Assembly: GCA_950097015.1 (NCBI GenBank)
Contig: CATNEN010000011.1
Span: forward strand, 5,952,001 to 6,016,000
Length of the DNA stretch: 64,000 bases
Source of the DNA: Macrostomum hystrix
Lineage: Eukaryota > Animalia > Platyhelminthes
Direction of reading: 5' to 3'
Made by a program: the position numbers and the translations under genes. Within the stretch, counting starts at the first letter, position 1, and each line of letters opens with the position of its first letter. Shown in pieces: positions 1 to 64,000 of this stretch. Below the pieces are notes generated by a model. It made no database searches. It was not told the origin of the DNA and was given only the letters and a program-made list of their open reading frames with translations.

Positions 1-12
1 CAATCAGCAGGT

Positions 13-3000
13 TCAGTCGAGGTTGAAACTTCGCTGTCGACCCCGCACTCCCGAACTTCGAGCCAACACTGGGTCGCCCTGGCGGCCGTCTGTGGCCGTC
101 ACTACAATGCGCGGATTGTCGAGCGGCCCGGCTCCATCGCCGCCGAAGCGACCTTTGTTACGATCCTTATCGAAATCAAAACGATCGCTGCCTTTATCAA
201 AGCCCGAACCACTTCGACCGCTTCTGCTCAAGTCTGAGCGATCTTGGCCTCCGTCAAAGTTCAACCCGCTGCGACCTCCTCTGTTGAAGCTCAAACTGTC
301 TTGTCCTCTGTCAAAGCTCGCGCCGCCTCGACCGCTTTTGCTCAGGTCCGAGCGGTCTTGTCCTCGATCAAAGCTTGAGCCGCCTCGACCGCTTTTGCTC
401 AGGTCCGAGCGGTCTTGTCCTCGATCAAAGCTTGAGCCGCCTCGACCGCTTTTGCTCAGGTCCGAGCGGTCTTGTCCTCGATCAAAGCTTGAGCCGCCTC
501 GACCGCTTTTGCTCAGGTCCGAGCGGTCTTGTCCACGATCAAAGCTTGAGCCGCCTCGACCGCTTTTGCTCAGGTCCGAGCGGTCTTGTCCTCGGTCAAA
601 GCTTGAGCCGCCTCGACCGATTTTGCTCAGGTCCGAGCGGTCTTGTCCTCGGTCAAAGTTCGAGCCGCCTCGACCGCTTTTGCTCAGGTCCGAGCGGTCT
701 TGTCCTCGGTCAAAGTTCGAGCCGCCTCGACCGCTTTTGCTCAGGTCCGAGCGGTCTTGTCCTCGGTCAAAGTTCGAGCCGCCTCGACCGCCTTTGCTCA
801 GGTCTGAACGGTCCTGACCATTTTCTAGTCGACCCGAGCCTAGAGCAGCGAGGTCGTCTTCATCGCGAGCGATTCGACCAAAGCGTGAGAATCGGTCTTT
901 GTCGGCGTCAAAGCGATCCAGATTTCGATCTAGGTTGCGCGGACTTTGCCTCAGGCCCTTGTCAGAGTCTGTCCGTCCACGTCCCCTCTCGAGGTCCGGC
1001 GGGCTCCTAGACTCTGCACGACCGCGGCTTCTGTCCCAGTCTCGAGGGCTGCGCTTGAGATCGCTTTCAAAGTCTGTTGCTCTGGCTGCTCGCCTGTCAG
1101 AATCAAGGCCTCCGCTTGGCTTCTTGTCCGGCAGTGGCTTCTTATCTGTCGCTGATTTTTCCTGGCTGGGTCGGGCATTCAGACTGCGGCCTGGAATTTT
1201 ATCCGAATTCTGGCGACTCCGATCATCCAGAAGATTCCTGGGACTGCGCTTTTGATCCTTGTCAAGCGGAAGCTCTTCTGCGGCCCTGGTGGATCGCTTT
1301 GCTTCAAGACTTCCACTGACCCGTCTCTCCGGATGCTTCTTGTCGGGTGACTTCTCACTGTCGAGAGTCTTTTTGCGAAGCTTCGACTTGCCAAATGCGT
1401 CCAGCGAGCTCTCACTGTCGGATGAGACACGGCTGGTGCGACTCAACATCTTCTTTTTGTCCAACGGCGCCGGCGACTTGCTCAGCGGTCGCCGCTTTCG
1501 GCTTGCGGCATCAGACGATGAAGATGAACCCGAGGAGCTGGTAGAAGTGGCGCGACCTCGAGACGACTTGGAGCGGTCATTGGACTTCCTTGGGCCAGCT
1601 CGTTTCTGCTCCTGCAGCTTCCTGCGCTTCTTCTCCAGCAATTTTTTATTCTTCTCCTCCTCAGCGCGCTGCTTCTCCAGCAACTCCTGGCGGATGCGTT
1701 CAAAGCTCTCATTGTCGCTGCGCAGACGCAGGTCCTTGAACAGAAATTTACCGGCATCAGAAGCCTGCAGCTCCACAGATTTGTCCTTTTTTAGCCAAGA
1801 ATCGTCTTTGCTGCGCGGAGCGAACGACACCTGAACGGCGTAGGGCAGGCGAACGCAGCCGTGCTCGGGATTGTAATCATCGTGCGACTTCACCGAGTCA
1901 TTTGAGTCGCTGCTTGTTGCTTCGCTCTCGCTTTTAGTCGAGTCACCATCTTGGTCGCTGCTGCTCGGCATTGAACTCTTGAGGCTGGATCTTCGGCGGC
2001 TGAGGCCAAAAACTCCCGCACTGTCGTCGACGGTATCTTTGGAGGAGAACCGGTCTTTGCCTGTCTTTTTCTGTCGTTTTTTGTCTGCCGTCTTGCCGTT
2101 GTCTCGAGCTTTTTTTCGCTCCTCCATTTTTTGCTTTTTGCGCAGCTTCTCGGCCGCCTCAAAGAGAATCTTGCCCTTGTCCTGTGTGAGGCCATCCGGC
2201 ATCTTGTTTGAGAACTGCAGGCGCTGCAGGTACTTCAGAATCTCGTCCATCACCAGGTACTTCGTGACGATGATCTGGAAAGTAAGACAGTTTAGATTGT
2301 GTATTGATTCAAGACTCAGCTATCAATTGGAAAGTATAGGTATCGACTGAAGAGTCTAATAGGTATCGACTGAAGAGTCTAATAGGTATCGACTGAAGAG
2401 TCTAATAGGTATCGACTGAAGAGTCTAATAGGTATCGACTGAAGAGTCTAATAGGTATCGACTGAAGAGTCTAATAGGTATCGACTGAAGAGTCTAATAG
2501 GTATCGACTGAAGAGTCTAATAGGTATCGACTGAAGAGTCTAATAGGTATCGACTGAAGAGTCTAATAGGTATCGACTGAAGAGTCTAATAGGTATCGAC
2601 TGAAGAGTCTAATAGGTATCGACTGAAGAGTCTAATAGGTATCGACTGAAGAGTCTAATAGGTATCGACTGAAGAGTCTAATAGGTATCGACTGAAGAGT
2701 CTAATAGGTATCGACTGAAGAGTCTAATAGGTATCGACTGAAGAGTCTAATAGGTATCGACTGAAGAGTCTAATAGGTATCGACTGAAGAGTCTAATAGG
2801 TATCGACTGAAGAGTCTAATAGGTATCGACTGAAGAGTCTAATAGGTATCGACTGAAGAGTCTAATAGGTATCGACTGAAGAGTCTAATAGGTATCGACT
2901 GAAGAGTCTAATAGGTATCGACTGAAGAGTCTAATAGGTATCGACTGAAGAGTGCAAGAACCTATTTAAAAGGCCAAAATTTGAGGCTTTTAAATTATAA

Positions 3001-6000
3001 GAAAGCGTTTTTCTCGCACATACTTTAAACTTGTGCTTTCATCGTGAGAAGAATGAAATATTTCTAGAAAAGACACAACACATATCTCGTAACGCGTAAT
3101 AAAACTATTCGAAACAATTCTAAAAAATTGAAGGTAAATTTGAACAACACCGAATGAGTTCTTGCGAAAAAAACAATTCTTAGATCAAACTTGGTTTTAC
3201 CTTCTGTTGAAGCCGAATTTTAGTTGAAATGGAGGTGAAGAAAGGCTTAACAGTGTTTGTATTCAAATTCTTGCATCTAGTCAAACTACTTGTAAGTAGC
3301 AACAATAGCATATCACGCATCCACTTAGTCTTACCCCGTCCATTTGCCAGTCGGGTGCCACGCCTTTGCCGGAGATTGACACCTTCAGCTTCACTGGGGT
3401 GTCGATGACGCGGGCAGTCTACGAAGTTTCAGCAGAAGTTAGCATAAAATTACTGTACTGGACAAAATACTTGTACTACACTGAAGAATTTTGATGACAG
3501 AACACTGAAGGACCTTGATGACAGAACACTGAAGGACCTTGATGACAGAACACTGAAGGACCTTGATGACAGAACACTGAAGGACCTTGATGACAGAACA
3601 CTGAAGGACCTTGATGACAGAACACTGAAGGACCTTGATGACAGAACACTGAAGGACCTTGATGACAGAACACTGAAGAATCTAGATTACAGAACACTGA
3701 AGAATCTAGATTACAGAACACTGAAGAATCTAGATTACAGAACACTGAAGAATCTAGATTACAGAACACTGAAGAATCTAGATTACAGAACACTGAAGAA
3801 TCTAGATTACAGAACACTGAAGGACCTTGATTACAGAACACTGAAGGACCTTGATGACAGAATACTTATTGTCAGACAGACCAAACGACAATCAAGTGAT
3901 CGACTGTAGTGACGGTAGAATTCGACATCAAACTGGTACAGAACAAACTGAATTAGACTATTCAGATTATGCTATACGAGCTATATGAATACAACAGAGA
4001 AAAAAGATATGAAGTGAAAGATCTGTAGATATTATGAATGGGTGTTACAACACTTAAGACAATACTCGTGTAGATGATACCTTCGTCGTGTATGCTGTCA
4101 CTTTCTGTGTACAAATTCAATAACTTAATAATGTGAGTTTGCAGCAAGTGTAGAGTGGATGCTATTGTTAAGCAGATGACAATAGGTGGCTGGCTCACCT
4201 CCGTTATTGTGTCTGTTTTTCCTTTCTCAAACTTGCTTTTGTCTTCGTCTTTGAGTTCGATGTCGCAACGTCGGCCCTCTTTGTCAAAAAGCGACAGGTA
4301 GATGGTGGAGTCGGTGCCAGCGAAGTCCTTCCTGCCAGTCTTTGTCACAATCTGGTACTGGGTGGTCTGGCTGTAGACGGCGCCTGATATGAAAGATTAG
4401 ATGGTAGAGGATAATCAAGGATGGTAGAGGATAATCAAGGATGGTAGAGGATAATCAAGGATGGTAGGGGATAATCAAGGATGTTAAAGGATAATCAAGG
4501 ATGGTAGAGGATAATCAAGGATGGTAGAGGATAATCAAGGATGGTAGAGGATAATCAAGGATGTTAAAGGATAATCAAGGATGGTAGAGGATAATCAAGG
4601 ATGGTAGAGGATAATCAAGGATGGTAGAGGATAATCAAGGATGGTAGAGGATAATCAAGGATGGTAGAGGATAATCAAGGATGGTAGAGGATAATCAAGG
4701 ATGGTAGAGGATAATCAAGGATGGTAGAGGATAATCAAGGATGTTAAAGGATAATCAAGGATGGTAGGGGATAATCAAGGATGGTAGAGGATAATCAAGG
4801 ATGGTAGGGGATAATCAAGGATGGTAGAGGATAATCAAGGATCGTAGAGGATAATCAAGGATGGTAGGGGATAATCAAGGATTGTAGAGGATAATCAAGG
4901 ATGGTAGAGGATAATCAAGGATGGTAGGGAATAATCAAGGATGGTAGAGGATAATCAGGGATGGTAGAGGACAATCAAGGATGGTAGGGGATAATCAAGG
5001 ATGGTAGAGGATAATCAAGGATGGTAGAGGATAATCAAGGATGGTAGAGGATAATCAAGGATGGTAGAGGATAATCAAGGATGGTAGAGGATAATCAAGG
5101 ATGGTAGAGGATAATCCAGGATGGTAGAGGATAATCAAGGATGGTAGAGGATAATCAAGGATGGTAGAGGATAATCAAGGATGGTAGAGGATAATCCAGG
5201 ATGGTAGAGGATAATCAAGGATGGTAGAGGATAATCAAGGATGGTAGAGGATAATCAAGGATGGTAGAGGATAATCAAGGATGGTAGAGGATAATCAAGG
5301 ATAGTAGAGGATAATCAAGGATGGTAGAGGATAATCAAGGATGGTAGAGGATAATCAAGGATGTTAAAGGATAATCAAGGATGGTAGAGGATAATCAAGA
5401 ATGTTAAAGGATAATCCAGGATGGTAGGGAATAATCAAGGATTGTAGAGGATAATCAAGGATGGTAGAGGATAATCCAGGATGGTAGAGGATAATCAAGG
5501 ATTGTAGAGGATAATCAAGGATGGTAGAGGATAATCAAGGATGGTAGAGGATAATCAAGGATGGTAGAGGATAATCAAGGATGGTAGAGGATAATCAAGG
5601 ATGGTAGAGGAAAATCAAGGATGGTAGAGGATAATCAAGGATGGTAGAGGATAATCAAGGATGGTAGAGGATAATCAAGGATGGTAGAGGATAATCAAGG
5701 ATGGTAGAGGATAATCAAGGATTGTAGAGGATAATCAAGGATGGTAGAGGATAATCCAGGATGGTAGAGGATAATCAAGGATGGTAGAGGATAATCAAGG
5801 ATGGTAGAGGATAATCAAGGATGGTAGAGGATAATCAAGGATGGTAGGGGATAATCAAGGATGGTAGGGGATAATCAAGGATGGTAGAGGATAATCAAGG
5901 ATGGTAGGGGATAATCAAGGATGGTAGAGGATAATCAAGGATGGTAGAGGATAATCAAGGATGGTAGAGGATAATCAAGGATGGTAGAGGATAATCAAGG

Positions 6001-9000
6001 ATTGTAGAGGATAATCAAGGATGGTAGAGGATAATCAAGGATTGTAGAGGATAATCAAGGATGGTAGAGGATAATCAAGGATGGTAGAGGATAATCAAGG
6101 ATGGTAGAGGATAATCAAGGATGGTAGAGGATAATCAAGGATGGTAGAGGATAATCAAGGATGGTAGGGGATAATCAAGGATGGTAGGGGATAATCAAGG
6201 ATGGTAGAGGATAATCAAGGATAGTATCAAGGATAGTAGAGGATAATCAAGGATGGTAGAGGATAATCAAGGATAATAGAGGATAATCAAGGATGGTAGG
6301 GGATAATCAAGGATGGTAGGGGATAATCAAGGATGGTAGAGGATAATCAAGGATAGTATCAAGGATAGTAGAGGATAATCAAGGATGGTAGAGGATAATC
6401 AAGGATGGTAGAGGATAATCAAGGATGGTAGGGGATAATCAAGGATAGTATCAAGGATAGTAGAGGATAATCAAGGATAGGAGAGGATAATCATGGATTG
6501 TAGAGGATAATCAAGGATGGTAGGGGATAATCAAGGATAGTATCAAGGATGGTAGAGGATAATCAAGGATAGGAGAGGATAATCATGGATTGTAGAGGAT
6601 AATTAGGGATAGCAGTGAACTATCTATGACAATTACGAGTAAATAGCAGTTATTAAAAAATCCAGAATTTTTCCCCAGCACTCAAGCCGGCCTCACCCAT
6701 TCCGTCTTTGACATCCTTGACAGTCCAGAACTCTTTGGCGGGTTCTTCTTCATTCAGCCATTCGGAGATTGTGAATAGCCATTTCTGCCCAGTTTTGATG
6801 TCCTTCACAATCACCTGGTCGATGAACCAGGTTCTTGAGCTGAAAAACATAGAAAATGTGCAAAATTATGTCTAACGTTTCTCTTCATTGAGGTAATTTA
6901 TCAAGTCAAGATTTCTCACCTCTCCCTGTCTGTTCTTATTGTCTTTTTGACCGACTTGTCAGTAGACGAGCGAACGTTTTTAGTGTCCAGTTCAAGCCTG
7001 GAAATAATTGAACATGAGAACTGGTTGGAAGTGAACTCACTGCTCAAGGACACACAGGAAGTGAACTCACTGCTCAAGGACACACAGGAAGTGAACTCAC
7101 TGCTCAAGGACACACAGGAAGTGAACTCACTGCTCAAGGACACACAGGAAGTGAACTCACTGCTCAAGGACACACAGGAAGTGAACTCACTGATTAAGAA
7201 CTCACAGGAAGTGAACTCACTGCTCAAGGACACACAGGAAGTGAACTCACTGCTCAAGGACACACAGGAAGTGAACTCACTGCTCAAGGACACACAGGAA
7301 GTGAACTCACTGATTAAGAACTCACAGGAAGTGAACTCACTGCTCAAGAACTCACAGGAAATGAACTCACTGCTCAAGGACACTCAGGAAGAGAACTCAC
7401 TGCTCAAGAACTCACAGGAAGTGAACTCACTGCTCAAGGACACACAGGAAGTGAACTCACTGCTCAAGGACACACAGGAAGTGAACTCACTGCTCAAGGA
7501 CACACAGGAAGTGAACTCACTGATCAAGGACACACAGGAAGTGAACTCACTGCTCAAGGACACACAGGAAGTGAACTCACTGATTAAGAACTCACAGGAA
7601 GTGAACTCACTGCTCAAGAACTCACAGGAAATGAACTCACTGCTCAAGGACACTCAGGAAGAGAACTTTTTGCCCGCTCTATCGGCTCTATCGACTTACC
7701 GAATCCCTTTGAGATCGCCGAAATCCTCAACGTACAGCTCAAAGACATCTTTTCCACCTGGCTGGAAAACTCCCCTACTGTCGCCTCCGCCTTCCTCAAC
7801 GGGTCGGCGCAGCTCGTGACGTCCTCGAGCTCCGCGGTGGCCCAGCAGGCTGATGTAAACTCGACAGTCGGTTCCAGATGTTGCCTTTCTGCCAGTGTGG
7901 GTGGTGACGAGGATGCCGCGGCCATTGTTAGCGACGCTTCTGGCAGTGGTGGTTGGAGGTAGGCGGATTTTCTCGCGACGACCCGCGCGTAGCCAGCTGT
8001 CAATGTTGAAGTGGTACTCCATACCCAGGGCGTAGTCCTTGACGCTCACCTGCGAATAAAACAACAATTTATCAGGTAATGACGAAAGTTATGGGATTCA
8101 GTTTGAAATTCAGAAAATGAAATTTCCGCACCGACTCAAGCAGCCACCTGTGCCGCTGCGGCTTGGCTTCGCTGCTGCCAGATTTCACCCCCGCCAGCTG
8201 TGCAGGAGCCGCCGCCTCCTCAGCAATTTCCATGGCAACGGTCAGGTCGGTGAGGCGGCCAATTTTCGGTCCGCGAATATGAAAAACCTCCGTGCTGCCG
8301 CTATCGAAAAAGAAGGCCAACGAGCCGAACTTCTTGGCCAGTCGAGCGCGACTCAACGTGTCCTTCTCTCCGCGTAGGGTTATGTACACCTGCATGCACG
8401 AAATTTTACATAAATTAATGGTACACGTACATGGTCTTCAGTTGAAAATTTCTGCGCTCGTACATTGGGGGAGACCAGATGTGCATTCCGGGTTTCGGTT
8501 AGGTCGTAAGAAAGCAAATCTGCATTCTGGATACTGATTGGAGGAGACCAGGTGTACATTCTCGATACTAATTGGAGGAGACCAGGTGTACATTATGGAT
8601 ACTGATTGGAGGAGACCTGGTGTACATTCTAGATACTGATTGGAGGAGACCAGGTGTACATTCTGGATACTGATTGGAGGAGACCAGGTGTACATTCTGG
8701 ATACTGATTGGAGGAGACCAGGTGTACATTCTGGATACTGATTGGAGGAGACCAGGTGTACATTCTGGATACTGATTGGAGGAGACCAGGTGTACATTCT
8801 GGATACTGATTGGAGGAGACCAGGTGTACATTCTGGATACTGATTGGAGGAGACCAGGTGTACATTCTTGGTTTGAGTTAGGTTTGAAGAAAGCTAATAT
8901 TAATTCTGTATTGTTATTGAAGGAGAGCAGATATACATTCTTGGTTTGGGTTGGGTCAGAAGAGAGCAGATGTACATTCGGGGTTTGGGTTGGGTCAGAA

Positions 9001-9963
9001 GAGAGCAGATGTACATTCTGGATTGTGATTGGAGGAGAGCAGATGTGGTGAATAGCGACATAAAGTTCATCTCACAGGTGCAGAACAGGCGGCTTTGATA
9101 TCTGCGCCGGTCTTGATAGTAACTCGGTACAGGCACTCTTTGCTCTCCGGCTTTGGAGGCTGCGGCTTGGGCGGCACAAACGGAACCGGGGCCTCGTAAG
9201 GAATTCGCTTCTTGCCGTGAATCTTTTTCTGCGAATGAGAATAGATTCAATGCTTAATTGTTAAATAGCATAGGAGATCAGTAAAACAACTGTTCCGTTT
9301 ATAGGAAAGTTAAAAAAATCTAGATTTTTACATTTCTAGTCAAGTTTTTAAAGCGGTTAGTGGAGTAACGACAAAAAGTTTCTTTTCTAGAGCTGATTTA
9401 GCCCTTAAAATTTAATTGGTTATTGCTTATACCAATCAATTTTTTTAACTAATTTACCTTCGGAGATAAAGCGATCTACCAATGACCTTCTCGTCAAGAA
9501 TCAGTCCGTATTCAATGTTTTTTATTTGCATTTATTTTTTTAGGTTTTTATTGCTTTTTTGAACTTTTTGAAGCCGTCTATTAACAGTCGGACTACCTAG
9601 CCATTTTTCCGAGAAATTCCCCGCTAGAAATTATTTCACTTACCTCAGTCTTCATCAGGTGCTTCCTATGCTGCTCAATTGTTGAGCACAGGTAGCAGAA
9701 CGGATTGTCTAAAAAATTCAGTCGCAGAATTCAGAAGTATTCAGAATATTTTAAGTTTAATAGGTAAGGATGAAAAACGACTCAGTTAATCTTCGCTCAT
9801 AAACGGATGGTTCTACTATTTAGTAGGCTAATTCCACGACCTATTTTTTGTACTATTTACCTTCGAATTCGCCGTGCGCAGTCGGCGAGTCCTCGTATTC
9901 GCCGGCCCCAGCCGGTGCGGTGAACAGCCGGCCGCCGCTGTCCTTCGGCATCCTGGTGAACAT
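13..9963 (-). CDS. Multi-exon protein with three PLAT/LH2 domains and a long low-complexity charged C-terminal tail (~1226 aa from ATG 9963)
   Basis: Phase-consistent exons: 9963-9861, 9708-9644, 9228-9076, 8389-8132, 8049-7700, 6997-6920, 6839-6697, 4383-4199, 3418-3335, 2274-13 (TGA 15-13). PLAT-like starts YRVTIKTGADIKAACSAPVYITLRG, ILVTTHTGRKATSGTDCRVYISLLG and YQIVTKTGRKDFAGTDSTIYLSLFD; PLAT-like ends WLLESV, WFIDQVIV and WQMDGIIV. The 5' end is uncertain because an acceptor near 10020 could extend the gene upstream. Confidence 0.8.
255..830 (-). repeat. Coding 57-bp tandem repeat (19 aa, GQDRSDLSKSGRGGSSFDR) x ~10 in the last exon of the PLAT gene
   Basis: Repeats read in frame within ORF 13..2253. 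Confidence 0.9.
2337..2952. repeat. Intronic 23-bp minisatellite (GGTATCGACTGAAGAGTCTAATA), ~27 near-perfect copies
   Basis: Direct periodicity. Confidence 0.95.
3478..3862. repeat. Intronic 24-bp minisatellite, two variant blocks
   Basis: GACAGAACACTGAAGGACCTTGAT and TACAGAACACTGAAGAATCTAGAT units. Confidence 0.95.
4400..6600. repeat. Intronic 20-bp minisatellite (GGATGGTAGAGGATAATCAA), ~110 copies
   Basis: Direct periodicity. Confidence 0.95.
7030..7666. repeat. Intronic 30-bp minisatellite
   Basis: GAAGTGAACTCACTGCTCAAGGACACACAG unit. Confidence 0.95.
8470..9050. repeat. Intronic 34-bp minisatellite with degenerate flanking copies
   Basis: GGTGTACATTCTGGATACTGATTGGAGGAGACCA unit. Confidence 0.9.
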
Positions 9964-10065
9964 CACCGCTAGATTCCTGGGGTCCGCCGACTTTGCTAGT
10001 CGATGAATTTCTCCTTCGGCTATAGAGATGGTTCGTTTTGGGCATTTTCTAGTTTATAGACAATC

Positions 10066-10356
10066 TGATATAGGAGATCGACCTGCAGCCAGCGAGGAGG
10101 CAATTCCGCCCATAGCTGACTCCTGAGCACACACTCACACAGGTGTGTACATCTGCCCTGACTTTCTCATCGTCAGGCAGTGTACACTCTCACTGTGCCT
10201 TGAAGGTTGGCCCTCAAGGGCGTGACTTGCGCGGCAAGCCCCCAAGCCTTCTCTCCGCGGCTGCGCCCCAAATGAAAGTGGCCTCGCTGCTTTCTCAGGG
10301 ATCTCAGGGACCTTGGCGCGAGATGCAAACGCATTAACCCTGCCACTGCTACCCGC
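10066..10356 (-). mobile_element. tRNA-derived SINE, copy 1, with 12-bp target-site duplication
   Basis: TTATAGACAATC at 10054-10065 and 10357-10368. The body is the reverse complement of the element at ~63603-63887. A-box-like TAGCAGTGG is present; the B box is disrupted. Confidence 0.8.
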
Positions 10357-12387
10357 TTATAGACAATCAGTAAAGATCGAAACATAGTGGCATGGTGGAC
10401 AACTAGTGACCATTTTTACGATATTTACTTTATCCATCGAAAATAATAAAAAGCACATTCAGAAAATTAGTAAATCGCCGCTTTTAATAATAATTTTTTG
10501 TTTGACATTGTTTTTTAAACAAAATATTCAGTTAACTATTTTTGATATATTTATAATTCTTTACCTAGCTTTAAATTATGCTGATGGTGATGAACACAAA
10601 TATATTAAAACAAGAAATAAAAATTATTCTTTTCATGATCTACGTGTGCAAATATTGTGCTAAGTGCAACACAATTATATAGAATAGAATGCTCATAGAA
10701 TCAGGCAGAATGACAGGATGACTATCGCCGGCTTACAATATATTTGATTCAATAATCTACTATTTATAGTTTTAAAAAAAACGTCGTTAAGGTGTCCTGT
10801 GCAGAGTGCATCATGATTTTAACATCATTGGTTTTTTCATACTACGAGTAATATTCTTTTTACACTAGGAAACAAATTATATGCATGTGTTTCCTCAGAT
10901 TTTTTCATAATTCTCATTTTTGTACAAAATCTGGGTTCTCAAAAGTGTTTTTTAATAGAAAGCGTAATAAGAAAATTTACCGTTCTTGATTTCTAGTGAT
11001 ATTGATAGAAAATTTAGAACTCCCACATATAAATAAGTTTTTCCTTAAATTTAACTTCATTGTGTGCAATCAAAATATTTTTTATAATACATCAGAAATT
11101 TGACTATAATGACTCATGACAAGACTTACTTTGAGACTGCTTGATGACAGCATCATACTGTTTCATTTTGTCTAGCTCGTCAACATGATCTTTAAGAAGT
11201 TCCAGATACAGTTGATTGTCTTTACAGAAGTCAGTTAAATTATCAGAATACAACTGAACTTCTCGCCGTCTACTAAACTCCATTGCTTTTTTTAATTTTT
11301 TCTATTTTCTATGCTGATGGACTCGATGGAGCCATGAAATATATTATATTGCGAGCACTTTTTTACCCACTAACAATTGTTGTGAATTTCTTATACTTAA
11401 AAAATAACCGACCAAGCAGCTAACTTATTAGCAATCTGATAAGTACAACAATATTTGTGTATTTTTTATTTATTAAAATGTTAAATCATTGCCTATGTGC
11501 TGTCAATGGTCTCTACTTATTTCTTTGATGTCAATAACAAGTAACTTTTGTTTAACTATATAATATTAATCCGGAGTATAGCTTTGTTACTCGAACGCTA
11601 TAATTTTTCTGCGGTCGTTTCGTGCTAGAACTCGATTGCTAGTTCTGTTTAGTGTGCTTATCGAGCGTAAAATTATTCAAAATACAAATTAGCTTCAAGT
11701 TTCGACGTTAGTCCTTCTAAAATAAATTAGTTTCTATTTTTTTGTGCATGCATATATAAACATTTTCTACACAACTTCTACACAATAATAAATATCCGAG
11801 TGTTTTCAGATGAATTTTAGACATTCATGCAATATATGCATGACTACAATTAAAAAATGAAATGCAAGTCCGGTTCTTCATCAGTTTCTTGTATTACGTT
11901 TTTAATGCATTGCTGTACACTCATTTTTAAACATACACACGTGTACTACTTTACAATTTTGCAATGAAAGGAATATTTTTAGCAAGCGAACGGTAGCCAA
12001 ACAACAGGTTGACTAACAAATTTCATGATAACGACAGCCAAAATAATTGACAATTTTCATTTACACTGGATGCCCAGTCAGCAGGGTTAAGTCGAAGAGT
12101 CGATTAGGCCAGAAGATCTCATACTCTAGCTAAATAACTTCAGTCTTTTTAATTATAAAGCCTGGGAAATGTGCAACAAATAGGTTCATTATATCATCTC
12201 GAAATACTTAAAGTCAAGTTTAAAACCGACCCCGCAATGTCGGCTATCGAAAACTATTTTCTGCTAAAAATGGAAATCATTAAATATTCTAGACTAGCAA
12301 AAACTCAAAATTTACAAAGAATAGACTTTATGCAAAAATATGTAAACAAGCTACTTAAAAAGCTGCGTTTGTACAGTTAAAAAACTT

Positions 12388-12831
12388 TCATATTGGTTCT
12401 GAATGAGCTTCTGTTGATCTAGTCGACATTAAGACAGAAATACGTTTGTTCTCACGATCAGCCGCCAAAAGCAGCTCACGCGAAGCTTCAGTCACCATCG
12501 CCAGACCGACTGGATGAAAGAGTCTGCTATCACCGCTACCACGCTGGTAAGGGACGCCAAGAGTCCAGAGCAGCGAACCGTCGCTACCTACCACCGCTCG
12601 CACTGAGTGACTCTGCCATTCACTCACGAACAGGCGGCCTCTCCTGTCAACCGCCAGGCCTTCTGGCCAAGCAAACTCTTTGAGGCCGCAACGCTCAGTC
12701 GGGTGGGAGGCGACCACCTGCTGGGTGTCAATGCGCACTTTGTGCACCTGATTGTGCTTCCAGTCTGTCACCAGAATGCAGTTGTCCTGAATCACCAGGT
12801 TTCTAAGTTGAGCATCAAGTAGCTCAGATAG
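12388..12831 (-). pseudogene. 5'-truncated duplicate of the C-terminal NHL repeats of the neighbouring gene
   Basis: Translates LSELLDAQLRNLVIQDNCILVTDWKHNQVHKVRIDTQQVVASHPTERCGL..., colinear with the C-terminus of ORF 13447..15057. Homology stops at the edge of the purine-rich repeat. Confidence 0.75.
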
Positions 12832-12834
12832 CTC

Positions 12835-13216
12835 CTCTTTCCTCCTCCTTCCTCCTCCTTCCTCCCTTTCTCCTTCCTTCTCCTTCCTCCTTCCTCCTTC
12901 CTTCCTCCTTCCTTCCTCCTTCCTTCCTCCTTCCCCTTCTCCTTCCTCCTTCCTCCTTCCTCCCTTTCTTCTTCCTCCTTCCTCCTCCTCCCTCCTTCTT
13001 CCTTCCTTCCTTCTCCTTCCTCCTTCCTTCCTCCTTCCTCCTTCCTCCCTTCCTTCCTCCTTCCTCCTTCCTCCTTCCTTCCTCCTTCCTCCTTCCTTCC
13101 TCCTTCCTTCCTCCTTCCTCCTTCCTTCCTCCTTCCTCCTTCCTTCCTCCTTCCTCCTTCCTCCTTCCTCCTCCCTTCATCCTTCCTTCCTCCTTCCCCC
13201 TTCGTCCTTCCTCCTT
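12835..13216. repeat. Polypyrimidine/polypurine simple repeat (TTCC/CTCC-rich)
   Basis: Direct inspection. Confidence 0.95.
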
Positions 13217-13446
13217 AGAAAAACATTCCAAAAAACAAATAACAAAAACAAATTATAACAATGACACGCTATATTGTTAGATTTTATCATTTACATGCCT
13301 AATTACCACATACATTTATTCACATATTCAATCAAATAGTACTAACTGCTCCTCTCCTTAAAACTTCTAACGCATAAACAAAAGACCCTATTCACCGAAA
13401 CACTCCTGCAAAGTCTCTGCTTCATCTACGCTCACTCACTGACGAC

Positions 13447-15057
13447 TCACTCCATATTCAGCACCACCAGTCGACTGTTGAAACTGTCAGCCACCACCAG
13501 CTGCTCGCGCGCGCCTCCCGTCACCACCGCCAGACCAAATGGACCATTGAATCTGCCGTCACCGCTGCCGCTCTCGCCCGGCACCCCCAGAGTCCACAGC
13601 AGCGACCCGTCGTCTGCAGCCACCGCTCGAACTGAGTGAACCCAATATTCATTCACGAACAGGCGGCCTCTCCTGTCCACGGCCACACCCATTGGCACAG
13701 CAAACTCTTCGAGGCCGCAACGCTCAGTCGGGTGCGAGGCGACCACCTGCTGGGTGTAAATGCACACTCTGTGCACGTGATTCTGCTTACAGTCTGTCAC
13801 CAGAATGCAGTTGTCGTGAATCGCCAGGTTGCGCAGTCTAGCATCAGGAAGCTCAGACAGCGTGATGACCGTCTCCATCTCGCCAGTCGCTTTGCTGAAT
13901 GCAACAATTTTGTTGCCACCAGACACAAACACGGAGGCTGCGTTGCCGCCGATTCCCAAGATACGAAAGCCCTCGATTCGTGGTTCGATTCGACGCACCT
14001 TTCGACCGCTCAGGTCCGTCACTGTCACTGCGTCATCTTGAGCAATGAACAGCAGCTGACGGTAGCAGTGAAGACCCCTGATTGCCTTCTTACAGTCGAT
14101 GTCACAGTGGCACCGCAGCTTCTTCGAGCCGTCCACAGACAGCACCTGAATGTGGTCTTTGTGACTCATAAATGAAAATGATGCGAAGATGCAGGGCTGA
14201 GGCAGAGCCTCACCACCGCCATTGGCTGACTCGGCGGCCACCACACGGCCTGAGCGGTCACCAACGAATCCGCTGGTGTCGCTGCACACCGCCAGCCACT
14301 CAACCCAGCCATTCAGCTTCACCTCGTGACTGAACACAATCGGATCGAGCAATGCCTGTCTCGCCATCGCCTTCATTGCATCGTCGATCTCCTCGGGTGT
14401 CGCGCTGACCTCAGCGGCTCTCCAGCCCTCACCAGTCCACACGTTCACACGAGCCAACGCTCTGCCGAACTGCTCCGACACCTGCCCCAGTCGCTCCAGC
14501 TGCTGCTCCGCTCCCAAGCTCTCCTCCAGCGACTTCTGCAGCCGATCAAAGTCCGCCTTCAAGTCATCGAGCGACAACTCCATCGACATCGTCAGCTCGA
14601 CAAGCTTCGACATCTCGCCTGCAGCCTCCGCCATCGACGTCTCCTGCCTGTAGCTTCTCACATCGTCCATGTCCCGCTGCCACACACGCGCTGTCTCAAT
14701 CCGAGCTATCATCGGACCTGTCAGTCGATCTTCACTCGAATCCAGGTATCTCCGCATCGTCTCATACAGCTGCTTCGCCCGTCGCAGCTGCTCCTCCATC
14801 TCGTGAATCCAATCTCCTCCACCACCTGCTGCACTGCCACCTGCAGCTTCGGCTTGTGGGAAGGCACGCAGCTTCTCAGCGACCTTCTCCTTCAGCTTGA
14901 GGGCATCCGCCACATCAACACTCAGGTGTTCCGAGCACAGGTAGCGCTCGGAGAACGGACCCCGGCCGACTGCAGCTTTTTGGCAGACGACGCAGATTGG
15001 GATGGCTTCAGGAGGTCCTTCGGAACTCGAGCTGTCGCTGGAGTCTCCACGCTGCAT
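13447..15057 (-). CDS. Intronless Zn-finger/coiled-coil/NHL beta-propeller protein (TRIM-NHL-like, no RING seen), 536 aa
   Basis: N-terminal CxxC...CxxH (CVVC...CSEH), heptad-rich middle region, and NHL motifs FAVPMGVAVDRRGRLFVNE and FNGPFGLAV...LVVADSFNSRLVV. ATG-to-stop ORF with GC-rich codons. Confidence 0.8.
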   Translation of the reverse strand: MQRGDSSDSSSSEGPPEAIPICVVCQKAAVGRGPFSERYLCSEHLSVDVADALKLKEKVAEKLRAFPQAEAAGGSAAGGGGDWIHEMEEQLRRAKQLYETMRRYLDSSEDRLTGPMIARIETARVWQRDMDDVRSYRQETSMAEAAGEMSKLVELTMSMELSLDDLKADFDRLQKSLEESLGAEQQLERLGQVSEQFGRALARVNVWTGEGWRAAEVSATPEEIDDAMKAMARQALLDPIVFSHEVKLNGWVEWLAVCSDTSGFVGDRSGRVVAAESANGGGEALPQPCIFASFSFMSHKDHIQVLSVDGSKKLRCHCDIDCKKAIRGLHCYRQLLFIAQDDAVTVTDLSGRKVRRIEPRIEGFRILGIGGNAASVFVSGGNKIVAFSKATGEMETVITLSELPDARLRNLAIHDNCILVTDCKQNHVHRVCIYTQQVVASHPTERCGLEEFAVPMGVAVDRRGRLFVNEYWVHSVRAVAADDGSLLWTLGVPGESGSGDGRFNGPFGLAVVTGGAREQLVVADSFNSRLVVLNME

Positions 15058-15469
15058 TTTCAGATTCGAGGTCTGGAAAGAGAGTCGAAAATGAAAGTCT
15101 GGAGTTATTTTTGTATTGTAGCAGTCTTGAGTTTGAAGAGAAAAAGAACTTGTTCTGGCTATTGGCTATGCTTTGAAAGCCTTTTAAACCCTACACAAAC
15201 TTAGTGACTGTGTTTGATGGAGGCGGAACAAGAGCTTATCATTTTCTATTAGGTTCCTTATTCCTAGCTTCGCATATTTCTGTGAAGCTTCAGATAGATA
15301 AAAAAGTACTTAAAAAAAGTAAAAATCAAATCAATTAGTTATGCTTATAAAGAAGCAATAAGCAGGGTAGCACCATTTAACAGGGCACCAAAATAAGCGT
15401 GTGGAATTCATAGGCTAAAATTGTGTTGCCGCAATATTGTAAGATGCAAGATGCAATTTAACACACAGA

Positions 15470-16670
15470 GAAGAGATGAGGCGGGGGAGAGATAAGACAG
15501 GGAAGAAATGAAGAAAGAGGAAAGATGGGACAGACGAGAGATAAGACAGGGAAGGGATGAGACGGGGAGAGATGAGACAGGGAGAGATGAGACAGGGACA
15601 GATGAGACAGGGGAGAGATGAGACAGGGGAGAGATGAGACAGACGAGAGATAAGACAGGGAAGGGATGAGACAGGGGAGAGATGAGACAGGGGAGAGATG
15701 AGACAGGGGAGAGATGAGACAGGGAAGGGATGAGACAGGGGAGAGATGAGACAGGGAAGGGATGAGACAGGGGAGAGATGAGACAGGGGAGAGATGAGAC
15801 AGAGGAGAGATGAGACAGGGGAGAGATGAGACAGGGGAGAGATAAGACAGGGGAGAGATAAGACAGGGAAGGGATAAGACAGGGGAGAGATAAGACAGGG
15901 AAGGGATAAGACAGGGGAGGGATGAGACAGGGGAGAGATGAGACAGGGGAGAGATGAGACAGAGGAGAGATGAGACACAGGAGAAATAAGACAGAGGAGA
16001 GATGAGACAGGGGAGAGATGAGAAAGAGTAGAGATGAGACAGGAGAGAGATAAGACAGGGAAGGGATGAGACAGGGAAGGGATGAGACAGGGAAGGGATG
16101 AGACAGGGGAGAGATGAGACAGGGGAGAGATGAGACAGGGAAGGGATGAGACAGGGGAGAGATGAGACAGGGAAGGGATGAGACAGGGGAGAGATGAGAC
16201 AGGGGAGAGATGAGACAGGGAAGGGATGAGACAGGGGAGAGATGAGACAGGGAAGGGATGAGACAGGGGAGAGATGAGACAGGGGAGGGATGAGACAGGG
16301 GAGAGATGAGACAGGGGAGAGATGAGACAGAGGAGAGATGAGACAGAGGAGAAATAAGACAGAGGAGAGATGAGACAGGGGAGAGATGAGAAAGAGTAGA
16401 GATGAGACAGGAGAGAGATAAGACAGGGAAGGGATGAGACAGGGGAGAGATGAGACAGAGGAGAGATGAGACAGGAAAGGGATGAGACAGGGAAGAGATG
16501 AGACAGGGAAGGGATGAGACAGGGGAGAGATGAGACAGGGAAGGGATGAGACAGGGGAGAGATGAGACAGGGAAGGGATGAGACAGGGGAGAGATGAGAC
16601 AGGGTAGAGATGAGACAGGGGAGAGATTAGACAGGGAAGGGATAAGACTGAGGAGAGATGAGATGAGAGA
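15470..16670. repeat. Purine-rich ~16-bp minisatellite (GAGATGAGACAGGGGA)
   Basis: Direct periodicity. Confidence 0.95.
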
Positions 16671-16875
16671 AAAAATGGCGTCACAGGCCGATATGCATCA
16701 ACAATGCGTCACTTTTGATTTGAGCTGCCGCAAGGAAAAAAATCCAATTTATGATATTTAAATAGGACAATTAGCTCTTGTCGCTGATATGTACCATAAA
16801 AAAATTCTGTTGTCAATAGCCGAGCCGACTGAAAGTCAAACACCGATATGTATCGAAAAAGACGAATCAAGACCC

Positions 16876-18100
16876 CTAGCTAGAGCCGCCAGCCGCATTG
16901 GCTAGCGCCGGAGGTAGCAGCTTCGCCCCGTTGATGCCGTGGACGGAGACCCGGCCAGGCCGCACCATCAGGCCATGCTGCGGCTGGCAGGCAAAGTAGC
17001 GCCGGCCAAGCACCCGGCCGTCGTTGCGGCCCAACGGTTTCCGCAGCTCCACGCCCAGCCAGACGCCGTCGGCAAAGTGGACTCGGCCGACGTAGCGCAC
17101 AATGCCCATCAGGTTGCCGCAGAGAACCTGCATTGTTTGTCCAATTGGCATTCATTCGGTTGACTTAAAAACTCTTTTGCAACGCCCAGTTCCAGATTCG
17201 AACCCAGGACCTTCCGGAGGCAAGTTGTGTGCGTTTTCGCTTCGCCACCTCGGCACAAACTCAGTAGTGTAAGCAGCTGCATTTAACTAGTTAGGGTTGT
17301 AGCCTAGTGGTTAGAGCGTCGGACTCACGACTTGAAGGTCGGGGGTTCGATTCTCGACTCCTCTGGTATAATTTTTGTCCATTAGCAAGGCACTTAACTA
17401 TGCATTGCTTCAGTTCAACCAGCTGTAGAAATGAGTACCAACATCAGCTTTGGTAATTGAGGGTGGGTGTGGCGTCGCTCCCAGTGTAACACACTAAAAG
17501 TGGGGAACGAACCTCGCGCTGGCAGACCGAGACCGGTTTCTGGCTTGTTTGCCTTCGTCAGTCAGCCATAGCCACACGCAGTCCTCTCCCACCACTCTCA
17601 GTGTGCACAGAAGTCTCTTTTAACCTTGCCATTTTTATGGCGATACTTTTTAGTGTTATGTGAGAGTTTTGCAGCCAAGTCTTTGCTTTTCTACTGTTGT
17701 CAGTAGTCTGAATTGTATCTCTCACACCCAGTCCATGGACTGAACAAGGCTTAAGCAGCCTTCAGATGAGCCGCTTCGGCTGTGCTTTCAGCTGCACATC
17801 TGGCCCAATAGGGGCAGGTGAAATCAGTTAATTTTTTTCATTATTAACAGTAGAAAGACCACTTTGGGATATTTCAAATACCCGCTGCCTATTTCACAGT
17901 AGCTCCCAAACCGAATGACCGATTTTCCTGAAAGTCCACCATCTGTCAAAATCAAATTTTCCGCCCTTTACGATGAACTAATTTTCAAAGCTGAAAGCTG
18001 CAGCTGCCAGTCTATTGAAATTAGCGAACAAAAACAGGTGAATTACTTGCAATCCTTCACGAAGCACCAAGGCTTGCTGTTGCTGAGGCGGTGGCTGCTG

Positions 18101-18133
<33 letters not shown>

Positions 18134-21100
18134 ACCGGAAGAACTGGCCTCTGTCTGCCTGCTGGCGCACCTGTGCAGTCGGGCAGCCGAGGCAAAAACT
18201 CCGTGACCCTGCGGGCACTTGAAGTACCTTCTGCCATCCACTGAGCCGTCGTTCCTGCCTACCGGATTGTCCAGTTCAACGCCGTACCAGACGCCAGGCG
18301 CGAAATGGCACTCGCCGGCGAAGCGAACTGTGCCGCGGCGCTGGCCGGCGACAATGACCCGGTCGCCAAGGGCGAAGCTGTGGCGAGTGCGAACCCGAGC
18401 CTCCACGCCGCTGACGTCGATGGCGCCGTGGTGGACGCGGGTCAGACTCGAGATCCGGCTCATCGGTACGAGGACCTTGGTGAGTCAGGAAGCAGGATAT
18501 AAGGATTCCGCGTTTGGTCGAGGTCACACAAAACGAGATTTGGTTATCTACATGGATCGATAAACGAACAAACAAATGATTCGATTAATTATTCCTTTCA
18601 CTCTCTCCCCAACGTACCAGTCATCCGAAGAGACATCAATCAACCTGCCAGTCAGTCAACAAACAGGTCAATCAATCAATCAACCTGTCAATCTATCTGT
18701 CAACCAGATAATAAATCAGCCCTGTCAATCAACCAACCTGCCAATCAATCAACCAGTTAAACATTCGACACATTAATCAATCAACTAGTCAGTAAATGAA
18801 CCTATCAGCTAATCAACCTGTCAAACATTCAACCAGACAACCAACCTGTCATTAAATCAATCAAACCGACAGTCAATCAACACGAGAATCCATCAACGTG
18901 TCAATCCATCTTCATGTCAATCGATAAACCTGTCAGTTCATCAACGTGTCAATCCATCAACCTGTCAATCAATCAACATTTCAATCAACCTGTCAATCAA
19001 TCAACATGTCAATCAATCAACATGTCAATCAAACAAAATGTCAATCCATCAACATGTCGATCCACCAACACTTCGATCAATCAACCTTTCAACCAATCAA
19101 CCTGTCAAGCAATCAACATGTCAAGCAATCAATCTGTCAACCAATCAACCTGTCAATCAACCAACCTGTAAATCCACCAACCTGCCAATCAATCAACCTG
19201 CCGATCAATCAACCTGTCAACCAACGAACCTGTCAATCAATCAACATGTCAATCAATCAACCTGTCAGGCCTCACCCCTCGGCCAGCGGGGCACTGGAAG
19301 TAGCGCACTCCTGACACGCAGCCGTCGTGTCGACCAGCCTGCGGGGTCTCGAGTTCCACTCCCGCCCAGACACCTGGGCCGAATTCCACCGGGCCCCAGT
19401 AGCGAAGGAGACCAGGGCGAGACCCGGCGACAAGGACTCGATCACCCAGCTGAGGCTGCTGCTGCTGCTTATCTAGAGCTTGTCTTTCCGCAGTTTCAAA
19501 TGACTCAGGTTCTTCAAAGGTAGCCGACGCGACCTAGAAATTAATAAGTATTATTTGTTACACACCTGTAAAATGCAATCTCAGATCCATGGGATTCTAG
19601 ACCTAGAACACACTCTCAAATCCATGGGATCCTAGACCTAGAACACACTCTCAGATCCATGGGATCCTAGACCTAGAACACAATCTCAGATCGATGGGAT
19701 CCTAGACCTAGAACACACTCTCAGATCGATGGGATCCTAGACCTAGAACACAATCTCAGATCCATGGGATCCTAGACCTGGAACACAATCTCAGATCCAT
19801 GGGATCCTAGACCTAGAACACACTCTCAGATCCATGGGATCCTAGACCTAGAACACACTCTCAGATCCATGGGATCCTAGACCTAGAACACACTCTCAGA
19901 TCGATGGGATCCTAGACCTAGAACACAATCTCAGATCCATGGGATCCTAGACCTGGAACACAATCTCAGATCCATGGGATCCTAGACCTGGAACACAATC
20001 TCAGATCCATGGGATCCTAGACCTAGAACACACTCTCAGATCCATGGGATCCTAGACCTAGAACACACTCTCAGATCCATGGGATCCTAGACCTAGAACA
20101 CACTCTCAGATCCATGGGATCCTAGACCTGGAACACAATCTCAGATCCATGGGATCCTAGACCTGGAACACAATCTCAGATCCATGGGATCCTAGACCTG
20201 GAACACAATCTCAGATCCATGGGATCCTAGACCTAGAACACACTCTCAGATCCATGGGATCCTAGACCTAGAACACACTCTCAGATCCATGGGATCCTAG
20301 ACCTAGAACACACTCTCAGATCCATGGGATCCTAGACCTAGAACACACTCTCAGATCCATGGGATCCTAGACCTAGAACACACTCTCAGATCCATGGGAT
20401 CCTAGACCTAGAACACACTCTCAGATCCATGGGATCCTAGACCTAGAACACACTCTCAAATCCATGAGATCCTAGACCTAGAACACACTCTCAGATCGAT
20501 GGGATCCTAGACCTAGAACACAATCTCAGATCCATGGCATTCTAGACCTAGAACACAATCTCAGATCCATGGGATCCTAGACCTAGAACACACTCTCAGA
20601 TCCATGGGATCCTAGACCTAGAACACACTCTCAGATCCATGGGATCCTAGACCTAGAACACACTCTCAGATCCATGGGATCCTAGACCTAGAACACACTC
20701 TCAAATCCATGAGATCCTAGACCTAGAACACACTCTCAGATCGATGGGATCCTAGACCTAGAACACAATCTCAGATCCATGGCATTCTAGACCTAGAACA
20801 CAATCTCAGATCCATGGGATCCTAGACCTAGAACACACTCTCAGATCCATGGGATCCTAGATCTCGTAGAACAAATTCTCACATCAAGGGGATTCTTGAC
20901 GAAAAGAACATTCGCTCACCGACACAGCCGACGAGGCAGGCGAAAGCGCAGCCGCCGTGGCTGTTGACGAAGAAGCCGACAGTCGGGGTGGTCGCTCGGG
21001 TTTGGGGCCGGCCAGTAGGCTGAGCATGCGCGCGCGAATCTCTTGATTGTTCCTCACTGACGGTGGCGGCATCTGATGAGGCTGTGCCGAATTCGCAGCC

Positions 21101-23103
21101 GAATCATCAGCGCCGCGTGGCAAGCAGTCGACTGGCCGTCTAAGCAGCTCATCGACAGCTGCCAGAGCCGAAGGTCCTGCCCGGTTAACCAGAAGGCGAG
21201 CGGAGGCCAGGCTGAGCTGGCTGGCTGCCAGGTGAAGGCAGGTTGCGTCATCGAACTCGCCACACCTGAAGTGCATCAAATGACATGACATGTCTAGAAT
21301 TCCCTGGATCTGAGATTGTGTTCTAGGTCTAGGATCCCATGGATCTGAGATTGTGTTCTAGGTCTAGGATCCCATGGATCTGAGATTATGTTCTAGGTCT
21401 AGGATCCCATGGATCTGAGATTGTGTTCTAGGTCTAGGATCCCATGGATCTGAGATTGTGTTCTAGGTCTAGGATCCCATGGAAATTCCTCATCTATTTA
21501 GTAGAGCAAAAAATTACAAACAAACCTGGCCCCAGGGTCAGCCCCGGCGTCAAGCAAGACTTCAACGGCTTCGACGCAGTCAAACATCACCGCCAGGTGA
21601 AGCGGCGTTGCGTCTGTCCATCGGCTTCGCGCATCGGCTTGGGCACCGTCGGCCAGAAGGCGACGAACTGTTGAGGCCGCGGCCGAGGAGTCACCGATTG
21701 CTCCGGCTTTGGCAGCGAAGTGCAGCTGCGTGCAGTCCGTCACCTGCGAATGTTTGGGATAATTATCAAGCCGAGCAATGAGGAAATGAGATCTCACACA
21801 CTGAGGGAAATAGGATCTCAGACACTGAGGGAAATAGGATCTCAGACACTAAGGGAAATGAGATCTCAGACACTAAGGGAAATGGGATCTCACACACTGA
21901 GGGAAATGAGATCTCACACACTGAGGGAAATAGGATCTCAGACACTGAGGGAAATAGGATCTCAGACACTGAGGGAAATAGGATCTCAGACACTAAGGGA
22001 AATGAGATCTCAGACACTAAGGGAAATGGGATCTCACACACTGAGGGAAATGAGATCTCAGACACTGAGGGAAATGAGATCTCAGACACTGAGGGAAATG
22101 GGATCTCACACACTGAGGGAAATGAGATCTCAGCACTGAATGAAATGGGATCTTAGACACTGAGGGAAATGGGATCTTAGACAATGAGGGAAATGGGATC
22201 TCCAGACACTGAGGGAAATGGGATCTTAGACAATGAGGGAAATGGGATCTCCAGACACTGAGGGAAATGGGATCTTAGACAATGAGGGAAATGGGATCTC
22301 CAGACACTGAGGGAAATGAGATCTCAGCACTGAATGAAATGGGATCTTAGACACTGAGGGAAATGGGATCTTAGACAATGAGGGAAATGGGATCTCACAC
22401 ACTGAGGGAAATGAGATCTCAGACACTAAGGGAAATGGGATCTCACACACTGAGGGAAATGAGATCTCAGCACTGAATGAAATGGGATCTTAGACACTGA
22501 GGGAAATGGGATCTTAGACAATGAGGGAAATGGGATCTCCAGACACTGAGGGAAATGGGATCTTAGACAATGAGGGAAATGGGATCTCCAGACACTGAGG
22601 GAAATGGGATCTTAGACAATGAGGGAAATGGGATCTTAGACACTGAGGGAAATGGGATCTTAGACAATGAGGGAAATGGGATCTCCAGACACTGAGGGAA
22701 ATGGGATCTCAGCACTGAATGAAATGGGATCTCAGACACTGAATGAAATTCGATCTTAGACACTGAGGGAAATGGGATCTCAGCACTGAATGAAATGGGA
22801 TCTTAGACACTGAGGGAAATGGGATCTCAGATACTGAATTTCAATCACCTGGTCACGATCATTTGGCCCAACGCCCAGCCCGGCAAGCCGATCGACTAGT
22901 TCAGGCAACAGCAGCTGGGCCGACCTTGTCCACTGGCGCAGCAGGGCAAACAGCTGGCTTGGCGTGGCCGCCTCAAGTTGATTGGCGCAGTCGGCACACG
23001 ACAGGTCGAACAGTTCAGCGCCCAGGGAGCGACAGCGGCCACAGAGTGGCGCCGGGACGCTCTCGAAGATGCGAACTGGGGACTCCTGGCTTTCTGGGCG
23101 AGG
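16876..23103 (-). CDS. CLIP4: Ankyrin-repeat + three CAP-Gly domain protein, CLIP3/CLIP4 family (N-terminal exon not located)
   Basis: Phase-consistent exons 23103-22849, 21743-21526, 21265-20920, 19533-19276, 18475-18047, 17127-16876. LFALLRQW...[20 protein letters not shown]...[13 protein letters not shown] matches the CLIP3/4 N-terminus. CAP-Gly motifs GRHDG, GRNDG and GRNDG. Confidence 0.85.
17183..17254 (-). other. Degenerate tRNA-like Pol III unit (solo SINE head or tRNA pseudogene)
   Basis: A-box-like TGGCGAAGCG, B box GGTTCGAATC, and a T5 run at 17172-17168. The cloverleaf does not pair well. Confidence 0.55.
17294..17610 (+). mobile_element. tRNA-headed SINE with CORE(MIR)-like central domain
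   Basis: A box TAGCCTAGTGG, B box GGTTCGATTC, then TTAGCAAGGCACTTAAC...CAGCTGTAGAAATGAG resembling the CORE consensus (GGCAAGTCACTTAAC...CATCTGTAAAATGGG). The 3' end is approximate. Confidence 0.7.
18630..19265. repeat. Intronic degenerate TCAATCAACCTG-type repeat
   Basis: Direct inspection. Confidence 0.9.
19580..20860 (+). repeat. Intronic 35-bp minisatellite (AGATCCATGGGATCCTAGACCTAGAACACACTCTC), ~36 copies
   Basis: Direct periodicity. Confidence 0.95.
21300..21482 (-). repeat. Same 35-bp minisatellite in inverted orientation, ~5 copies
   Basis: AGATTGTGTTCTAGGTCTAGGATCCCATGGATCTG is the reverse complement of the unit at 19580-20860. Confidence 0.95.
21780..22830. repeat. Intronic 24-bp minisatellite (TGAGGGAAATGGGATCTCAGACAC)
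   Basis: Direct periodicity. Confidence 0.95.
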
Positions 23104-25776
23104 CTGTAAATAAGTTTAAACTATCTAAGACTAGAGACTTAAGACTAGCTACTAAAGTGTAAAAGTATCTACTGAAGTAATATGGTACTTCTGTGCGAAA
23201 AAAGTATACTATTTCAGTTTTTGAGTTACTGAAATAATTAGGTTACTTCATATCATTTGAGAGAAATGTTATAAAATGAATATATAAGAATTGTTTCTTA
23301 GCCACAAGCCCTTATTTTAGATCTGCGTATAGCTAGTCTATGTTGACATAGGGGCCTATCAAATAATATTATGATAATATTGCTTTTATACTTCTTAGGT
23401 TAGGATATGTTAACCCATTAATTTTTTTCACCTACACTTTTGGCTAGGCCAGTGGCACTATTAACTGGGTTTGATACTGCTAGGCCTACTAAATTAATAA
23501 AAAAAGTGGGCATCTTGCCTGAAAGCTAGAACTTGCCATATAGCCACTCGAAGTGATTTTCTCGAAAATTTTCTCTATTCCTAGCTACATAATAGAAATA
23601 AAAAACAGAATATATTGCTTCGCCTTTTTTACTAACTTTTACACCTGTGACTGACTGATCAATACGTGTATATAAATAGAACCATTATACGTAACAAAAA
23701 ATTCGATGACTGTATGTAATCCAAAAGGCGAAAATGCAGAGCAGTGGGAAAACAAAGAACCAAACTCGAAAAACTAAGAAACAGTTTTCAGTTTTATAAC
23801 CAACTTTTTTGTTTAGAAGGGTAATTTAAACCAAAATGATAAGTCAAAACTTTGCAAGCAAGCAATACACCGTCACATTAATAAAAAGTTAAACACATAT
23901 TGCACTACAAAAATAATAAATAAATGAAAATTTTCTAAATGGAATAGCTGGTAATGAAACATATAGGCTTATCCAATAAAAAAAACTGCGTTAATTTGTA
24001 CTGGTACAAAGCCCGGCGGTTTTGTACTAGAAATAAATAAATAAATAATTTGGTTCTCGTAAGCAAAAGCCAACGTTTTACAGTAATGAGCTACAGAGTC
24101 ACAGACTGGATGTGTAACTTGTTAATTTTAACATTTGTTGAATATGCGACGGTTATCTATCATGCCACGCCGAAATCTCCTGTAGGCCTATTTCATAATC
24201 ATCCTGTAGGCCTATAGTTATTTTATCACAACCTCTATCTAAAATATTTTAAAGCCAAGCATGATGCCTTTTTTTCTAAAGTAATTTGGCCTATCTCGAA
24301 GCACTGTCAAAGGACTGTTTCTTTAAGTTGCTTAGCTAAATATTTTTTTGCTGATTAAAATATTGTGCAAGTCTGTTCTATGTTCACTAGTTTAGCTCTT
24401 TGTCCATAGGCCCTAGGCCCCTAGGCTTGTTTTCTCATAGCTAGGCCTAGTAGCTAATAATAGGCCCTAATAAAAATAATAATAATGGGCCTTATAATAA
24501 TAATTTGGATTCATATTTGATAATAATAAATAATATACAAAACCTGCCCCCTATCCAGCCAGATCTGTAGTCCATAATACAGCTAGCTACACATATTGTG
24601 TCTAGGCATTCTTTTTAAATTGTTTGTCAAACAGTTTTTCTGAAAAGTTTCATTTCCAATCAATGCAAAACATTGGGAAATCATTTTGAAACAATGGGAA
24701 ACAAATATACAATCAGAAATAATCATATGATGAGTGTCAAATGTAGTATACAAATTCTGTAGGATCAAGTGTCAAAATTCAGCAAGGGTAATAATAAAGG
24801 AGTTTTAATCCACAATAAATGATGAGTGCTAGGCCCTACTAGGCATTGATTATGTGTTTGTTAACAGTGAAAATTAGTAGAGCATGTTAGCAGAATGCAG
24901 AAAATGTGCTAATACTTCCCCTGCCACTAACCTGCTCATCCCTTTTGGCCATAGACACTCCTAAGTATGTCAACCATTTTGCTTTTATCTCCCCCCTGCA
25001 CTGAACATTTGCCACAGACAAGTTCCCTAGAACCCAGAAGCAGCCCGAGTTCATTAGTTGCAAAAAGCAACCGTAACAATCAAAATTCCAAGTCGTGATA
25101 TTGATTGGAAATGAACCTTTTCAGAAAAACAGTTTAACAAATGATTCAAAAAGAATGCAGAGGCCTATGTCTGTGTGGATTCCAGTTCTTTCGTCTGCCG
25201 CCAGTTCGTCTGCTCAGTAGACGAAAAAGCAAACAAGTTCGTCTGCTGGCCATTCTATGGCATATACAAGTATAAGCCCTGCCATGTAGTTTGTGTGTGT
25301 GTATAGGGGTGTGTTTGTTGCAAGGAACACTGAATTCGAATAGAAGCATCTTCTATAGATGCTATGAAGTCCTTGGTTTTGTTGGCACCAAAACCTCCGG
25401 GTTTCATGGAGTGTTGGGGTAGGGCTCACAGGAATCCCCAATTGAGACAAGAGCTGTTCTCACTTACTTCTCTCATTTTCATATTAAAAATTTGTAGCAA
25501 ATTTGCAGCATTACTTTTAGTAGAAAACGCAAGTTTTTTATTCTATTGTTTTACTAAATTGAAATGCAATAAAATACTTGGTCAGAATAAAAATCGAATC
25601 ACAGGAATCTCTAGAACTTAATCTGTCTCTTTGTCTAGAACCACTTTCTCTCCCATTCTCTTTCCCCTTCTACACTCCCTTTCTCTCCCTACCTGTAAAG
25701 TAATGACTAAGCAAGTTATTGTAGAGCTCGTCTACTTAGTCCTATTTTTTTCTACGCCAATATCAGTTTTCACTAA

Positions 25777-26102
25777 TGTTTCGTTCTAACTTCGGATTAT
25801 AACATGCAAAAAGTGAGCATGTACATCGGTTTATAACATGTTAGATGTTGTGTTAATGCCTACTTTAACCTTGAAGTAATCCTAATAGAAAGCCCCTTAC
25901 TAGCAGTGTAGCAATAAGAAAAATGTCTACTTTTTAACTAGCTAGCTATTAATAATCGTTAATATTAACGATTTATATAGCTCGCTAGGTATATAAATAT
26001 AATTTCTTGTTATTTCTTTATTTTGCACGCAACATCTAACATGTTATAGATCGATGCAAATGCGTCCTTTTGCATGTTATATCGCGATGTTAGAACGAAA
26101 CA
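25777..26102. repeat. Internal ~85-bp inverted repeat pair (MITE-like) inside the MULE
   Basis: TGTTTCGTTCTAAC...TATAACATGC...TATAACATGTTAGATGTTG at ~25777-25855 and its reverse complement at ~26025-26102. Confidence 0.75.
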
Positions 26103-26939
26103 GCCCTGCAGTTTTAGTCATCCATGAGTGACTCGATATAAACGCACATAAATATATCACTTGAGATCAGATAAATCACCGCTGCAAGCATTCTGTCACA
26201 TGACAAGCAACATGGCTAAAAAAGTCAACCGACTAGGATATGAATATGAGTTATTCCTTGCTTTCCGCTGACAAGTTTATTTAGGCATATCACACAAATG
26301 TATTCGGCTTTAGAAGTGATGATAGATTTATTACCTGACCATTTAATATTTTAATATTTTCTCAATAGGTGTATTGAGAATCAATTGTCTGGGCGTTGCT
26401 GGGGCCTATTGTTTGCGAGTTGAGACTCAATGCTCCGCTTTCTATTGTTCTCTTTTACTACTGGTTTTGTTTACCACATGGAGCTGCCTGTGCAATGGGT
26501 CGCTTGCAGCTAGTTGCGTAGACAGGGATTTCAATTTGAGGTAGGACTTCGGGCCGCACATTCGCGGCAATGAGAGTGTATGATTTACGACTAATAATAT
26601 GGGCACATGTTCATAAAATTAGTCAACTAAGACTTAGACAATAGACAAAGTTTATATACACAACAGAATGGTGATAATTTGCACAATTTGTGAATGACAG
26701 TGTATACGTTTAAAATACGAGCTCACATTTCAAATTGGCATTCACTTGCAATAAATTATGAGTATGTGTCATTAAACAGAGTATAGACAGAGTTTAAACA
26801 GTTGCGACTAAAAAATACAACTTGAGCAGCACCACTTAGTCTTTGAAAAGTTCATGTTCTTAAAGCGATAAAAACAAAGCAAAAATATTTAACATCCTCA
26901 GTCATTGTGGCATCAGTGAGTAGTTACTCACGAAGTTAG

Positions 26940-29436
26940 TTACTCAGTGGGCAGCTTAACAAACTTCGCTGTCAGCTCAGCGCAAAACCGGAGAAGGCGC
27001 ATAATGTCCTCCTCTTGACGAGCACTGCTATCGAATTTCTGCCATGCCGCCTGAATCTTGGCCTCGCGGCATCTGTAGACTAGCCTGACTCGTCTTCCAG
27101 GCCCGCCAGTAGCTTGCAGCTGTCGAGACTGCAGAACTGCAAGGGCAGCCTGTTGCAATAGGAGCTCAGCCAAGGCATAGAGATTCAAGTTGCCCTTCCT
27201 CGCTCTTCGGTTTAGAGCCATATGCCAGCCCTCCACAGAGTTATTAGTCCGCTCCCTCTTGCCGTGGACAGAGAGTTCTTCCAGGCTCCACACGCTACTC
27301 GACAGCCAGGTCACGTCCACATAGCGGCACAGAGAAACCAGCGCCTCTGTATTCGCTTTGTCGGCAAGAGCGCCAAAAGCAGTGTAAATGTGTTCGGCTG
27401 GGAGGAAGATGAGGGCCATCAGCTGCTTGCAGAACAGTCGCGTGCCCTTATCCACAGCATACGATGCAGCAAGGCCGAGCTCTTGAACTTTTCGAAAGAT
27501 GCTCTGTGCGAAGTGAAAAGAGCAGCCCTGCAGCTCAGCCCTCGGGCAGGTATGATGCAGAGCCTCCCACATCGCAGCCTCAAAGTCCAATACAGCTTCA
27601 GAAGGAGGAACTCCAGCCAGCTCAATTAGCTTTTGCAGAACTTGCAAGTAGTCGTGCTTTGATTTTCCTGACATGAGCGCGAAGCACAATGGCACTTGCT
27701 TGTGCTTCCCATCCTTCTGAAGAAGTCCATGAACTGAAAAGTAGATAATATTTACAATTTCATCCAAATGGAACAAAGCGAAGTGGAGAGAAGAATAGGA
27801 GAGAGGGAGACCAGAAGTTTGGTGGTGAATGAGAAAATGGAGTGATAGAGAAATGGGTAGCGGTGGGGGAGAAAAAAAAGGAGAGAGATAGAGGAGGGAG
27901 AGATGAGTTAGGGGTGAGGCTGAGAGGGGTAGAGATAATTTCCAAATGACAAAGAAATGACAAAACTCAATGACAAAAAGTAACAAACTTACCAGAATAT
28001 AGTTGCATGAATGGGCTCTTGACGACATAGAATGTTCCATCGAGAAACCACTGCTTTGTGTTGGCCAGGATTGCAAGCTGCTCGTCTGTTGCGAATATCA
28101 GGTGGCGCTTTTGCGTTCTGGCCACAGTCACGTCCGCCTTCAGAAAGTTTGGTGGAAGTGCATCCTCCTGCAACTCGAATCGGAGATCTGTTGGATGCTG
28201 CGGCCGACTTCCTGCGCGAAATCGGTTGGCGTTTCTAGCGAGCTGTTCCACAGTCGGGGGGTTGACGCCTAAATCGTCGCGCAGACAATGAGCAATCAAA
28301 GCACTTTCGGCTATCGCAGCAGCTGGCTCGAATCGGCATCGCTTTGCCTCGTTTTTTACGTCCCATTGAAGCTCTCTCTTAAGTCCAGCTGCTTTGTCCG
28401 CATGGCAGACATGTGGTCGGCTCACATAAAACGAGCCATCTGCTGTCTGCTTCACAGAACCGTTGCATGTCAAAGCTTCGCTGCGGACGATACACTTCCA
28501 GTAATTGCAGCCAGCTTTTCCTCCATTGCGTCCGAGAATGTAGCCATGGGAAGACACGAGCAAGTCGCCGCCACGCTTGCTAATTCCAGGCTTCATTTCA
28601 AACTGTTCCGGCTCCATCGGTATCTGTACTTCAGCTAAAGGAGCTGGATCAGGAAGAGATCGTCGCCCAGCGGCATCAGTAGCCGTAGCAGCAGCGGCAG
28701 CAGCAGCAGCAGACAGCTCGGCGGCAGCATCAGCAGCAGCAGCACCACCAGACTCGGCAGCAGACAGCTCGGCGGCAGTATCAGCAGCAGCAGCACCACC
28801 AGACTCGGCAGCAGACAGCTCGGCGGCAGTATCAGCAGCAGCAGCACCACCAGACTCGGCAGCAGACAGCTCGGCGGCAGTATCAGCAGCAGCAGCACCA
28901 CCAGACTCGACAGCAGACAGCTTGGCGGCCGCCTGTTCAAGTTTTTTGTCAGATCGTGATTTTATTAGCAGTCTTATCGATGCAAGGCACAAGCTTTAAT
29001 TTTCTGTATATTAAGCTGTCTCTAGCTGCACAGTAAGTTGGGATTTGCTTTTCTGAAAATCTTTATTTTCTAATCTGGTTCGTGTACTGCAACTTCAAGT
29101 TTATGTAGAAAACATTATAGATATAAATATGTACAGCAAATAATCTCGCTATTATAATTATAATTATAATAAGTGGTTATGGTAGCTTGAACATGACGTG
29201 CACATGAATTCTATATTTACATGTGCCATAAAAGTCAATGAGCTACTTACGTTTTTTTCCTCACATCGTGAGCACATCCAGTTGAAGGAAACATTTTTGC
29301 TCAATATTTCGCGATACTCAGTCTGGGTCATATTAATGCCACAGATTCGATGCTGCCATTGATCACACGAATCGCACAGCAAGGCCTGCTGTCGCGTGCT
29401 GACTATCTTTTGACAGACAAGACAAAAATCTGACAT
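26940..29436 (-). CDS. PHD finger - Ala-rich repeat - FLYWCH - MULE DDE transposase (~639 aa, 3 exons)
   Basis: Exons 29436-29251, 28932-27993 (acceptor inferred from phase) and 27733-26940. PHD C4HC3 pattern CLVC..CDSC..H..C..CSRC; FLYWCH-like HGYIL..YWKC..C..H..H; catalytic FLDGTF, VLDFE, GCSFHFAQ and TNNSVEGWH. Confidence 0.85.
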
Positions 29437-30744
29437 TTCGATTATCCAGGCACGCAAATGTGGTGTGCAATGACAATGAGTTGCATACGCTATATATATG
29501 TGGTTCAAAGCGAAAAGATTTTAAATTTGCGCGATATTTTGTCGTTTGATTGATTGTTTTACTGATTTCGGTTGTTCTAAGAATCTAAGTCTCGTTAAAC
29601 TTGAGTTTCCAGCAGACGAAAAGTTTAACGCAAAATAGTTTGTTCGTCTGCCCAGCAGACGAACTGGCGGCAGACGAAAAGAGTGGCACCCGTCTGTGTG
29701 GCATAGGCCTGTCTGAAGACTTGCAATAGCTAGGCAGTATAGGCCTATTCCATATGGCTTTTCAGTCTATGAACTAAGGATATATACCACCCACCTTGAA
29801 CTTAGATCTTATCTAATGCCATAGGCCTAGTAATTATCTAAATCATAAAGTATAGGCCCTAGGCCTATGCCTAAAATTTAGGTGTGTATTGGTGTTGCCT
29901 GCCAAATTTAACATAGGCTACATGGTTGGCATGCAATTGCCTCACATTGAATTCTTGGTAACACTACAGACTAATAGTAACAAATAAGACAGTACAGGTT
30001 GTCCCCTACAAAAAATAATTTTGGTTTCAAAACAAATTGTTTCACTGCCCATTTTTCAATTGTTAAACTTTCTTGCCTGACTTACAAGCATGCAAAAGAA
30101 ACATTTTTTGTACACTTGAGCCTTAGTTTTTTCTGGCATGCACGTTTTATGATCTAGACTATAGAGGGAATGGAGCTAATGCTAGTTCCAAATTTGGTCT
30201 AGAAAAATAGCTGGTGAAGTGAAGCTGTTTTTAGAGGTAAAGTGTTGAAGAGTTAGGCCCCCTAATGAGTTAAAGACTAGAGTGTATTGCTACAAGATAA
30301 AGATTGTTCTTCAAGATTGTTCCAGTCGAGTTGGGAAGCAAACCCCTCACTTTCAAGCCATGATTTTGAAATTGTAATCACTAGGCTAGGGCCTACCCCA
30401 TAATATTTCTCATAATAGTAATTATAACTAAAAAATCCTGTTATAGGGCCTATGTTTTCTTGAAATATTACTTCATTTTATTGTAATAGCCTATATGCAC
30501 TTGCTAGATAAGCCATAGGCCAGAGCCAGAGCCCTAGATAGCCCTAGATAAGCCAGAGCCAATTAGTTTAGAATTTATTTAGGGACACAGCCAATGAGAA
30601 TTAAAATTTATGTATTTTAAATTTTTTATTTACAAACACTTATTTACAAATACACAGTTAGTATATTAACTATTATTAGTATTGTAAATCTGATATCTAT
30701 TCTAAGCATGTGAAAGTTTTTTAAACTTCAGTGCATACACAGCA

Positions 30745-33700
30745 ATGTCCTCCAATGATCCTTTTGGTGTTGATTTTGCCGAGCTAACTGGTGCTTTCCT
30801 TGGCTCTGGTGGCAATGCGCCAACTAGTGCGTCAGCTGCCCAAATTGGCAGTGCTCCAGTGAAACGCAGACGATTAGATTCAGACAATGCTGCCGCATCT
30901 GTTGCAGATGTTAGCAGGGCTGAAAGATTATTGCAACAGTTTGCAGCAGCTAATGCTAGCTCTGTTAAGACTGAGACTAATAGCAGTGCTGACAATACCG
31001 CTGCTGCTACTGCCAACAATGAGGAAGCGAAAACTGATGAGGAAGACCAACCGCAGGTTGTTGTGCACAGGATTCAGACCCAATCAGCTGACTGCACGCA
31101 TGAGGTTGTTGTACCACCCGGTGTTCAGTATGAACCGCTGCCAACTAAGAAAAGCTCAGATTCTAAACAGCCAGCGAAGACTTACAAATTTAAACTGGAC
31201 GCATTTCAACGAGAGGCTATTGCCTGCATTGAGCAGGGCCAATCCGTGCTGGTCTCGGCTCACACATCGGCTGGAAAAACGGTCCGTTGATGAAGCACTA
31301 CTGAAGCTTTCTTGTACTTCTGCGTCTTACATCACCATCTCAGATCCTTCATGACCATCTCAGATCCTTCATAATGGCCTGTCTCCTCAGGTTCTTCATG
31401 GTGGTCTCATCAGATTCTTCATGACCATCTCAGATTCTTCATGACCATCTGAGATTCTTCATGACAATCTCAGATTCTTCATAATGGCCTGTCTCCTCCG
31501 ATTCTTCCTGATGTTCTCCTCAGATTCTCCATGACCATGTCAGATTCTTCATGACCATCTCAGATTATTCATGACCATCTCAGATTCTTCATGACCATCT
31601 CAGATTCTTCATGACCATCTCAGATTCTTCATGACCATGTCAGATTCTTCATGACCATCTCAGATTCTTCATGACCATGTCAGATTCTTCATGACCATCT
31701 CAGATTCTTCATGACCATCTCAGATTCTTCATGACCATGTCAGATTCTTCATGACCATCTCAGATTCTTCATGACCATCTCAGATTCTTCATGACCATGT
31801 CAGATTCTTCATGACCATGTCAGATTCTGTAAATCTCTCGAAAAAAAGTATTGAAAATCTTCTCTTCGCCAGGTGGTAGCCGAGTACGCCATCGCTTTAT
31901 GCCTTCGGGAGAGGCAACGGGTTATTTACACCACCCCAATCAAAGCGTTGAGCAATCAGAAGTATCGAGAATTCTTCGACGAATTTCACGACGTCGGCTT
32001 GATGACAGGCGATGTGACCATCAATCCCAATGCTTCCTGCCTCATCATGACTACTGAGATTCTGCGGTCAATGCTGTACAGAGGCTCCGAGGTCATGCGA
32101 GAAGTGGGCTGGGTGGTCTTCGATGAGATTCACTACATGCGAGATGCCGAGAGAGGCGTGGTGAGTCTAAATGTTTTGGGAATACATTTTTGCTCTTTTA
32201 GGCACTCTAGAGTGACTCAAATCTATCTTTAAGCGACTCAAATCTGTATTTGATTGCTTCAAAGCTGTATTTGATTGCCTCAAATCTGTATTTGATTGCC
32301 TCAAATCTGTCTCAGAGTGACTCAAATCGATCTTAGAGTGACTCAAATCTATCCTATAGTGACTCAAATCTATCTTTAAGTGACTCAAATCTATCTTTAA
32401 GTGACTCAAATCTATCTTTAAGTGACTCAAATCTGTATTTGATTGCCTCAAATCTGTATTTGATTGCCTTAAATCTATCTTTAGTGACTCAAATCTATTT
32501 TAGAGTGACTCAAATCTGTCTCAGAGTGACTCAAATCTGTCTCAGAGTGACTCAAATCTGTCTCAGAGTGACTCAAATCTGTCTCAGAGTGACTCAAATA
32601 TATATCTTAGAGTGACTCAAATCTGTCTCAGAGTGACTCAAATATATATCTTAGAGTGACTCAAATCTGTCTCAGAGTGACTCAAATCTGTCTCAGAGTG
32701 ACTCAAATCTGTCTCAGAGTGACTCAAATCTGTCTCAGAGTGACTCAAATCTGTCTCAGAGTGACTCAAATCTGTCTCAGAGTGACTCAAATCTGTCTCA
32801 GAGTGACTCAAATCTGTCTCAGAGTGACTCAAATCTGTCTCAGAGTAACTCAAATCTGTCTCAGAGTAACTCAAATCTGTCTCAGAGTGACTCAAATCTG
32901 TCTCAGAGTGACCTAAATCTGTCTCAGAGTGACTCGAATCTGTCTCAGAGTGACTCAAATCTATCTTTAAGGAAATGGAAAAAATAACTTAACATGACTT
33001 CACAATGACCGTAGTTATAAATTGCACTCACTAATTCCTACCTACAATATTTCCCAGGTGTGGGAAGAGACAATCATCCTGCTACCAGACGCCGTACATC
33101 ACGTGTTCCTATCGGCCACAATTCCCAACGCGCGCCAATTCGCTGAGTGGGTTTGCGCCCTGCATCGCCAGCCCTGTCACGTGGTCTATACCGACTACAG
33201 GCCCACACCGCTGCAGCACTACATGTTCCCCTGCGGCGGTGACGGCCTGCATCTCGTGGTGGACCAGGAGGGCTGCTTTCGCGAAGAGAACTTCAGCCAG
33301 GTCATGGCGTCCTTGGCCGGTGCCGGCGGCAACGCCCAGTCCGACATGGCCAATCGGGGGAGGCGCGGTGGCTTCAAAAGCGCCGAAACTCACTGCATGA
33401 CCATTGTGAAGGTGGGCGAAATTTATAGCTTTTGAGGGCGAATCGGTGAATGGTATAGCTTCACTAATCTGTGAATGGTAAAGCTTCACTAATCAGTGAA
33501 TGGTATAGCTTCACTAATCTGTGAATGGTAAAGCTTCACTAATCCGTGAATGGTATAGCTTCACTAATCTGTGAATGGTATAGCTACACTAATCTGTGAA
33601 TGGTATAGCTACACTAATCTGTGAATGGTAAAGCTTCACTAATCCGTGAATGGTATAGCTTCACTAATCTGTGAATGGTAAAGCTTCACTAATCCGTGAA

Positions 33701-36700
33701 TGGTATAGCTTCACTAATCTGTGAATGGTATAGCTTCACTAATCTGTGAATGGTATAGCTACACTAATCTGTGAATGGTATAGCTTCACTAATCTGTGAA
33801 TGGTATAGCTACACTAATCTGTGAATGGTATAGCTTCACTAATCTGTGAATGGTAAAGCTTCACTAATCTGTGAATGGTAAAGCTTCACTAATCTGTGAA
33901 TGGTAAAGCTTCACTAATCTGTGAATGGTAAAGCTTCACTAATCTGTCAATGGTATTACTTCACTAATCTGTGAATTGTATAGCTTCACTAATCTGTGAA
34001 TTGTATAGCTTCACCAATCTGTGAATGGTAAAGCTTCACTAATCTGTGAATGGTATAGCTTCACTAATCTGTGAATTGTATAGCTTCACTAATCTGTGAA
34101 TGGTATAGATTCACTAATCTGTGAATGGTATAGCTTCACTAATCTGTGAATGGTAAAGCTTCACTAATCTGTGAATGGTATAGCTTCACTAATCTGAATT
34201 GTATAACTTCACTAATCTGTTAATTGTATAGCTTCACTAATCTGTGAATGGTATAGCTTCACCAATCTGTGAATGGTAAAGCTTCACTAATCTGTGAATT
34301 GTATAGCTTCACCAATCTGTGAATGGTAAAGCTTCACTAATCTGGGAATGGTATAGCTTCACTAATCTGTGAATGGTAAAGCTTCACTAATCTGTGAATG
34401 GTAAAGCTTCACTAATCTGTGAATGGTATAGCTTCACTAATCTGTGAATTGTATAGCTTCACTAATCTGTGATTAACATTCACAGCTTGTGAATCTGACA
34501 GTCGCAGCTTGTGAATCTGACAGTAGCAGCTTGTGAATCTGACAGTCGCAGCTTGTGAATCTGACAGTCGCAGCTTGTGAATCTGACATTCACAACTTGT
34601 GAATCTGACATTCACAGCTTGTGAATCTAACAGTCGCAGCTTGTGAATCTGACATTCACAGCTTGTGAATCTGACAGTCGCAGCTTGTGAATCTGACAGT
34701 CGCAGCTTGTGAATCTGACAGTCGCAGCTTGTGAATCTGACAGTAGCAGCTTGTGAATCTGACAGTCGCAGCTTGTGAATCTGACAGTAGCAGCTTGTGA
34801 ATCTGACAGTCGCAGCTTGTGAATCTGACATTCACAACTTGTGAATCTGACATTCACAGCTTGTGAATCTGACAGTCGCAGCTTGTGAATCTGACATTCA
34901 CAGCTTGTGAATCTGACAGTCGCAGCTTGTGAATCTGACAGTCGCAGCTTGTGAATCTGACAGTCGCAGCTTGTGAATCTGACATTCACAGCTTGTGAAT
35001 CTGACAGTCACAGCTTGTGAATCTGACAGTCGCAGCTTGTGAATCTGACAGTCGCAGCTTGTGAATCTGACAGTCGCAGCTTGTGAATCTGACAGTCGCA
35101 GCTTGTGAATACTTACTTTCTCTCCCCCCACTCCTCAAGGTGATCATGGAGCGCAGCCTTGAGCCTGTGATAGTATTCAGCTTCTCCAAGAAAGAGTGCG
35201 AGATCTACGCCCTGCAGATGGCCAAGCTGGACTTCAACACCGCTCAGGAGAAGGCTCTGGTTGAAGAGGTGTTCAACAATGCCACTGGTGGATTGTCTGA
35301 AGAGGATAGGAAACTGCCGCAGGTTGAGTCGGTTTTGCCGCTGCTTAGGAAAGGCATCGGCATTCACCACGGCGGCCTGCTGCCACTGCTCAAGGAGACT
35401 ATCGAGATCCTCTTCCATGAAGGCCTCATTAAGTGCCTGTTCGCTACTGAGACCTTCGCCATGGGCCTGAATATGCCTGCTAGGACTGTCCTGTTCACCT
35501 CGGCTAGGAAATTTGATGGTATGTTTAATGATCACTCTGTCACCGTGTCACTCTGTCACCGTGTCACTCTGTCACCGTGTCACTCTGTCACCGTGTCACT
35601 CTGTCACCGTGTCACTCTGTCACCGTGTCACTCTGTCACCGTGTCACTCTGTCACCGTGTCACTCTGTCACCGTGTCACTCTGTCACCGTGTCACTCTGT
35701 CACCGTGTCACTCTGTCACCGTGTCACTCTGTCACCGTGTCACTCTGTCACCGTGTCACTCTGTCACCGTGTCACTCTGTCACCGTGTCACTCTGTCACC
35801 GTGTCACTCTGTCACCGTGTCACTCTGTCACCGTGTCACTCTGTCACCGTGTCACTCTGTCACCGTGTCACTCTGTCACCGTGTCACTCTGTCACCGTGT
35901 CACTCTGGCACCGTGTCACTCTGTCACCGTGTCACTCTGTCACCGTGTCACTCTGTCACCGTGTCACTCTGTCACCGTGTCACTCTGTCACCGTGTCATG
36001 CTGCCACAATGTCACTCAATCACAATGTCACTCAATCACAATATCACTCAATCACAATGTCACTCAATCACAATGTCACTCCATCAAAATGTCACTCCAT
36101 CACAATGTCACTCCATCACAATGTCACTCAATCACAATGTCACTCCATCACAATGCCATGCTGCCACCATGTCACTCCTTCACAATATCACTCCATAACA
36201 ATGTCACTCCATCACAATATCACTCAATCACAATGTCACTCAATCACAATGTCACTCCATCAAAATGTCACTCCATCACAATGTCACTCCATCACAATGT
36301 CACTCAATCACAATGTCACTCCATCACAATGCCATGCTGCCACCATGTCACTCCTTCACAATATCACTCCATAACAATGTCACTCCATCACAATGTCACT
36401 CAATCAGCACCACGCCGCTCCCACTGCAGGCAAGAACTACCGCTGGATCAGCAGCGGCGAGTACATCCAGATGTCCGGCAGGGCAGGTCGTCGCGGCCTC
36501 GACGAGCAGGGCACGGTCATCCTCATGGTTGACGAGACCATGGGACACACCACCGCCAAGAACATCATCAAGGGCAGCCCGGATCCTTTGAACTCCGCTT
36601 TCCACCTGACCTACAACATGATCCTGAACCTGCTGCGCGTGGAGGACATCAATCCCGAGTACATGCTCGAGCGCAGTTTTCATCAGTTTCAAAACTACGC

Positions 36701-38895
36701 CAGCATACCGCAGCTGCTGCAACAGATTCGCGAACTAAAAGACGGCATCTCCAACTGCCGTGTAGACGATGAAGAGGGCGTGGCCTCTTATCAGCAGATT
36801 AGGCAGCATTTGAAATCTCTTAACGGACAAATGTGGGCCGTGATTCGACAGCCTAAGTATATTCTGGCATTCTTGCAGGTGAGATCTCAGGCTATCTGGA
36901 AACATAAAAATGCTATACTACTTTTTTGTTTTTCAATGAGTAGTATAACCTGTAAATTTCACGCACTTCAGGAGGGTCGCCTAATTCAGGTGCGCACGGA
37001 GCAGCACGACTTCGGCTGGGGTGTTGTTGTCGGCGTCAGCAAGAAGCAGCACGAGAACAGGACTTTGAACCCCGAGCCCTACTATGTTGTTGACGCTCTG
37101 CTCCGTGTGGCTCCGAATTCAGCCAGGGAGAAACACGTCTCTCTAATTAGACCTGCGCCCGAGGGAGAGCAATGCGACTTTGAGGTTGGTCTGTTCAGCT
37201 TTTTGCTTTGGGGTTCTAGGAATGATATAGATTAGCAATCCACTGTGCTCATTGTGGCTTATAGATATAGCAGCCATTAGAACATAGACTGGCAATCCAG
37301 TGTGCATAGATTAGCAATCCACAGCATAGATTAGCAATCTACAGCATAGATTAGCAATCTACAGCATAGATTAGCAATCCACAGCATAGATTAGCAATCT
37401 ACAGCATAGATTAGCAATCCACAGCATAGATTAGCAATCTACAGCATAGATTAGCAATCCACAGCATAGATTAGCAATCTACAGCATAGATTAGCAATCC
37501 ACAGCATAGATTAGCAATCTACAGCATAGATTAGCAATCCACAGCATAGATTAGCAATCTACAGCATAGATTAGCAATCCACTGTGCATAGATTAGCAAT
37601 CCAGTGTGCATAGATTAGCAATCCACTGTGCATAGATTAGCAATCCACAGCATAGATTAGCAATCCACAGCATAGATTAGCAATCCACTGTGCCTATTTT
37701 AGGTGGTGCCAATCAAGCTGGAGCTGCTCCACGGAATCAGCGCCGTACGGCTGCACGTGCCAAACGACCTCCGACCCGAAGAGAATCGCCGAGCCGTCCT
37801 GCAGTCTGTCGGCGCCGTGTTCCAGCACTTCAAAGCCGGCCCGCCGCCTCTCGATCCGTTAAAGGACATGAAAATTCGGGAAGAGAAATTCGCCGACCTG
37901 GTTGCTAAGCGGGACGCATTCAGCGAGCGCCTGGAGAATCACTGGCTGGCGGATAGCGACCGCCTGCCGAAGCTGCTTGAGCAGCTCGAAGCTAAATCGG
38001 CTCTGCAGGCCAAGCTGACGGAGGCTCAAGCTGAGCTCACCCAGAGGCGAGCCCTGCTCCAACTGGAGGAGCTCAAGTGCCGCAAGCGGGTGCTTCGCCG
38101 ACTGGGCTACGCCACACAGTCGGACATCATCGAGCTGAAGGGCCGAGTAGCCTGCGAGATCGACTCTGCTGATGAGCTGGTGCTCACCGAGCTGCTCTTC
38201 AGCGGAGCGTTTAACGACCTCACTGCTCAGCAGGTGGGGCTGCGGACTGTCTTGTGTTTGCTCCCGTATCTTTTCTTGATCTACTCTCCCACTTACTTGA
38301 TCTATTCTCCCACTTACTTGATCTATTCTCCCACTCGCTTCATCTACTCTCCCACTTACTTGATCTGCTCTTCCACTTACTTGATCTATTCTCCCACTTA
38401 CTTGATCTATTCTCCCACTTACTTGATCTATTCTCCCACTTACTTGATCTATTCTCCCACTTGTTTGATGGCTGTCAGGTGGCGGCGCTTCTGTCCTGCT
38501 TCATCTTCGAGGAGAAGGCCTCCGAGCTGCCAGACCTGCCGGAGGAGCTCGCCGGTCCGCTGCGGGCACTTCAAGACACGGCGCGTCGAGTTGCCCGAAT
38601 CTCCACCGAGTGCAAGGTGCCCCTAGACGAAGAGTCCTACTGCGAATCGTTCAAGCCACACATGATGGACATTGTGGCCGCCTGGAGTTCTGGCGCCTCG
38701 TTTGCCAAGATCTGCTCAAAGACTGACATTTTCGAGGGCTCGATTATTCGATGCATGCGACGACTCGAGGAGCTTCTGCGCCAGATGTGCAACGCCGCGA
38801 AAGCCATCGGCAATGCCGAATTGGAAAATAAATTTGCCGAAGCCATTGTGTCAATCAAGCGCGACATTGTGTTTGCCGCTAGCTTGTACCTGTGA
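30745..38895 (+). CDS. MTR4: Exosome RNA helicase MTR4 (SKIV2L2/MTREX), ~1055 aa, 8 exons
   Basis: Phase-consistent exons 30745-31281, 31873-32160, 33058-33411, 35140-35518, 36430-36878, 36972-37184, 37703-38233, 38479-38895. Motifs [22 protein letters not shown] and [10 protein letters not shown]; C-terminus [13 protein letters not shown]. Confidence 0.97.
31335..31825. repeat. MTR4 intron 1: 20-bp minisatellite (CAGATTCTTCATGACCATCT)
   Basis: Direct periodicity. Confidence 0.95.
32205..32965. repeat. MTR4 intron 2: 21-bp minisatellite (AGAGTGACTCAAATCTGTCTC)
   Basis: Direct periodicity. Confidence 0.95.
33452..35110. repeat. MTR4 intron 3: two adjoining arrays, 25-bp (GTGAATGGTATAGCTTCACTAATCT) then 22-bp (CAGCTTGTGAATCTGACAGTCG)
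   Basis: Unit switch at ~34475; both units share TGTGAAT. Confidence 0.95.
35533..36405. repeat. MTR4 intron 4: two 16-bp arrays (CTCTGTCACCGTGTCA then TCACTCCATCACAATG)
   Basis: Unit switch at ~36000. Confidence 0.95.
37305..37690. repeat. MTR4 intron 6: 20-bp minisatellite (AGCATAGATTAGCAATCCAC)
   Basis: Direct periodicity. Confidence 0.95.
38270..38460. repeat. MTR4 intron 7: 21-bp minisatellite
   Basis: ACTTGATCTATTCTCCCACTT unit. Confidence 0.9.
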
Positions 38896-38974
38896 GCTGT
38901 TTGGCACAAGCTTGGCGAATTTACTTTTTTAGAAACTTACTACTGCAGTCTGCTCAGACTTCGAAAAGATCACT

Positions 38975-39270
38975 GTGTTCTCAAATTTGAGTCGATCCCA
39001 TTGTTCTCAAACTTTGAGCAGATCCCAATGAACTTAAACTTTGAGCAGGTCCCATTGTTCCCAAACTTTGAGCAGGTCCCATTGTTCTCAAACTTTGAGC
39101 AGATCCCAATGAACTTAAACTTTAAGCAGATCCCATTGTTCCCAAACTTTGAGCAGGTCCCATTGTTCTCAAACTTTGAGCAGATCCCATTGTTCCCTAA
39201 CTTTGAGCAGATCCCATTGTTCCCTAACTTTGAGCAGATCCCATTGCTCCCTAACTTTGACTAGATCCCA
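38975..39270. repeat. 27-bp minisatellite just downstream of the MTR4 stop (likely 3' UTR)
   Basis: CCCATTGTTCTCAAACTTTGAGCAGAT unit. Confidence 0.9.
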
Positions 39271-39599
39271 TCGTTTTCAGCTTGAAGCTAATTGAACGCA
39301 TTTTTTTCTATGTAGCATAGCAATATTTATCTGGACCTGCTGCTACAAAACGTTAGTTTAAGTTTTTTGTCTTCTAATTAACCGAAAAATTCAATTCTGT
39401 GCGTGAATAAATTAATTGCTAGCTTTTATTTCCTAAAGTTTGTCAACTTTTTGAAGTTTTTGTGTCTGTAAAAATGCTATCAAATACAAAACTAGAATGG
39501 GTGTTCGTGAAATTAGATTTGTTATCAAGTCTAAGGTGACATGACTTGCTTTTTGAAATTTTTGTTGCTCTATAAAATTTGTCTGTTTTTTAAAGTGGC

Positions 39600-41600
39600 A
39601 TCTAGAAATCACAAAACAATTCCTTCTAGCTTCTAAGAAATCTTGAATCTCAAAACAATTCCTTCTGGATTCTAAGAAATCCTGAATCTCAAAACAATTC
39701 CTTCTAGATTCTAAGAAATCCTAAATCTCAAAACAATTCCTTCTAGATTCTAAGAAATCCTAAATCTCAAAACAATTCCTTCTGGATTCTAAGAAATCCT
39801 AAATCTCACAAGAATCCTTCTAGATTCTAAGAAATCTTGAATCTCACAAGAATCCCTCTAGATTCTAAGAAATCTTAAATCTCACAAGAATCCCTCTAGA
39901 TTCTAAGAAATCTTGAATCTCACAAGAATCCCTCTAGATTCTAAGAAATCCTAAATCTCACAAGAATCCTTCTAGATTCTAAGAAATCCTAAATCTCAAA
40001 ACAATTCCTTCTAGATTCTAAGAAATCCTAAATCTCAAAACAATTCCTTCTAGATTCTAAGAAATCCTAAATCTCAAAACAATTCCTTCTAGATTCTAAG
40101 AAATCCTAAATCTCAAAACAATTCCTTCTGGATTCTAAGAAATCCTAAATCTCAAAACAATTCCTTCTAGATTCTAAGAAATCTTGAATCTCACAAGAAT
40201 CCTTTTAGATTCTAAAAAATCTTGAATCTCACAAGAATCCCTCTAGATTCTAAGAAATCTTAAATCTCACAAGAATCCTTCTAGATTCTAAGAACTCTTG
40301 AATCTCACAAGAATCCCTCTAGATTCTAAGAAATCTTAAATCTCACAGGAATCCTTCTAGATTCTAAGAAATCCTAAATCTCACAAGAATCCCTCTAGAT
40401 TCTAAGAAATCCTAAATCTCACAAGAATCCTTCTAGATTCTAAGAAATCCTAAATCTCAAAACAATTCCTTCTAGATTCTAAGAAATCCTAAATCTCAAA
40501 ACAATTCCTTCTAGATTCTAAGAAATCCTAAATCTCAAAATAATTCCTTCTAGATTCTAAGAAATCCTAAATCTCAAAACAATTCCTTCTAGATTCTAAA
40601 AAATCCTAAATCTCAAAACAATTCCTTCTAGATTCTAAGAAATCCTAAATCTCAAAACAATTCCTTCTGGATTCTAAGAAATCCTAAATCTCAAAACAAT
40701 TCCTTCTAGATTCTAAGAAATCTTGAATCTCACAAGAATCCTTTTAGATTCTAAAAAATCTTGAATCTCACAAGAATCCCTCTAGATTTTAAGAAATCTT
40801 AAATCTCACAAGAATCCTTCTAGATTCTAAGAACTCTTGAATCTCACAAGAATCCCTCTAGATTCTAAGAAATCCTAAATCTCACAAGAATCCCTCTAGA
40901 TTCTAAGAAATCCTAAATCTCACAAGAATCCTTCTAGATTCTAAGAAATCCTAAATCTCAAAACAATTCCTTTTAGATTCTAAGAAATCCTAAATCTCAA
41001 AACAATTCCTTCTAGATTCTAAGAAATCCTAAATCTCAAAACAATTCCTTCTAGATTCTAAAAAATCCTAAATCTCAAAACAATTCCTTCTAGATTCTAA
41101 GAAATCCTAAATCTCAAAACAATTCCTTCTGGATTCTAAGAAATCCTAAATCTCAAAACAATTCCTTCTAGATTCTAAGAAATCTTGAATCTCACAAGAA
41201 TCCTTTTAGATTCTAAAAAATCTTGAATCTCACAAGAATCCCTCTAGATTTTAAGAAATCTTAAATCTCACAAGAATCCTTCTAGATTCTAAGAAATCTT
41301 AAATCTCACAAGAATCCCTCTAGATTCTAAGAAATCTTAAATCTCACAAGAATCCCTCTAGATTCTAAGAAATCTTAAATCTCACAAGAATCCCTCTAGA
41401 TTCTAAGAAATCTTAAATCTCACAAGAATCCTTCTAGATTCTAAGAAATCTCAAATCTCACAAGAATCCCTCTAGATTCTAAGAAATCTTGAATCTCACA
41501 AGAATCCGTCTAGATTCTAAGAAATCTTAAATCTCACTAGAATCCTTCTAGATTCTAAGAAATCTTGAATCTCACAAGAATCCTTCTAGATTCTAAGAAA
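39600..41600. repeat. 39-bp minisatellite, ~50 copies
   Basis: TCTCAAAACAATTCCTTCTAGATTCTAAGAAATCCTAAA unit and variants. Confidence 0.95.
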
Positions 41601-42344
41601 TAAAAAGATTTTCCGAGAGGTATTAGTATTCTATATTGTCACAAATTTCAATTTCCTTAAATAAGGCTTATTTGTTCTAAGAAATGTAATAATGTACAGT
41701 CTATGTTCTAATATATTTTCATTGAGATTAAATGAGAAGGATATATGTGGACAGCCAAGGTCGTAGCTGAGTTGCACTATGTCACCCACCCCAGTCCGGA
41801 GAATCACCCAGACCGAGTGTGCTCATATTGTTCTGAGCACTTTTCAGTTTGAGCCTTTCAAATCGTACAAATTTAGATTTTCTGCACAATAAAAACAGTC
41901 CGACATTCATTCGTCAGCTGCAGGTTTTGTGCGAATGTAAATAGCAGAAAACAGAGGTTTATTTCTGCTTAAAAGCTAATTATGAGTTCATTGTCTGGTC
42001 TAGCTATCCTTGCATTCCTGTTTCTATTAGTAGCATTTATTTATAAGCTTGTTTTCGTTGCTTTTAGATGCTTTTTAAGTTTTTCTTCTGCATTCGATTC
42101 ACAATACCCGGGCACTAGTGACCGTCGTGACAGCGAAGGTTGAGGCGAGGCAGGTATAGGAGCCAACTGGAGGTGAGATACAGGTGCAGTCAGGTAAAAA
42201 AACAACTGATTACCACCCACCCTAACTTAAAATGACATTTTTTCATTCATTAGCAAACTTATCGGACAAACAAGGTGACTCCTTGGCGTTAATGCTTTGC
42301 AGCACTGTATGGGAGCTGTTTTTGCTGTTTAGACTGACAGACCC

Positions 42345-43680
42345 ATCGAATGAGAGTCAGACAATCCAGAGCTGACAAAATGAGAGTCAGACAATCCACA
42401 ACTGACAAAATGAGAGTCAGACAATCCCAAACTGACAAAATGAGAGTCAGACAAGCCTTAAATGACAAAATGAGATTCAGACAAGCCTTAACTGACAAAA
42501 TGAGAGTCAGACAATCCAGAACTGACAAAATGAGAGTCAGACAATCCAGAACTGACAAAATGAGAGTCAGACAATCCTTAACTGACAAAATGAGAGTCAG
42601 ACAATCCTTAACTGACAAAATGAGAGTCAGACAATCCTTAACTGACAAAATGAGAGTCAGACAATCCTTAACTGACAAAATGAGAGTCAGACAATCCTTA
42701 ACTGACAAAATGCGAGTCAGACAATTCCCAACTAACAAAATGAGAGTCAGACAATTCCCAACTAACAAAATGAGAGTCAGACAATTCCCAACTGACAAAA
42801 TGCGAGTCAGACAATTCCCAACTAACAAAATGAGAGTCAGACAATTCTCAACTAACAAAATGAGAGTCAGACAATCCCCAACTGACAAAATGAGAGTCAA
42901 ACAATCCTTAACTGACAAAATGAGAGTCAGACAATTCTCAACTAACAAAATGAGAGTCAGACAATTCCCAACTGACAAAATGCGAGTCAGACAATTCCCA
43001 ACTAACAAAATGAGAGTCAGACAATCCCCAACTGACAAAATGAGAGTCAGACAATTCCCAACTGACAAAATGAGAGTCAGACAATTCCCAACTGACAAAA
43101 TAAGAGTCAGACAATTCCCAACTGACAAAATGAGAGTCAGACAATCCTTAAATGACAAAATGAGAGTCAAACAATCCTTAACTGACAAAATGAGAGTCAG
43201 AAAATCCTTAACTGACAAAATGAGAGTCAGACAATCCTTAACTGACAAAATGAGAGTCAAACAATCCTTAACTGACAAAATGAGAGTCAGAAAATCCTTA
43301 ACTGACAAAATGAGAGTCAGACAAGCCTTAACTGACAAAATGAGAGTCAAACAATCCTTAACTGACAAAATGAGAGTCAGAAAATCCTTAACTGACAAAA
43401 TGAGAGTCAGACAATCCTTAACTGACAAAATGAGAGTCAGACAATCCTTAACTGACAAAATGAGAGTCAGACAATCCTTAACTGACAAAATGAGAGTCAA
43501 ACAATCCTTAACTGACAAAATGAGAGTCAGAAAATCCTTAACTGACATAATGAGAGTCAGACAAGCCTTAACTGACAAAATGAGAGTCAGACAAGCCTTA
43601 ACTGACAAAATGAGAGTCAGACAATCCTTAACTGACAAAATGAGAGTCAGACAAGCCTTAAATGATAAAATGAACTCAGA
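42345..43680. repeat. 30-bp minisatellite (TGAGAGTCAGACAATCCTTAACTGACAAAA)
   Basis: Direct periodicity. Confidence 0.95.
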
Positions 43681-44158
43681 CAAGCCCAATATAAAACTGC
43701 AATGCATGCTACGCTGCACCCCGTGAACTCTCAGCAGCAGATATGAACTTTTGAGAACACAACCTCCCGAGTTCGCACTTTTAGTTTTCTCGATACAGAG
43801 CTGGCCAAGGCTGGAAGGAGATAGCATTATTAGAGATAGAGAGTGCAGCTGTGGAAAGAGAGAATAAACAGATAAGAAGTACAGAAGGCAGAACACCTGA
43901 ATTAATTTTTAAAATTGCGCGGCAGCCCCTAGGTATTGTGCGCCTGCAGGGCCTGCTGTTCTACTTTGCCCTACAAATGTCTGCTTACCTGCCTGTTGCT
44001 TCCGTTACCATGCAAGCCCGCGTTATCTCCTCAAGCCAGCCCCTCACCTCCTGCTGCTTAATTCAATCGTTCTCTAACCCGCATGCTTTGAACTGGCATG
44101 TGTGTCTTTTTGGAAAAGTGCAATAATTCCCCTCTGCACCCGTGCATTCCCTCATTGA

Positions 44159-45465
<1,307 letters not shown>

Positions 45466-45514
45466 GACTTTGTAAATTTGAATCTCTGAAGCGCGATAAT
45501 AACTGAATGAAAAC

Positions 45515-45650
45515 TGATTGGCCCCGTCTACACAACGAGATGCGTATCAGAGGAGGTCAGAGCAGAGCTGGGTTCTCCAGCACTCAGGCGGGGGAGGGGT
45601 GGGTGGCTGAGCAGTACGGTAACACTGAGCCCCCGTCTGACTATAAAAAT
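45515..45650 (+). promoter_or_regulatory. Putative core promoter of the SDR gene (inverted CCAAT box and TATA box)
   Basis: GATTGG at ~45517 and TATAAAAA at 45642-45649, about 85 bp upstream of ATG 45729. Motif match only. Confidence 0.4.
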
Positions 45651-45728
45651 AGCCCAAGAAACCAGACTCTTGTTGTTCCTTATTTTCTGTCCTCGGAAAC
45701 CGAAACTTCAAAAAAGAAAATTACGGAA

Positions 45729-48700
45729 ATGTCTCTCATTGTGAAAGGCTTGACCGGCGGTCTAGTCCTACTGGTGCTGTCCAACCTGCTGCTGAAGTTT
45801 GTCCTGTACGACCTGGCCATGGTCACCTGGCACCCAGCAACGAAGGCTAACACGGCCGGCAAGCGAGTGCTCATCACCGGTTCGAGTCGCGGCATCGGCG
45901 AGGCTCTGGCCCTGCTGTACTCTGAGCTTGGCGCCCAGGTCACCCTGCACTCCAGGTACAATGGCACGGTTCAGAAGGTGAGCTGCAATCTATTTGATTT
46001 TATCCAGCTGAAACCTCACCGTTAGATTGGACATTAGCTAGATTATTGCGAAATCTCGTTCGGTTTTTCATGATTGCAAAATAGATCTCACCCATGAGAT
46101 CTCACCCATGAGATTTTTGTGTCTGTCAGAATCTGACCAATCTGATTTTTATGATTGCAAAATCTCACCCATGAGATCTCACCCATGAGATTTTTGTGTC
46201 TGTCAGAATCTGACCAATCTGATTTTTATGATTGCAAAATCTCACCCATGAGATCTCACCCATGAGATTTTTGTGTCTGTCAGAATCTGACCAATCCGAT
46301 TTTTATGATTGCAAAATCTCACCCATGAGATCTCACCCATGAGATTTTTGTGTCTGTCAGAATCTGACCAATCTGATTTTTATGATTGCAAAATCTCACC
46401 CATGAGATCTCACCCATGAGATTTTTGTGTCTGTCAGAATCTGACCAATCCGATTTTTATGATTGCAAAATCTCACCCATGAGATCTCACCCATGAGATT
46501 TTTGTGTCTGTCAGAATCTGACCAATCAGATTTTTATGATTGCTAAATCTCACCCATGAGATCTCACCCATGAGATCTCACCCATGAGATTTTTGTTTCT
46601 GTCAGAATCTGACCATTCAGATTTTTTATGATTGCAAAATCTCACCCATGAGATCTCACCCATGAGATTTTTGTGTCTGTCAGAATCTGACCAATCTGAT
46701 TTTTATGATTGCTAAATCTCACCCATGAGATCTCACCCATGAGATCTCACCCATGAGATTTTTGTTTCTGTCAGAATCTGACCATTCAGATTTTTTATGA
46801 TTGCAAAATCTCACCCTTGAGATCTCACCCATGAGATTTTTGTGTCTGCCAAATCTCACCAATGAGATTTTTTACGGTTGCGAAATCTTACCCATGAGAT
46901 TTTTTATGGCAAAATCTCACACTAAAATTTTTCTTGTGAGAGAATCTCATCGCCAGACTCTTCATGATTTCAAAATCTCATCGCCAGACTCTTCATGATT
47001 TCAAAATCTCATCGACAGACTCTTCGTGATTTCAAAATCTCATTGCCAGACTCTTCATGATTTCAAAATCTCATCGCTAGACTCTTCATGATTTCAAAAT
47101 CTCATCGCTAGACTCTTCATGATTTCAAAATCTCATCGACAGACTCTTCATGATTTCAAAATCTCATCGCTAGACTCTTCATGATTTCAAAATCTCATCG
47201 ACAGACTCTTCATGATTTCAAAATCTCATCGCCAGACTCTTCATGATTTCAAAATCTCATCGCTAGACTCTTCATGATTTCAAAATCTCATCGCCAGACT
47301 CTTCATGATTTCAAAATCCCATCGCCAGACTCTTCGTGATTTCAAAATCCCATCGCCAGACTCTTCATGATTTCAAAACCTCACTTTTTTACTTTTCGCA
47401 AGTACAAAATGTCACCGTTAAATTTTTTGTGAATGCAAAACTATCTTGTATTCATCCGACAAAAAATGTCCATTCGGTAGATTGACAACCTACAATGCTC
47501 TCTAGACCCCAGCTAGAATAGAGTGGGCTGAATCCTATTCGCTTGTATGAATGAATGGACTTTTATGCCCGGGAAACAATGCCGCTTATTTATTATTAGT
47601 GCATTGGTCTTTGCTGTCCGCCCGCCCTCTCTCCGTCTCTCCAACCTGAGTCCAACCTGAGTCCAACCTGAGTCCTGCCGCCATCTCAGCCTCTCTGGGG
47701 CCGTTGCAGACAATTTAGAAATCAACAATGCTAACTGCTTGATAATTGCTTCTTATAATCTTCTCTGCTTTCAAAGCAGGTTGGTTCTAACACTCTGAGT
47801 TTGCTCTATCACGCCATTCTTTCATTTTTTATTTTCTTTTATACCGGTGTCTTTTGTAAATAAGCGTGCGATAGAAAGAAGCAGGAAGAAATATTCTAAG
47901 AAAAAATATTTTATGTGACGAACGAGAATGCGATTCTAAAAAGCTAGTGAATTATTCTAAGAATGTTATAAGAATCAAATGAAAGATGATTAAGAAAATA
48001 ATGAGAAAAAAAGACATTTAATCAGCTTAAACATATTTAAGTACGTAACGTAACGTGAACTTGATTCTAAGAAACAAATAGACGATTCTTATAAAAACTA
48101 TACGATTCTGAGAAACAATCAGACGATTATGAGAAACAAGCAACCTTGTTTCTCAAATTTCTCAAAAGTTGTTAATTCTAAGAAAACAAATGAAAGGTTC
48201 TAGAAAAAATGTTAAGAGAATTGACGAGTTGATTTTGAAGAAGGCAGTTTTTAGCGATCAATCTGTAATTCTGTAATGAAATAGTAGATATCTACATTAC
48301 TTGTTGAACTGTGAGCCTTAAAAAGATAGATAAAAATAGGAGCTCCATATTAAAACAGCAAAGACAATAAGCCAATCGAAGAAGCAGCATAACAGAAAAA
48401 AATGTGCGACCCCATGCAGTGAAGTGGGCTGTCAAGTACAGCCACCCCCGGTGTGGGCGTCACGGCCCGTTGTTGATGCCCTTGTTTGTCAGTTGGTCGC
48501 CAGAAGAACCTCTCTCCCTCTCTCTCACCGCCTATCTAAATGTTTACTATCAGTGTCACCTGTGCTCTTAGGTAGTAACAGAGGTTATTCCTGATTTAAC
48601 TAACTCAATTCCGCGCTAAATACTGCGCGCCACGGCATTATAATTATTAATATATGGCCTACACAATGACCCACCATGACCCACCCACCATGACCCACCA

Positions 48701-50133
48701 TGACCCACCCATCATGACCCACCCACCGTGACCCACCATGACCCACCATGACCCACCTACTATGACCCATCATGACCCACCCACCGTGACCCACCATGAC
48801 CCACCATGACCCACCCACTATGACCCATAATGACCCACCCGCTATAACCCACCATGACCCACCATGACCCACCCACTACGACCCATCATGACCCACCCAC
48901 TATGACCCAACATGACCTACCCGCTATGACCAACCATAACCCATCCGCAATGACACAACGATCATGACCCACTCACTATGAGCCATCATGACCTTCCCAA
49001 CCCTCGATGACCCATCATGAACCACTATGACCCATAATCCCATGCACTAAACAATGCTCAGCCTCCAATCCCAAGGACAGCTATTCTCCCCTGAAAGATT
49101 CCACACCAATGAATAACCAGGTGGCTAGCGAGTGTCGCAGCCGAGGATCTCCCGCCGTCCACTGCGTCCTCGGCGACATGTCCGAGCCGGACTCGGCAGC
49201 CAGAGTCGTCCGCTCAGCCGCCGAGCTGATGGGCGGCCTGGACATTGTGGTGGTGAATCACGCCGATTCGGGACCCTTCGAGACCCTCGCCAGATCCTTC
49301 AGCGGCGTCACCGCCTCGCCGGAGCGTCTCCAGACTGGCCTGCGGACCAACCTGCTGAGCTACATCGAGGCCTCGATGACAGCCCTGCCCTACCTGGAGA
49401 ACAGCAACGGCAGCCTCATCCTGGTGTCCTCCATCATCACCCGGCTGCCGCTGCCCTACTGCTTCGACTATTGCTTCGCCAAGCGGGCCATGGAAGGCTT
49501 TCTGAGCTCGCTGAGACAGGAGCTCGCCATGAACGGCTCGACGGTGCACGCCGGCTTGGTGGTGCCCGGCGTGGTGGACACCCAGCTGGCTAGAAAAGTC
49601 ATGGCGTAAGTCTAGCCGTGCATGCGCACTACAGACTACTTTTAGTTAGATTGCAGACCTTCAGTGAGTAGTGCGGTGTGGATTAGTTAACAATGGGAAT
49701 AACAAAGCTCTGATAGGTTGTAAGGTTCTGAGATTCTATAGGATTCTAATATTATTATATTACAATAGTCCAATATTATAATATTATAAGGTTCTAATAT
49801 TCTAGTATTCTAATATTCTAACATTCTTATATTCTAATATTTTAAGATTTTAATATTCTAGTATTCTAACATTCTAACATTCTAATATTTTAAGATTCTA
49901 ATATTCTAAACGACGTCTTCAACTACATTTTAATGAAAAATTTCAGCAACGCCCTCGAGTACGAGGCTAAAGTGCAGTACACCTCGCCGCTGACCATCGC
50001 TCGCGACATCGCCTCGATGCCGGTGGCCAGGAACCGGGAGATTGTGAGTCCGTGGACAATGCGACTGCCAACCCTGATTGGCAGCTGGGCGCCCGAGATG
50101 ATTGAGGACAAAATGAGATATACTGTGAGATAA
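45729..50133 (+). CDS. Short-chain dehydrogenase/reductase, 11beta-hydroxysteroid dehydrogenase 1-like (~306 aa, 3 exons)
   Basis: Phase-consistent exons 45729-45977, 49121-49605 and 49947-50133. N-terminal hydrophobic anchor, TGSSRGIG, GGLDIVVVNHA, catalytic S (LVSS) and YCFAK. Confidence 0.85.
46085..47380. repeat. SDR intron 1: 77-bp array followed by 31-bp array
   Basis: ATCTCACCCATGAG-containing 77-mer (46085-46900) and CATGATTTCAAAATCTCATCGCCAGACTCTT (46950-47380). Confidence 0.9.
48665..49040. repeat. ATGACCCACC-type degenerate repeat
   Basis: Direct inspection. Confidence 0.9.
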
Positions 50134-50429
50134 GCTGTTGCTAGCTAGGCCAGAATTAGGAATTGCGTGAAGCAAGGAAACTGTCAACTTTTTAAATAAT
50201 TTTTTTCTAAAATACTACTCATAGAACTGGCCACTTCTTAAGTAGTATCAACTGTACACTTTTTGCTACCTTATTCCTACGATTATGCAAATTTTCAAAT
50301 TTAACATGCTAAATTAACATGTAATTACAGCTTTGTCTATTCTTTATTAACTGTATCAGTTGTAGCTAGAACTGTTTATTAGCACTGTTAACCTCTTCCC
50401 TTCGTCCGAAAATTCTCGCCTCTCTACCC

Positions 50430-50640
50430 CTCCGCAATTCCCCAATTCTCACCTCTCTACCCCTCCGCAGTTCCCCAATTCTCACCTCTCTACCCCTCCG
50501 CAGTTCCCCAATTCTCACCTCTCTACCCCTCCGCAGTTCCCCAATTCTCACCTCTCTACCCCTATGCAGCTCCCCAATTCTCACCTCTCTACCCCTCCGC
50601 AGTTCCCGAATTCTCACCTATCTGCCCCAACGAAGTCCCC
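50430..50640. repeat. 33-bp minisatellite
   Basis: CCCCAATTCTCACCTCTCTACCCCTCCGCAGTT unit. Confidence 0.9.
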
Positions 50641-51283
50641 CAATTCTTACATTTTTATCTCTATTATGGTATCTTTTATTTCCATTGTTTTTTCTTTGGT
50701 TTCCAGCAAACAAAAATGTGTCCATATCCTGATATCACTAATCTGTGAATTTCTCCAGTTTTTCCAGGTCTAGCAGATCAATTAAAAAAAAGAAGCAGTT
50801 TTTTGCTTTTTTAGTTGATTTATTATAAAACAATGGCTTCATCCTAATCTAGTTTTTGTATTTATGTAAAATTTCTATTTATCAATAATTAAACTCGAAC
50901 AAAGACTCACCATTAATTGAATAAATCTAATCGATTCAAACTGTATCGTCCTTTTTTGTAAAAAAATTGTTTATAAAATTTTCCATTCTTTTCAGACCTT
51001 AACTACGAATAAAACATGTAATAATGCGCAAATTTAGAGCAATATATGCAAATTGTCCTACTTAGTTAAAGTAGCATGACGCAGAAAATTAGCTGAATTT
51101 ATAGAAAATACAACTAAAAAGAAAACAACCAGATTTGAGGAAATTATAAATTGTGATTAAAACAGAAAACAAGAATCTAAATTTACTTTGAAGAACTTTT
51201 TATAGACATTTGCGATTTCAGTGCAGTGGGGTTCAGATCTCTGTTGCAATATGAAAAATCAGCTGGGATGTCACAGACAATGG

Positions 51284-54200
51284 TCACCGTCGGTCCCTGA
51301 ATATCTGGCGGAGAAGCCGCTCGATGCTCGTCAGACTCTCGGTGGTGGCCGCCTCCATGCTGAGCAGGCGAGTCTCCATTTCTGCCATGCGGCTGTCTGG
51401 CGAAGGTCCAGAACGCTCCTCCGACCGACGCCGCTCTTCTTGCCGGCGCTTCTTGCTCGACTTGCGCTTCGGCGGAGCCGGCGGTGGCTCCACTGCGGCG
51501 ACTGTGGTGGCCTCGGCTGTCGCGGCTTGCGGCTGCTGATGCGGCTCTGTTGGAGGCTGCACCGGCTGCATGATGGGGATTTCCTGGGAAGGCGAATAAC
51601 GTTTTTTTCTAAGAAACTGCTTAACCCAATGCTCAACGCTGTCGTTCATGGACACTGCCTAGCCTCTCCTCAATGCCCATTGGCTGCAGTCAAACCCCTT
51701 GCTTAACTCTAATTGGTTGCTGCCAAACTCTCCGTCTTAAAGCCAATTGGCTACTTCCAAACCCTCCACCTTAACTCCCATTGGCTACTTCCAAACCCTC
51801 CACCTTAACTCCAATTGGCTATTTCCAAACTCTCCACCTTAACTCCCATTGGCTATTTCCAAACTCTCCACCTTAACTCCCATTGGCTATTTCCAAACTC
51901 TCCACCTTAACTCCCATTGGCTACTTCCAATCCCTCCACCTTAAAGCCCATTGGCTACTTCCAATCCCTCCACCCTAAAGCCCATTGGCTGCTAAATCAA
52001 GCGCTGATTCTTCTCAACACGCAACGGGGGATCTAAAACTCAGTCAGTTACTCACCGGAACAACCTTCATCTTTAGTGGTGCCTCCGAATCTGCTTCCGT
52101 CACGGCTTGGTTCTCCCTCGCTGTCCCCGGCTTCTTGCAGTCCTCGTCGGGCCGGTGGCCGTGGCCGTGGTGCAACTCGTCCTCGAAGCGTTCGTCGATT
52201 CGGTCGCAGATTTTGTACAGGTCGTCTAGCCTGCAGATGGACAGCGGAGAGTGCGACGAATGCGACTAAATTTCGATTCTGAGAATTGCGTAAATCTTTA
52301 CACGTGTTCCTGTTACCATGGTTGCAACTTCAAAGCTAAAAAAATAAAGCTGTATAACAAAAGTTATTAGCGACCTTTTAAAAAGTAAACAAAAAAAACT
52401 TTTTTATTATAACAAGACAGATTTTAGACACCTGTTAGATACCTGTTAGTCATCTGTTAGACAGGGAGTGTCACCTGTTAGACAGGGAGTGTCACCTGTT
52501 AGACAGTGAGTGTCACCTGTTAGACAGGGAGTGTCACCTGTTAGACAGAGAGTGTCACCTGTTAGACAGGGAGTGTCACCTGTTAGACAGGGAGTGTCAC
52601 CTGTTAGACAGGGAGTGTCACCTGTTAGACAGGGAGTGTCACCTGTTAGACAGGGAGTGTCACCTGTTAGACAGGGAGTGTCACCTGTTAGACAGTGAGT
52701 GTCACCTGTTAGACAGGGAGTGTCACCTGTTAGACAGAGAGTGTCACCTGTTAGACAGAGAGTGTCACCTGTTAGACAGAGAGTGTCACCTGTTAGACAG
52801 GGAATGTCACCTGTTAGACAGAGAGTGTCACCTGTTAGACAGGGAGTGTCACCTGTTAGACAGTGAGTGTCACCTGTTAGACAGGGAGTGTCACCTGTTA
52901 GACAGAGAGTGTCACCTGTTAGACAGAGAGTGTCACCTGTTAGACAGAGAGTGTCACCTGTTAGACAGGGAATGTCACCTGTTAGACAGAGAGTGTCACC
53001 TGTTAGACAGAGAGTGTCACCTGTTAGACAGGGAATGTCCCCTGTTAGACAGAGAGTGTCACCTGTTAGACAGGGAGTGTCACCTGTTAGACAGAGAGTG
53101 TCACCTGTTAGACAGGGAATGTCACCTGTTAGACAGAGAGTGTCACCTGTTAGACAGAGAGTGTCACCTGTTAGACAGAGAGTGTCACCTGTTAGACAGG
53201 GAGTGTCACCTGTTAGACAGAGAGTGTCACCTGTTAGACAGGGAGTGTCACCTGTTAGACAGAGAGTGTCACCTGTTAGACAGAGAGTGTCACCTGTTAG
53301 ACAGAGAGTGTCACCTGTTAGACAGAGAGTGTCACCTCTTAGATATTGTTAGATTGTTATCTAATCAAGTGTGGCGCAAGGCTTGTTAAGTTAAAAGGCG
53401 CAGAATTCAAATTTTTAGCCACAGTCGTTGCCATAGCAACCAACCCGTCGCTAATGCCCATCATTCTGTTGCCAATCTGGGAGCGAAAGTCTTCCTCCTG
53501 ACGGCGGTGGACAAGGATCAGGCAGTGGGAGGCAAAGTTGCGCAATTCGTCGCCGCTCAGCTTGTCTGGCTCGTCTGCCGGTGTGTTTCGTTTTAAACAA
53601 GTTGTCAATTTTGTTTTAATTGTAATTTTGTCCTAATTCAAATGAATTTTTGCGACTAGATATTAAATGCTAAAAATAACTCGCATGTTGAAAGGTAAAC
53701 AAATACTTTATAATCTAGTAACGCTTTGATTAACACACACAAATAAATTAAAATAGAGCAAATAAAATACCAAGATCACTAGATAGAAAACTTAGATAGC
53801 TATAAAAACAGTGGAGTGCTGAATTGAAAAATTGTAGTGTAACTACGAGTAGAATAAGAAAAAATGTGAAAGCCAATCATTAGAATTCAACTCTTCGATA
53901 GAATTAACGTAAATCCTTCAAGACTATTCAGTAGCACATTAATCCACAAAAACCATTCTGTAGGATTAACGATAATAACCCCAACACCCTTCAGCAGGAT
54001 TAGCGATAATCCTTAAACACAATTCGGAAGGATTAACTTTAATTCTCCAACCCCTTCTGTAGAATTATTCCTTCAACACCGTCAGTAGGATTAACATTAA
54101 TTCTTCAACACCCTCTGTAGGATTAACATTAATCCTTCAACACCGTCAGTAGGATTAACATTAATCCTTCAACACCCTCTGTAGGATTAACATTAATCCT

Positions 54201-57200
54201 TCAACACCCTCTGTAGGATTAACATTAATTCTTCAACACCCTCTGTAGGATTAACATTAATCCTTCAACACCCTCTGTAGGATTAACATTAATCCTTCAA
54301 CACCCTCTGTAGGATTAACATTAATTCTTCAACACCCTCTGTAGGATTAACATTAATTCTTCAACACCCTCTGTAGGATTAACATTAATTCTTCAACACC
54401 CTCTGTAGGATTAACATTAATCCTTCAACACCCTCTGTAGGATTAACATTAATCCTTCAACACCCCTCTGTAGGATTAACATAAATCCTTCAACACCCCT
54501 CAGTAGGATTAACATGAATCCTTGAACACCCCTCTGTAGGATTAAAATTAATCCTTCAGCACCCCTCAGTAGGATTAACATTAATCCTTTAACACCCCTC
54601 AGTGGGATTATCATTAATCCTTCAACACCCCTCTGTAGGATTAGCATGAATCCTTCAACACCCGTCAGTAGGATTACATGAATCCTTCAACACACCTCTT
54701 TAGGATTAATATGAATCCTTCAACACCCTCTTTAGGATTAATATGAATCCTTCAACACCCGTCAGTAGGATTACATGAATCCTTCAACACCCCTCTTTAG
54801 GATTAACATGAATCCTTCAACACCCTCTTTAGGATTAATATGAATCCTTCAACACACCTCAGTAGGATTATCATTAATCCTTCAACACCCTCTTTAGGAT
54901 TAACATGAATCCTTCAACACCCTCTTTAGGATTAATATGAATCCTTCAACACACCTCAGTAGGATTAACATTAATCCTTTAACATCCCTCTGTAGGATTA
55001 ACATGAATCCTTCAACACCCTCTTTAGGATTAATATGAATCCTTCAACACACCTCAGTAGGATTAATATGAATCCTTCAACACACCTCAGTAGGATTAAT
55101 ATGAATCCTTCAACACACCTCAGTAGGATTAACATGAATCCTTCAACACCCTCTTTAGGATTAATATGAATCCTTCAACACACCTCAGTAGGATTAACAT
55201 TAATCCTTTAACATCCCTCTGTAGGATTAACATGAATCCTTCAACACCCTCTGTAGGATTAACATTAATCATTCAACACCCCTCTGTAGGATTAATATGA
55301 ATCCTTCAACACACCTCAGTAGTATTAATATGAATCCTTCAACACACCTCAGTAGGATTAACATGAATCCTTTAACATCCCTCTGTAGGATTATCATTAA
55401 TCCTTCAACATCCCTCAGTAGGATTAACATGAATCCTTTAACATCCCTCTGAAGGATTAACATGAATCCTTCAACACACCTCAGTAGGATTAACATGAAT
55501 CCTTTAACATCCCTCTGTAGGATTATCATTAATCCTTCAGCACCCCTCAGTAGGATTATCATTAATCCTCTAACATCCCTCTGTAGGATTATCATAGTCC
55601 TGGAATATTCAGTAGTCGAATAAAAGCAAATCCCAAGTGAGTAAAAACTACGTCAGTGGATCACGCGGCAAGAACAAAAAGGAAAAATTGAAATTAAATG
55701 TCTAGGAAAGTCACGCAAATGTTGCCCCAAGGGTGGCTAAGACGAGTTACCTGTTAACCACAGCTTTGACGCGAACTTCAATAGTCTGGGATTCTTTGTC
55801 TTTGAGCAGGGCCATGAGGCGCCTAGTCATCTCGGACTCAAAGCTGGCCAATTCGTGCTTTATGCTGGCCAAGATTTGAGCTGGGTTGGCAGTTCGCGGG
55901 ATTGAGCAAGCTTGTTGTTGGCTCACAGCATTCATTTTTAGACAGCTTTTTTGTTTATAAGTAGCAATATCAATAACGTCTGTTTCAGCTAACTGACTTT
56001 GATTACAAAAAATTATAGCAACTCGAAAAATTCTTTTTTTTCAGAATCATGGGTCTAGGGTCTTGGGTTCAGGGTCATGGGTTCAGGGTCATGGGTTCAG
56101 GGTCATGGGTTCAGGGTCATGGGTTCAGGGTCATGGGTTCAGGGTCATGGGTTCAGGGTCATGGGTTCAGGGTCTTGGGTTCAGGGTCATGGGTTCAGGG
56201 TCATGGGTTCAGGGTCATGGGTTCAGGGTCATGGGTTCAGGGTCATGGGTTCAGGGTCATGGGTTCAGGGTCATGGGTTCAGGGTCAAGGGTTTAGGGTC
56301 ATGGGTTCAGGGTCATGGGTTCAGGGTCATGGGTTCAGGGTCATGGGTTCAGGGTCAAGGGTTTAGGGTCATGGGTTCAGGGTCATGGGTTCAGGTCTCA
56401 CTGGTTCAGGGGTCGTTGGTTCAGGGGTCGTTGGTTCAGGGGTAATGGGTTCAGGGTCTTGGTTTCAGGGGTCATGGGTTCAGGGTCATGGGTTCAGGGT
56501 CATGGGTTCAGGGTCATGGGTTCAGGGTCATGGGTTCAGGGTCATGGGTTCAGGGTCATGGGTTTAGGGTCATGGGTTCAGGTCTCACTGGTTCAGGGGT
56601 CGTTGGTTCAGGGGTAATGGGTTCAGGGTCTTGGTTTCAGGGGTCATGGGTTCAGGGTCATGGGTTTAGGGTCATGGGTTCAGGGTCATGGGTTCAGGGT
56701 CATGGGTTCAGGGTCATGGGTTCAGGGTCATGGGTTCAGGGTCATGGGTTCAGGGTCATGGGTTCAGGGTCAAGGGTTTAGGGTCATGGGTTCAGGGTCA
56801 TGGGTTTAGGGTCATGGGTTCAGGGTCATGGGTTTAGGGTCATGGGTTCAGGGTCATTGTTTCAGGGTCATTGTTTTAGGGTCATTGTTTCAGGGTCATA
56901 ATTTCATTAGTTTTCATTACCATGTGAATTAGAATTTACAAACACGAAAGCCCTCACTCCTCACTCACCTTCTGGAGATTTCTTTCCGCACCTGCTCCTT
57001 TGAATCAGCATCCTGCCGAAGATGAAGATGTCCTCGAAGATCACAAATGGCAGGGCTAGCACCGGCTTATTGTGGTACTCGTGCACCAAAAAGTACATGT
57101 TGTACTTCCAGATCTCAATAGCATTCCGCTCGATCTCTTCGAAGATGTTGCTGAAAATTGTGGATGTTCCTTTTTGTCTCGATGAGATTTCAAAATTTCT

Positions 57201-60200
57201 CAATGAGATTTGAATCTTTTACAATAACATTTCTTAAGTGTCTGATTGAGATTTGAGAGTGTCTCAATGAGATTTGAGAGTGTCTCAGTGAGATTTGTGA
57301 GTGTCTCAATGAGATTTGAGAGTGTCTCAGTGAGATTTGAGAGTGTCTCAATAAGATTTGTGAGTGTCTCAAAGAGATTTGAGAGTGTCTCAGTGAGATT
57401 TGTGAGTTTCTTAATGAGATTTGAGAGTGTCTCAACGAGATTAGTTTACTCATTGACGCACCTGAAGATGGCAATCAGCAGGTTCAGCAGCAGGATGTCA
57501 ACAGCCATGAGGTAGACAGCAAACAGGATGAGCACAAGGGCATTGGCTGTTGGACAAGGATTTCCTGAGCTGTCTACCGTGCTGTTACCAGAGCAACCGG
57601 TTGGCGGGTCGGCTGCAAAGCGCGTTTAAATAGTGTTATTTTGATACAAAACAGTCACTAGCAATGCTAAAATCTTATTGAATACTTTGACTGGGCAAAA
57701 AGCTCTGTCAAACAGGTTAGCAATCATGTCTAACAGGTTAGCAATCATGTCTAACAGGTTAGCAATCATGTCTAACAGGTTATCTGTCATATCTAACAGG
57801 TTAACAATCATCTCTAACAGGTTAACAGTCATTCCTAACAGGTTAACAATCATGTCTAACAGGTTAGCAATCATGTCTAACAGGTTAACAATCATGTCTA
57901 ACAGGTTAGCAATCATGTCTAACAGGTTAACAATCATGTCGAACAGGTAATCTGTCATGTCTAACAGGTTAACAATCATGTCTAACAGGTTAACAATCAT
58001 TTCTAACAGGTTAACAATCATGTCTAACATGTTATCAGTCATATCTAACAGTTCCCTCACCTTCCACAGTCTCAATGTACAGCTGGCCGTACATTTGCCA
58101 GTACGGATAGTACACAATGTCCTCAAAAACCCTAGCCAAAAACTGTCTATTGGGATAGAGCAGTGCTTGGGCCGCAACGCCATAGGTTAGCAGAGGAACG
58201 AGTAGAATGCTCAGATAGAACAGCAGCTCCTTCACCATCTTGTTGATCATCACTAGCTTTGGACCGAGATAGCTGTTCACGTAGTAGAGTCTGACGGTTT
58301 TTCATTTGATTGTATGTTGAATTAAAATTGCTGACCGTTGATACCACTTGAACTAATGCGATCGAAATTTAAGTACCACAAATTGTTTCAATTGAAAACA
58401 GGGACAGACGATCGAGAAAGGGAGAGTGGGCGTGTGACGGAGAGAGGGAAGGAGGGAAAGAGCGAGAGGGATACAGGGAGAGATGAAGAGAACAAGAGGG
58501 AGAGAGGGAGAGGGAGAGAGGAGAGAGGACACTGCCCATTTAATTTCAAAAAGAGGGAAAGAGGGAGAGATAGGGACAGAGGGAGAGATAGGGACAGAGG
58601 GAGAGATAGGGACAGAGGGAGAGATAGGGACAGAGGGAGAGATAGGGACAGAGGGAGAGATAGGGACAGAGGGAGAGATAGGGACAGAGGGAGAGATAGG
58701 GGCAGAGGGAGAGATAGGGGCAGAGGGAGAGATAGGGACAGAGGGAGAGATAGGGACAGAGGGAGAGATAGGGACAGAGGGAGAGATAGGGACAGAGGGA
58801 GAGATAGGGACAGAGGGAGAGATAGGGACAGAGGGAGAGATAGGGACAGAGGGAGAGATAGGGGCAGAGGGAGAGATAGGGGCAGAGGGAGAGATAGGGA
58901 CAGAGGGAGAGATAGGGGCAGAGGGAGAGATAGGGACAGAGGGAGAGATAGGGGCAGAGGGAGAGATAGGGACAGAGGGAGAGATAGGGGCAGAGGGAGA
59001 GATAGGGGCAGAGGGAGAGATAGGGGCAGAGGGAGAGATAGGGACAGAGGGAGAGATAGGGGCAGAGGGAGAGATAGGGGCAGAGGGAGAGATAGGGACA
59101 GAGGGAGAGATAGGGAGCGAGGGAGAGATAGGGAGAGAGGGAGAGATAGGGACAGAGGGAGAGATAGGGACAGAGGGAGAGATAGGGACAGAGGGAGAGA
59201 GAGAGGGAGAGGGACAGGGACAGAATAAAAGAAGGATAGAGAGGGAGAGGGAGAGGGAGAGAGGAAGAGAGAGGGAGAGAGGGAGAGAGGAAGAGAGAGG
59301 GAGAGGGATAGATAAAGTGGCAGAGCAAGGGAGAAATGAGCAATTAGGGGAAAAGTGCAAGTTAATATAGTCTCGGGCACTCCAAATGCGTTTCTCTAAT
59401 TGGATTTTCCTCCAACCAATCAGCAGGTCGCAGGTCGCACCTGAACACTCTCAGGTAGAAGAACACGCCGCCAAGAATATAGCAGGTGCGTACACCAAGG
59501 AAGATGGCATTTGTGCTCTCTGGTATTCTCATAAACATGCTCAGCAGGGTGAGCAGTATTGTGAGCAGATCTAGCCGGTTCCACACTGAGAAGCTCCACC
59601 AGTCGTGCAGTTTCTCTCGCACAGTGTCGGCTTTGGATGAGAACATCTGCGTCGGTTTGGTCGGAAGAGAATTAATTTAGTTAGCAATTTGTTCAATTGC
59701 CTACTGACAGTAGGAGTATTCGAATAAACTAACCTCTCGAACTTCGTCCACAACCATGATCCAGATCCAGGCCATGATGAGCCATTCCAGCCAAGACATG
59801 TAGGCTTGCTTCAGGCCGAACAGGATAAAATAGGAGTAGAAGACTAGGAAGGCCACGTAGCAGATCTGTGGGTGGCGAAGTGCAGGGAATCTAACTGTTT
59901 TAGTCCAAGGAAAAATCCGCGCGACTTAGATTATTTAGATTGACGAATGCGTGCGATTCTAGCTGCGATTCCTGCTTCGATTCATCCTTTGATGCTGGCT
60001 ACGATTCCTGCTTTAGTTCTAGCTGCGATTCCTCCTTTGGTGCTAGCTACAATTCTTGCTTTGATTCTAGCTACGATTCCTGCACTGGTTCTAGCTACGA
60101 TTCCTGCTTCGATTCTAGCTACGATTCCTGCTATGGTTCTAGCTACGATTCCTTCTTTGATGCTAGCTATGATTCTTGCTTCGATTCTAGCTACGATACC

Positions 60201-63200
60201 TGCTTCGATTCTAACTACGATTCCTGCACTGGTCCTAACTACGATCCCTGCTTCGATTCTAGCTACGATTCCTGCTATGGTTCTAGCTACAATACCTCCT
60301 TTGATGCTAGCTACGATTCTTGCTTCGATTCTAGCTACGATTCCTGCTTTGATATAGCTATGATTCCTGCACTGGTTCTTGCTACGATAGCTGCTTCGAT
60401 TCTAACTACGATTCCTGCTCTGGTTCTAGCAACGATTCCTGCTTCAATTCTAACTACGATTCCTGCTTCGATTCTAACTACGATTTCTGCTTCGATTCTA
60501 GCTACGATTCCTGCTCTGGTTCTAGCAACGATTCCTGCTTCAATTCTAACTACGATTCCTGCTTCGATTCTAACTACGATTTCTGCTTCGATTCTAGCTA
60601 CGATTCCTGCTCTGGTTCTAGCAACGATTCCTGCTTCAATTCTAACTACGATTCCTGCTTCGATTCTAACTACGATTCCTGCTTCAATTCTAGCTACGAT
60701 TCCTGCTCTGGTTCTAGCAACGATTCCTGCTTCAATTCTAACTATGATTCCTGCTTTGATATAGCTTTGATTCCTGCACTGGTTCTAGCTACGATTCCTG
60801 CTTCGATCAGAGACCCAGCGGCTACTCACCGCGTTGGCAAAGAACTTGGTGACAGGCGCCGTGTAGAAGATCTTGGCCTTGCAGCGCATCCTGGCGCAGC
60901 AGCCGGCGTTCTTGTTCTCGCCCAGCTCCTCCTCGATCGCGCCGGGCTCTGCTTGAACTACTCGGTCGGAGGGCAGCAGGAAGGGCAGGCAGACGCAAGC
61001 CAGGATGCGCATGTTGGAGGTGCCGTGCATTAGACCGTTTAGCCAGCGCCTGGTGATGCTGTTCTGGCTGCTGTTGCAGGCCAGAAACCTGCGGATTAGG
61101 GCATTTTGGGATTATCGTCTATGCAAATTATGACTGATGGTTTTAACTCGAGCTATCAACGTATTCATGTGTCACTTGGATTTTTTTATATTGGATTACT
61201 GGAATTATCGACTGTCATTCTATCGGATAATCCGACTATTGTCTATCAAAATATTGGACTTTCGACTGTCACAACCGGATTATCGACTGTCATGATCGGA
61301 TTATCGACTGTCATGATCGGATTATCGACTGTCATGATCGGATTATCAACTGTCATGATCGGATTATCGACTGTCATGATCGGATTATCGACTGTCATGA
61401 TCGGATTATCGACTGTCATGATCGGATTATCGACTGTCAAAACTGTACCGACTGTCATAATCGAATTATCGACTTTCATAATCGGATTATTGACTGCCTA
61501 ATCGGTTTATTGACTGCCTAATCGGATTATTGACTGTCTAATCGGATTATTGACTGTCTAATCGGATTATTGACTGCCTAATCGGATTATTGACTGCCTA
61601 ATCGGATTATTGACTGTCTAATCGGATTATTGACTGTCTAATCGGATTATCTACCGCGAAACTCACCTTTTGCAGTTGGCACTCGCAGCCAGCTCCAGGC
61701 AGTTGAAGTTGCCGAACGCGTCAACAGGATTCTCTATGAGCAGTTCGGCCTTGCTGTGATCCACCGTCTGGGACTCCTCGATCACTCTGGTCGACAGTTC
61801 CTCGAATTCGGCTTTGAATCCGATCAGCAGCCGACGGCGCGCATCCTCGTGGCTTGGCAGGGACTTCGCCATCTCGTCGAGCACTTTGCAGGCGGCGAGG
61901 GCCAGCGGGACGGCTTCGTCCGTGCGCTCCCATAGGAATCGAGCCATGACCTGCTTGCCGAACAGCACCGCCCAGAAGAACAGCTGGTTGAAGGGCTTGT
62001 CCAGTGGCTTGCTGCTTGCCAGCTGCTCCTCCTCCGGCAGCATGTCGATGTCCTCGTCCATGTCGGGCGAGTGGAACTTGCCGATCAGCTGCCGGAGCAG
62101 CAGCCGGATGTTGCTGAGGCGAACTTGCTCGGTGACCTTGCAGCGAGCCTTGCTGGTCAGCAGCTTGCGGATCTGAGGATGGAAATAGTTTGAGAATTTC
62201 CATGTTCCCAATCCCAATATATCCCATTCTCTGTTATCCCACTTTCTCTTATCCCATTCGCTATGGGATGGGATTATCCCATTCTCAATTATCCCATTCT
62301 CTATTATACATTTCTCAATTATCCCATTCTCTATTATCCCATTCAATTATCCCATTCTTAATTATCCCATTCTCAATTATCCCATTCTCTATTATCCCAT
62401 TCTTAATTATCCCATTCTCAATTATCCCATTCTCTATTATCCCATTCTTAATTATCCCATTCTCAATTATCCCATTCTCTATTATCCCATTCTTAATTAT
62501 CCCATTCTCAATTATCCAATTCTCAATTATCCTATTCTCAATTATCCAATTCTCTATTATCCCATTCTAAATTATCCCATTCACAATAATTCCATAATCT
62601 ACGAGCGGATGATCGCACCCAAAAGTAATTGATCCCACCTGTACAGTAGCTGGGTTTTTGTCTCCGGGCTTCAGCCGAGCTCTGTACAGATCCCTTAGGC
62701 GGCCGACCGTGAGAAATTCTCTCATGATGAGGCCGTTTCTAAGAAACAGCTTGACGAATTCAATTTTATCCTCAACGATGGCTTGCAGGGTGAACAGCTC
62801 CAGGTTTGCCGTGTCCCACTGCAGCTCCTCCGTGAATATTTTCTCTGCGGCAATGTCCGGCCGGTTCCAGGTGAGCGAGAGACTGAGCTGGCGCTTGTAG
62901 TCAGACATCTGCCTGGCATCCATGACTGGTTGGTTTCGGGGGAAAGACGGAAATTTACTTCGGGATAATAGCGGAACTAGTTTCGTTTTCGGAAATCCTC
63001 AGTTTCGGAAATCCCCAGTTTCGGAAATCCTCAGTTTCGGGAATCCTCAGTTTCGGAAATCCTCAGTTTCGGAAACCCCCAGTTTAGGAAATCCTCATTT
63101 TCGGAAACCCTCATTTTCAAAAGTCCTCATTTTCGGAAATCCTCATTTTTCCGAAATCCTCAGCTTCGGGAGTCTCGAAATTTTGTGACATTTTAGGTGG

Positions 63201-63593
63201 ATAAATGCCTCATTTCCGAAAAATCAAGTTTCGGTAACTTATAAATTTCGGTTCCTGAAGTCTACAATATTTGTTAAACTTTTGAAAGTTTTCTTAGCTG
63301 CTTCGTTTAAACAACGTTTTTATTTCTTAGAATTCCTGCAAAATGTTGATTTTGAACAATTGGGCCAGCTCACCCTTGAGCAGGGCTGACAGAATCGCCA
63401 GGTCGAGGTCATCGCTTCGGTTCATGTCGAAAACGGTAATCAGCTTCTCGTTGCTGACCAATTCTAGCAGCATCTGCAGCGTGTTGTCAACCTTCGCCGG
63501 GTTGATCTTCTTGGTCTTGGGATCCAGGTGAATGTCGCCAAAGGCCTCCTCGATTCTGGCGCGCAGGTCCGCCAGGTGGGCTTCCTTCATCTC
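51284..63593 (-). CDS. TRPM-family cation channel, 3' part (5' exons lie beyond the window)
   Basis: Phase-consistent exons 63593-63374, 62925-62639, 62172-61667, 61088-60830, 59865-59734, 59646-59441, 58290-58061, 57612-57462, 57150-56969, [55880-55751 OR 53574-53445], 52230-52056, 51583-51284. TRPM hallmarks LDLAILSALLKG, LSLTWNRPDIA, LFFWAVL, WNRLD, LGPKLVMI, PYWQMYGQ, LLNLLIAIF and a TRP helix. Confidence 0.93.
51690..51990. repeat. TRPM intron: ~34-bp minisatellite containing CCATTGG/CCAATTGG
   Basis: Direct periodicity. Confidence 0.9.
52430..53345. repeat. TRPM intron: 21-bp minisatellite (CCTGTTAGACAGGGAGTGTCA)
   Basis: Direct periodicity; the unit contains a small hairpin CCTGT-TAG-ACAGG. 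Confidence 0.95.
53990..55600. repeat. TRPM intron between the alternative exons: 32-33-bp hairpin-containing minisatellite
   Basis: GTAGGATTAACATTAATCCTTCAACACCCTCT unit. Confidence 0.95.
56049..56890 (+). repeat. TRPM intron: 14-bp G-tract repeat (GGGTTCAGGGTCAT)
   Basis: Direct periodicity. Confidence 0.95.
57213..58050. repeat. Two TRPM intronic 21-bp arrays (57213-57440 and 57710-58050)
   Basis: TCAATGAGATTTGAGAGTGTC and AACAGGTTAGCAATCATGTCT units. Confidence 0.9.
58560..59200. repeat. TRPM intron: purine-rich 18-bp minisatellite (GAGGGAGAGATAGGGACA)
   Basis: Direct periodicity. Confidence 0.95.
59960..60805. repeat. TRPM intron: CTAGCTACGATTCCTGC-type compound minisatellite
   Basis: Direct periodicity (~24-bp units). 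Confidence 0.9.
61260..61650. repeat. TRPM intron: 21-bp then 20-bp GGATTAT(C/T)GACTG arrays
   Basis: Direct periodicity. Confidence 0.9.
62200..63170. repeat. TRPM introns: 15-bp ATTATCCCATTCTCA array (62200-62585) and 16-bp TTTCGGAAATCCTCAG array (62985-63170)
   Basis: Direct periodicity. Confidence 0.9.
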
Positions 63594-63602
63594 CTAGGGA
63601 TG

Positions 63603-63887
63603 TCAGAAGATGGCGAGTGGAAGAGCGGTTAACGCGTTTGCCTCTCGCACCAAGGTCCCTGAGCTCGATTCCGCGGCGAGGCCACATTCATTTGGGGCAC
63701 AGCCGCGGAGAGAAGGCTTGGGGGCTTGTCGTGTGCAATTTACGCCATTGAGGGCCAACCTCCAAGGCACAGGGAGAGTGTACACAGCCCGACGATGAGA
63801 AAGTCAGGGCAGATGTACACACCTGTTTGAGTGTGTGCTCAGGAGTCAGCTAAATGTGCAGAATTGCCTCCTCGCTGGCTGCGGGTC
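63603..63887 (+). mobile_element. tRNA-derived SINE, copy 2, in a TRPM intron (antisense to the gene)
   Basis: A box TGGCGAGTGG, B-box-like GAGCTCGATTCC; colinear with the reverse complement of 10066-10356. No clean TSD seen. Confidence 0.75.
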
Positions 63888-64000
63888 TAGTGTCACCGAA
63901 TGATGTTCCATTGCCCTTGTTCTCTTTATCTCTTTTTATTTGCAGGTGGGCCCGGGGCACTTGTCGCACAAGCGACGGAGCGGCACGCCCCCAGACCGGC

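Follow-up and report, generated by a model that had tools for sequence, protein, structure and literature searches.

Gene identity and exon anatomy of the locus

The window analysed here is a 64,000-nucleotide stretch of the Macrostomum hystrix genome (contig CATNEN010000011.1, positions 5,952,001 to 6,016,000), and coordinates refer to positions within it unless another locus is named. It carries a TRPM channel gene, as judged from matches to PF25508 at 1.2e-23 and 2.6e-15 on two upstream exons (61666-62346 and 62570-62923). The best library match of the exon that encodes the TRP helix is a TRPM of Macrostomum lignano, to which it is 83% identical. After S6 this exon (57150-56969) contains the TRP helix motif WK[FY]xxY in the form IWKYNMYFLV, which was aligned, via the orthologue P0151, to the TRP helix of the solved TRPM2, TRPM3 and TRPM8 structures. 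The 3' part of the gene is arranged as follows, where L001 and L002 denote two TRPM loci of M. lignano and the satellite arrays were found with TRF.

56969..57150, minus strand: constitutive TRP-helix exon, 182 nt, ending in phase 1 (...CCAGAAG/GTGAGT), 82% amino acid identity to L001 15222-15403; its 3' end at 56969 reads ...TCTCCAGAAG
56047..56899, no strand: 14-bp satellite array, 60 copies, filling the intron between the TRP-helix exon and exon A
55751..55880, minus strand: exon A, the canonical, ancestral-type exon for the rib helix, 130 nt, entered in phase 1 and left in phase 2, cccag/CTCAAA...TAACAG/gtaact
54069..55595, no strand: 33-bp satellite array, 47 copies, in the intron between A and B
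53445..53574, minus strand: exon B, Macrostomum-specific rib-helix exon, 130 nt, phases as in exon A, ggcag/ACGAGC...CGACGG/gttggt
53427..53444, minus strand: unusual exon B donor GTTGGTTGC together with about 18 nt of intron, conserved in M. lignano L001 as well (blastn)
52449..53343, no strand: 21-bp satellite array, 43 copies, in the intron between exon B and the downstream exon
52056..52230, minus strand: constitutive downstream exon, 175 nt, LDDLYKICDRIDERF..., starting ctgcag/GCTAGA, 87% amino acid identity to L001; its 5' start at 52230 reads GCTAGACGAC...
51284..51583, minus strand: last coding exon with the stop codon, containing a conserved C-terminal heptad-like segment RMAEMETRLLSMEAATTESLTSIERLLRQIF common to both forms; conserved with L001 and L002

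Re-reading of the sequence bore out the coordinates, the 130-nt lengths and the AG/GT borders that a preliminary description had given for exons A and B. The blastn block shared by exon B and L001 extends 18 nt beyond the donor, which in L001 is also GTTGGTTG. The search for a hairpin at the exon B donor gave none that was significant or conserved. The reading of the heptad-like segment in the last exon as a putative coiled coil comes from inspection and from a UniRef name, Pfam giving no match to it.

Reading frame permits exactly one of the two exons

The exons of the window gene were joined for a local frame check only. In this check the upstream exon joined through either A or B to the downstream exon gave an open frame, the transcript including both exons met a stop inside B, and the direct join of upstream to downstream exon stopped at once. 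Because A and B both have a length of 3n+1 and share the same phases, a full-length channel is encoded only by transcripts with A alone or B alone; the earlier claim that each exon alone bridges 56969 and 52230 in frame, and that both or neither breaks it, thus agrees with our check. Within the 4.7-kb interval, outside the satellite arrays, frame-compatible AG...GT candidates occur only in the open stretches of A and B. Transcripts with both exons or with neither would carry an early stop and would presumably be lost to nonsense-mediated decay.

Both exons are conserved in Macrostomum lignano

The order TRP exon, A-like exon, B-like exon and downstream exon, with AG/GT borders, recurs in both M. 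lignano loci. The lengths of the A and B exons are 130 and 130 nt in the window, 130 and 136 nt in L001 and 133 and 139 nt in L002, and all six are 3n+1. At the DNA level the window and either L001 or L002 are conserved in exons alone, among them A and B, and the introns around A cannot be aligned. Exon A shows 74% and 67% amino acid identity to its copies in L001 and L002 and a dN/dS of 0.07-0.10, with saturated dS, at or below that of the neighbouring TRP exon. The corresponding identities for exon B are 61% and 42%; its sole defined dN/dS, from the comparison of the window with L002, is 0.38, and between the window and L001 dN is 0.28 with dS too saturated to estimate. The B type of exon was found in Macrostomum only.

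Among protein models, the M. lignano proteins PAA88976 and PAA71725 carry the B type, as does every usable M. lignano model that spans the region intact, and the collections searched held no A-only model. Searching by words with P0002 (region 59-260) brought up frameshifted M. lignano models only, none of them an A-only isoform, and no contigs were found that encode the UniRef-only models P0001-P0003 or the 62-aa open reading frame around exon A. Two UniProt models of M. lignano, A0A1I8F1M8 and A0A1I8IVG5, carry both exons, with the frame mended by intron read-through, and exon A is absent from the NCBI models of this species.

RNA contigs join exon B to its constitutive neighbours

Splicing of exon B is documented by three contigs (4169, 3651 and 4157 nt; runs X2-X4, all three from one study) that contain the proposed junctions, 56969 to 53574 and 53445 to 52230, without mismatches. 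These contigs are near full-length (3.6-4.2 kb) and skip exon A; they cover exactly 53444-53576, and the matches of their loose ends, at 52200-52229 and 56971-57000, are unique. Junctions of exon A were absent from the RNA contigs obtained, for which the mapping of reads covered the exon B stretch. Such contigs drop rare variants, and holes in contig cover prove nothing.

We also determined the share of sequence words of exon A plus/minus 50 nt present in each run, which was 0.43 in X1, a sediment metatranscriptome, and 0.19-1.00 in X2-X5. Run X2 contains all sampled words, and since these include both intron flanks, unspliced RNA or a longer A-containing form fits better than cleanly spliced A. 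Metagenome scans with a 30-nt exon A piece and with a back-translated A alignment were both blank.

The A/B segment maps by alignment to the TRPM rib helix

In solved TRPMs the rib helix runs through the cytoplasmic domain and couples that domain to the pore. By cryo-EM it comprises residues 1163-1192 of rabbit TRPM3 (PMC12819145) and is present in zebrafish TRPM2 (6DRJ/6DRK). Heat and agonist activation of TRPM3 are set at the charged interface that its rib helix forms with MHR1/2 (PMC12819145). Exon A scores 27.9 bits against a profile of the post-TRP segment of 21 TRPMs, a score that none of 2000 shuffles reaches, and the L002 copy of A scores 32.8 bits. A profile that includes A matches residues 1124-1166 of zebrafish TRPM2 with an E value of 2.5e-8, and the B isoform covers the same segment in an alignment anchored on the TRP helix. 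The A and B peptides alone found no TRPM among PDB sequences, and P0151 exon B plus the downstream exon, compared with the PDB without the TRP anchor, gave chance matches only and no TRPM.

Exons A and B are each predicted as one long helix (pLDDT 90.9 and 91.3, respectively). The net charge of the A copies in the three genes is +2, +2 and +4 versus -3, -1 and 0 for the B copies. Exon B is more acidic than A, carries a Cys and has a weak but conserved donor. Judged from sequence alignment, with residues mapped by alignment offsets, the swapped element is the rib helix and not the coiled coil. The preliminary description had placed the segment after the TRP helix in the rib-helix/coiled-coil region. 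The position directly after the TRP helix and the rib-helix region were retained; the predicted coiled coil lies instead in the shared last exon. Since that element is common to both forms, "swapped gating or coupling helix" is apter than swapped assembly helices, the other option that had been envisaged.

Relationship between exons A and B

The two exons had been described as homologous. A gapless alignment does exist, but it is weak, with 6/42 identical residues, a BLOSUM62 sum of -5 and a shuffle p of about 0.02-0.04, and A compared directly with B by hhalign reaches P 0.2, with only ELxxF shared. When A is joined with the 21 TRPMs, hhalign aligns residues 9-41 of B with residues 9-41 of that profile, an exact register, at P 5.4e-4. 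The TRPM profile gives exon B a score near 0 bits; for the L002 copy of B it is 4.9 bits, which 12/2000 shuffles reach, with collinear pieces. Homology of A and B by an old exon duplication, as proposed earlier, is plausible but weakly backed by sequence, with modest support from the in-register profile-profile match.

A comparable arrangement was found in a TRPM gene of Lingula anatina (L004), which contains tandem rib-helix exons at 13978-14113 and 15643-15781 (136 and 139 nt, both 3n+1). The two copies have AG/GT borders and the same phases and are 43% identical over 28 aa; the second is unannotated. The Macrostomum B profile found no match in this second copy. The homologous tandem copy in Lingula indicates that the rib-helix exon does duplicate. 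Owenia has a single rib-helix exon; a B-profile match there (L003 46638-46697) was rejected as chance, as it is not a helix-like exon.

Discussion

Our analysis points to a conserved mutually exclusive exon pair in a Macrostomum TRPM gene, in which each exon would encode one version of the roughly 40-residue rib helix behind the TRP helix; we put the probability of this reading at about 75%. For the two isoforms that had been proposed, conserved coding exons, a one-or-the-other reading frame and spliced exon B were all found, whereas transcript junctions of A were not. Exon A is the ancestral TRPM type, and exon B would be the usual form. Given the strong purifying selection on exon A, its use is most probably limited to a minority of cells, stages or conditions. 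We infer its use in mRNA, the origin of the pair by tandem duplication and a functional difference between the two channel forms.

Three other explanations bear on the nature of A and B. Exon A might be a dead relic, replaced by B in Macrostomum and spliced into no mRNA, and the transcript contigs and usable protein models, all of the B type, are what it would predict. Yet the frame of A is open between AG/GT borders, its amino acid sequence remains 67-74% identical despite saturated synonymous sites while the surrounding introns can no longer be aligned, its dN/dS is low and X1 contains about an exon-sized share of its words, so we regard a relic as very improbable. Use of A as an alternative terminal exon or as part of a retained region, with a channel truncated before the C-terminal coiled coil, would account for the window frame that ends right past the A donor (AGG TAA) and for the complete set of A words, both flanks included, in X2, where the flanks of B lack a contig. 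Such holes at the B flanks carry no weight, however, and the immediate stop is not conserved, L001 reading 7 more codons and L002 staying open much longer. Moreover, 3/3 genes have kept the GT of the A donor at an identical codon position as well as the length of 3n+1, features that matter only if A is spliced to the downstream exon. Terminal use of A is therefore unlikely in our view.

The pair could also be mutually exclusive with B recruited from unrelated intron sequence that converged on length, phase and helicity. The direct comparison of A and B, with only ELxxF in common, the near-zero score of B against the TRPM profile and the failure of B plus the downstream exon to recover a TRPM in the PDB all speak for such an origin. 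It must be set against the same position, the same phase and near-identical length in three genes, the collinear signal in the L002 copy of B, the profile-profile match in exact register and the clear homology between the tandem rib-helix exons of the Lingula TRPM. We consider recruitment a minority prospect, though one to be taken seriously.

Mutually exclusive exon pairs are known from CaV, NaV and FGFR2 (IIIb/IIIc). In Drosophila TrpA1, the exon 1 and exon 10 choices are frame-enforced mutually exclusive exons of an ion channel (PMC11471635). Like TrpA1-type pairs, Macrostomum A and B are adjacent alternative exons that agree in phase and nearly in length, of which a transcript takes one, and that exchange one structural module. 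They differ in that the module is the TRPM rib helix, in a divergence far beyond the typical (14% identity) and in the ancestral-type exon A appearing to be the minor form. We found no mutually exclusive pair at the rib-helix position of a TRPM in the literature searched. Tandem alternative exons also recall Dscam1-type docking-site/selector clusters; here, unlike in those clusters, there are only two exons, whose exclusivity is already given by the reading frame, and intron-intron pairing among the non-satellite intron segments of the window (RNAduplex) gave z values of -2.0 to +0.7, none significant. Both exons resemble the rib helix of solved TRPMs such as zebrafish TRPM2, A by profile match, B by TRP-anchored alignment and both by predicted long helix, but B alone has no detectable sequence match. 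The Lingula exons share the gene position, phases, 3n+1 lengths and AG/GT borders of A and B, but are visibly similar to each other, unlike the Macrostomum pair.

The analysis also corrects databases, namely two UniProt entries of M. lignano with intron read-through and the NCBI models of this species, which lack exon A. Mechanically, the rib helix links the pore of TRPMs to their large cytoplasmic sensor, and in Macrostomum two very different rib helices, with consistently different net charges, appear to serve an otherwise identical channel; selection has retained both in three genes from two species. A broader proposal, to which we give somewhat less than even odds, is that Macrostomum TRPMs switch the whole rib helix between an acidic derived default and a basic ancestral version for particular cells or conditions, and so swap a gating module. 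In view of the similar second copy that lies unannotated in Lingula, this swap may be old or recurrent in spiralians, among which duplication of the rib-helix exon is possibly wider than present annotation indicates.

A probable mutually exclusive exon pair in a TRPM channel gene

A TRPM channel gene lies on the minus strand, its 3' two-thirds falling within the window, and its upstream exons match PF25508 (1e-23). Synonymous divergence from Macrostomum lignano is about 1, which points to a related species or to a deep paralogue. Between the exon ending at 56969 and the exon starting at 52230 lie two further exons, A and B, whose coordinates and 130-nt lengths, as put forward in a preliminary description, match the sequence exactly. 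Satellite arrays with units of 14, 33 and 21 bp fill most of the three introns between the TRP exon, A, B and the downstream exon. Towards the 3' end of the gene, every intron has a tandem array of its own, and the M. lignano introns at the places matching these are short (250–1000 nt).

Exons and tandem arrays of the window TRPM gene
57150-56969, minus strand, TRP-helix exon, 83% identity with a TRPM of Macrostomum lignano
55880-55751, minus strand, exon A, 130 nt, AG/GT borders
53574-53445, minus strand, exon B, 130 nt, AG/GT borders
57175-57442, tandem array in a TRPM intron, 21/42-bp unit
56047-56899, tandem array in a TRPM intron, 14-bp unit
54069-55595, tandem array in a TRPM intron, 33-bp unit
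52449-53343, tandem array in a TRPM intron, 21-bp unit
51702-51990, tandem array in a TRPM intron, 34-bp unit

The description held that A or B alone preserves the frame and that both or neither breaks it. A local frame check bore this out: the frame stays open with A alone or with B alone, A joined to B runs into a stop within B, and omission of both gives an immediate stop. Outside the satellite arrays of the 4.7-kb interval, no frame-compatible AG...GT open stretches other than A and B were found. Read-through of the A donor also gives an immediate stop (AGG TAA, 55749-55747).

Both exons are retained in Macrostomum lignano

Comparison of the TRP exon with a representative library pointed to models from M. 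lignano, and a word search with one of these led to PAA88976 and PAA71725 (NCBI), encoded at genomic loci L001 and L002. Both exons are present in each locus, and their order is that of the window: TRP, A-like, B-like, downstream.

Counterparts of exons A and B in M. lignano
L001 16192-16321, A-type exon, 130 nt
L001 16834-16969, B-type exon, 136 nt
L002 16616-16748, A-type exon, 133 nt
L002 17500-17638, B-type exon, 139 nt

All A- and B-type exons of the window, L001 and L002 have AG/GT borders and lengths of 3n+1. The reading frame forces the use of one exon or the other, a rule that all three genes share. At the DNA level the window resembles either locus in exons only, and A and B are as prominent there as the constitutive exons. 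A has a dN/dS of 0.07–0.10 and the TRP exon one of 0.11–0.24; B has a dN of 0.28–0.62 with saturated dS. B is used in all M. lignano models that cover the region without a break. A dead exon would not have kept its frame, borders and length class through divergence of this extent.

Two UniProt M. lignano models, P0002 (A0A1I8F1M8) and P0201 (A0A1I8IVG5), contain both A- and B-type segments. They mend the frame with intron sequence, by read-through of the A donor or by shifted splice sites, and are likely prediction artefacts.

The B exon of L001 has the donor GTTGGTTG, as in the window. The weak B donor GTTGGTTGC is conserved together with about 18 nt of intron (window 53427-53444, L001 16970-16987), and the introns are otherwise unalignable between the window and M. 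lignano. These 18 nt may be a splicing signal. Neither intron pairing (window introns) nor a donor hairpin (B donor) that would explain the choice between A and B was found.

Exon B is present in transcripts

RNA runs were searched with exon A plus/minus 50 nt, using 21 sampled words; an exon-only copy of A would score a share of about 0.5. The share was 0.43 in X1, a sediment metatranscriptome, and 1.00, 0.76, 0.62 and 0.19 in X2, X3, X4 and X5, four runs of one study. The full share in X2 (21/21 sampled words of 55701-55930) takes in the intron flanks of A, and could reflect either RNA that is unspliced or a longer form containing A.

Because satellites separate A from B, no single stretch could span both, and reads were mapped to the repeat-free stretch around B only (X1–X4 on 53350-53900). 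X2, X3 and X4 each gave one contig at exon B (4169, 3651 and 4157 nt; word depth 22–26), covering 53444-53576 alone with zero mismatches; X1 gave nothing on B in this stretch, and the B flanks were without a contig in X2–X4. The loose ends of the contigs placed uniquely at 52200-52229 and 56971-57000. The proposed junctions 56969 to 53574 and 53445 to 52230 are therefore present, with A skipped, and since the contigs join 53445 to 52230, the unusual GTTGGT donor of B is in use. In three runs, all from one study, exon B is the form that near full-length transcript contigs carry.

The alternative segment corresponds by position to the rib helix

Against a post-TRP profile of 21 diverse TRPMs, exon A scored 27.9 bits and the L002 A copy 32.8 bits, values reached by 0/2000 shuffles; exon B scored about 0 bits and the L002 B copy 4.9 bits, which 12/2000 shuffles reached. 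A profile including A matches zebrafish TRPM2 residues 1124–1166 (E 2.5e-8). A TRP-anchored alignment of P0151, a B-type orthologue of the window gene, covers the same TRPM2 stretch and also continues through TRPM3. By position, the segment is assigned to the rib helix, which couples the cytoplasmic domain to the pore. A single long helix is predicted for A (residues 2–41, pLDDT 90.9) and for B (residues 7–41, pLDDT 91.3), a weak support, as short peptides often come out helical in structure models. The three A copies, all lacking Cys, have net charges of +2, +2 and +4; the three B copies, with one or two Cys each, have net charges of -3, -1 and 0. Both forms share a conserved heptad-like segment at the C-terminus, encoded by the last exon, so the swap would concern the coupling helix and not the coiled coil. 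Of the assembly or gating helices proposed earlier, a gating or coupling helix is the more apt description.

Origin of the pair

That A and B arose by an old exon duplication, as had been suggested, is plausible. Pairwise likeness is weak (6/42 identical, p about 0.02–0.04), and ELxxF is the sole motif shared by the three-sequence profiles. A broader A-type profile aligned with B by hhalign over 33 columns in exact register (9–41 to 9–41, P 5.4e-4). Taken with the fact that the two exons agree in position, phase and length class, this favours duplication as the origin, at roughly 3:1. In a set of about 237 TRPMs plus the loci of Owenia and Lingula, B-type sequence was found in Macrostomum only; A is the ancestral type. 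In Owenia and Lingula the boundaries of the rib-helix exon are the same.

The TRPM gene of Lingula anatina (LFEI02000190.1; protein XP_023931219.1) has, in the next intron and 1.5 kb downstream, a second copy of the rib-helix exon that is missing from the annotation and clearly homologous to the first; the rib-helix exon therefore does duplicate in tandem.

Rib-helix exon copies at the Lingula TRPM locus (equal phases, AG/GT borders, both 3n+1)
L004 13978-14113, 136 nt
L004 15643-15781, 139 nt

The copies encode ...ERQRRALAGFEKEC... and ...EHQRRMLGAFEKDS... and are candidates for a mutually exclusive pair in the position found in Macrostomum.

Equal-length NCBI isoforms of TRPMs from two scallops (P0050/P0210, P0160/P0213) swap a segment before S1 (about residues 808–856), and those of the Mytilus californianus P0164 cluster swap the TRP-helix exon and a C-terminal segment (1231–1297). 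Exon swapping seems common in invertebrate TRPM annotations.

Implications

Conservation and word shares suggest that A may be chosen in some cells or conditions. Double and null forms would be removed by nonsense-mediated decay, and the two helices would give channels differing in the coupling of cytoplasmic domain to pore. Channel genes commonly have mutually exclusive exons. The literature found on TRPM and mutually exclusive exons concerned first exons or generic splicing classes. Drosophila TrpA1 has two mutually exclusive exon sites (PMC11471635), a likeness to Macrostomum TRPM. Unusual in the Macrostomum pair are the degree of divergence between A and B, the module that is swapped, the rib helix, and the fact that the RNA evidence to date, from reads mapped around B, shows the derived exon, B.
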